Assembly: GCA_963924565.1 (NCBI GenBank)
Contig: OZ004608.1
Location: forward strand, 15,314,001-15,378,000
DNA length: 64,000 bases
Origin: Ascidiella aspersa
Taxonomy: Eukaryota
Reading direction: 5' to 3'
Of the stretch, positions 1 to 64,000 are shown piece by piece (the stretch's first letter is position 1; each line of letters opens with the position of its first letter). The position numbers were made by a program, and so were the translations under genes. The notes under the pieces are model-generated. The model searched no databases and was not told where the DNA came from. It worked only from the letters and a program-made list of their open reading frames with translations.

Positions 1-394
1 CTGCATCAATTATGAATAAAAACACACCATAACCTACATATTTGTATTTTAAATGCAAACAACTCGCCATGGTATTTCTTTTTACGATTGTTAAATTGCC
101 ACTTTTTGGCGTAATTACATACAAGACGTTAATGACGTTAAAAAAACGCAGGTTCTATTCAATCTTAGTTTTTCGCAAAGCAATTACTTGACATGCTATG
201 ACTCGCGTTTGTTTGAGCCGCGTGCTTAAAAATATTCTGTTTAAATACTTGGTTATATATTTTACTTATAATACTTAATATATATTTTTTTTTTTTTTTT
301 TTATATTCAAGTTCAGTTGAATTGCCCTTTTGTGCTATATTCAAAATTGTACAATTAGCGGATACTGACTAGCTGCCTTGATGTCCGTTGCCAG

Positions 395-3300
395 GTTGCA
401 CAAGTTGACAGCTATATTGTGAGAGTTGCCGCCATTGACACGATGAACGATATTGTGAGACGGTTTGGCATAAAGGGCTTGGTTTCAAATTTAAACAAGG
501 ACGATGAAACGGTTAGTCAAAAAGTAATTTCTTATCAACAATCGACTGGTATAACTATTAGAGGCAATATTAAACTTTCACGTTAATCCTTCATCCACTA
601 GTTGATTTTATTGCACGTATTTAAACGTTATTTACAGTAATCCAAACGGAAGGAAGCTGTCTAAACGGAAATGTATCTTTAACCACGTTACATAGAATGA
701 TATAGCATATGCAATATACATGTTTTTATCCACGTTACATCACATTCTGCGTTCTGAGTAGTATTTAACCACCGCATACTTTGCTAATTGTAATAAACTT
801 GACCCCTAATTGATCTAATAACAATTTATTCATGCGTTTTAAAGGAGGACGATGCATCAGAAGTAAGTGAAGACGAGGAAGATATCGGAGCAACCTTAAT
901 GGCAAAAATAATGGAAATGCTTAATGATGAGGTAGTGTTCCGCGGTTTGCATTTTAGTTTAAAACCTAATTACAAACGCGATTATCGCGCAATTATTTGT
1001 AGAGAACTTATCTATGAGACCATGTTCTCGATCCGTTACTTTTAAACTTGTTTAACCTTATTTAAAACGATACGACATAATTTGCCCAACATTTTCAAAT
1101 TGTAATGCGGGATTTGCTTTTATTTAGACAAATCATAAATCATTCTAATTAAGCTTGGTATGTGTTTCCACAACATAATCTCACCCGCCAACAAAACACA
1201 TAATACTGACAATAAAAGTAAAAAAATTGAGAAGCGCACCGCTTCGATCTACAATCAGTCGGCAAGGTCAAACACCTTTAATATAACTATATATATACTT
1301 AAATGAATCAGTCAAAATAAGATAAACTAATGATGCCTTTGATTTATATGGAGAAATGATTTTATATATTAAAGTTTTTTTTCAATATCAAAGTTGTAGT
1401 TGGTTCAGGAATTTTACGGCTGAAGGATATTTGCAGGAAGACGAAGTGCGGCAAGCGTCGGTGTGTTTTCTGTCGCGTGTCTTGGTGTCTCATCGAGTCC
1501 TGTCACCGGCGGTCGTGTCTAGGCTCATACTACTCTGGTATAATCCCGCCACGCAAGACGACCCGACCTCACTGCACATGATTAGCGACTTCCTTAACAC
1601 GTTTCCATACATGTCCAAGTGAGTTGCCTTTGTTTAATAGTGCCGGTTTACGTTATCATTTTTCGCTACTGAAATCTTTTTTTTTCTTGCTCAACCCTTG
1701 TAGATTATTATGAAATCTAGATCGCACATTTGTGTTGATTACAACCTCTATCGACCTCTCCTTGTTTAATTAAAAGCAGTCGATGTACCATCAATGTGTG
1801 CCGTTATTATTGGACAGTGCGATTTTAGAATGGCAGATCTGTGTGCAGTAAATGTATAACTACGAGTTGTAGAATTAAAACCTTTAGTAAAGTTTACACG
1901 TGTCGTACTGCTAGGGTGTTGCAATCAGCCCGAAGCATTGTCGTGCGACAGCGATGCCACTGTTTCTGCGTAGCTCATTGAGTAGTTCGTCAGCCCTAAA
2001 GAATGGGGCCTTGAGCACGTATTACAAGGCATGCCAGCCTTTTCTAGCGGTTAAGTAAATTCTTGACGGTCACCTGAATTCGCCTATGATTTCCGAAAAA
2101 AATAACGGTTAAATTTACACACTCCCTAATACCGTTTGCCATAGTTGTCAAATCAACAGTCACGTTGATTGATTGCTTCTATTCTCAGGGAGGCGCACGA
2201 GTGTGTGGAGGCTGCCATCCTTCCTATCTTACGCGTTCTGTTCAACGCCCCGCCCACCTCTCCTCTCGCGTCCGTTAACATCAACAACGTGGCCGAGCTT
2301 CTAGTCAGCTTAACCTCGCCCTCCATCATAGTGAAAGCCGACCTGAGCAACATCTGCGAGCACGATCGCAAATGGGTATTCTGATCGTTTGATCTTCTCC
2401 AATAGATTTAGTTACCAAAAATACTAACAAATGCGGTATAAAAAACACAACTTGCCGAGGCATTTAACGGCACCGGCTTAGCCACTTTTGTGGGTTTTTA
2501 AATGTTTGAAGTGTACATGTACATGGTTAAAACCATTTTTTTTATTTACTTGTTCGTGAACTACAGTTTATTTTCACAAACCATTAAGTCAATGACATGC
2601 CCCCTCCGCTATCTACACTCTACAGCAGGGGTTCTTAAACTTTTTTTACCGCGGACCCCTAAGTTTTTTTTTTGGCTTCGCCTGAACCCCGGGAGGCAAG
2701 AAATTTTAAAAACGACCTCACAATCAACTAGACTTTTAGAAATAAGCTGATGATTTAACTTAAATGAAGTCTAACTACATTCAGCTGTAAAAATTGATTG
2801 CTTATTAAATATACATTAACTATTCAATTTTATCTCCATGGACCCCAAAAAATTAGTTCACGGGCCCCAAGGGGTTTATGGACCCCAGTTTAACAACCCC
2901 TGCTCCACAGTACCCTTGTAACATTAAATTTATTTTTTTCATTAAAAGTTGGAAGAGGGCTCAGCCCACGACGACCTTGCAGTTATGATCGCCAGCGAGG
3001 TTTTGTCCGAAGTTCATTCGCCATACGTCAACACGCTGTGTAAAATACTTCCAATGCTCGAGCTGAACGTACGGCAGTCGACCAACCTTAAAGACATCAT
3101 TGTGCTGTGTGAAAACATGCTCAAGGTAGAAGATTTTTCCTAGAAACATTTTCAAAATGTCTCCACCGGTCATTTGTTTTGTCAAGCGTAACTTGCCAGT
3201 GAAACGAAAATTGTAAAAAATATCAATCAAAAGAAAGGGTATGTTTATATCAAACGGGAGAAAAAGCTTAAATTAAACAAGTGCAGCAAGTAGATTGTTT

Positions 3301-5297
3301 AATTATATTTTTTGTTTGGAACAAAACCATTTAAAAAATTCCCTAAAAAATATTGAAATACGCCCTTCACAACAATCGAATGTTTAAACACGCTGAACAT
3401 AGTTTAATGTGTAACAAGTCAATCTAAAACCATTTTTAGGAAGTGAAGGACAGACCGGCGTTGAAAAATATCAAGAAGTTCCACAGCCAAGTTCAAACAC
3501 TCGCCAAACACATTATTCCTCAAGTGAAGTTTGACAAAGACAGCAAGGAAAACGAAGGTTTCCCGCAAGGTAAATGCCTACCAAACCTTGAAAATTAATG
3601 GATTAAACCAGTTTCGTCCATAGATAGACATTAGGGCTTTACATATTAAACAATTTATCTAAAAACAGTTATGTCCCACCTTTTTAAAGTGGTGCATTCA
3701 TTTCCTTCTCTGTCAAATGAACTGAAGATGATACAAGCTCGTATCTTATCGCCTTAATCAAGATTATGTCGATCTACTCGACCCTTTTGGCTTCATTATT
3801 AAGCTACATAACAGATCCGTGCTTACTGCTTAGTGTACCCAATTTATATTTTAATAACCAAATTTTCAGAATATTATATATATTTTGTAATGACAATCGT
3901 GAAAAACAAAAATATATTGCTATAATATCTTTCTGCATCGTTTTTTACTGTAGTGTATACTACATATTTTTCTTACCTGGTCACCAATATTTAACTGTGT
4001 AACAGATTAGGTCAAAATTAAACCATTGTTTTAATATAGGGGCGTAAAATGTGAAGCTAATTACTGAAAATCAAATACATTTATTTAATTTACAGTTTTG
4101 GCAACACGACTTTTCTTTTAACTACTTTTGTCCGTTGACTGACACATTATTTTATTTCTATCACTTACTCATCCTACTCGTAACATTAATGTTTACTATA
4201 CACACTGTTCAGGGTTGTCCCCGAAATTGCACCAGACAACAACACAAAACTATATTTTTTTCTTAAGACTTGTACCAAACAATCTGCACCTAAGCCTCTT
4301 CCAAAGGAACCTTTTATACTGTCTGTGCGATGTTTCTATGTATCTTAAAACGCTATATATATCAGGGTGGTCCAAACCCAGGCCCGCGGGCCACATGTGG
4401 CCACATACTTATTCGTTGCCCGTGAACCACTGTTAAATTATTGCAGAGTTAAATCAAAGAAATCTAAGTAACCGTGAAGGCATACTGCAATTGTTTGGTT
4501 ATGATTACATTTTTCTGGTTATACGGTTAAATAAACGAAAAATTCGGACCTAATTCGGATCCAGGGATGGAAAGAACGCCTAACTTATGTGTTAGACCGG
4601 TTTGAGAGAAGCCGCTTAAAGTTTTGTCAAATACGCATTTTTTTTCAAGTCTCATAAAACTCGATTTCATTTGCGCAAAAGTTCGACGATAGCAGCAAGT
4701 TTCTACTTATACATGTCTTCGACGATACCATCATTTTTAAACATTTTATGTCTCGACTAAACGAAAATCGTTGATCCGCTCCTGGTACGAATGCAGCCTA
4801 CGTTGTGTGGCCCGCGAAGAATATGCAAGAAAAATTGTGGCCCGCGAAGAATATGCAAGAAAAATTGTAGCCCGCGATGTTGTTAACCTTGGGCCACCCT
4901 GATCTATATAATGTCGATCATTGTGGCTAATAAACATTACTTACAGAGGGATGCGCGTGTTTTACTAAATTGTGTCAAGGAGGGCTCACCCCAAACCTTT
5001 AGGAACCCCTGGATTAGATAGAAGTTCACCAACAGTATCTCTATTTCAGATGTAGGCCTGTTTGCTGTACAATACAAATGTAAAATTCTGTGCAATAAAA
5101 ATGTAAACACACGCCTTGATTGTTTTGAAGTTGCAACCCCAACTGAACAAATCCCTCTATCGCAACGAAGAACGCCGAGAACGAAATCGAAGAACTTAAG
5201 AACTTTTACTTCCCCATTTAAAACACCTCGACCGGTCACTCCACATATTGTAACGCCGAGGAGAAACCTGACCATCGAGATGAACTCCTACCAATGA
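395..5297 (+). CDS. NCAPG: Condensin I subunit CAP-G, 3' portion (5' exons lie upstream of the window)
   Basis: In-frame GT-AG exons 395-511, 845-931, 1437-1618, 2189-2375, 2949-3125, 3440-3569 and a probable last exon 5131-5297. Peptides SRLILLWYNP, NAPPTSPLASVNINNVAELLVSLT, HDDLAVMIASEVL and EVKDRPALK match the recalled vertebrate CAP-G C-terminal half. The last exon is TP/SP-rich; its acceptor could alternatively be at 5050. Confidence 0.9.
2626..2902. mobile_element. hAT-type MITE
   Basis: TIRs caggggttcttaaact / agtttaacaacccctg; 8-bp TSD ctctacag / ctccacag. Confidence 0.88.
4363..4901. mobile_element. hAT-type MITE with an internal 30-bp tandem duplication
   Basis: TIRs cagggtggtccaa / ttgggccaccctg; TSD atatatat / atctatat; subterminal ggcccgcg motifs; duplication near 4806-4865. 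Confidence 0.85.
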
Positions 5298-5574
5298 ATG
5301 AAAAGCTGTAGTGTGTAGTAAATTGAAACAAAGACGCTGCTGTAACTGCAGCGTTGAAGCGAACGATATTTTTTTTTTTTATAATGTTGCTCTATTGACG
5401 AAATTGTTTAACCAGTTGTTTGCTAACGTATACTTAATTGTTTATGATTCAGTACTTAATGGACTCGGGAATGCTTGCAAACTTGGATTTTTTACCAAAC
5501 GCAAGATTTAACGTTCCATTTTGAAGTTCGTGCAAAATATTTTTTTAGTTTATACTGGCACCAACCTTTTAAAC

Positions 5575-5819
5575 CTGTGGTTTCCAACCGGGGTGCCGTT
5601 TTATAACTCCTTCGGTGCCGAGAGACATTTTAAATTCTTTCTGATACCCCTTTGTGCTCTATTGGTGAGCTTCTAGTTACAATAAGAGTGAAACAAAGCT
5701 GTTTTTTACCTCTTGCACAATTCGTGTGTATTGTTTCAAGTTAGTTTATTATGGCTAGTTAGACTTCCGCGAACTATTTATATCTTATGAAGGGTGCCCC
5801 AAAAGGTTGGGAACTACTG
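5575..5819. mobile_element. Degenerate hAT-type MITE
   Basis: Ends ctgtggtttccaacc / ggttgggaactactg; TSD poorly preserved. Confidence 0.55.
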
Positions 5820-6406
5820 TTTAAGGTGATGTAAACATCCAGACTCAAACGAACTGTATACTTCCCGCATTGGCTTGACTTAATGAAAAAATATATTTGC
5901 ACGTTGGTGGAATCAAATCGTTAATATATATTTTTATTGTGTTGTTCAACCTGGATGATTATTATGACATGTGTATGTTATTACTTCCACAACAATTAGT
6001 TAAAACATTTTGCTGTTCTTTAATAAAAGAGTTAAGCAGTTTGTTATTAAAACGTCTCTTTGTGTGCGGAATAGATTAAAAAAAATAGTTTGATCAACAA
6101 AAACTACCCCAAATACCTTTTTGCAGGTTTATTTTGGTAAAAAATTGCAGGACAAACTCTTCTTTTCGATACAGTTTGACGAATGTATAAAGACGGGCTT
6201 TTATTAGTCAAAAATTTTCTATACATAAAGATGGATTACTTATTTGAAATGCTTACTACAATGATTCATAGCAATATGTCTAACAAAAGTAATCAACAGA
6301 GTTCACTTTGGAGGTATGACACACAGACAAGCTCTCTATGTATCCAATCATGTAGTAATGGTAAAAAACTGTAAACCCAATAATAACCATTTTGTCTTTT
6401 AGGGTT

Positions 6407-8703
<2,297 letters not shown>

Positions 8704-9164
8704 GCTATGGGTTCTTGTAAAATAGAGAACAAACCAGTACAAACAATCAAAATAAAAACTTGTGTTTTAAAAGTATAAAGGTAAAGCTTTCTACCAGGGT
8801 AAGTCCCTGAAGCAATAATACTATGAAACCTAAACTACAACCAACTCGCAGTGTAAAAAATGAAAGTATATTACGGTGCATCTGATATATCAATTTTAAT
8901 TTCTTATATTCCTAATATTTTGGATGTACCTTATCTAGTTATGTTTTTAACAACACAAATAATTTAATTTAGTTCATAAACTCAAAATAAATGTACGTTA
9001 AACTAGTAGTATTTAGCACTATGAGATATGCCTTAGGTGTCAATGTTTTCTCATTGTCTGACACGTGAATGTATTCATATTCGTAGTTATTTCATATTTC
9101 GAAGTTATACTTGTATGTGTTTGGCATCGCCAACCTTTTGACGTAGGGGAAATATCCAGTGGTA
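8704..9164. promoter_or_regulatory. Short divergent (bidirectional) promoter region between RNF113A and SDAD1
   Basis: Only 461 bp separate the two head-to-head start codons (8703 on -, 9165 on +). Transcription start sites are not visible. Confidence 0.7.
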
Positions 9165-12100
9165 ATGGGAGGAGCTAATCAAATTCCAGACAATTTGCCA
9201 CAACTTCAAAATTTAATTAAGCGAGATAAAGCTTCCTACAAAGCAGAGGTACTTTCTATTAACTGTATAGTCTTATTCAGTGGTTCTCAACCTTTTATAG
9301 AGCCAGAGCCGCATTTCAAACCTAAGGTTTGCAAGGAGCCGCATAAAAAACAACAGTAGGCATATAATTAAAATCATTAAGAAAGAAACAAGAAAACAAC
9401 AAAAATACATTACGCTAGCCTAGGCTAACTAATTATCACTGTTGAAACAGCTATTTCTTATTGCCATAGCTTGTCGATCAAGACTAAATATATTATGACG
9501 TCACAAACCACAAAATTATTTTAAAGACCCGAACGGAAGTACCAGGGAACATAAGTACTTCCCGGGAACAATTAGTACTTCGTACTCAGGATCCTTGCTG
9601 ATCAAATTCATTCACTTTTATTTTCTTTTACTTCCTTTGTTGCAATTCTGCTACTGCTAACTAATTTTTCACTCCGTTAGTGAGAGCCGCAAAATGTACA
9701 GTTGAGAGCCGCATGCGGCTCTGAGAGCCGCGGTTGAGAATCACTGGTCTTATTAAATTGTTTATTGCTTCATGAAGATATTTAAAGTAACTACTAAAAA
9801 GTGTAAAAATTGTTATCAATTAGGAAAGAAAAGTGTTTATTGATTAATTGACATTTTGTATATTGTTCAACGCCTGTCATTATCTGAATAATGTGGTAAT
9901 TTTATATGTTGCTGTTCATAAATGCTTCTTTAAATTTCTCAGTTTGAGCAACAATATCGTCGCTATGAGTCAAACCTTCAGGTTTTTCTTTTGCAACCCA
10001 AGGAAGATGCAAGCACGTTATGTGAACTTGTCATGTTCATTGCACAGGTGTTGTTGGCAATACACTTTATTAATCCTATTTTTTTATTGCAAAAAATATT
10101 ACCAATTTAGCTGTGTTTACTTCTAAAAATACTTCACACATTCGTTAATTCTGTAATGCAATTGAATATGTTCTGTAATGCAATTGAAATAGCTATATAA
10201 TCTTTTAGTTTTGTTGAGACATTCAGGCACTGTTGCCTAGGTCAATCCTTTGTTTTATGTTTTGTATTTTTAGGTAACGCATTGTTATCCAGATGTGGTT
10301 AAGGAGTTTCCTCAGCAGTTAAAAGATGTACTTCAGAAACATATGCTTTCACTAAATTCTGAAACTCGAATGGTACAGTAAACAAATCTGTTTCAATGCT
10401 TGAAAGTTTACTTTGTTTTGAAGATGCTTTTTCTGTATCCATGTAACATTATTCAAAAACTGAATGTCAACAAAGCAATTGCAATTTTATATTACAGACT
10501 TTATGTCGAGCTTTGATGATCTTACGGAATAAGAATCTTATTACCCCAGCTTCTTTGTTTGAATTGTTCTTTGAACTTTTCAGATGTCAAGACAAACTAC
10601 TAAGAAAGGTGATAATATTATTTTCCTTAAAAGGTAAAAAAAGTCTGCCACTCTTAAAGTTTAGAATTTTTTTTAGCACTTAAATTTAATTTGTTACTTT
10701 TTATTTAAAACTATTTCGTTGAATATTTATATTAATTGCTATTATAACTGTTTTAATTTCAGACGCTGTTTAATTTTATTGTACAAGATGTAAAAAAGTT
10801 AAATACTGGACATAAAGATAACAAACTTAATAAGGTGGGTTGGTTTTAGACATTTTTCTCCTGAATATACAAAATGTGTTTCATACATAATATGCACTTC
10901 TTATGTTTCTGCATATCTAAATGTTCATAAAATGTTTTTTTTATTAAAGGGTCTTCAAAACTTCATGTACACAATGTTGTCTGACAACAATGCCACGGCT
11001 GCCAAGATGTCATTAAATGTCATGACCGAATTATACCACAGAAAAATATGGAATGATGCCAAAACTGTTAATGTGATTAGCACAGCCTGCTTTTCAAAGT
11101 TTACCAAGGTTGTAATAACTAGTTTATTTTTATTAACTGTATACAGCTACTTATACAATTTAAAGTTTATTATTATTCTAACAATTCACTGCGGCATTTA
11201 TAATTAATCTTTAATTTATTTAGGTACTAGGAACAGCTTTCAGATATTTCCTAGGACAAGATCAGCCTTCAGAAGAATCGGATTCAGACTCTGAAGAAGA
11301 CGGACCCAGCGCAAGGGATATTATTATAAGGTAATACCGACAACCAGAGAAATGTTTTTTTTTACGTCTAACAAATTGTTTCTATTGCACTGGCAGGAAA
11401 CTCTGATAGATTTGTATTACAAAAGTTCTTAGGATTTGTTTTCTCTTTGCTTATTTAGCCGTAGCTGTTTATATGTGGTAAAAAATTCTTAAGATACACG
11501 CAAAGGTACATATTTTTCCAAAAAAATGTTTGATTCATAGAGTCCGAATTTCAACATTAAAATATAAAATTGTTACACTTTATTTTTATTGATTTTAAGT
11601 AAGGAGTAGTAGTGTAATTCAAGGAAAACTTGTTAGCTAAATAGGAACTTTTTTCCACAAATATTTTTGCAATATACATTGACACTGGTTTGTGGGAAAT
11701 ATAGAAAGCACTTTTTTGTTTGTCTTTTGGTTGCAACTAATGCCAAAAACGTTTGTTTGTGGTATTATATGAACTTTGAAACAGTAATGCCAAAAGGGGG
11801 TTGATACAAAATGACTACTTATGTTGGTAGTGATGTTTTTGAAAGTTGGCTTAATTTTACTGTTGTGTTGGTCTAGCATGGACATATTTTCTATGTAACA
11901 TGGTTAAGTTCACAAAATATATTTATTTAAATTTCTTAATATGGCAGTATTGTTTAACTATTTAAATATTTTAAATCATATTTCTGAACATTTATACAGA
12001 TTTGCTGTTGCGAAGAAAACCACTCGGGCCAAACAAAAAAGGGACAAAGCCTTAAAAGCCTTGCACAAACATAAAAAGAAAACAAAGAAAAGCAACACAG

Positions 12101-15100
12101 ATTTCTCAGCTGTTCATTTGCTATATGACCCTCAAGGTAATGTTTTCGATAAATAACACTCTGCCAATAACACAAACACAAGCAGTTTGAGAACTTTTGG
12201 AAACACTGCAGTTTGTATAATGGAAAATAGTTATTTGTGTTTTCAATCTATTTTTAATGTATGTTGCACTTTCAGGTTTTAGTGAACGCTTATTTAAGCA
12301 GCTTCAAGGTTCAAATGAAAGTTTTGAAATACGGCTTATGATGATAATCGTCATATCAAGAATTGTAGGAATTCATCAATTAATGCTTTTCAACTTTTAT
12401 CCGTTTCTTCAAAGATTTCTGCAACCCCATCAGCGAGGTTAGTGAAAAGCTCTTCTATAGAAACAGTCTTGTTTATATTTTCGTTAAAATTTGTTGTACA
12501 CAGGGCTTCGGAGTCCGTTAAAAACACAATAAGTCCCGGTATAAAACTAAAAGTCTAGTGCATGTGAATTGATTTTAAAAAATTGATTCATCTTTTTTTA
12601 ACTGGGTAAACAACGTGGATCACTATTGTACAAATTACTACGAAAAAGATTGTTACTGAAATACAAAATCACACTACCTTTCGCCTCGTAATTTGCTATA
12701 CATGGCCGACGATGATGTATTTTATGAATTCACTTTCTCTACAGATGTCACGAAGATCCTTCTGGCGGTCGCCCAAGCAAGTCATGAGGTTGTTCCGCCA
12801 GAGATTATTTATCCGCTGTTGATGACGATCGCAAACAACTTTGTGTCAGAGCGAAACTCCAGCGAAGTTATGGGAGTCGGGTATGCAACATTTCCATACG
12901 GTTTCCGTTAGTTAGATTTATAACACAGAAACAGTTAATAACGAAAATTGCTGTAAAACATTGGAATTAACTATATTTAAACTACATGGAAGAGACTTTT
13001 ATCAATTAAAGCGTCTTTAAAACTTTGGTTTGTAACATTGTTCATACCAAAGACAGATAGTTTACTGATTAAACATGACTTAATGTCGTGTGCATGGATT
13101 TGTGTTATTATCTGTGGACACACAACACTGAATAATAACATTTTACTTTCGTAGTTTAAACGCCATACGCGAGATTTGCTCTCGGTGTCCACTGGCCATG
13201 ACCGAAGAGCTGCTCCGCGATCTGACGCAATACAAGACGAAACACGACAAAGCAGTGACGTCTGCCGCTCGATCGCTGCTGCAACTTTACAGGAAAGTCA
13301 ATCCCGCTTTGCTGCTCAGAAAAGACAGGGTAAGTGAATCCAAATCTTTTTGGGCCACACTAGAAACAAGCTGGTTTGAAATTTGACAACAAATATTACA
13401 TTTAGGGACCTGTTTAGAGAAGTAGTTCTGAAACTTTGAACCGAGGCACACTAGAGATTTTTCAAGTGCTGCTTAATTTTTTATAAATTAAGAAAATAAC
13501 ATATTCGTTTAACAAATAGGCATGCAGGCGAGCATGCATGCTTGGATGCACACTGTCTTTTAGATTACTAATAGTAATATAGCGCTATTTAACTATTATT
13601 TCCTGGTATTAGGGGTAAAAGTAAAGTTCTAATAGGCTATTATTATTTTGTATAAAGTGAAGCACTTATTTTTTATTTTCGTAGTTTGACTCAAGCTAAA
13701 AAAAGTTTAAAAGCCACTCGTTTATTGTGTGAAACGTTGGATTAATTGGCCACACTTATCAGGCTGTATTTCCAAACACTGTTTCAAGTTTAGTAATCAT
13801 TCGGGCGGAACTGTGTCAAATACGTCAATCAACTTCAGTAGATCGGCATTGCGTATCTAACTACCGCCGCGAACATACAACAACTCGTGAGAATCTTGAT
13901 TGCGAATCAAGAATACCACGAATTGGTTTATTCGTGGTCACCGGCTAAATGACAGTTTGGGATAGAAGCTCGGACGGGAGTAGTGCTGTTTTTCGAGATT
14001 AAATAATCGAACTAGTTATCATTGTACTTGAGTTGTATTTGAAATACAATTCAAAAATACGTTATGATACCATGTGAGGGTTTTGCATTAGATTGTTATT
14101 TTTTGGCCTTTTTTGGCTTTGTGTTAACAATCGTTGCATTACCATTAATATAAAACGAACGTGTTTGAGAGCCTGTATGTCTGTCCCTTTACTCTATATT
14201 TTTCTTGGCTACCTTAAACTACCATTAGGTTATCCACAGGCGCTAAGCTTACACACTGTATTTCCTTCAAAGTGTTTAAGATCCGAAGCAAATTTATTTC
14301 GCATTTATTATCTTGTCGTCTAGTTTCATTGACCGACGTTTCTGTGACTCTAATTTTAACGTTGAAACAAATACAGTAATGTCTACTTTCCTTAAAAAAA
14401 ACGTTTTATTGCCATCTCACGAATCACGCCTAACATTCTTTTAAAAGATTAGTTACTTTTGCCGACTAACACTTAAGGCAGGGGTTCTTAAACTTTTTTT
14501 ACCGTTGACCCCAACAATTTTTTTTTTTGACGTCGCGTGGACCACCATATACAATTTTTTTTAAATGACGTCATAAATTGACGTCACAATACAAATAAAC
14601 TTCATAAATTTGTTGACTTCGGTCTAAAAATGTGAAAGTGAAATGGAGTTTAAATACAGTCAGTGCAAAACCGTTTTGTTTGTAATTAAACTGCTGTCTT
14701 TGAAAAAATGATTACTTTTTAAATATACACTACTATTTCGATTTGGCCTTCATGGACCCCCTAAAACTAATTCACGGACCCCCCTGACATAAGGGTTCTT
14801 TTTGTACTGTAATACCCTGTTATAGTTAACTGTGTATTCAATGCTGATCTAAAGTATTTTAAAACGTTCATCCGCCTATGAAAGATAACCCTTTCATCAA
14901 TACAACGTTTAATGCAGGGTAAACCCACCGAAGCTAGTCGTGACTTGAAATGCACAGCATACGGTGAAATTACCAGCAACGATTTTCTGCCTGGCTCCGA
15001 AGTTCTGCCAGAAGAACCCGAAGAGTACGAAAAGAATCAAGGCATGTCTATTAGCTCTTTAACTTAACAACTGATAAACGCAATTCGCCGTTTCTAGGAT

Positions 15101-18100
15101 TTACCTTCCTTTGGTTGTCCTGCTGCAATACTACAAATAAAATATGTATTAAAAAAATAACAACAACATGGATGCGTGTCGCCATAGTCCTGGTATAAAG
15201 AAAAATTCCAAAATTTCATCAAGTAACCACCAAGGTAAAAATAGACCTTTAGTCCCCTTGGTAGCGGTTTGACATTACTAATAGTTTACGTTTTTTTTAT
15301 CGTGACAAAATTTAAATTTTAACAATCACCATGTAATGTTTCTAAACTTTTCACAAATCCTCGACATAAGGTGTGATTATATAGTAAACACCTTTCCAGG
15401 ATTTTTTTGTTTTGTTTCCATTATGAATTTGCCATTGTATTTTGCTGTTAAATTAATTACCACATTTAGATGATTTTGACACCATATTTATTAATTGGCT
15501 ATATTCTGTTGCTTACACTAAAAATAGTCCAATGTGGACGGAATGCTAAAAAGGCAAGGCGGTGTTTTTTTATCTTGTCACAAATAACGTGGTAAAACAT
15601 CGAGTGATTTTAGCTTGGTCTCCAAGCGCTAAGAGAAAATGATTCTGAAGCATTTTCAAACCAGTTTTATGTAAGCACTTTTTAACCCAGACCAGCCATT
15701 ACTGAACAATGAAAGCTCATTATTTGTTTTCCAACAGCTGGATGGGAATCGTGCTCAGATGATAGTGATGACGATGGAAGTTGGCACGATGTCTCATCCG
15801 ACGAAGAGGTAGTTAAATCGCCATTTTGGAGAACAGCGCAATTTTGCAAGAACTGTTTTAATTTTGTTGCCCCTATTTTAAGTTAGCGAAAGTGTTTTTG
15901 TCTATTCTCTATTTGGTCGCGAAATAAGTAGCTGCACTCACATCTCCTAATAATTAATAAACAGCCTAACCTAAAACTTCGTTTTAAAAAAGCGTTGTAA
16001 TAGAAAATTTTTGTAAAGGTTTGAGCCACTTCATATTTGCACCTGTTTTCCTAAAGGCTTAAAAAAATAGGCGCTTCTCTTAGCCATCATTTTACGTCAA
16101 CTACCTCAGCCATGTACAACAAGCACCACATTTTGGCTCCTTACTTTATGGTTAAAATGAGGTAAATAGAAGCGATTTTTAATTCAAGTTTTACCGGTAC
16201 AAAATGTAAACGTTCGGAGCATGTTATTTAACTGACGTTAATGTTCAGGTCGACAGTGGTGAATTCCTAAAATGGTTATTCCATGTTCGTAAAATCGATA
16301 AAAACAGGTTGTACGCTTGCAAAAAATTATCCGTCTGGGCTTAGGCTACAACAATCTGCGTATTTAAAAGCACCAAACGCTAACGCTCAAATTGTACCAG
16401 ACAACAGCCGCTGCCGGGGAGGGGCCAGAGGAAGAAGAGGCCCTAGATCCGGAGGCCAAAGCGGCCCGGGCCAAGCTGGTCAGCCAGAGTCGCTTCATCA
16501 CGCAGGACGAGTTCCAGAAGATCAAAGCGAAGCTGGCCACCGACGAAGTGAAGGCGGCGCCCAGGCGAGGAACTAAGAGGGTTTCGACCGACATCAGCAC
16601 CACAGAGAGGTTAGGTCTCACTACGGCAGTGTTTCTCAATCTATTGGCCGCCGCCCCAATTTGGGCCGCCGTATAATTTGGTCGGGTCGCCGACTGCAGT
16701 AGTTCACATGGTTGGAGATTTATTGAGATCGGTCCACCAAGATTTCTTTGAAATTTGAGATAACTATTGAAGACAATAGGAAGACATGGCTCATATATTA
16801 AATTCGATTATATTTATGCTATGTTATTAAGTAAATTCGCATGAATTTTTTAAATGTTTAGTAAATAGATTTAGGTCTCCAAAGCTTCGCTGTTACACTT
16901 ACGCTTAATATTCGGCTCGCCGCGAAAATAGGTTGAGAAACACTGCACTACGGTGACCGCTTTGGTTGGTCACGTGCCAAACCTAATTATACTGCCCCGC
17001 CCGAATGCCTGGAATTCTCGGTGTAGCGGCAGTTTTTTTAGAAGTGTGGTGTATATGGACTAAACACTTTGGAGACCTTATAAGCTACTTAAAAATATTC
17101 TTTGGCTGCTACTTAAAAATATTGTGCGAATGCACAGACAAAACCAAACGCAATCGAGTTGCTACTTTAAATACGAATTTGAACTTATTTTTGTGTCAAT
17201 GGGTTTTAACAATATTTCTTATAAATGTAAAGTTTGCTTTAAAGTAGTAATTATCTTGGAATAAAAAAGTGTTTGTTTTTTTCTGCTGTAACGCCATATT
17301 AGAAACTATCGTAAGGACGGTTTTTCCAGCTGTTCTCAATATCGGATCTGCGAAACAATTGGGGTCCGTGAAGCAGTTGTAGGGGAAAGGAGTGAAAGGA
17401 TTTTGTAGTACATTGAAACGATTAACAATACTATAAAATTGTTCGAAGTACTAGTACATATCAAGAACTTGGCCAGTAACCACTAAACTGCGGAAAACTT
17501 CAAAAGGTTTCACGTTTCAAGGTATCAAACGTTTTTTTATTTCCAGTGGTGAACTGGTGGCCCTTAACGACATCGAGCTTGTCCTGAAGAGACCTGCGCA
17601 CGACCGCGAAAGTAGGCTGGCCACCGTGCTGGCCGGAAGAGAGGACCGCCCCAAATATGGTAGTAAAAAGGCCAAACTCAACCCTCACGCCAGCTCCACC
17701 AACAAGGTACTGTACAGTTATGCCGGAGATTTTCAATATTCCATTTTATTCAATTTCGGCGCCTAGTGTACTATTTCGCTAAAATACCCAGTCGAATCTT
17801 GGCTAATTACACGCTTGCTGGGCATTGATTATTTCGCGGAATTTATTGAACAGTTTAATGCTGTAATGTACATTTCATATTGCCTTTTAAGTGATACACT
17901 TAATTATAACTTGTTACCTGTTTTTGTTAAGTTGCAGTTTTGCAGATAGTTTTGCGACATTCTTCTATACATTCATTCTCTATTGACTTCTTTAGGAGTT
18001 TTGTTAAATGCTTTATGTTATGAGTTACAAAGTCACCGATATTTGAAGCGTTATTTTATTCTCAAAGAATGTATCCAAAAACTATACAGTACGCTTCGAT

Positions 18101-19301
18101 TGGGGCAACAAAGGACTTTTTGTTTTGGTTACGTTAGTGTACAATGTACAATTTACATACTTCAAGATTAAACCAAAACGTGCAACAGCACTCTTTACTT
18201 TTTTAAGTGCGTAAAAACATGACCAGTGTAATCACTGCTGTCAATGTTTTGGTGGCCCAGTACGGTCTACAAGGCGTTGGTAAAGTGATTAATCGGTAGG
18301 CATGTCGTCAGTCTCATTCCTAGCTGTGCTTCGTCACTGCGTACGAACCACGGCGCATGTTTTTTAACGTCACCCCTTCCGCCTGACAAACTATAGCAAA
18401 GAAGCGATTTGTTTTACTAAACGTTTTGCTTGTCCTCCTTATTCCACGCTAAAAATCACACGTCAGTGGTTCGCAACCATTAGGTGTCGCAATAACCTGT
18501 GGGTAGGCGTCGCCTGGTACAATTGCGTAAATGCAAAATTAACAAGGCAAAAACAAACCAATATAAACTAAATTAATAGCATTATAGAACTAAGAAGTAC
18601 TTATTAGTCTAAATTGTGTTAATGGAGTTTGCTTCAGTAAACCAGTCGTGTTTATCACTTCACAATCTTGTTTTAATTTATCACCAAAGCATGTCTCCAG
18701 TCTAATCACCTTGTCTATTTTAAATAGAAACTTCGATTTGCCGCGTCGCGTAGATTTTCGTAAACTGGAAGGAGGGCCTTGACAAGCACTGGTTTAGTTA
18801 AACCAACAATGGATTTGTGAAGCGAATGTAACGCGTGATTTGGAAAACCACAAGTCGTACATCTCGTGTTGCCAAAAATTTATGCATTTAGAAAACGCTC
18901 GTTAAGCAATTTCAAATTTGCATTCAAACGCATTGCGCCACAAAATGATTGTTGTTTACAGTTCATTCATTTAATGATCTTGCTGATTGATTTGCAAAAA
19001 GCATGATTTATTTATTCAGCTCAGAAGACTTCATACATAAAATGCAAAGCAGTGTGTAATCAACCCGTTTCGCCTCTTTTTCTGCAAAGTTGTGGAGCAG
19101 ATTCTCATAACAGCGTTTGCCGGGCGCACTCCCTTGCTTACAAGTGCAATAATAGTGTTGCAATTTTTATAGCAAAAGCGCAAGAACAAGCCGTTCATGA
19201 TGGTGAGACAGAAAATCAACAGCAAGAAATCTGGACGTTCGTTCAAAGAGAAGCAAGTCGCCCTGCGTAACGCTCTATTGAAGCGATCTAAACGAAAGTG
19301 A
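9165..19301 (+). CDS. SDAD1: Protein SDA1 homolog (60S ribosome biogenesis), 16 exons
   Basis: Exons 9165-9248, 9943-10047, 10274-10372, 10498-10608, 10763-10834, 10950-11108, 11224-11330, 12000-12136, 12276-12437, 12745-12880, 13155-13329, 14918-15041, 15738-15808, 16401-16609, 17547-17706, 19173-19301 join in frame. Hallmarks: [70 protein letters not shown]. Intron 15042-15737 is GC-AG. Confidence 0.96.
9278..9746. mobile_element. hAT-type MITE in SDAD1 intron 1
   Basis: TIRs cagtggttctcaacc / ggttgagaatcactg; perfect TSD gtcttatt; repeated gagccgc subterminal motifs. Confidence 0.92.
14479..14786. mobile_element. hAT-type MITE, same family as 2626-2902, with a collapsed right end
   Basis: Same left end caggggttcttaaactttttttaccg; right end ...ttcacggacccccctg; TSD acttaagg / acataagg. 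Confidence 0.8.
16627..16945. mobile_element. hAT-type MITE
   Basis: TIRs cagtgtttctcaatctatt / aataggttgagaaacactg; perfect TSD cactacgg. Confidence 0.93.
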
Positions 19302-20259
19302 CCTATCCATGCTATACAATGTAGTTTTACGCCTCACAAAATCCGCTCGTTTACGTTGCCTCCGGCTGTATTGTTGAGACGGTAACCGTCGTAGCTTAAA
19401 GCCGGCATTTTGGCAATGGTGAGCACAGTCGAAAATAGTTGTCGGTGCTTCTGGGAGATAACGTGGCAAATTACGTTTGCGCAAACCCAAGCCGCCATGA
19501 CGGAGAGCTTTTCTCTACTGGATCTCGAGTCCAGTTCGTTTTGCGTGCTTTTTTGTTACGCGCGTCGGTGACTCATCAATGCCAAATAAATAAAAACGCA
19601 TGAAAAAGAATTTTTTTAAATAGCCAGAAAGACTTGTAAAGGTTAGAGACAAGGTAGCTTAAAAGCCACTTCGGAGAATTTTTGCCTTTTGAAATGCGAC
19701 TTTTGTTGTCTAGCTATATTTCATAGGCCAGCAATAGTTCAACATTAGACCGGAAGATTACTTTTTTATTTTTTTTTTGTCACTTATGAAGCCTATTTTC
19801 TATAACCTAATTTTAGTTTAGTTTAGTACGGTTGCTGATATTTATGTAGTATTTTATGTGAATTTATGAAAACATTTTCCTGTCGTTTGTTAACGTGCAT
19901 CTTAACTTACTCAATTTTCGGTTAAACGCAATTTTGTCTTGAAATTTATGCATTTAAAAAGCAGTAAGAGTGGTAATCAATTTCAGCTTGTTGTAAATTA
20001 ACAAGAGCTGTGTAATAAGCAGTGATAAGTTTGGAAGTGGTTTTGCTTTGTACGTAAGACTAGATACTAGCTTAGTCCAAAAAAACTAATCAGATAATTG
20101 TCGCCGTGAAGAATTACATCTGTCGGAAACACCCAACTATAGATTACGTTTCGTCAGGTTAAAAGTTTGTGGTGATCATGAGGTTAAAAAGGACCTGGCA
20201 ATAAGAATTTAATTAGAATAACATCAAGGTCGGAATAATAATACCTTATAGTAGGATTA

Positions 20260-20455
20260 GGGTCTAAATCGGAACAAGACGTGAGCCTTTTATCTACCCC
20301 ACCCCTAACTTCGTCTAATTCCCCTGATAGTTTCATGCCTCAAGCAAACTTTAGCCCCAATTATTCCCACCCTTCAACCTAAACAGGAGCAAACAGTCTG
20401 GTGCGACATAAAGAATCCCAATGGCGCAGTTTGAAGTAGGGTGCCCAAAACACCT
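20260..20455 (+). repeat. Dispersed repeat, diverged inverted partner of 27790-27980
   Basis: Shares gtcta(a/g)atcggaa..., ccttttA, and aaacaggagcaaa..tggtgc..atccc..ggg(t/c)gcc with the reverse complement of 27790-27980. Confidence 0.6.
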
Positions 20456-20952
20456 TTACCAAATTTATAGGCCTCAATTGTCCTATACCATCTCTTACAA
20501 TTTTAGCTTTAATTTGGGCGCTTCTGGTCGAATTTAGATAGCCTATTAGGTCGTTGGCCTTGGTATTATGGTATTATGAATATTCCGCTTTAGATACTGT
20601 TGCTTTATAGCTCTTATTGTGTGTTCCCGTTGAAACTTTCTTCTGACAAATGTCGTATTTATGACGTAGCCTACTATAGCCGCGAGGTGTGTCACCACGA
20701 CAACGCACGCATGTGCGACAAACCGTGCTCTGCCACGCCCAATAAACAACGGAAGTATCACTAAATACTTCATTGTTAAATGATGATTAAACAAAATGTA
20801 TAGTCACTCAAGCTGTCTTGTTTATTTCCGCTAAATTTTTGTTTGTATTAAATCACATTCAATGCAGTGGGCCTTTTAATATTTTTTAGTTGCCCGAAGC
20901 TGCTTATTATTGATTCGGTATAGTTGTTGGCCTCATTCTACTGTGTAATAAA

Positions 20953-21015
20953 AGTTGGTGCTGCATCACAGGGGTAACAGGCCTAGTTGGTGCTGCATCA
21001 CAGGGGCAACAGGCC
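20953..21015. repeat. Tandem duplication, 32-bp period x2
   Basis: agttggtgctgcatcacagggg(t/c)aacaggcc repeated. Confidence 0.9.
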
Positions 21016-23179
21016 ATGACCCCACAAAACTATAATTTTAACCAAGTTTTAATAATGTAAACACAACTATTTTGCTCGATTTTTGTTTTAGTCTGTTTTA
21101 ATTAAATCTATTCAGCCCCACGGCGGTTTGCATACTAATTTCACAAAAAAGTTTGCCGACCACTGATATAATGTATAATATGTATTTTTGTGGTTTTCTA
21201 GGGAACATCAATATTTAGGAATTTTAAATTGAAACTGTCAATGTTGAAAATCCAACAGCAACTATTTTGATGAATTCATCGTATAGCTTTATCAAAAATT
21301 GCCTATAGTATATTTAAAATTGCCTATAGTTGTTTTGTTAAAAGCAAAGGTTACAGGCGAATTGGTTGTTGTAGTCTTTTTTAAAGAACTTTATCACTTT
21401 GGATTTGGCCACATAAAACTAGAACCGGAAAGATAATAAAAAGGAACTTGTATCGTAATATCAATTAAAATTAAAGTTGCCTGCAGTGCACAAAACAATT
21501 TTCATTTTTATTTACAGCGAAACATATATAAAGATTTGGTGGCTGTTCCTATTAAATACCAATACTTTAGCTGTCAAACCGACAAAATCATAATAATTTG
21601 ACAAAATGCAACATATTTGGTAAGCGCAAAACCTGGGGAAAACTTTGTTCCGTGCGTCAATAGTTTGTAAGCATCACTAGTAGAACGTGTAGCTGTTGTT
21701 GTGGATATGACGTCAATTGTTTTGGTTGCAGCACTGCATCACCCAAATAAGGGAATGTCCGACAATGTGTAATTGCGTAATAAAAAAACCCGGGTGCTGC
21801 AATTAGGCGGACATTCTTTCCACCTTTGAATATAAGTTTAGAATCAAAAGGTTGTTTTTATCAGTTCTTTTGGTGAGTTTATGCTGGACAGTTGGATTGC
21901 TCAAAATATGTATAACGCGCATCTTTATGTCGCATAAATTTTACAAACGTTCGAGGCGACATGAAAATGAGAAATTGAGTTAAAAAAAGTATTTCTCGTA
22001 AGTTTAGGCCACGCGAGGTTATTTTACACGCACCAAATCATGTTAGCAAGGTAAACCAGCAGTTTAAAAAGTGGTCTAAATTTAACTCTAGTGAAACATT
22101 GCTAAAATATCATGTGTGCACACTGCACAGTCTACTTTTGACAACTTCAATCGTTCACCATTAAATAGAGCGAGGTTAAGATAGTACGTCGAACGTGATT
22201 TTAACAATTATTCAGACGTAATGTGTAAGTTTAAAAATTATTAACTTCTGAGTTGAGGTTGATAAGAAACGAGATACCCGTGATTTAGGAAATCTATTGA
22301 AGATGTTTTTTTAATAGAATAAAAAGTTAATCGTGTGACTCATAAAGAAAGCACGATAATAGGGCATCATAGAATCACCACCGCACTATAACTGTAATAC
22401 AGTGATAATTATAAATGCACCACTGGTCTTTAGGAATGCATGACTTATCTTGAGTACAGCCTTAGCTAGTTATCTGTGACGTTTTAAACCCCGTGCATCG
22501 TGTTAAATTCCCATATTTTATCATTTACGTCCGCAATAACTTCAATCAACTTAATTTAATTTGTGTGCGTAAAACAGGGTGTTTTGTTCACTTGGGACTA
22601 TACGACATTGCAGGCGTTAGCGTCTCTATAGTTAAGCTAACATAACGACGTGTAATTTAGTTTTGGTACAAAGGACAAGCTACGGCCAATGAAGCGATGA
22701 AATGGACTTGGTTTTATTAAATATGATTTTGTGCTATTAATCATTTGTATCGATATCGAAGCAGTTATTTGGACTGCCAAACTAGCTGAGTAAATGTCGT
22801 GCGTTATATTTTCATATTGAGGTTTGTATACTCTTCAGCCAACCAACATATAACATTAAAACAATTTTTTTCCGCATACTTTCATCCGGCTTTCGATGAT
22901 GCTACCAATAACCACAAACGTCACATCCTGTAACACACATACAGCAAAATAACAACAACAAGAAAAATATTGAAAATTAAATAACTAAAATTGAAAAGTG
23001 CAATTATGGCATCAGTTGCCTGCCGAGTTTTGTCAAATTGCAGCTTAAAATATTAAGGCAGCCAAAACTCATTGTAAGGCAAACGAAGAGTATAACAATT
23101 TTATTTTTTAATTTAATTTAGAACCACCAGTGCCCACAATTTATACTTTAAATTATATTTCACGATATTGTCAACGACG

Positions 23180-24757
23180 ATGGCTACAAGCTGCGGCTTT
23201 GAGTTTCAAGCCAAAAACTTCGGCTTTTTCGATGTTTCACCGGACAAGTTCTATCACTTGCAAGTGAGTAGACGGTTTATAGATATTTTGCCACACTTTA
23301 ACGATGTCAAATCACGATTACATTGATTTTATTAATTTGCTGTTCGATGTAGGCTACTAATATTATTGTCTAAATTATTTAAAGAAGTTTACAAGGCTGC
23401 TGCTGTATTTCTTTTGTATCAAACACTTCTATTCGTCATGAATGTTTTCGCATAAGTAATGGACCTCAAGTATTTAACACGGCTTTAGATGTCGCAATGT
23501 AAAATTCACTTTGGAAACAGGGACTAATTTGTCTTTACATGCAGTGGACAAAAAAACGATGGGTGTACATGATCTACCGCCTGCTGGTTCTCATCTATAT
23601 GCTTGTTTGGCTTATCCTCGACTTTGCGTTGGACCTTGGGCAGAATACCCCCGGAGAGAAGCCACAGTACCGGCTACTGAGCAACTGGGGCGAATATCTT
23701 TTAGTTCTTTACTTTTTTGTCGCGTTCGTGATCTCGATTGTTGGCCTTTGTCGACGACACAACGACGAACATAGCAATGCAGGTTAGAAAATGTACTATG
23801 TTTCGCATAACAATAAGTTGAGACTTTGCAAATAATGTGTAGCAACAAATCACAAACTTCAAATGAAAAAAATGCTATAATCATTATTCACCAATATAGT
23901 TTAATTATAAACACTATTAAACAACATCTATATGGAATTTAAGCATTAAAAAAATAGAAAAGATTTTTGGGAATTTGTGCTTCGGCGTCATTAGCCTATT
24001 ATCAGTATCTCACGGGACCTTTCAGCTATTCGTGAAAGAAGCGGGTTCTGTATTTCTAGAATCATAAAAATAGTGACAATAAATACTCCAGTTGTAATAT
24101 GCGAGTTGCCCGAAAATTAAAGGAAGAGGTGAATTACCCATGCAAAGTAATCCGCGTCGTCACTAACATATCGTTTGATGTTTAGAAACGCTGCCGTGGT
24201 ATCTTAAAATGAACTGGGCGCTTTTCACCATGGCAACCACATCCGCCTTCGTAATCAGCATCTTTTACTGGGTTTTGATCGGACGAACCAGAAGCGCCGC
24301 CCTGAACCTGAGACCACGCACCATTCACCTGCACATCACCAATTCCTTGCTGGCCTTGATAGATATATTCATGGTCGCCTTTCCAATCCGTTTCCTACAC
24401 TTTATCTACGTCGTGTTGTTTGCCTTTGTCTACACCGTGTTCATTCTGATTATGCACTGGACCGGCGTAGACTCTGCTATCTACCCGGTCTTGGATTGGG
24501 TGAACAATCCAGGAGTGGCCGCTGGTTATAACGTTGCAGCCGCCATTGTATTACCAATCGTAATCCAGGCCGTGTCGTTTGGTTTGTATCACTTACGCGC
24601 CTGCATCGCACGAGCCACGGTGCTCAAGAACGAGAAGGAAGACCAAAAAATTAGATCCGATGCGAGCTTGGAAATGGGCAACGTTAACACCGCCTTCGAG
24701 GATTCGACTCCGAATCACAAGCCGACCGAAATTTACCCCGACCTCGCGGCGCAATAA
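23180..24757 (+). CDS. Rolling stone-like multi-pass membrane protein (FAR-17a/AIG1-like superfamily), 3 exons
   Basis: Exons 23180-23263, 23545-23782, 24186-24757 are in frame. About six hydrophobic segments and motifs LSNWG, PWYLKMNWAL, ISIFYW, HITNS, PIRFLHFIY and IYPVLDW fit rolling stone-like proteins. Confidence 0.8.
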
Positions 24758-25758
24758 AAAGGACGTTTGTTGCAATTATTGCCACTTTAGACACTCCCCT
24801 TAATATAAGGGCACAACGAAGTCAGAGAGTTTTTAAAGCGTTTACTTCACAACAACTAGCGTAATTTTTCCTAAACGCGTTCGTTAGTCAGCCATTTAAC
24901 CCGGCTGTATAGAATCTTTGTTTTCAAAAAAAAAAAAAAAAAAATTGCAATCTGTTTTGTATATTTAAATACTAACGAATTTTGCATTAGTCAATATTAA
25001 AATCTGCTGAAAATAACTTACTTTTATCTGCTTTGCAGTTCTCTAAATTAGAAACTCCAAATGAACCTTGAGATTCAAGTTAAAAAAAACTCCTAAATTT
25101 AAATAAAGAAGATTGTATGCGGAAATGTTATGAGTATATTTTTACTTTTTTCCTACAGCAAGAAAATAAGTTATCGAAGTCACCAAAACTATTATCCATT
25201 TATTTTTTTATATTAAATATTGTCCTCAACACTGAATCATTTTAGTCGTAAAATGTTTGCTTCGTACTTTTTATTAACACATTCGTTATATATTTTATTA
25301 AACCTGTGTATGTACGTATTTTTGTACTGATAAAAAACTGCAACCTCAGATGATCACAATTAACTTGCAAACACATTCATTGTTAATTGTTTATTGCACT
25401 TTAATCATTTTCATCGCTAAAACGGTGTGCATTTGATTTGCTTGTTGTCGATTCTTTTCGCTACTTTTACCCCTGTGACGAAGCAGGTAGGCTTCTTGCG
25501 TGTGTTTAAGCTTATCGTAAATAACTATAGTTCTACTTTATTGTTGGCTTGCTATCTAGCATTTTAGATAAGTCGTTTTTTATAGCACTTGTCGTCTTTA
25601 GGAATGTTCGATAAAATCGGTTCGGAACCGAAACCCTATACTAAGTGCCAGTGTAGTAGTTGTTACTCGTCAGATACTGCAGGATCGTATTGATGCTAAT
25701 TTGCTTCAAATATTTGTGCTGAAAGGCGAGCCGCGAATAAACAGTATAAATTAATATG

Positions 25759-25930
25759 CTGTTGCTACCAGGCATTGGATTTACTGATAAGAAGTTCTTC
25801 CGGTACTTATTTGTATTTTTAGCTTACTTTTCCGTGGTGGTATTACATTCCCTGATGAAGGCATCTTGGAATAGCCGAAACGTCGGATAAAACATATAAG
25901 TACCGGAAAAACTTCTTAACAGTATGAATA
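25759..25930 (+). mobile_element. Non-coding mini Penelope-like element / retrozyme-like unit (leader + inverted 3' end + hammerhead)
   Basis: 17-nt leader ctgttgctaccaggcat (25759-25775) is identical to the leader at 39946-39962. A 29-bp inverted repeat (27/29) lies at 25782-25810 / 25896-25924 with a hammerhead between the arms. Ends in tatgaata like the 40-kb copy. Near-perfect direct repeat gaataaac(a/g)gtat at 25735-25747 and 25926-25938. Confidence 0.8.
25849..25887 (+). ncRNA. Minimal type I hammerhead ribozyme (GUC cleavage triplet)
   Basis: TCC-CTGATGA-A-GGC(atcttggaata)GCC-GAAA-CG-TC-GGA: complete catalytic core, stem I TCC/GGA, stem II GGC/GCC, stem III reduced to the palindrome ACGT. 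Confidence 0.85.
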
Positions 25931-27789
25931 AACGGTATGTCATTTAGTATAACCAAATCTGTCATATAAGCGTTTCAAACGCTAAATCAAACTTCAATCA
26001 GTTGTTTCAAAAATTCGCATCGGCCAATGTGTTTGCCGTTTTTAGCGACAATACGTTTTTTATGGTAAATTATTTTTTGTTATTTCCTAATGTAAAAATG
26101 ATATATTACAATTTTATTTTTATGGGGAGCCGACATTTTTGGGAGCTCCGATGCCGTAGTAGTAAGCAGTGCTTTATATGCAACCACCTTGTCAACATTT
26201 TTTGTGTAGGGCTAGAAATTAGCTAAGGGATAAAACAAGTGGCTATTAGTGTGGCGCGAAGGACCGGTCACAGTAGGCCACAGGGGAGCAGTATAGAGTC
26301 GTATACAAATAAATAGACACACATTCAGGATGGTTTACGGACTTTCAAGGAGATTTTCTTGTAGAATTACTCCTGAACAATCATAGTAGTTTTTTGTTAC
26401 GTTCCTTTTGTGTTTTTGTCATTTTATTTTGTCAACTAAAATCGCGGATTTAGTATATACAAACCATTAAAATATTTTTGTTTACATACGTTTGGCATTG
26501 AAAAGAAACATTTTCTAACACAACGTTGATCTGTAAGCTATTTCTATCGGCTGATATATGCCTGTACCGTAATGCGATGGGCTGTAAAGTTATTAACACA
26601 ATTTGAAATTCACATAGCCCTTATTTTTTTCAAATAAATCAAATACTCTCTCTAACTCACGGTTATCGTTCCCGCGTGGTAGCAGTAGAGTTTCATGTTA
26701 GAAAAAAGGGATGATTACTTGAAGGGCAAAGTTCGTCTTTTAAAAACCGTGTCTTATAGCACCCAGGAAACAAAGATTAATGGTGATGCCAATTTACATG
26801 ACAAACTGAAATGTCCTTATAACACAAAATTGTACTAACACAAGAATACCTAACAACGTATTGTATTCGTAACAAAAGTAAAAAAAAACAATCCATTAGC
26901 CTACTTAGAAAGCTATACAAATTTACACGAAGCACTACATGACCACAATAAAATATAATTTTACATGGGATATATTTATGCAGCTGTTTTTTTACGTCCG
27001 TCGTGCGCGTCACAGCTGCTGAAATTAGTTAATTTTCGAATAAATTCAATCAAATTATTTTTTTGCCAAATACCAGGCACGGGAGCAAGCGCAGTTATTT
27101 TCCTTCGGCACTCTTTGAAGGAAATGCGTTATTTGGCGCCAAGGTTCAGGATCTATAAAATTTGGTTACGAATTTTTGTACGATTTCGGTATCATACAGG
27201 CTTTCGGTTTTTGGCTAAGGAGATATACAGTTAGGAACAAATAAGATCGATATAGTTTATACCTTAGCAATCATGGTTTACGCGACACAGCTTTTAACTG
27301 TACCGGTAACAGTTTATAAAATTTCAAACTAATATTGCACCTCTATTTATATTGATTGTCCAGTATTTTTGATTAAAGAACAAAATGTTTATGCTCTTTT
27401 TATAGTTTCCCAGTTCTTCAAAATTTGAACTATATTCGCCTCAACAGTTTCATATTTTCCTGTGAGCATCACCGATCAAATTTCTTAAGTCCCCCTAGGT
27501 GTATAGAAGGAAGTAATATAATTTGGGAACACACACTGACCTACCTACAAAGCAAATCTAAGCAGAATAATATATAATACCATAGCATTAGGACCAACGA
27601 CATATCAAAGCCAAATATAAGGTAATAACCACGACAGAATAAAATCTAAAATCGTTGAAATAAGACATAAACCTGCCGGAAAAAAACTATATTCATCCGA
27701 ATAAGGCCCAAATAGATAAAATAACGCAAAACTGTAGATATGAGAGGATTTTGGGGCACCTGTCTGGTATTGGCAGTTTTGGTGTCGAC

Positions 27790-27980
27790 GTTTAGGCGCC
27801 CATGTTTGAACGGTGCAGTGGGGATGCCGCTGTTCTGGCACCACATTATTTGCTCCTGTTTGGGGGTTGGGGCGAGGAATGGGTCGGGCTAGAAATCAGG
27901 TTGGGTAAAAGGTCGTATAGGCCTTATTCTGGCCATTTAGGTCTTATGCCAGCGGGTTTAGGCCTTATTCCGATCTAGAC
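27790..27980 (-). repeat. Dispersed repeat, partner of 20260-20455
   Basis: Same shared blocks on the opposite strand, plus internal short repeats of aggccttattc. Confidence 0.6.
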
Positions 27981-30900
27981 GTAATTACGACTATTGTTAT
28001 TACTTCTATTTTGATTTTACTCCGAATTGAGTTTTATTCCAACGTTGATGTTGTTCTAATTTCGATCTTATGGCTGGAGTTGTATAATCCGTCTTTACAG
28101 GATGGCTTTGTGCTCAATTTGACTCAATTTGGTATTAACTGTGACCTAAAAATTAGAAAGGCGTTCAAACATAGGTTACTAGCAAAGGGGTTCAAACATA
28201 GGGTCATTTAAAAAATATATTTAAAAAAATAAAACACTTAATATTTGACACGTAATGCAGCACAGGACACCGGTTTGTTATATTGTAGCAGGTGCAAATC
28301 AGTTCCATAAATTAAAGCTGAAAGGACATTTCGTCAAACGTTTTAAACTGACGCACTCGTCATTTCGTTCGTCGGTAATCATCGGTCTTAAAAGGAGAGC
28401 ATAATAAATGGCCAGGTGATGATTTCTGCGGAGAAAGGCCGCGGGCGGTTCATAGTCGAAACGCCCTCCTCTTATTGTGTTCTAAAAAGTGCATTTCGCT
28501 CACTCTATTGGCCAACGCAACTGGTCGCACAAGTTTGGTGTACAGTAACGTGATAATTCTTTTATACTAACGGTATTTTGGCAGATCGAATGATTTTAAA
28601 AGTGTTAAAATTCGTGGTAAAATATTTCCTTTTACGCCGCTCTTGCCGATAGCATTCGACATTACTCCAATCGGGAGCATCAGCCAAAAACGCCTTATTT
28701 TACAATTCAGTCGCGGTTGCTGTACAGCAGTTTTAGTGGCTCCGCACAGAGAACAGTTGCGCTTTACTATATCACGGCAGACCGTAGCAACTATAGGCAT
28801 TAATTAGCCACTGACACATCGTGACGCAGCGGCATGATGAATGTCTGCTTTTTGCACGGATTTCCTGCGCTGACTTTTGCTGCCATGGCACACCAAAGCA
28901 GCCCAATGCAAAACATTTTGGCGTGTTATATTTTTGTCTAGCTCTGTTGGCTGCAACCGTCTCAAATATTGTCAGCATTGGCAACCGGGAACACCTTTTG
29001 TTTGAATCATGGGCAATATGCTCTCACAAAAATTAAAATAGTGATTTTAGACTGTTGTAGCTTATTTCTTGTGTACAAGAAATTTTCCTTTTTAGACATT
29101 GCACACAACTTTCCAAACATTTAGCTGTCATAAACATGTTGACTTTTTCGGTAGACTACTGTATTTCATGCACTTATACATTTATATTTTTATGAATAAC
29201 AATTTACAACGTTTAATTTAAAAAAATCCGATTAATTAGGTAAATCGTTTTGATTTGGATAGAGTCCAAAACAGTGCACGTCTAACGCCCATGTTAAGCC
29301 GCTTGAAACACATGAGACCACGCGTGAGTTGTTTTTACAGCCTTGCATATAATTAGTGTTGCATATAGAGCTCGTAAGTCAAAGTACTCTATATTGCAAT
29401 ACGACCGCTATAAACAAGTTTTAATTGTTTAGTAATTTTTAATTTCTCTATTGCGATTTAGAAGGCTTTGAAATGTACATTTCCAGGGGGTACGTATGGT
29501 AGGAATGAGTTATTCCAACGAAGTTTTTCTCAACGTTCTTAGAATATTAGTTCTACATAGATTTCAAGTATAAGTTAAAAGTGTGAGGAAAGTCGATTAT
29601 GAACAGAGGGTGAACTTTTGTTTAGCAAGGCCTGCAGCCTGTGTCGTGAAGCTCGTCGCGAACTCGACGCCGCTTAAGGCTTGCGGGGTCGTCGCAGTTT
29701 CATTGTTGCGCACCCATGAAGCAACACGAAAAGCCGGTTCGCAAGGCAGCGGTCACCCCTGTTGCAGTATTTACTGCATTTGACTTTATTAGGTGTTGAT
29801 TTTAACGCAAATTGTGCCTGTTCCTGCGTCGGGCCAGCGATTCGGCTTGTGTGATTCATGACGGAATATGTCGTAACCTCGGTACTTCCAGGAAAACGCA
29901 ATTCATAAATGCGCCAGCGCAGTTATCAATGAGAGACATAATAAACGGCCTGGTCGGGTTTGTTTTTGCGCATCCGATGCAAACGGCAGCAGGCGAGGTG
30001 AATTCAAACATTCATCACCGGCTTGTTTGGATCCCGAGCGCGCCAGGATGCCCATATAGTCGCGCACAATCCGTGCTGTAATAGATGCGCACGTTTTCCG
30101 TTATCCGAGCCGCACGCAAAGAGACTTTTGATGAATGTCAGTCCGCGCAGTGAAACGTGCCAGTGAGTGGAGTGTTCGCGGCATTAGCGCTAGGGCGGGG
30201 TGCGGGTATTACGCGACAGCAGCGTATTCCGCTGTTGCCCAGGAACTTTCAGTCAACAATGACGAATGGCTAATTTTGATTTTTCTACACTATATAAACT
30301 GTGGCCCACAGTATTCCAGCAATTGTAGTGTTGCAACCAAACAGCAAATGATCAAGCTGGTTTTAAGGGTTTAAAACGTAGCTAGGCAATGTTGTACAGG
30401 AGGAAGGCTTGTACGTGGTGCAGTGTTGGGTCAGCAACTGTTTTAAGGCCACAGCTTTACTAACACTTGCTGCTGACTACAGAAATGCTCACAGCTTGCG
30501 ACATTAATATTTTAGAGGGGTACGAAGTGCGAGGTCGGACGCAAAGAAGTTGGCTTTGGCTTCAGAACGCGTTTTTTGCTTTGGAGCGTGATGTCGAACC
30601 AGGCAGCAAGTTCTTCACAGTGGAGGTAAAGATTGTGCGAATTTGAAGCACGGTTTTTATCTTTCACTGTATGAGAAAATGTGTGCATACAGCAACTCGA
30701 TATCGCACTGGTATGGCCATCTAGTTAAGATTCAACATAACCCTAAAGACGAAAAAACATCAGCTGAGAATTGATGTCTTATGCCAAATGAACAGACAAA
30801 GGTAAGATGTTTTTTATGATGTTTTGTATTGCTATTGTGAAAAGCCTTTATAAATAAAGTTTATCGTGTTAATTGTGATCTATTTTTTGCGATAACTTTT

Positions 30901-33115
30901 TTAAATCACTGGTCATCGGCCTACCATAACGATAACACCAATAGGGCGTCAAAAAACTGGAAACTATAAACACGTTTTGATATTTCCTTCCAGATAAAAG
31001 AGCAGCATCGTCGAACGGAGGTATTGAACCACAGGAAACTTCAGCTTTCAAAAATGTCTGTTAAAACTACTGGTCCCGTTGCTTTGGTCCTTATTTTCGT
31101 GGAAATAGGCTTTACTTGAGTTTGGCCATTTTATAGACTTTACTTAACTATCGCCCATCTAATAGTAATAACTATAACATTTTTGCATGACTATAACATT
31201 TTTGTAATTATATTCGCCGAATCGATGTTGTATCGTACCTTCAATAAAATAAAAAAAAATATTACTATGACAACTGCTTTTCTGGCGCCAACCGGTTAAG
31301 GTTATAGAGAAAATGATATCGTGAAAGTTTAATACGTTATATTATATTTAACGTCCTTCCGACACAACGAACCCTATCATCCAAGTTTTGTATTGATAAT
31401 AATACATGACAAAAACATGAAATAATATTTAGGCATCCTGAACATTTTTTGGGTATTTTCTGATTTGTATATTTTAATCTGTATTCAGTTTGGATTGCAC
31501 AATTTAACCCCTCACTGAGAGTGCGCCCATCCGCGAAATACCTCCTTATCCATTCAACCAAATCGCGGGCAACTGCCTGCAGAACAACACAGGTTATTTG
31601 GGACTAAAACTTCGTATTAGGTTGTAATGTCGTCCGTAAAGGTAAAGAGGCATTTTTCGATGTCCAGCGCTTGTTTGACTATAATCGTTTTACATTTAGT
31701 ACGGACGAGTGCGATGAATTACAAATCTATTGCTAAATCAGGTCAGTAGTGAACAGTTGATAGAGTTACTAAAATTAAGTTTCTGCTGCTGGTTTCTGTA
31801 CATACCGTTTAGCGCTGAAATTTTATCAATTTAACACAGGTATAGCAGCAGCTTTTCAGTAGCAACGGAAGTGATTAATAAAAGGTCATTGTGCAACTTT
31901 GTCGCCAGCAAATATGCTTTTAATGTCACATGTGATGTTTCAATAATTGACAATTATAAAAAAACTAAAACTATTTGAATGCCTTGAACTAGTTTAAAGG
32001 TAGGCAACTTTCATACAGTGTTTGCGTAGTGGTTTTCGAACATTTTGCTTGCGACGAATTTAGAATTTTCACCAATTTCAATTTATGTGTTGGTTCGTAA
32101 TAGAAAATCAAAATTATTCGCTGTAGTTTTTCGTAGCAATTAACGATTTAAAATGCAAGTGTCAGGAAATAATAATAATATATTTGTAAGCCTTTTATTA
32201 CCAAAAACAAGTTGTAAAACATATTTTAGCGGTTAACGTTATCCATAACGTCATGTCGACGATCAAAGTGATTCAATCAAGCATATCACTTGTCATTAGT
32301 AGAAACTTATTGTGCATATAGATGTTGTAAAAGCCACGTGAAAATATTATTTACAATATTAAACGACTAAGCAGCTGTTAGCGATCTAAATCGTTCTTAA
32401 ACCCACAATAAAGTTTTTATTTCTTTTTGTTTTAAAAAAACGAAACTGGATATTTATCAACCTAGGCGTCAAAACAGTGCTCTAAATTGCCGACGTAAAA
32501 GTTAAAAAAAAACATAAATAGGGCTTCAGATTTTGCGGCCATGACTGACACCAATGAAAAAGGACACAGTATTTTTAAATTCTATTTTATACATGACTTT
32601 TGTTTGACAAGAGACAAAATACGAAAAACATATTCTTGATTGTACGGTACCAACGTTTATATACCAGTTATTCCGTCTGCTGATAGTTTACTCAGCTATT
32701 AAACTCGTGACCCCAATATTTTATCCAGACTATCCGTTCGCGCAATCTCATTATGACATTCAGCTGAGCAACGAGCATGACCAGCACATTTTAATGTCAC
32801 GCGTACTAATTACAAACAATTTAAATCTATATAACCCTTAGTTTTTTTTTCACGAAATTGCTCAACGTTAAACTACGAAGTTGAAAATGTCTCTTCATGT
32901 TTTGTTTAATATTTCGAATAAAACATCATTATTCAGCATAATCACGCGTGTTGCTAACTGTATGCCTGCGTAGATCACCTGCTGTATATAAGAGTTACAA
33001 TCAGATAGTTTTAAGGTTGTTTAGAAAAATACTACATATACAAATCTTTGTTATGCATAGACCTAGGTTAGAGGTCACGGCTTACTTGAAACAAACGTTT
33101 TGTAATACATATAGG

Positions 33116-33278
33116 CAGTGTTTTTTTTAAGGTGTTTTGGGGGACCGAAACGGTCCCCCAAATTTCTCCAGCGGTTTCCCAAATTTTGGACTTGCAACTT
33201 TTTGGTATTTAAATGAAACACTTGCGGTCTCTTAAAACTACTTAGCGGTCACCCAAACCAAACCTTAAAAAAACCCTG
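33116..33278. mobile_element. hAT-type MITE
   Basis: TIRs cagtgttttttttaagg / ccttaaaaaaaccctg; TSD catatagg / catatata. Confidence 0.72.
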
Positions 33279-34172
33279 CATATATAGGTATACCAGATTT
33301 TTTAGCTCAAAATCCGCTTCCTAACCGTTAACTTATCCAGCATTTTTCTAGTCTTTTAAGAATGACGTCATAAAACAATTAACTGAATAAAGCTTTTTGT
33401 TGCCAGTCAAATTTTCGCGCAAATTTGCAATCAAAATAAAAATGTAATGTCTTACTACTGTGTTCACGACAAATTGGGAAGTTAAATAATTCGCTCGACA
33501 AAATTTGCCTGTAGTAATTTATTTTTAACAAGATTCATACAAAAACGGTTCGCAAACAACTAAAAGGGTTTTTTGTCTCGGTTATCTGCATTAAATTTGC
33601 ACTACAAAAAAGAACACCCTATTCTACGACAAGTGCTCCTTAGCCTTTAACTATAGTGCTATTAATAATAAAGAACACTTTCAAGGAGATATAGTATTAT
33701 ACAGGGTTACTTTAGGTAATCTGGAAATATTAGTATGAAAATCGGACATTTTAAGGCAACAATAGTTAGCATAATCCTAGTGCGAAGGAACACAATAATC
33801 ACTTCACATACTAAAATAGTAGCCTACATACATTTTTTGCATTTACATACGGTAAGTAAAGTTGGCAAAACTACACAAGCCAAAAGTCCTGTAGCAAACC
33901 GGCAAAAAAATTGTTGAGATACACTGAGATAGATTACGTTGGGAACACACAATTAGACGTATAAAGTATCTATAAAGTATCAGTATCTACAGCGGAAATA
34001 TCTATTTATTATACGTAGTAAATACCATTAAATATAACTTCAGAGGCAACCTATGTGTATGTATTTTACATTGACTTGACATGTTACTGTAAATCCTCTT
34101 CAATATGAAGTTGTGGTTTCTAACAGGATGCCGCAAGCAATGGTCTTATGGTTGTTTCTCTTGTTGCACTAA

Positions 34173-34247
34173 ACCTGTGTAGCTCAGTTGGTAGAAAGAC
34201 GGTCCCAGTATGGCTGGAGGTCGTGAGTTCAAACCTTACCGCAGTCT
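34173..34247 (+). pseudogene. Degenerate tRNA-like sequence (tRNA pseudogene or tRNA-derived SINE head)
   Basis: A-box tagctcagttggtaga, B-box gttcaaacc, anticodon stem cggtc/ggctg with 7-nt loop ccagtat, T stem gtgag/cttac, partial acceptor stem ctgtg/cgcag. The D stem is broken and U33 is missing, so it is unlikely to be a functional tRNA. Confidence 0.7.
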
Positions 34248-34505
34248 ATATTTGTTTTCTTAGCGTGCCTTGCTTGCATCATTGATCGATTGATTCGGTT
34301 AGTTCAGTGTTTCCCTATAGGTGGGTACCACCTCTATGTGGACATTTAAGAGTTACAAGGGGGCGTTGTGAATCTTTTCCTAATTTGGGTGGCGTTAAAT
34401 GCATATAAATTGCAGTTAATGAAATTTTGTTACAAAATTGCGCCACCCTTCCGGCTTCCGCCCCTGCTGGAGAGAAAATGTTATAAAAAAAAACTTTTAC
34501 TACAG

Positions 34506-37500
34506 CAGAGTGCGAATATCAAAACCTACCTGCCTGCAGACGTGTTGCCAAAGGATGGATTGCTCTTCCGAACAAACTTGGCTACGGAAGTCAAGCAGAA
34601 ATCATCATTTCGCCAGAATACAGGTATAAACATCAGTGACTATATATCGTGTTTGTGCACCACTTGAGCTTAAAATTTTTTTGGCCCCAGTAATGTGGAC
34701 GTCTTTTAAATTGAAGGATATTTTAAAGTAATGTTTTGCTATACTACTAATACTCATTATACTGTCATCAAAAACGTATTTTCCTTGACAATTAGAAAAA
34801 AAATTATTTAATAGAAACCTTATCCAAGGTCAGCGACTCAAACAACCCTAATTGTGCCTCTAAACATGTTTGCTTACCAAAACAAAGTAATGTAAAACTA
34901 GATGTTATAAAATCTAAAAGTTTATTGTGAGTACATGAAGCTTAACATGTCATGTACGTTACAAACAGGTTTTTGAAAAATGTATCGGAATCGCTAGGTG
35001 GCAACAAAGATCGCGAAAATATGTTTTCGTCAGACATCGAAAAAGATTGCAAAATTCAGGTGAATAATGTTGTCATGATTTGTTTTTCTGCACTGATTTA
35101 CAATATGGTTAATATCAATATGGTTTAGGTCGCGCTAATGTGTTTTTTTTGCCGAAAGCAAAGATTTTATGTAAAGCATGTCTGGATTGTCTGTGTAAGC
35201 AAATATTTTTGCTCGCCTTTTAGGTTGGTGCAAATAGAAATCCCTATAGTGCTATATGCGCCTGCACACCATTTGAAAATGAATTCACAGATATATCAGC
35301 TTGCCTGTGGAGTTTTGGCTCCGAAATGTTTCTACATGAATCGAATCAGCGTAAGCGGTTTATACCCGTGCCAAAGCACTTGCTTGGAGGTCGAGGCAGG
35401 GTAAGTCAACACCGTACATACGAAAGTACTGGGAGAAATGAATAAGGGTGTGATACGTTTTTTTGTACTTTATTGATTTATATGGGAGACAACGTGGTAT
35501 GGGGATCATCAAAAACAAAAACTTCATCTGACCCTCAAATCAGTGTTGCCTATATAAGTCATGTAGTACTTATGCCTCCAAAATATTATATATTAAGTAT
35601 TTTAATCCCGTTACTATATAGTTTTACTGTTTAAATGTGTAGTTCAAAATCAAAGGTATGAACTTTAGCAAACACAATAAAGCTGTAATTTTAGGTGCAG
35701 AGATCTACTCGAAGCTCATGGATTGGAGTGGCCTGAGTTTTTGGAGTGCGACAGCTTTCGGGACTCGGACGAGTCAAGCGTCTGTCGCACATCGCGTCAG
35801 CTTTTAGGTTAGATTTAGTACAGGGGCGGATCCAGGGGCACGTGGCCGTGGAAAACAAGACATTTTGTCCCCTTTAACTACACCAAAGCAAAATTTTCCA
35901 GGCTTGGTGCGAATCTGAATTATGTTTTCTAGTATGTCTAAAGCGATTTGTATAATAGTTTTAGAACAAAGGCGCCCTGCGTTGTATCGCAATATCGAAG
36001 TTTTGGCAACTTGAACGATTAAAAGGCGTTTTCGCTTTGCGCGAATCGATAACATCTCTATAACGAAGCTTTTCTATTAAAAGTAACACCATACGTAACC
36101 GTATACCTAAACAAGATAAATTAACTATGTGGTGTTCTTAAGGTTATTTTTCATGACGTCACGTTTAGATGTAACACTTGTCGCCACGATATGACGTAAC
36201 GTTGTGACGTCACATCTGAAAAAATATCATGCCCCATACAAAATCCTGGATCCGCGTCTGATTTAATACGAATACATTTAGTTATCGACTTGTTAAAAAG
36301 TATACCTGTTTACTTTATAACCAATATTAAAGTATCTTGGATAAGCGAATATTTACTTACAACATGTCAACTGATGGGCAGCTGCCATGCCAACTGGCTA
36401 CGACTGATTACAGGCCTATAAAGTAATTGTTTTTGCCAACTGGCTACGACTGATTACAGGCCTATAAAGTAATTGTTTTTTTTTTGCTTGCGGACACTAA
36501 ACAAATAAAGAAACACCACGGCACAGTTTCTTCAATCAATATTATCATTATACTTGATAATTGCTTTTCATACATGACAAAGCAATATGAATAGGTAAAT
36601 ATGTGATATTACCAATTATCAGAAAACGTTCCTAAGCACTCTAGAAAATAACTAGAGGCACACTGTTTGAGAACCACTTGTCTATAGACTGTTTGTTTAA
36701 TATGATTTTATATCCTTGAACAGGAGGCTCCAAACTACGGCCCGTGACAAAGTTTGTAAAAGCCAAAATGTTTGTCGGATACAAATAAATTTTGATAAAA
36801 TTTTAACTAAATTGACAATTTTATAATCCTATCACTGGTATTTGTTTTGTTGAAAATTTTGTTTTATCTTTTTCTTAATTAGACAAGTCAGTAAGGTACA
36901 ACGCAAGGTTTTAAATCCGGTCCGCGAGCTTCATTTCTGACAGATAACCGACCCGCTTGCCAGTCCTTACAGTTATCCAGAACTTTATGAAAAAAGTTTG
37001 GTGTTAACAGTAGGGGAAATGCATCTGTAATGATAAGTGTCATCGCGGTAATGACATTTTTTACCCTTTGCTCATGGTTAATAGCAGGACCCATTTCAAT
37101 TTATTTATTCTTTCCTGGCATCCATCAACAAAAAACGATTGTTTACTGTTTAATGTTTGCTAGTTCCGTTGTCTCGATCAAGTCACCTTGATAACGTGTG
37201 GAAGAATCATGGTTTCAGCCACAAACCACTTGACAATTTTTCATACATTCACCACGATTATGCTGCAACTATGAAGGTATGAACTAAATAGCTAAACAAG
37301 GTCTACAAACTTTAGAAATGCTGCACATATATTTGCAAACAATTTCAAATATTATTATTCTAACAATTAGTTTAATTCAAATAAAGGAGTGTGCTAAGTC
37401 TGCATTTTCCTATTGTTTTTAATAGGCCGCCATAAGGGTGCATATAATTCCTCATGGGGTGTTTATCGCTTACCTTCGTTTCGCACTTTGGAATATAAGT

Positions 37501-40500
37501 GTTTTTATAAAAAAAAATAGCTTTCAGTCTACGAGTTGAGGTAATATCCGCCTAAATGATTTTTTACTTGTAGGTCCTGAAACAAATAGTGCGCTCCTGT
37601 CCTGATATTACTCGTCTCTATACGGTGGGCAAGTCGGTGCAAAAGAGATCGCTGCTCGTACTTGAGTTTTCCGACCTTCCTGGTAAACACGAAGCACTGG
37701 AACCCGAGTTCAAGTGGATTGGCGCTATCCACGGCAACGAGGTGCTGCTGTTAAACTCAATGTTTAAGTAAATATGAACAAGAATTGTGTATTGTGAGTT
37801 TTTTGTAACAAAAAAGTTACGGAATACGCATATCAAAAAAAATATTTTTTCCACGTTGTTAGAAATATGATTCATCACCCATTAATGTACAACATTCTGA
37901 TAAGCTGGCTAAAATTAACACCTACTTTTATTTTTATGTTACTTTGCGGTAATTATATAGGTTCTGGGTAAGGAATTGCTTTTAAAGTTGGCACATTTCT
38001 TCTGCCAAGAATGGCAAAACAACAATACCGACGTGAGAGCCATGATCACGAGCTCACGAATTCACATCATGCCGTGCATGAACCCGGATGGTTATCATTT
38101 GGCAAACAAACAGGTACAGAGAACTTCGCCAATAGTAATCAAAAGCTTTTAAGGCCAAAGTTTAACTTTTATTTTATTTAAGGCACCGAACGCGAGAGAC
38201 TGGTTAACTGGGAGGTTCTCAGCTCGTGGCCACGACCTTAATCGTCAATTTCCCGACCTTACTTCCAAAGTTTACCGATACGAGAAAAAAGGAGGACCGA
38301 ACAATCACCTGAAGATACCGACATCCTATTGGCGCACTCACACCCAGGTAACAATCAACTAGTAAGTTTTATTATTTCGGAAAATCGACCCGTGAATACT
38401 GGAATGACTGGTAAAATATTGTTGGGCATGCAAGCTATGTAAATGACTACAAATAGATTAATCTCTATTCTTTAGTGACTTATTTATTTAGGGTTTTAAC
38501 TCCACAAATAATTGTCTATAAACGCGTAAGCAATGCTCTAAAACAGTGCTTCCCACTTTTTTCAGTTCGCGATCCACTTTTAATGCAAGTTTTATTTTGC
38601 GAGTCACAATGAGATATAACCAAACACACAAATATACACAAATTTACATAAAAAATGCATCTTTACTACTGACGTACGTACTGAAATAGTTAATATGGCA
38701 CAACATACTTAATTGTTACGTATTTGTGATGTGGTTGCATAAATTGTACGTCATGATAATTCAATAATTTCCCAATCGATTAGAAAACGTTAACATTTAG
38801 ACCCACTGGTTTGGGAGCACTGCTCTAAAATATAACTGTTAAACATCTGTGCCACTAAGATCAAAAGTAGTATAAGAGTCTTCTTCACCATCCGGCAATC
38901 TTAGAAATGATCAGACGGGAAATTAGGCAATTGGTGGCCAACGTTTGTTTAATGGCTTTTAAAAGTGGTGACCTTCAGTTGTAGTCATTTTGCTTCGCAG
39001 AGCAAAGACCCGGAGGTGTTCGCGGTTATGGACTGGATAGACCGCTATCCCTTTGTGCTTTCGTCGCAACTGCACGGCGGCGATTTGGTGGCCAACTACC
39101 CGTACGACGTGAGGCGCTCAGGGAAGAGGCGATATGGCAGAGGTCGCAACAAGCACTACTCGAGGTGTCCCGACGACCGAGTCTTTCGGCAGCTTTCCGC
39201 ACTCTATGCGACGGTTGGTGGCGTCGTTGAGATTTTACGGCAGCAAACCTTTTGCAGGAATTCTACTTGCTGCAGACTTAATGTCGTTGTTTGTACTACC
39301 GACATTTCCAGCAATGCAAATGGTGACATTTGGACTGCAACTAACATGATTCCTTTATATGTAAACTTTGCATCCATTCATAGTAACATCATATCAGTTA
39401 TACACAAAATTTTATTTTAAATAACATTTTAATCTAGTCTTAGACTTTAATAAAGAAATAAACCATTAAAATAAAACAAACAATATAATTTTCGCCCCCT
39501 TGTGGAATGTCATTTTGCTTCTAGGCCTAAACGGGCTCATTTTGTGTAATAGAACCACGGGAAAATGTCCAGTCCAACACTCAACAGGTGTTCTTACTTT
39601 GGGCGACAAGGTGGAATTACAAACGGAGCTGCCTGGTATAGTCTCTTAGGAGGTAAGAAAGAAATATTCTGCATAGGTTATCAGGGCAATGTTGGTGTCT
39701 AGTGTCGTTTAATATAGCCTGTCAATTGTTTTTAATCAAATTCCTTATATTGACGTGTTGTTGTGGTTTATTTACTTATTACAAAAGCAAATTGGTTGTA
39801 GGATTATAGACGGCACAATCTTAAATGCAGAAAATTAGGGCAGGGTCAATTTTTTTAACTGTTGTATGCTCGGTTAACTGAAATCCATTGAAAAAATCTT
39901 TAAAGATCATTATTAAACAAATTACTAACATTATGAATATTTAAACTGTTGCTACCAGGCATGGTAATATAAATCAAAAACAGCTCCTGAACGTCAAAAC
40001 TGACGCGATGTTTTCTGCATGCTACAAGCATCTGCTGAAGGACTAGAGGGAGTCGCTAATTATTTTCTTATCGTTTCGTTGCTCGAGTTTATTTCTGTTT
40101 TTTCCTTTTTTTGCTTTCCATTTATTGTACGAGCGTTCAGTGTCATTCACCCTGACGAAGGCGGCTTGTATAGGTTGCCGAAACGTTGGTTAACAATTAC
40201 AATTACCAGAGGAGCTGTTTTTGATTTATATTATGAATATTGTTGCGAAATTGTATCAGTATTGATATAGTCGAGTTACCATATTTATTAAGGGATGCAG
40301 GATTTCAACTATCTTCATAGCAACTGCTTTGAAACGACGATGGAACTCGGCTGCGTAAAGTTTCCTCCTGCAAGTCATCTTCACGGCGAGTGGATCAGCA
40401 ACAAGCAATCATTGATCCTGTATACAAAAGCGGTTGGTAATAGCGTCTCGCAAACTCGTTACCTATTACGTTGTCACACACTAGACAACATACCTTCTGT

Positions 40501-41439
40501 TCTAAAAACACACCGTGAAATAAAACATGATAATAATGTTTACTATTAGTGTTCTATTATTTTAAAATATCCGCATTGAAGTGTTGTAGCAATTTATTTT
40601 GAACTGACTTAAATCGTTGGACAAATCTTTTTGGTAAAATTATGAAGACCAAGTCAAGACGTTTTGCGAAAACTAGGTGATTTTTATATCATTCCCTAGG
40701 TGTTTTTTTTATATAATTCCCTATGTTACTGAGGTAATGGGCTTAACGATAAATGCTCCCTTAGAGCTTTTGGATCCCTACTTATAGTTTGCAGTAATAT
40801 TCTGTCGTTTTTTGCAGGTTCACTGGGGAGTAAAGGGTATCGTCAAGAGCACGAACGGAACAGCCTTACACGACGCAGTTATCCACGTTAACGGCATCGA
40901 CCATGACTTGACAACAAGTACACGCGAATTTGTATAGATGACAAAGTATAACCTATAAGTGAACAGAAAGTATTTAGGAAAGTATGGGAGAGAGACTAGG
41001 GAACTTGTTTAGTATTCATATCAGAAATAAAATTAAAGTCGTTTAAAATCCATCCAACCTCAAAAGACAGCGCTGTATCGTATAATCATTATAAAAATCT
41101 AAAATTATTAGCTTATTCAACACAAGTCAGGTTTGATTACAACTTTCCTTCTTGTATTGGTCCTAAAGAACAACCTGCACATTTTACCACCTTTTATGTC
41201 TCAAACAGCGCACCTAGGTGAGTATTGGAGGCTTCTGAGTCCCGGTACCTACCTTGTAACTGCCAAACACGACGGATTCAGACCAACGCATAAAACCATT
41301 GTCGTCAGTCTTGCAGAAGAGGTGAGTATTGCTGATAAAATTACCGAGGATTTTTAACAACCTCATTTCATGTTCTTTTTTGGTTTTTAAGGCTCAGCGC
41401 GTCGATTTCACACTGAGGGAATACTTGGAGTTAAAGTAA
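34506..41439 (+). CDS. CPZ: Carboxypeptidase Z-like (Frizzled CRD + M14B carboxypeptidase + transthyretin-like domain); signal-peptide exon uncertain
   Basis: Exons 34506-34623, 34969-35059, 35291-35400, 35695-35807 encode a Fz-type CRD ([21 protein letters not shown]; [16 protein letters not shown]; [14 protein letters not shown]). Exons 37164-37276, 37574-37741, 37961-38113, 38183-38347, 39001-39213, 39553-39652, 40293-40432, 40818-40917, 41209-41321, 41392-41439 encode [49 protein letters not shown] and GEYWRLL. Zinc ligands and the catalytic Glu are intact. Confidence 0.9.
35821..36260. mobile_element. hAT-type MITE in a CPZ intron
   Basis: TIRs caggggcggatccagg / cctggatccgcgtctg; TSD atttagta / atttaata. 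Confidence 0.87.
36388..36480. repeat. Tandem duplication, 46-bp period x2
   Basis: tgccaactggctacgactgattacaggcctataaagtaattgtttt repeated exactly. Confidence 0.93.
38544..38822. mobile_element. hAT-type MITE in a CPZ intron
   Basis: TIRs cagtgcttccca / tgggagcactg; perfect TSD ctctaaaa. Confidence 0.9.
39930..40241 (+). mobile_element. 5'-truncated Penelope-like retroelement in a CPZ intron (sense to host)
   Basis: 12-bp direct repeat attatgaatatt (39930-39941 / 40230-40241), leader ctgttgctaccaggcat, perfect 24-bp inverted repeat (39965-39988 / 40210-40233), ORF end [18 protein letters not shown] (stop 40044-40046), T-rich UTR and hammerhead. Roughly ten substitutions versus the 53-kb copy over ~240 nt. 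Confidence 0.88.
40149..40190 (+). ncRNA. Minimal type I hammerhead ribozyme (GUU triplet)
   Basis: ACC-CTGACGA-A-GGCGGCTT(gtat)AGGTTGCC-GAAA-CG-TT-GGT: core, 8-bp stem II with G-U pairs, stem I ACC/GGT, palindromic ACGT in place of stem III. Confidence 0.87.
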
Positions 41440-42700
41440 TTTGCTTTTTACCTTTGTGTGATTGTGTGCTGTATGTTTTGGATTATTTGTACATCACATG
41501 TTATATCATAAGCCGTTTATTCCGTTCGAAGATTGCACCGACAATACTTATTTCGAAATGGTGCTAACCAATAAATGTCGCAATATGTTCCTGCTCGTGT
41601 ATTTCATTGCTATTTGGAATAAAAAAAATTCCATACAACACGTAAAACTAGGTTACAATAAGTAATTATTGTTTACAAAACTGCATATGTATTTCGCCGT
41701 ATTAATTATAATTAGTGACAACATAATTTTCTGCTAAAAATGAAATATGATGTCTTAAGCACCTTTAGGCAAAAGGTTTGACATTTTAAATACATGTAAA
41801 TGCCTTTACTCATCTGGCGCTGTTTTGTATGCTTGCTTAACGCTATCTTATTTTTTGTTGTTGTTCCTCTGATTTGTTTTTTACGCATTTAAATATTAAA
41901 TATGAAGTGTGAAAAATATTTAGTTGATTTCTGATAAGCAGGTTAATAACATGCCTAAATTTTTCTAGTAATTTTTTAATCACTGTTTACCGTTTAGCTA
42001 TTCTATCTATTTTGTTGCATATTTTTTTACCTGAGTAACGAATATTGCTTGGATGAACTATACTTTTATTTATTTTATTCCGATACCGATACCCTGTTAT
42101 TTTGACAAATATATCGCGATTCGACCTTAGGCCTATATCAAATTGCAGCATTGCTATGCTTAAATAAGATCTTTTGCCATGTTGTTTGCTAAAACGTTTA
42201 GTTACAGTACTTTTAGTTGTAAAGTGTAAACCTACTATTTTTTGATAAATTTACCTTATAAGATTGATTTGCTATGTTGGATCGTAAATCATGGCTGACA
42301 CTTCTTTAATAATTTGGTATGGGATTGGCACAGATACCAGCTTTGTATCAGACGAATGCACTTTGATTGCTTAGATTTACCTAAAGTAAGTTCAAGGTAC
42401 AAGTACATTTTTGTTGTTATCACCGTTTTTCTCAACCCTCACTGGTTTTTGCCTTCAAACGAACCACTAGCAAACAAAAACATACAAACTTCACGTTCTA
42501 TGGAATAAATTATCCAACGCTATACGGTTTCACATCGGCGTGGGCTTAAATCCAACATGCGCGCGAACGAAACAAGGTTCAAAACGAGCAAAATAAATAA
42601 AAATGCATTTGTGTAACAAACGAAAAGTAAGACGACACCGCTCATGACGTCGACGAGTGAAAAAACAAAAAACGAAGGCGGTACAATTGGTTGATTGCTG

Positions 42701-45700
42701 TTATAACGCGCTACCTCGCTTATTTACAACCTCCTTTTGCATTTCGCGACCTGAATTTGCAAGGCCCTTCATTTCAATGCCGTTTTTAAGTTTGTCGCTG
42801 TTGAAGTTCTGCAGGGCTTTGGTGGCGGCCTGCTGCCTGCTTTCGAACACTTTTGTCTCGGATGTGGTCGTGCTGGCCGACGGCTTCTCAGTCGTCTTTG
42901 CTGGCTGGGTTTTCGTGGGTAGCGAAGTCTTGGGTCGCATTTCCGGCGTCTTTTCTCCGGTTGTTGTCCTTTGCTGCACACCCGTGGACGTGCTAGGCCT
43001 TCCGGCTAGTCCCTTACCTTCGCTGCTTTCCTTGTTGTTATTGCTGTTGCTGACCTGTGGTTTGGAAGCCGCCCTAGAAGGCTTGGGAGTTGTGGCGTCG
43101 CTTTTCGCCAAAGTGGAAAGCCCGCGTGCCTTGGCCGAACCGATACGTCTCACGGTTGGCTTACTGGTGTTGCTATTGTTCACGTTTGTAGCGGCGTCGC
43201 CAGCAATCGGCGCAGTAACCTGGATCGAGTCCGTTTTCTCAGGCGGAATGCCGGTTTGTTTTTCTTTAGCGCTTTTGTCTAAGGTTGGTTGTTTGGAATC
43301 CCTTGACTCGGTATTCTCGCTTGGTGCTTTGGACGCTGATCCGAGATAGTCGTCAGCCTTTTGAGAGGCACCTTTCGCTTGCGCGTCTGTCGATGATGCT
43401 CTTTCTTGCTCTTGTTTTACTTCGGAAGGTGACTTTGCGTTGTCAGTCGCTGTCGTTTCCTTTGAATTCGATTCGCCAAACGGAATTTTCATTCCGGCCG
43501 CTAAACTTTGAACAAGTGAAGCAGCGCTAGATGCACCAGTAACCACCTTAACAGGCTTTTTAGCTTCCGCCGGTACATCAGCAGTTTCCTGACCCTTGTC
43601 GTACGGTAATACGAGGTCACCGACGCCCTCCATACGATGAAGGGTGGCTTCGGTTTTTACTTTGGATTTTGAAGGCGCCATCAGTTGAAGGGTGTGGGAT
43701 TTGAGATTGTGATCCGACGGCTCTTTTCGTCGCCTGGCAGAAAACGCCTTCCAAGCATCCTATGCAAAAGGGGCTATGCTGATGACATTTTGCTGACGAT
43801 TTTAACCAAACTTACAAACGCCTAAAATCCATGTGTCATTTTTATCTATGCCATGTATTTTTTCTAATGTGCATCGAATTCCAACTGGAATGAACACTGC
43901 TTGATGATGCCAGTTAAGTAGAAAATAAAAAAACAAGGTTTACCCAAGTATATGCAAATTCCGATCGGTTATTTTAAACTTCGAGTTAAACATGCCATCA
44001 GTACAGCCTTTTTTTAAATTGCAAGTGGTACCTTTGGAAAGAGTGACGTTTAAAACTTAAAAAAACTTTCGAAAGAGCATTTGAGTCTGGCGTGACCACC
44101 CGACTACATTCTATAATTAGTTTCCGCCAAAGATTTGCGATAAACATTTTTTTGGCCGCAATACTATGTCAAGATTGTGCAAAATATATACGCCAGAAAG
44201 GACTATCTACTTTCACACCAAATGAGGTTTGTCGGCAAGTAGTTCAAGCCAAAGATGCGAAAAAGAGACTTGAATGCAACCGGGACCGGCCAAACTACAC
44301 ATAACACCCCCATTTAGGCGATTACCATCTCTCACCTGAATGACTTTGGCGGCCCTTATTTGCTGTCGCAGCACGAGCGTGGTGGTTTCTGCCTTGAGGG
44401 TCTTTCGGTTTGGGAAGGACTTGAGGAGTCGCTCCTCCGCCTCCTGGCGCATCTCCTCTGATATCTCGACCTCTCCTAGGATGCGCTTGACCAACGCGAA
44501 GAGGACGTCCAGGCAGTGGACCTTGTCGCCGTAGAGAACCGGCAGATCGAGGGCGCCTATTTTCACCTGTTCAAAAATGCGGTTGTTGAAAAAAGTGCGT
44601 TTCTGCGTGACTGCTTTGTTTAAACACTTTTTTGGAAGTCAAACGTAAAGAGGAGGACTTGGAAACATGTGCCTGATATCGATAACGTTAAATGATTATA
44701 TTGTTATACCTTTATACACTTTCCTTGAACGTATGGTTATCCAGGTTAGCAAACGCTTGCGAAATGCCTATTTATCATCCAAACTACAATTTTCAGATAA
44801 GTAATTTTATTTTTCGTTCGCGCTGAAATTAAAATACGCCAAGTGGGCTTTGACAAGAAACAAATTCATGCGCGATACGGTCGGAACAGCGATGCGCCCA
44901 ATGGACCTTCCAGTCAGCTGCACGGTAAGGCAAAATTAAATTAAAATAAGGCTATATAGCACATAAAAAGTGAATACATATAAGTTAAACGATTTGAGAC
45001 AAAACTTCCAATTGTAATAAGAAGTGAATACATATAAGTTAAACGATTTAAGACAAAACTTCCAATTGTAATAAGGACGCATTGCAAGCTTTAAACGTTT
45101 TCTTTATTTCTGTTTTTTCTTACAGCTGCATTTGTCGAACAAGTTAATTCGAGCTCACCAGATTTGGTTTGGGAAGTTGAAATGGTGGATGGAGGTCGTG
45201 AAGTAGGTTGGATAGCTCGGTTAGGGTGACGAACTGGGTGGCCCTGGGGTCGTAGCGGCCCCACACCATGTAGAAGGTCTCGAAGTCACCCTGGGACACG
45301 CCGCTCTCGTCCTGCTTGAAGATCTCGTGGAAGTTTTCCAGGATGATGGCGATGTACATGTTGACGATCACTGAACAGAAACGTTGTTTTAAAGATGAGG
45401 CCCGTTTTGGTAAAATAATCAAGTTTGGCAATAATGCTCTTGTTTAGGAAGGTATTTGAGGCGTGATAATTCAGGTGTGTTATTTAATAATAATGCTCTT
45501 GTTAGATAGGTATTTTAGGTGTACTAGTTAAGGTATAGGATTTGATATTAATGCTTTTGTTGAATAGTTTTATTATAACACAAAATGTTTTTGTTTCCAA
45601 AGATAAAAATTCACAACATTTTTTTCCTTTAACCTCGCGGCCAAGCTATAACGTCTGTTTAAAGGATATTTTCAATATATTTTACAAATTTATTATTCTA

Positions 45701-48700
45701 AAACATATCGTTTACTAAATGCCCCTAATATCTTATTGCCTGCTATAATAAAAAAATATCGATGACTAAATAATATTATTGTGATTTCGGTGCAGACCCA
45801 ACGTAAAACTATTTTACATTTAGACCTATAGTGGTAGTTTCTTTCCGTGGTCGCGTAACCTAAAACACTGGCATAGGCAATTACACATATCCACTATAAA
45901 GCCCTATTCACGGCTTGTTGGTGGGTTTTTTTGCGACTAAGTCACAGTTTGCACGTCCAATCCGCACAGACCATCTAATAACTAAGTACCATGCAGCGTA
46001 AAAATAGCAAATAAACGTAAGGCGAAACTGACCTAGAAAGACGACGAAAATGAAGACAACAAAGTAGATGACGGCTCCGATCGGTTCGCCGCAGTCGCCG
46101 TGGTAGTCGCCGACGGCGGCGGTGCAGTTTCGGGTGTTCATTAAGGGCTCGAGCACGTCGTTCCATCCGGCCGAGGTAACGAGCCGGAAAAGCACCATGA
46201 GCGAGTTGCCGAAAGTCTGGAAGTTCACCAGGTCGTTGAGCGCGCCTTCGAGCTTGACGTGCATGAACATCGTCATGCCTGGCGGAAAATGTCAGGTTAA
46301 TGGGATTAATATTAGCATTGTACGCTGCGCCGTTCACCAAAGGGTTTTATCGTGTAAATGGAATACGGTTTTCTGCTTTGGCGATGAAACGGGACACAGA
46401 AAAAAAGGCGATTTCGCACGAAAAGCCAATCAACCTTTTATAAAATTAAAGTGCTGAACAGTTCAAGTCTTAAAGTTTGTGGTAAGATCAGCCCTCGTGT
46501 GGTCAAGTTTTTTCTTTCAATCGAAAAAAATCACGTTTTACTATCAAGTTATTATCTGGCCTGGTAATGGGTGTCACATTTATTGCTCAATTTGTCTATA
46601 ATTCCTACCTCTAAAAAATAAGTATTTTTGGAAAACTAAGTTTTAATTTTACTCTCGCTAGGCAGGTGTAGTGACATACTGCAATGTTATAGGTAAAATA
46701 TATAACATTTATAACCTTTTTGTCATCCACAACAATTGTTTAAAGACCCCTGAATGTAATTTATTGCATATAGTTTCTAAAAGCAATCCACATTGTTTGT
46801 GAGGTAGAATGTTGAACATTTCACGTCATTTCGTAATAACATTTTGTGGTGTAAATTCATGTTAAGTCTATCACAAGCATTACCAGTATTTTGGCCAAAT
46901 TCACAGTTTAGCAGATTCCTTCAGCATAAAAATTAAACCAACGAATAACGAACACAAGGTTAACTGCAAAACTCGTTTAGGTTACTTACCAAGAATGGCG
47001 AAAATAACCATGAAAACGCTTAGAAGAACCGCGATGTTAAAAAGTGCCGGGATGGAGATCATTAGGGTGAGCACTAAACGGCGGATCCCCCGGGCGGCGC
47101 GGACCACGCGCAAAACGCGGAAAACACGGAAAACACGGACGACACGAAGTAGTGTGGGCGACACGATGAAGGCAATCAGACGCTCCAAGATGAAACCTGC
47201 CATACATTTCGTTAGGATCTGTGCATATAGTTCGTTGTTTTACCTATATTGTCTGAATTTGCCCACATTGACACAGTCCGCCACTTTGGGTATTAGGCCT
47301 ATAACCTATGAGGGCACAACACGTTTAGAGCAGTGATTCCCAAACTTTTTTGATTCGCGGCATACTAAAATATCTTAAATATTTCGCGGCACACTTTTAA
47401 CAGAACATTAATAGAGTCATTTTACAATCGCCAATAACACACGACAAACTAAATGTAAATGTCTCAATATGATTAATTTGTAATGGGTGGTGCGTATTTA
47501 AGTCTAAAATGTTTTCGTTGGTAATACAAATACTATACGTTCCGAAATTACAAAAAAGTTTCGCGGCACACTTGACAATCTCTAGAGACACACAGTTTGG
47601 GAATCAATGTTTTAGAGCGTCACTGTTGCGTATATCAGGCCACAGCCCCTCACCAGTAATTGACACGACGACCACCAACATGTCGAAGACGTTGAACACG
47701 TCGCGGAAGTAGTAGTAGCGCATCCCGATCAGCTTTAAGATCGCCTCGATGCCGAACATAGTGGTGAAGGTGATGTCGCTCACACGCAGCGCCAACACCC
47801 AGGTGTCCGACATCTTGTAGTGCTCCATGCTTAGCGTGGCCATGTTAAGCACGATGAGGATAAAGACGGCAAGCTCGAAGCGGCTGTTGGTCACCAGCTT
47901 GAAGAACTTTAGCTGGAACCAGTTCTGAAACGAGACCGACATTGTGTTTCGCATATTTTCGAAAAGTGTAGACAAAAATGTTATCGGTTTTATCAAAACA
48001 TTTAATGGCTGCAGTTCAGGCGCACAAAATATCTATCTACATCAAGTTATCTGGTATACCAAAAACCGACTCTATTTTTGAATTTAAAAGGAGGAAACGT
48101 TCGAGAATGTTTATTTACAGCAAATTGTGTTGTGCAGCAAAAATGGTATAGCACACACTTGAGTAATAAAATGTAAATAATATAGAAGGAACAACATGGG
48201 TAAGCCGAAGGTGGTTGAGGAAAGTTATACTTGTTTTTTTTTGCAAAAAAAACTTGTTTCCTGTTGAGTGAGAAAATCAGTTGTAACTTTCAAAAAGTTT
48301 GGAATTATTATTTGCCCCATGTACTGCCCTTTTTAAGCGTAACTTGTGGCTTATTTTTTGCCTGCTATAAAAAAATTCGACAAACCCTCATAATGTAGTG
48401 GAGACAAGTTTATAAAAAAAAGTTATTATTCATTTACCTCAGGTGGTGGAATCGTTTTTTTCGGCTTTCTGTTCAACATTGTTCTCATTGTTTTATAGAA
48501 CTGCTTCTGAGAGTCCGTCAGAAGGGTTTCCACAGCTGAATTAGAATCCGTCTAGTAACAAAACAACCATTTGAGGACTATTTAAGTTAAAATGGTTCGT
48601 AATTTAAAAAAAAAAGTTTTAATGTTTACATTCCTAAATGCTCCTAGTTTCTCAAACGAGAGGGCAGTATGACGAAAATACAACAATATGGCAAAAGTAT

Positions 48701-51700
48701 TGACACCTTACAGTGAAAGTTCCTATCTCATAAGGCGAATGGCCTTTTTATCTACTTATTTGTTTGGGAATTTTTCGAATTGTTTAACAGATTTTTAGAA
48801 AAGTACGGTTTAGTGTTAAAATCGCACAAAACAAATATAGGTAAGTTGCAAGAGGATGAATGGTTAATTGATCAATTATTTTATAAGCATTTCTTGACCA
48901 CTAATAAGTGCCACTTTTTGTCAATATGAGCCGAAAAGGAACATTGTACCAATGACTAGAGTATTAAACAAACAGATGAGTTAATACGTATAGTGGGGTA
49001 AGTCGTTAAGGCTTTCTACATCACTTAAACTTGGATTAACCTCGGTGAAAGGTTTTCAGATTGAGTTTTTTTACAATTGCTTATCACAGTATTTGCGGCG
49101 GTTATCGATAACAAGGCTTTCCAACTGGCTCCCTACCAACTATAACAGCACTTTACTCGGAAGTCTGTTCAACACACCGACCTGCTTGCTGAGCTTCTGA
49201 AAGCTCTCAATGATCACACCGACGATCAGGTTGAGAATGAAGAAGGATCCTATGAGTACGAAGATCACGTAGAAGATGGTGCTGTACTGGGAGCGATCTC
49301 GAACCGGTTGCATGTTAACTCCCGCCACATCGGTAGACTGCGCCATTATTTCGATCCAACCCTCGAACGTCGCCTTTATTTGAAGCGGTACAATCATTGT
49401 TCAAATATATTGGGGTTTCTGTTTGAATTAACCACTAATAATCTAACGACTCTAACCCTTGGAAAGTTTTTATTTCTAGATAGTATGTAAGTTTTTTTAT
49501 TTTATAGAATCTAGAGACTAATACGACTTTTACGTACACTTTTTGTAAGCGGTGAAAATGTGTTTTCCTACAGTTCCAATGCTTTGTTCAACGGGCAGTG
49601 ACTTAATTGATGTCGTTTTTTCTGCTGTTTTTCTGTCTTGTATTAAATTTCAGTTTCATTGTTTTTCAAATTTACAAATGATTGTTGAACGTTATTGGTA
49701 TATGTGACATATAGATGTGAAACTGTATTCTGTAATGCCTTTTCAAAATCGCCATTTCAGCCAATCAGACACTAAAAAGTACGGACACAGATAGATAAGA
49801 TTTTCTATTATATTCCATAAAATAAACTTTTACACCAAGATACAGCACCACTCGTTTAAAATTAAGTTTTTTTATCGTTATACCATTACGGGACGCAGTG
49901 GCAAGCAATGCAGATTTTACAATGCCTAAACTACCCGGCTGCAGCGGATGTTTATCGCGACATCGCCTTGACCTTTGTGCAAAATGTCGCGACATTGATT
50001 AAAATCTTATTCTCGAGCCAACGCTGCGTTGTCGTAGGTCAGGTCGCAAAACCTACAACAATGCACACCCGAATAGCTTCACCGTTTTCCATTTGGAACA
50101 CAAAAAAATGGCCCCGAGAGACTATTTGTTGTACTACCAGGGTCTAAGTGACTGACCAGCCTAATTACAAACTTTGGTTTCACACCCGGACGTCTGGAAA
50201 CTTACCACTTGAAACAATGCGACCATGGCGTTGGCGACGTTGTCGAAGTTGATGTTACTATTCACCCAAAAGTAGTTGTTCGAAATACACTGCGTCATGT
50301 TCACTATTTTCGGATCTGTCACGTCGTTGTTGGAACCATCAACACATCTAAAAACAAATACGACAACGCGTCTTAGAAGCGGTATTAAAAGCCTAGATAC
50401 GACGTTAGCGACAAAACAATCGTTTAAAGGCAAATTCCCCAAATGCTGTTAGCTTTGGAGCATATAGGTTGAAGGTTTTTGTTGGACGTAGAACAAATCT
50501 AAGCCCAAATAGAAGCAGTAACGTTTTTTGTACGTTTCGAATAATTCTTATTCATTTTTACCTTTGTTAGCTAGTTTCGGTTTAATGAGTAAACATGACA
50601 AGCCAATGCGACATTTTTCTGTTTTCAATAAACCGGATATTATGGACCAGATCTCTATTTTCGGTTATTCAATGCGATCTATTCCTATAAAAAACTACCA
50701 GTTAAGCGAACCTCAAAAAGGCCTAATTTTGTTAATTTAACAACTTTATTTTAGGGAAGTTGAACCTTTGGAAGCCCTCGCTATGTGTTTCTTACCTTGT
50801 TCGTTGTTATTGAACCGCACATGCCCCAATGCAAAAGGAGCGAAGGCCAAGATAGCCTGTCGCTTTACCAATATAACAAAGAAGGCTGGGTTATAGTGAC
50901 TTACCTAAAAAACTGACCCTTAAAGAACTGGACCCCCATGATGCCGAACACGAACCAAATGAGCATGCACACGCAAAGCACGTTTCCGATTGAAGGTATA
51001 CAGTAAATCAAGGCGTTCACCACGACCTGTCAAAAAAATTATTTTTATAAAAAACCTTGATTTTTAAAATAGGCCAACAAAAAGTATTATATATTCACGA
51101 TAGAAGGTGTTGTGCGCCTATAAAAACAAAACAGCAGTGGTTTTAACGATGCGGGCGAGCATTGGTTTTCCCTCCTTTAACTTCCTTGGAATCATTGGGA
51201 AACTGCAACAGTTTTAACATAAGGAAAAATACAGACCCACTGTGTTACAGAATTATGGTGAAAGCCTAGCACTTGGTTAACAGGCATCTGTGAAAGGAAA
51301 TCGCCTGAATTATGGTAGGATAAGTATATAGATGCCGGGCCGTAAAATGTGTGAGAAACATGCTGGGGAAAATAACTGCTGGTTTACACATAACTGTACA
51401 AGGGCTATAAATGTAAAGCATTTTAATTACTATTCAATTGATATTCTACAGCAAATCGGGCATAAGGCATTTAATATCGCTCGCGCCTGGCAGACTCCGC
51501 ATTTACCTTCATTCCCTGCCACCGAGAAACGGCTCGGAGAGGTCGGAATGCCCGAAAGGCTCGCAGCACACGGAATTGAGACGCCTGGGTGGACACGAAA
51601 ATGCTGGCCCAAGACGCCTACAAAATTAGACTGAGTGATTAATAATTAACGACCCAAAACCACAAACGGTGAAATGTTGAAGACCGGGAGCTCACATCCT

Positions 51701-54700
51701 AATTGGGTTGCGTAAATTCTTCAGTTTAAAGAAATGAAGACGTCGCCAAGGTTAAGTATGAGAATTGTTTGCTTTAGTTTTTTATAAAATTATAATTGCT
51801 GTCAAATAATAGTCTTAACTAGGTGGTTTTAATAGTTCTTTAAACGCAAGTGAATTACATGGTTAAGTATTCGTCTGTATACTTAACAACTATGATTACC
51901 AAGCTAAAGAAAACACTAGAAAAATATTTATTTTACCGCCACGATGCCACAGTCGAGGATGCACCAAAACGTCGTAAAATATTTAAAGATGCCGATTCCA
52001 GCCCATTTGAGAAGCATTTCCATAGTGAAGAGAATCGTGAAAACGTATTCCAACTTCTGCAGGATGTCCTTGCGCAAAGGATCCTGATCGAGATGGATGT
52101 CCTCCAACGTCTGAACAGAAATCAAATTCGTTTAACGGTGAACATTGTGATAGATTGTAAAATAGTCATTGAAGTAACGCAGAAGTGCGATTATAGCTAC
52201 TCTCATCAAAGGGTTAAACTGCCGTGGTTCGACTAAAAACTTTTTGTTTGCTTGTTGCGTACAGTTTCCTATTCTACGAACAAGTTGATCCCATTAGAAT
52301 TGCACTCGTTTCAAATGATACATTATATAACCAAATCTAGGATAAAAATACGTAAGTGTTCTATTATTGCGGCTGTCATGACGTATATGATTTCCAAGCA
52401 TTATCAAATTAACCTTAAATCTAAAGTCGGTGCTAGTGGAGAAATCAGGATTTTGTTGTTTACGTTGTGCTTTGAACAAACTTTACTAAATTTGAGCTAT
52501 AGTTGTTTTCTTTGAAACAGGGTGTTGCGCAACGACAGAAAAAGTACTATTTGATTCGCCAGAAGGGTGGGAAAAACTATAGTCTACAATAATTCGAAAA
52601 TCTGGCAATATTATCGGATTGTATGGGACGATCATGGAGGCCACCGTTACAGATCGGCGCCAAAATATATGAGTCTTTCTAATGAGTGACTTGCCAAACA
52701 AACAGTGCTGGCCAGAATAAGCAGGAGGATGAACCACTCGAAGAACTGATGTTCGACCAGACGAAAGCAGGCCTTTCGAAACGCGTGCCAGTTCTTTTCG
52801 TGGGCGGACGATGGAGGTTCTTTCAGGCTTGGGTACCTTAAGATAAAATTTTGTATCGTTTACTGCAAGTTAGTTGCTCTTTAGGTCACAATATAAACAA
52901 ATTTAACTCTTGTTCTAAAAGACTTTCACAACAATTTGATTATTTTTGGAATCGTGGAACATCCATAAGAAGGGTAACACCATGAACGTCAAAACTGACG
53001 TGATGCTTTCTGCAAGCTACAAGCACCTGCTGAAGGACTAGAGGCAGTCGCTAATTATTTTCTTATCGTTTCGTTGCTTGCGTTTATTTCTGCTTTTTTC
53101 CTTTTTTGCTTTCCATTTATTGTACGAGCGTTCAGTGTCATTCACCCTGACGAAGGCGGCTTATATAAGTTGCCGAAACGTTGGTTAACAATTACAATTA
53201 CCAGAGGAGCTGTTTTTGATTTATTTTACAATAACGTTTCACATTTACGTATAGCCTGAAGTAAACATAATAGAAATATATGGTATACCCATTTTCACAA
53301 AAAGTTTCGCTAATTAAATGCAGGACATTAGTGGAAACTTAAATGTTTATTTCCTTTTTGCTGTTTGAAAAATAATACCTACACGTTTCTGTCTAATTCA
53401 CAGCCTTTGTGCATTTTCTGGCGGGCGATCTGTTAAGACTCCCCCGAGATGTAGTCTTTCCCCAGTGCGCCTAAATGACACCAACGGTAGTAGATAAAAT
53501 TACTTTAAAGTAAAGGGTCATTTCTATTCCCCGTGTGGCATTTTTTAACGACGACGATGAAACACAGCGATTCTTCAAGTCTCTGTAGCGATGGAAAATG
53601 CTTGAGGTATCAGGCGATGTGTACAATTTGTCTTTTTTTGCGACATACCTGTTCAACACAAACATCGGCAAGCACGACGGCGGCTCGGTCGGCGATTTTT
53701 CCTCCTCCACAACTTCTTCGCCTTCCGCGTCCTGGCGACCCGACGAGGAAGCGGAAGAGGAAGATGAGGAGGTGGCGGCGTCCTCCGCATTATTCTCGAC
53801 GTCGCTGGAGGCCGGCTCCACCTCGCGCGCCTTGTTGCAGCTGCACAAGCAAAGCATTCGGCAGCAGCTCGAAACGGGGCTTTGTGGCGCCCGATGATCT
53901 CCACCATTGTTGTTGTCGATTTTTGCGGCCTTTGCGTCCTTCTTGTGCGTTTTGCCGACGTTGTGGTTTTCGTTTGCCGACGCCGGACAATCTTCGCTGC
54001 ATTCAGCGATCGCTTCGAAGGTGCCGCGAGCTTTGGGCTTTGGGCTCTGGGTGCTCGCTGCGTCTCCCCTGCAGCGCAATCGACACACGTTACGGCTGGC
54101 AATTGTTTTGTTTAGCTCAGTCTGTTGAAAACATTTTTTACAATAATCTGCTTTGGCTACATCTTTCGACTGTTTTACTGATTCACTGGATGAAAAGCGA
54201 AATACAGCGCAACTATAATTACGAAAGCAATTTTTTGGGGGATGGACTGGTTGGGTTTAATTACTCTTTTGTTTGGCGGTCGAGTTATCGAAATAATAAT
54301 TTTTTTGCGGACTTTTTGAAGTTGCCTCACAAATATTAAGGGGATTCAGACCATCCTTAAATAACCACTGGGTAAAAAGATGATGCGAGTAATCAAGTTT
54401 CGACTTATGCAAAATTATAATTTTGAAGAGTTAATTCATTTTCATGATCCATAAAATTTTTCCAACAAAAAATAATAAAGAGGATAATCATATTTGGGTT
54501 TTTTGGCGGCTTACAGATCTTTAGACAAAGCGATGCACGTTTTACGAATATATATATAGGTTATTATTTGAACGGTGGCACAATCTAGAGCTTCATAAAA
54601 ATACAAACACCTGTCGAAGCTGTTTTGCCGCGGCATTCCCGCCTTGCGAGTCTTGGCGTGGCCGGTTACGTTGCCCTCATTGTCACCGGCCTGTTCCAGG

Positions 54701-57700
54701 ACCTGAACAAGGTTGGACGAGCTCTTTCGTTTCGCGTTGGGCGGCTTGGCCTTGTCATTAGTGCCTAGTTCGAATATGGATTGCCTGCGGTGACTTTTCT
54801 CGTTCACAGTTGTGACCTTTAAGGTTGTGCCGCTAATGTTGTTGTTGCCCGGCGAGCCTTCGTCCTCTGCTGGAAAGTAAGAAAAAGAAGCGACTATCAG
54901 AGATTTTACCCGATCCTCCTTTGGGGGCCATAGGCTACCAAAATCGAGAGTAAGGTGTACGCGGACCATTGCAAACTCAAACAGACCAACCAACTCGTCT
55001 GTTTCATGGATTTAGTTTTAAATAAAACAACTTAATTTTCAAATTAAGAAAATATTCGTAACGGGTTCTTTGGAAAGTACCTTTTTGCGCCATGAACATG
55101 AAAGACCCCACAGATTATTACGATACAGCACTTTAGCGGAAGTTTAAAAGTTAAAGCAATAAGCCATTTTTACCTTCCACAACGAAATTTATAGTAAAAA
55201 TTAAGACTTAATAAATAATTATGTAAAAACATTTTGATAATTTAGTATTCTACTTCAAATTAGTTAAAAAAGAGAAATGAACCTGGCCGCAATGATAAGA
55301 TCCGATATTAGGATGCTGAGTACGATGTTTGAGGGACTTACCTGTGGCTTCGTTTGTGTTGTTGTCTTCCTCTGCTTTTTCCTTGTCAGTACTTTTTGAT
55401 TTTTTTATGCGTTGCTTGAACTTTTCGATGGCCTAAGATAAATGTTGGTGTTTAGTGGACACAATGTATCGCGCCTATGTAATTATCCTCTGTTCGCGAA
55501 ACCGTATTTAACGATGGTCATTTTGGTGTAAGGTGCAATACTGCGAAAATGTGAGGCGACACCACACTCAGTTATATAGTTAGTTTCGGAAAACGTTTAG
55601 TAAAAGTCAAAAACATCAGTTGGCGGCAAAAGCAAGCTAAAAGAATGTTGAGTTTTATGCTATTATTAAAAAAAAAAACTATGTTATCCAAGTTCCGAGA
55701 TAAGCGGCATACCAAGGGCACCGCAGCAGATGAAGATGGGCCCGGCGACTCTGAACGTGAGCTCTTGTTCTTCTTCTTCGTGTTTTGCAGCTCCTCAACG
55801 TTGAAGGCATCCAGCAAAATCGCGGTAAAGAGATTAAGGATCTGTGCGAGAGAAACACAGAGACTTAAGGCAATTTGCCGGGTTTCTGCAATTTTCCCGT
55901 TTTTTTTGGCATGCGCCGCACCTGAGTGACAGGCGCGCGTGTCAACGCAGGTGTCTCAACTCCTATGCATTCTCTGCGATTGTTTTAAGTAGCTTTGCAA
56001 ACCAAGAGCGACCCCGCTACCACGCACGTGACATGTTCCTGCGCCTGCCTTATTTACGTTGGTTCCAGCGAAGTAAACCGCCAGCGGTATCGATAAGCTA
56101 TAAAGTTTAATTTAAGGTGCGCAACGTGGAACGCTCATGGCGATCGATTTCTGCTTTAATTGAAGAATGTAAATGCGATGTGTAACTGACTCTTTCATTC
56201 CTTTTTATGGGTTTTCTTTTACATTTTAATTGGTTGTAGATAGGCATATTTTTACAATGCCTTGCATTGTTATGTTTATGTAACCTACAGACGGAGGTTA
56301 TAGTATTTATGTGGGTTATTTAAGGTTGAGAAACAAACTTTAATTCTAATCAATTACTAAAGCCTGATGGATCCCTTTTATGGCCAATATGGGCCCGTCA
56401 GGTGTTAAGCCATGAGTTCAAATCCCTTTTTTTGGGAGCAGCGACAGCTTGGTCAACGCCAGCTGCACTACATTCGCGTCAGGCGTTTCGTGTGCTTACC
56501 ATGAAGTTGGCGAAGAAGAGTATGGCGAGAAATAGCGGTATGCAGCGGCCGTCGTTGTCGGTGATGTACATGCAGTCGTACAGCGGCTCGATCCATTCGC
56601 CACACATGACACGCCACACGAGAAGGAACGAATGGTAAAAGTCGACGAAGTTCCACCTCGGTACCTCGTTGTCGTCGAACTTTGCCGCGCTGTTGGCGTA
56701 CTGTACGCTGTACCATTGCTTTCCTGCGCCAAGGACAAAATCCCGTTGTTAGTTGTTAGGAATTTATCTCGCCTGTATTCTAGACCAGTGCTCTGAAACC
56801 GCGGTGCGTCCCCGAGGTTAACTACCTGTATTTTTTAACGGTATTTTTAAGTGATTAGTTGACCAAAATGAAAAATATACACCAAGGCAGGCATTTTGAC
56901 CGTATACAAAAATCCAGGTGAAACTGTTTGAACTTCGCTAATATTCAACTTTTTTTAATCTATATTACGTTCAATCGTCATAAAACATATTTCGAAATAG
57001 TCTATGAATCAGTGATTCTCAAACTCTGTACGGCGGCAAACTAGTGTACCTCAAGAGATTGTCAAGTGTGTCGCGAAAGTTTTTGTAATTTCGGAAAAGA
57101 GAGTATACCAATAGGCATACAAGCAAGCATTTTAGATTTAAATACACACTATTCAATACAACCTAATGATTTTGAGACATTTACATATAGTTTGTCGTGT
57201 GTTAAGGTTGGTTGTAAAAAAGTGTTCCGCAAAAAGTTAAGATTTTTTAGTGTGCCGCGAGCCAAAAACCTTTGGCAACCACTGCTATAGATCGTTAGCA
57301 AACTCAACTACTAGGCAATTTCCCCGTCTATAAACTATATATCAAAACAGAAACTATCCACACGCTCAAAACCCACGAAATACAAATCTGTTTGTTTAGT
57401 ATTTTTGTCTTATTATATTATCGCCTCGGTTCGTAATGTATAAACTAATCTTGGGCTTGGCTCATGGTCCGACGAAAATAATTAACGAAAAAGTACAAAA
57501 TTGCCCGGTTTTATTGTTGCTTTTTTAAAACGTAGTGTCCACTGATCCACCATCGAAAGGGAGTACTAGTGATTTTGGGGAGGACCGCAAAACTGTAAAA
57601 TTATAAGATAAAGTAATGTATACGTCAATTTTGCGGTATACATATGTATATATTCTTTTTATGACATATATTTTGGGGTGTGTCGCCGACCTTTCTTAGC

Positions 57701-60700
57701 TGCGTTGTGTGCCGCAAGTAAAAAGGTTACTGAGTACTGTTCTAGACTTAATCGTCTTCGGGGTAAGCGGGATAGTTTTTTGAAGTTTTATATCGCGGTG
57801 GTTAATATTCTACCATATGCAAATTAAGAAAATTTTAAACTGTATTGCACGTTGCAAAAAACGAACCAATTAGTTTTGGACGGGTTTGGACTTACGTTTG
57901 GTCGTTTGGTTTTATACGATATAAGACAGTAGGCAATTGAGTTTCTCATTCACTCAAATTAAGTAGAAAACGGCATTACTCGTACCGACAGAGTAAGTTG
58001 TAGTGTGTCATCTATATATTTACCATTAACAACGAAAGATTCAAGATGTAAAAAGGAAGAGTTAAAACCTTATACAAATAGTCGGCACATTTTGTGTGAA
58101 AAACTCATAAACCAATCAGTTGTCGTAAAACGGTCGATTTGTGCGCTGTTAGGTTTGTTTGCGACATTTATGTTGACAAACATGACACTAATGCTTGATG
58201 GTTACATGCATAAATCACTAACTAACACGGTATTCGTGAATCCCGATTTTCGACCATGTGTTTACGCCTATGGTTGACAGCGAATCAAACTGTCGTTCAA
58301 GTTTTAGTATACCACTCAACGACAATAATAAAACTAAATTAAGGACGAAATATGTTTTAGAACCTTATTAAAGTTGAATGGTGGCCGTTTCGTATTCCCT
58401 GATTTCTGACTGTAGAATAAATAGCAATTATATAACAAGGGGTACACTTCTATTTATCGGTGATAAAATGCAAAAAAATAAATGCAATAAGTGCATTTAT
58501 AATGAAACCAGCAAGGGTGGAAACAGATATAAACGATACCAATGTGGTAATCGATGAAATTTCCAAAAAAATAAAGAAATAGTGTTTGGGGTTGTCTCTA
58601 TATGCGACCACCGTAAAACGGGAGTAAATCGTGTCCAATGGCAACTGCTAACATCTTTTAACTTCACGCGTTGTTTTTCTAACTTTCTGGAAATTGCATG
58701 CATACTAACCGATGACGGCAAAGATGTAGAGGACGAGAAAGAGAACGATGGTGAGGTAGCCGACAGCCCGGCTTGTCTTCCATATGATTTTCACAAGCTT
58801 GTGCATCGTGCCCCACAGACGGGCAAGGCGGAACACCCGAAGCTGCGAGAAATTAAGCAGGGCTAATATTAAAAAAATATTTTAAAAAAATATACAGGGT
58901 GGGCCGAAAATAGGCCTACAGCTATTTCGCAGCGTTAGCCTGGAAGAAGAGGTAACATTGAATGGCCACCACACTCACCTGACCTGACACTAATGGATTT
59001 CTTTTTGGGGGTGTTGTAAAGAACAAGGTGTATAAGAAACCCAAAACAATAAATTTACTTTTGGACCCAAACCCTACTTTTTATAACTCTAAGCCTACTT
59101 TTGGCCCACTCTGTATATATACTGTATATAGGTGTTGGTTTTGTTGCACAGCAATGCGAAAAATAGTATGAAATCCGTGTCACTGCTGTGCTTGTAAGAA
59201 AGTTCATGAATTTTAATGAAGGTTTTATAGTTTTGCAGTTTCACCTTTGTTTAAGCGCAGAGTTACCGACAAACTACGATTATCGTCAATCGTAGTTTGT
59301 CAATGTTTCCATACGACTTTGAAAGGTCATCTACATCTGTTCCAAGCAAAAGCTGGACCGAGTGACCATACGGGTGTGCTGTTGTGGGTTCGAAAATCGC
59401 CGCCTTTGTTATATCCCGTTCGGTAAAAGTTACGGGTAACCTAAGAAAGACGATGGCATCCCATTCGCAAGCGATAACCGGTAAGTTGATAGTCCGGTCA
59501 TTCTTGGGGGCTTGTATCGATGGACGCTGGCCATTGTGGCCGTATATAATAAAGCTAAGTTCCATTGTTCTTTCTGGTATTTTTAAGCCTGATTCGCTTC
59601 TGAAACAGGAACATGTTGTGTACACTCGCGAGTGACGTATTTTACGGTTTGTCATAACACTACGCTAACAAATGGTTGGCAAAACCAACAAAATCGTTGA
59701 AGTTCGTAAGCTACCGTAAACTAACCTATACTAAATAAAAAAAAAATACGGTACAAACTATAAGCTAAGAAGAAAAACGCATAACAGAGCATTCAAACGT
59801 TTGAAATTAATTGCCGCGAGGTGTTAATCAAACTAAAAATAAATATAATATCCCGATGTAATTCTTGCTTCGTTGTTTTTCATTTAGGCCAGCACAATAA
59901 AACTTGTAAGCCACACGTACAAAAAATAATAAGAAATACTGCAAATAAAAAATGGGTATAAAAATCGGCAACTCGGTAATAAGGCAAAATAAACTGATGC
60001 AAGACCTCTATTTAAACAAATTTGTTAAACACTTTAATTGTTTTAGTTTAGAAAATATTTAAGTGGTATTCAAGCCTATCGGACAGATTTTATGGATTCA
60101 AGTCGGGTTAAAATTTTCCTTCCTTGGCCTTCAAGCCGGGCAGTATAGCAGCTATATAGCTGCTGTTCTACTGACCTACTCTCATAAAATGGTGTCACAT
60201 ATTTGTGCAGAAAGACATAAATCATAAATTCATCCTCATGCCAAGGTAGAATTAGCCCCAAAGTCAAGTTTTAAGAGAAACGTAAAAACAATTTCAGTAT
60301 GCGTAATTTGCCAATTTATTTTTACTAGGTAGCGAACTTCCACCTTTTGTCAACAATTGGGCAAAATTACGTTTCATATCTAAGTAAAAAGCGCGAGTAG
60401 AATGGTGTGTTATCGCATAAAGACATATACTATCGTCTATTAGTAGCACATCTGCGAACTATAATGCTCGGCTTGAAGGCCAACGAAGGGATATTGTAAC
60501 CCGGCTTGACGGCGTCCAAAGTATTCGGATGGGCAACAGAAGTTAACCTAAAATCAATCAATAGCCGAAAAGATGTACGCGGTTGTGCAACTCACCAGAC
60601 GCAGGGTCCTAAGCATTGTCAGGTCGGCCAAGGTCGACATCGGGTCGATCAGAAACAAAGTGAACTCCACCAGACTGATCACAACGATGGCGAAGTCGAA

Positions 60701-63700
60701 AAGGTTCCAGTAGTCCTTTATGTAGGTCAGCGGGCCCAGGCCCAGAATCTTAATCGCCGCTTCCACGGCGAACACAAAGGTGAACACCTGCGATGTCGAT
60801 TTTTCATGTTATTCCATTAAAACGAGCCGAAAAACGATAACGCCTTTGTGTGTACCAAGTTTGTGTAGGGAATATTAGGCATGTTCGGCCGCCGCGTCAA
60901 TAGGAGGCCATTGGAACAAATTGTAGGTTACGTAGGCTTTGTTGCTAGGTCAGCGATCGTATTTATATTCTGTTACCGGTTCGAGTTCTTTATTAATTAC
61001 ATTTTAATGTTCCTAATATACAAATATTAAACTAGCTAGCTGCCGAAAGGTATCCCGCAGCCCAAAAATATGTGCAACCCAAATGGAGTGCAACGTTTCT
61101 CTTATCCCGTGGGAAGTTTTTTTTACGATGTGTGAATGTGGAAAAAAAGAGGTATTAATGCGAAAAAATTCAAATCCTAACGAAAACTAAAATAGTTTAC
61201 TTTAGCGTTTTTTAAATTTATTAAAACTCGCGGTGCAGTAGTGAATTCAAAACTTGCAAATTTCAAGTTATATAAATAGAATAAAATTATAAAATAATGT
61301 TTGTTAAAAATACAAAATACTGAACGAATTTGATGCCTAAGTTATAAAAAGGTTGAAAAAAATTGCAATAGACAGAAACGCAACACTTTATAGGAGAAAA
61401 AGGATAAGCGCGAAAAAGTTTCGCATGCTTTCACGGAGCCCCTGGCAAAGTCTTGCGGCTCCCAGCAGTTTGGGAACCACTGGTTTAGTTGTTATATACT
61501 TCAACGACGTTAAAGTATGTGTTTCATTTTATTATGTTTTTTAGAAGTTATCTACCATCACCTAAATAATTTTGATAAAGCTGTGACTTCAAAAGTATTT
61601 ATTTTCCGGAAAATCACGAAACGACGAAAACTTGAATAAGCCGTACTTGCGGCTAAAATACTTAAGTACTTGTTTCTTTATATCGTATTTAAAACGCACA
61701 TTTTGCCCCTTACTCGTAGAGTTCGATTCGCATCTTACGCAGTTTTGATCAAATAGGTGACTGGGTTGTACGCGCAGTTTATCTACCAGGACCGAGTTTG
61801 AAGGCGAATACAATTAAACGAGCGTTAAATCCACTCTGCGCAACTTGTGCCTTGCGCAATTCCATTGCACTGCACAGGGCGATTTTAAAGAGCCTGGTAA
61901 GTCAATTTATCGATTCAATTAACCGAATAAGGTTTGCTAATCAATGTAAGTGAGGGACGGGACTAAAATTCGTCAAACCTAAACAGTACGCGCCAGACAG
62001 TTTAACTGTAACATAAGTTTTTATCGCGTTCGAGTACCCCGCCAAAAAACCAAAGCTAATCTACGTAGGTTATAAACTTTGTCCATAACCTGTCTGGAAT
62101 AATTCTGGTGGGTACCGTTTTTCGTGCCCCGTGTGTATTTAAACCTGTATAGATTTTTGCATCTGATCGCGGTGAATGAGATGCTTTTTTGCACGTAAAA
62201 ATTAATATTAACCCAAAAACAAAATAAGAGTCATATTTCAGTAAATTTTCTGCAAGATGTCTTAGCTGTCTGATAGAGCCAATGTCTTACGTTGTTTCCG
62301 ATTCCAAGCGCGTTTTCCAGTTCTTCCGAAATGCCGTGAAAGTCAATGGCCAAGAGCACAGTGTTGATAACGATGCACAGGATAATAAAGATCTCGAACA
62401 CTTTGTGTTTGATTACCTTAAACAAACAAAGATAAGTAAGGCTTAGGACTACTACAAAAGTCGATTATACAAAACTTTTTAAACTAGGGTATATCCACAA
62501 ACTTGTGAGTTATTTAAGTACCCGAAAAGTTACAATACTGTTCTGTAGAAGTATCTATTACTTTTTTCCAGTGAATTTTAGTTTTTTTCTTCAATGCCCT
62601 TTATCTATTCAACACACACACTAGGCACATTTGTAAGAGCCTGTCGACAATCCCTTGCGTTTAATTTTTCTACAAGTTACTGAAGAAATCCGACTTTTCC
62701 AGTAACACGATAGTTAACATACATTCCACCTTATAAATGAAACATAAGCTACACCAGCCTGGATTAGGCCTTTTGGTCTTGCACACAATTTTGGGTATTT
62801 CGAGAACTATACCTCGTCGTCGATAATACTATTTCGTAATCCTGACCATGTGATATATTTACCAATATATATATACTCGTTTCTTCCACTTAACGTACCT
62901 TTTTCAGTTTCTTTTGAAACTTTTCGAACTTTGGGTGACAAGACCAAGCGCAGAATGTTGTCATGTACCATTCCTTTAACCGTTTTAATCGACCTTCCCA
63001 TTTTCCTATCTCCTTGAGATTAGCTGAAAAAGATAGGTCAGAACAAATAAAAATACCACATAAAAAGTCCAATGGCAATGTTAACGGGCAAAACTAGCTA
63101 AAACACGTTAGTCTCAATCATTTTTTTTTCAAAACTCTAGAACTGGTTGAATAACTAATTTACCACAAAAATACTCAAATCTCAAGCCAAAAGATATTTT
63201 AACGATTTATACTTTATTCGGGTGATTTTCAAACAGGGTCGAAAAAATATTGTGTGCGACGAAAGCTTATTGTATTTTTGGAAATCATTTGTACTAAAAG
63301 TGGGCATACAGGCAAGCATGGAAATCCTAAATGTACAGTATGCATTAAACCAGGGCTGCGTGGTCGGTTAAACAACCCGATTCCGAATCCTGCTAAAAAA
63401 TAAACCCGAGTCCGACTCCTGAGTACCGAGGTCGACTCCGACAAAATGTGCGTTTTTGTCGACTCCGAATCTACAGCCTGTATTTCTTTACGTAACTTAG
63501 GTAAGGTGGATATACAGCAATCCACCCATATAATTTATCCACTCATAACACATGGTTAACAAAATTTCAACCATATAGTCTATTTCACCTTTGCAATTTA
63601 CAGATCCCGGCAATATTAGGTTCGAAATTTCGGACTCGGGACTCTAGTGGTCTTACATGGTCTTACTCGAGTCCCGAGTCAGACTCCAGTACCTTGACTA

Positions 63701-64000
63701 CAGTCAAGTCGAGCCAGACATGGCGATTTTAAGCCAACGAATTGAGCCATTGCAGCCCCCTGCTTCCACAAACAAACACGACAGTAGCACGGTGACTTTC
63801 ACCGAGCTTTTAGGATCACAGGATGGAGATTTCCACGCTTAGGAGTTTTATTAAAGCCATTTTTTTTACAAATTTTCACCCCGAAGTCGATTATTACAAC
63901 CTCAAAAATTTACAGTGCACTTACACGACTCGGAGCTGTCCATGGACGCCTGCTTGCCGCTGCTCGAAAACGCACTCTTCTTATTCCGCGGCTCGCCGTT
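42701..64000 (-). CDS. Voltage-gated sodium channel alpha subunit, Nav2-type (filter ?EEA); I-II linker to C-terminus, domain I lies beyond the window
   Basis: Exons >64000-63925, 63023-62899, 62416-62291, 60787-60596, 58842-58710, 56723-56500, 55841-55713, 55432-55342, 54869-54611, 54095-53649, 52836-52695, 52110-51937, 51617-51507, 51026-50905, 50347-50206, 49373-49182, 48551-48438, 47924-47654, 47196-46990, 46278-46033, 45370-45159, 44566-44336, 43759-42701 join in frame. Three S4 segments, pore loops [15 protein letters not shown] and [18 protein letters not shown], and an IQ motif (IQDAWK). Confidence 0.96.
44968..45075. repeat. Tandem duplication, 54-bp period x2
   Basis: aagtgaatacatataagttaaacgattt(g/a)agacaaaacttccaattgtaataag repeated with one mismatch. 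Confidence 0.93.
47331..47609. mobile_element. hAT-type MITE in a Nav intron
   Basis: TIRs cagtgattcccaaact / agtttgggaatcaatg; TSD gtttagag / ttttagag. An internal ~100 bp is shared, inverted, with 57010-57284. Confidence 0.88.
52938..53224 (+). mobile_element. 5'-truncated Penelope-like retroelement in a Nav intron (antisense to host)
   Basis: Frame 52940-53041 reads [33 protein letters not shown], resembling the C-terminus of PLE GIY-YIG endonucleases (LES.I..N.MN...Y..LL). It is followed by the same UTR and hammerhead as the 40-kb copy. Confidence 0.88.
53144..53185 (+). ncRNA. Minimal type I hammerhead ribozyme (GUU triplet)
   Basis: ACC-CTGACGA-A-GGCGGCTT(atat)AAGTTGCC-GAAA-CG-TT-GGT. 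Differences from the 40-kb copy are one loop base and a U-G to U-A pair. Confidence 0.87.
56786..57739. mobile_element. hAT-type non-autonomous element hosting a nested MITE
   Basis: Ends cagtgctc / gagtactg; perfect TSD ttctagac at 56778-56785 and 57740-57747. Confidence 0.8.
57010..57284. mobile_element. hAT-type MITE nested in 56786-57739
   Basis: TIRs cagtgattctcaaa / tttggcaaccactg; TSD ctatgaat / ctatagat. Confidence 0.78.
58895..59113 (+). mobile_element. Tc1/mariner internal-deletion derivative with a transposase fragment
   Basis: TIRs cagggtgggccgaaaatagg / cctacttttggcccactctg flanked by TA. The interior encodes a frameshifted [29 protein letters not shown], the WPPxSPDL motif preceding the third catalytic Asp. 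Confidence 0.88.
63351..63480. mobile_element. Probable MITE of the GACTCC-repeat type
   Basis: Ends cagggctgcg / ctacagcctg with several ccgactcc motifs; no clear TSD. Confidence 0.5.

Follow-up and report, generated by a model that had tools for sequence, protein, structure and literature searches.

The window analysed here, a stretch of 64,000 nucleotides of Ascidiella aspersa DNA, holds two hammerhead-bearing copies, near 25.8 kb and 40 kb, that have a 17-mer in common. Our reading, to which we give a probability of roughly two in three, is that both are 5'-truncated, head-to-head insertions of endonuclease-positive (EN+) Penelope-like elements (PLEs), that the 17-mer is the ORF start on the opposite strand, and that reverse transcription from two start sites on a single source RNA, primed on both ends of the cut target, likely produced each insertion. 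The reading is built on observed features, namely the parts of the copies, a 12-bp target duplication, two end positions, a one-tail rule and variants common to both arms. How PLEs make head-to-head insertions with a one-ended tail is a question posed in PMC8557442 and PMC11167929; the counts given below indicate that the two ends of one insertion choose their start sites non-independently and stem from one source.

The 17-mer occurs at exactly two sites in the window, 25759-25775 and 39946-39962, and no third site was found with up to three mismatches (0.10 sites expected at that stringency). The 40-kb copy is bounded by a 12-bp target-site duplication of host DNA that contains tatgaata (39930-39941 on the left, 40230-40241 on the right, identified by the direct repeat and the empty allele). 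Its inverted arm with tail (39942-39988, minus strand) runs antisense from about ATG+20 back to ATG-26 in an unbroken match to the near-full-length copy L112, and the 17-mer within it (39946-39962, minus strand) corresponds to ORF nt 1-17, i.e., the start codon, P, G, S, N and two bases of S. The sense arm (39988-40229, plus strand) is 5'-truncated and tail-less and stops at ATG-7, or could reach ATG-3 (40233), as four bases match element and target alike. It carries the last codons and stop of a GIY-YIG endonuclease (39987-40046, plus strand; tblastn to the L029 and L104 proteins, the Pfam GIY-YIG match on L029 being weak and below cutoff) and a minimal type I hammerhead motif in the pLTR (40150-40189, plus strand) for which cleavage is predicted to follow 40187 (GUU). 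Two claims of the initial annotation, a direct repeat of 12 bp and a perfect inversion of 24 bp (39965-39988/40210-40233), were confirmed, and its description of PLE insertions with an inverted pLTR and a tail was borne out.

The 25.8-kb copy belongs to an older, different PLE family. It consists of an inverted arm with tail (25748-25817, minus strand; 17-mer at 25759-25775) and a tail-less sense arm (25818-25925, plus strand) with a minimal hammerhead motif at 25850-25886 (GUC), the arms being 89% identical over 36 nt; an inferred 13-bp target duplication flanks it at 25735-25747 and 25926-25938, with one mismatch between the two sides. An alignment score of 0.57 per base over the 3' part of the pLTR agrees with the earlier assignment of the two copies to different families. 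A third copy (52938-53232, plus strand) belongs to the family of the 40-kb element and has a single arm without tail or inversion; it retains the endonuclease C-terminus (52940-53038, plus strand) and a hammerhead core from 53147. The three minimal hammerhead cores, which start at 25852, 40152 and 53147, were located with a purpose-written motif script, and an Rfam scan of the window returned no hammerhead and nothing at E<=1. Stem II of the hammerhead covaries across families. The layout is real and its architecture already published; the families are new. Exon-like host frames were noted at 38953-39420 (plus strand, Peptidase_M14, with the 40-kb copy about 0.5 kb beyond it), 24179-24757 (plus strand, Rost), 47604-48032 (minus strand, Ion_trans) and 10803-11207 (plus strand, SDA1_HEAT).

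An empty allele defines the 40-kb insertion. In it, base 39929 is joined to 40230 with 300 bases skipped, and the 12 letters fit either side; it was seen in four raw reads of run X18 and in one contig each of runs X1 and X2. Reads or contigs of these three other runs, all labelled as the same species, lack the insertion (39930-40241), which makes it polymorphic and probably recent. The empty allele keeps one 12-bp target copy including tatgaata and lacks the 17-mer; the true target duplication is therefore 12 bp of host DNA, and the 17-mer is element-borne, as had been proposed. The initial annotation had also let tatgaata end the element, with its downstream sequence shifted to the 5' side by permutation on a circular or fold-back template. 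The layout of both window copies, with tatgaata toward the right end and the 17-mer toward the left, speaks for this, but in the 40-kb copy tatgaata lies within the target duplication, and of 70 other 17-mer loci (among the matches listed, 70 of 829) none has it at its ends, which together with the empty allele rules it out as the end of the element. In the 25.8-kb copy it spans the junction of the element end with the inferred duplication of 13 bp. In long copies the pLTR passes into the reverse complement of the 17-mer, and tatgaata does not intervene. Empty allele and long copies together refute permutation, which we consider extremely improbable; tatgaata belongs to the target, and a circular template is unnecessary. 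Across family A, duplications of at least 11 bp were found at 37 loci with a mode of 13, some of the longer ones being doubtful. As to a target motif, AT richness alone emerged (79% AT in duplications vs 65% in flanks, 23 sites).

Exact matches to the 17-mer number 829 in the genome (308 Mb), whereas its reversed control has none. The set examined comprised 72 loci: the two window copies and 70 of the 829 (the first 70 among the matches listed, all on one contig, six of them copies of one composite). A loose hammerhead piece was present on the arm opposite the 17-mer strand at 39 of the 72 loci, compared with 4/72 for the control flank, and on either arm at 51. On the hammerhead strand, conservation over the 72 profiled loci ends 8-10 nt beyond the 17-mer, which places the 17-mer near the 3' end of the inverted arm and leaves no leader. 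Copy L112 reads pLTR, hammerhead, 84 nt and then the reverse complement of the 17-mer, which opens MPGSNSLYIEFKGLYGP, an ORF that continues for 293 residues until a break; ORFs of other families start with MPGSNSIF, MPGNNSLF and MLPGGANSIF. The reverse complement is nt 1-17 (MPGSNS) of the ORF of EN+ PLEs. The 17-mer is the outer end of the inverted arm and no separate part, and it falls between two start sites of reverse transcription, inside the PLE 'tail' of the literature. It had been taken for a permuted 5' leader; it sits antisense, at the tail end of the inverted arm. A possible likeness to the RFX X-box was dropped once the ORF start accounted for the 17-mer.

The assignment to EN+ PLEs follows several canonical features. 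A protein search yielded 151 scored matches, which fall into families of approximately 96, 73, 61, 57 and 42% identity, and ORFs of the longer copies had atlas matches of 0.98 to RT/GIY-YIG clusters. An RT with a C-terminal GIY-YIG domain in a single ORF was found: L104 carries RVT_1 followed by GIY-YIG (both below curated cutoffs), L101 carries RVT_1 above cutoff, and L029 runs on into a frame with the weak GIY-YIG match. No uninterrupted ORF of family A was found. The L029 translation contains the CCHH motif, with GIY and YIG enclosing two cysteines, that defines canonical EN+ PLEs (PMC8557442, in the part available). The pLTR lies on both sides of the ORF as a partial tandem, judged from separate copies, the same hammerhead repeat being upstream of the ORF in L112 and downstream of it in L029 and L110. 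A minimal hammerhead lies in the pLTR (a predicted ribozyme with no Rfam match), and insertions show an inverted pLTR, a target duplication and an optional tail, about 28 nt here, where the canonical description gives 30-40 bp. By eye, and for family A, the RT-EN linker in L029 has no cysteine for a CX2-5CxxC finger; such a linker, lacking the Neptune/Nematis finger, would point to the Penelope/Poseidon clade. For the 25.8-kb family, a full ORF was not found among its 11 relatives, two of which (L247 and L248) keep C-terminal endonuclease remnants upstream, linking the family to a PLE ORF as a derivative. The copies are dispersed, single or inverted and continuous with ORF remnants, and do not form the tandem non-coding hammerhead units of non-LTR retrozymes. 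One distant family, about 42% identical to family A, has an open frame of 815 codons at L101:1864-4308 (G000:C3:7035364-7037808), with start MLPGGANS, a pLTR and hammerhead upstream, and without the 17-mer.

Family A was sampled with a 25-nt pattern adjacent to the hammerhead and hence without selecting on the tail (234 matches; the 85 loci represent 95 of the first 100 among the matches listed), and ten copies of one composite were collapsed before ends were counted. Element ends were bimodal: 44 of 111 fell at ATG-7 to +2 and 45 at +19 to +31, with four between, giving two end positions at about ATG-5 and ATG+24, some 28 nt apart. After nine composite duplicates and five loci with an arm lacking the pLTR end were left out, 36 of 50 inverted loci remained as independent insertions. 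Exactly one tail was scored automatically in 32 of these 36 vs 18 expected (p ~1e-6), the other four having two tails (two loci) or none (two loci). Inspection by eye brought the count to 34/35: L190 has a tail-less outer end plus a fold-back in its interior, L216 is L215 duplicated with a rearrangement, the L199 tail carries an internal deletion, and L182, with no tail, is a true exception. Listed as exceptions are L182, and L056 and L249 with two tails. In the 17-mer set, a second tail on the inverted partner was found in 1/40. Single-arm copies used both end sites, 14 of 35 having the tail (some are duplicates). The composite is one inverted family-A insertion present at 10 of the 85 loci (L163, L164, L165, L168, L170, L184, L194, L195, L218 and L227; e.g., G000:C1:16979976 and G000:C3:7682231), with identical junctions, at least 600 bp of common flank and partly a 3.77-kb spacing; the junctions and flank indicate that it is carried by another repeat.

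An arrangement with exactly one tail and both arms from one template would also result if a cDNA or antisense template primed itself to form a hairpin and the endonuclease trimmed one tail at resolution. Self-priming and a tail arising from EN-mediated resolution have been proposed (PMC3846280 and PMC8557442, respectively, in the parts available), and copying back into the flank is visible in L190 and probably in L249. Under such a scheme, however, an extra one-sided deletion is needed each time the tail-less arm is equal or longer toward 5', and this is the case in 16 of 31 insertions (250 nt vs 26 in the 40-kb copy). The tail arm reaches further 5' in the other 15 of 31; either arm may be longer, a pattern that simple cDNA fold-back cannot produce. 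The use of both end sites by single-arm insertions also speaks against it, as does the fact that both sites are RT starts in vitro (PMC11167929, available part). We regard fold-back with resolution as improbable. Priming order could not be read from arm lengths (no difference, Wilcoxon p 0.65). Two further observations concern arm shape. L190 (1991-2994) and L249 (1464-1772) contain two-tail palindromes with the flank duplicated in inverted orientation, as if synthesis had folded back through the junction into host DNA. In 13 of 33 family-A inverted insertions the shorter arm ends within a 16-nt zone from ATG-62 to ATG-47, around the 3' edge of the hammerhead and the predicted cut, most ends lying a few bases beyond the cut.

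The two arms of one insertion have derived variants in common: 38 over 2202 overlapping sites in 30 insertions, i.e., a rate of 0.017 per site vs 0.0027 in shuffled pairs (maximum 0.0099 in 2000 shuffles). These variants fit one RNA, two RNAs of one locus, or DNA-level copying alike. In the second case, two RNAs of one locus, held together by hammerhead or protein dimer, would supply one arm each, with the asymmetry of the complex setting the start site. According to PMC4209133, minimal PLE hammerheads probably work as dimers; strand displacement is not needed, and the common variants fit if both RNAs come from one source locus. Among the family-A loci, however, no inverted pair had arms of two families, and L077, the single mixed locus inspected by eye, consists of one insertion nested in another; nor does the model itself explain why each end uses one site. 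We hold it to be quite improbable. The one-tail rule and the private variants common to both arms together favour coupled twin priming from one source RNA, as we infer.

In coupled twin priming, the GIY-YIG domain would make cuts in AT-rich DNA that are staggered by about 12-13 bp. Of the two 3'-OH ends, one would prime at the proximal and one at the distal site, and the distally primed arm alone would therefore have the tail with the 17-mer. Both cDNAs would run toward the 5' end of the element, terminate early and be joined. A protein dimer would give each end its own start site, and one RNA copied twice would need strand displacement. In RNA run X19, 322 reads fell on the element and nearly none on its flanks, so other copies are their source; within the element body one strand predominates among them, in a library that is possibly unstranded. 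X19 has no position where many RNA molecules begin or end, which says little on hammerhead cleavage.

In LINE-1 twin priming, each end of the cut target primes synthesis, which leaves an inverted 5' part inside a single duplication; the same would apply here. The LINE-1 arms, however, cover different parts of the RNA, whereas the arms described here start at most 28 nt apart and overlap, so that one RNA stretch is copied twice.

The initial annotation had put the 17-mer forward as a cis-signal for the RT-endonuclease. The region may carry such a signal, but the common 17 nt are largely explained by a common coding start, other families carrying variants. These variants fall mostly at third codon positions, as protein constraint and common descent alone would have it. 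Against this, identical residues have identical codons in 49/73 cases in codons 1-20 vs 163/383 later (Fisher p 1.7e-4, from six pairs among four families that are not independent). A 6-bp stem pairs codons 2-3 with the pLTR about 30 nt upstream, leaving the proximal start site and the ATG in the loop; in 12 related sequences its positions are 97% paired, two of the pairs having changed on both sides, and 3/500 shuffles score as high, a support that depends on few independent changes. Sequences folded singly do not take up the stem as their optimal fold (z from -0.09 to 0.59), which is in line with coding constraint alone, as is the failure of a second candidate helix (a pseudoknot from the loop to the 17-mer end), which was no better than shuffles (336/500 as high). 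The extra synonymous conservation and the weakly covarying stem suggest an RNA signal that overlaps the ORF start and likely extends beyond the 17 nt; coding and descent without such a signal seem to us unlikely as the full account. The families would have the 17-mer in common through the common coding start, which likely doubles as part of an RNA signal. A more specific version of coupled twin priming, in which it is obligately asymmetric, is put forward tentatively and is somewhat doubtful as a whole: a dimer would copy one RNA twice, from inside the conserved stem-loop just before the start codon and from just after it, and the translation start would double as the priming signal in all families of the genome.

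The following comparisons draw on the available parts of the cited papers. PAc, a Poseidon element of Anolis carolinensis (PMC11167929), resembles the present elements in its two start sites bounding the tail, AT-rich targets, upstream hammerhead, stem-loop at the start site and RT followed by GIY-YIG. In vitro, both target strands were cut and extended, and a dimer was predicted; the part available reports no start-site difference between top and bottom strand, and pairing within one event was not tested in vitro there. PAc starts more than 110 nt into the ORF, with a tail about 110-145 nt into it, and its ORF begins inside the hammerhead, whereas here the starts flank the ATG, which lies 84 nt past the hammerhead core. 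PAc junctions are described as non-homologous; here, microhomology averaged 2.05 nt at 40 junctions vs 1.22 under a rough null. Insertions with an inverted pLTR, a target duplication and an optional 31-bp tail covering ORF residues are described in PMC3846280 for the EN+ PLE Pen2a of Adineta, PMC8557442 gives the scheme and notes that the tail is often on one end only, and PMC4209133 describes minimal hammerheads, often as opposite-strand pairs. Here, unlike in Pen2a, the tail holds the start codon itself, common letter for letter to several families, and duplications are mostly 11-15 bp, compared with 8-10 bp in the Adineta examples. Non-LTR retrozymes (bioRxiv 10.64898/2026.07.22.740005) likewise have type I hammerheads related to PLE pLTRs, but as tandem non-coding units and not as dispersed 5'-truncated copies of coding elements. 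Among the papers listed by literature searches, none counts start-site pairing within insertions. The elements and their layout are otherwise ordinary; what is added is the quantified one-tail rule and a tail overlapping the start codon, and the counts turn a qualitative remark into a prediction testable in the existing in vitro system.

One nested locus was also noted: at L077:1370-1510 (G000:C9:8653061+), a family-D inverted stub lies inside the endonuclease end of a family-A copy, and its target duplication also contains tatgaata.
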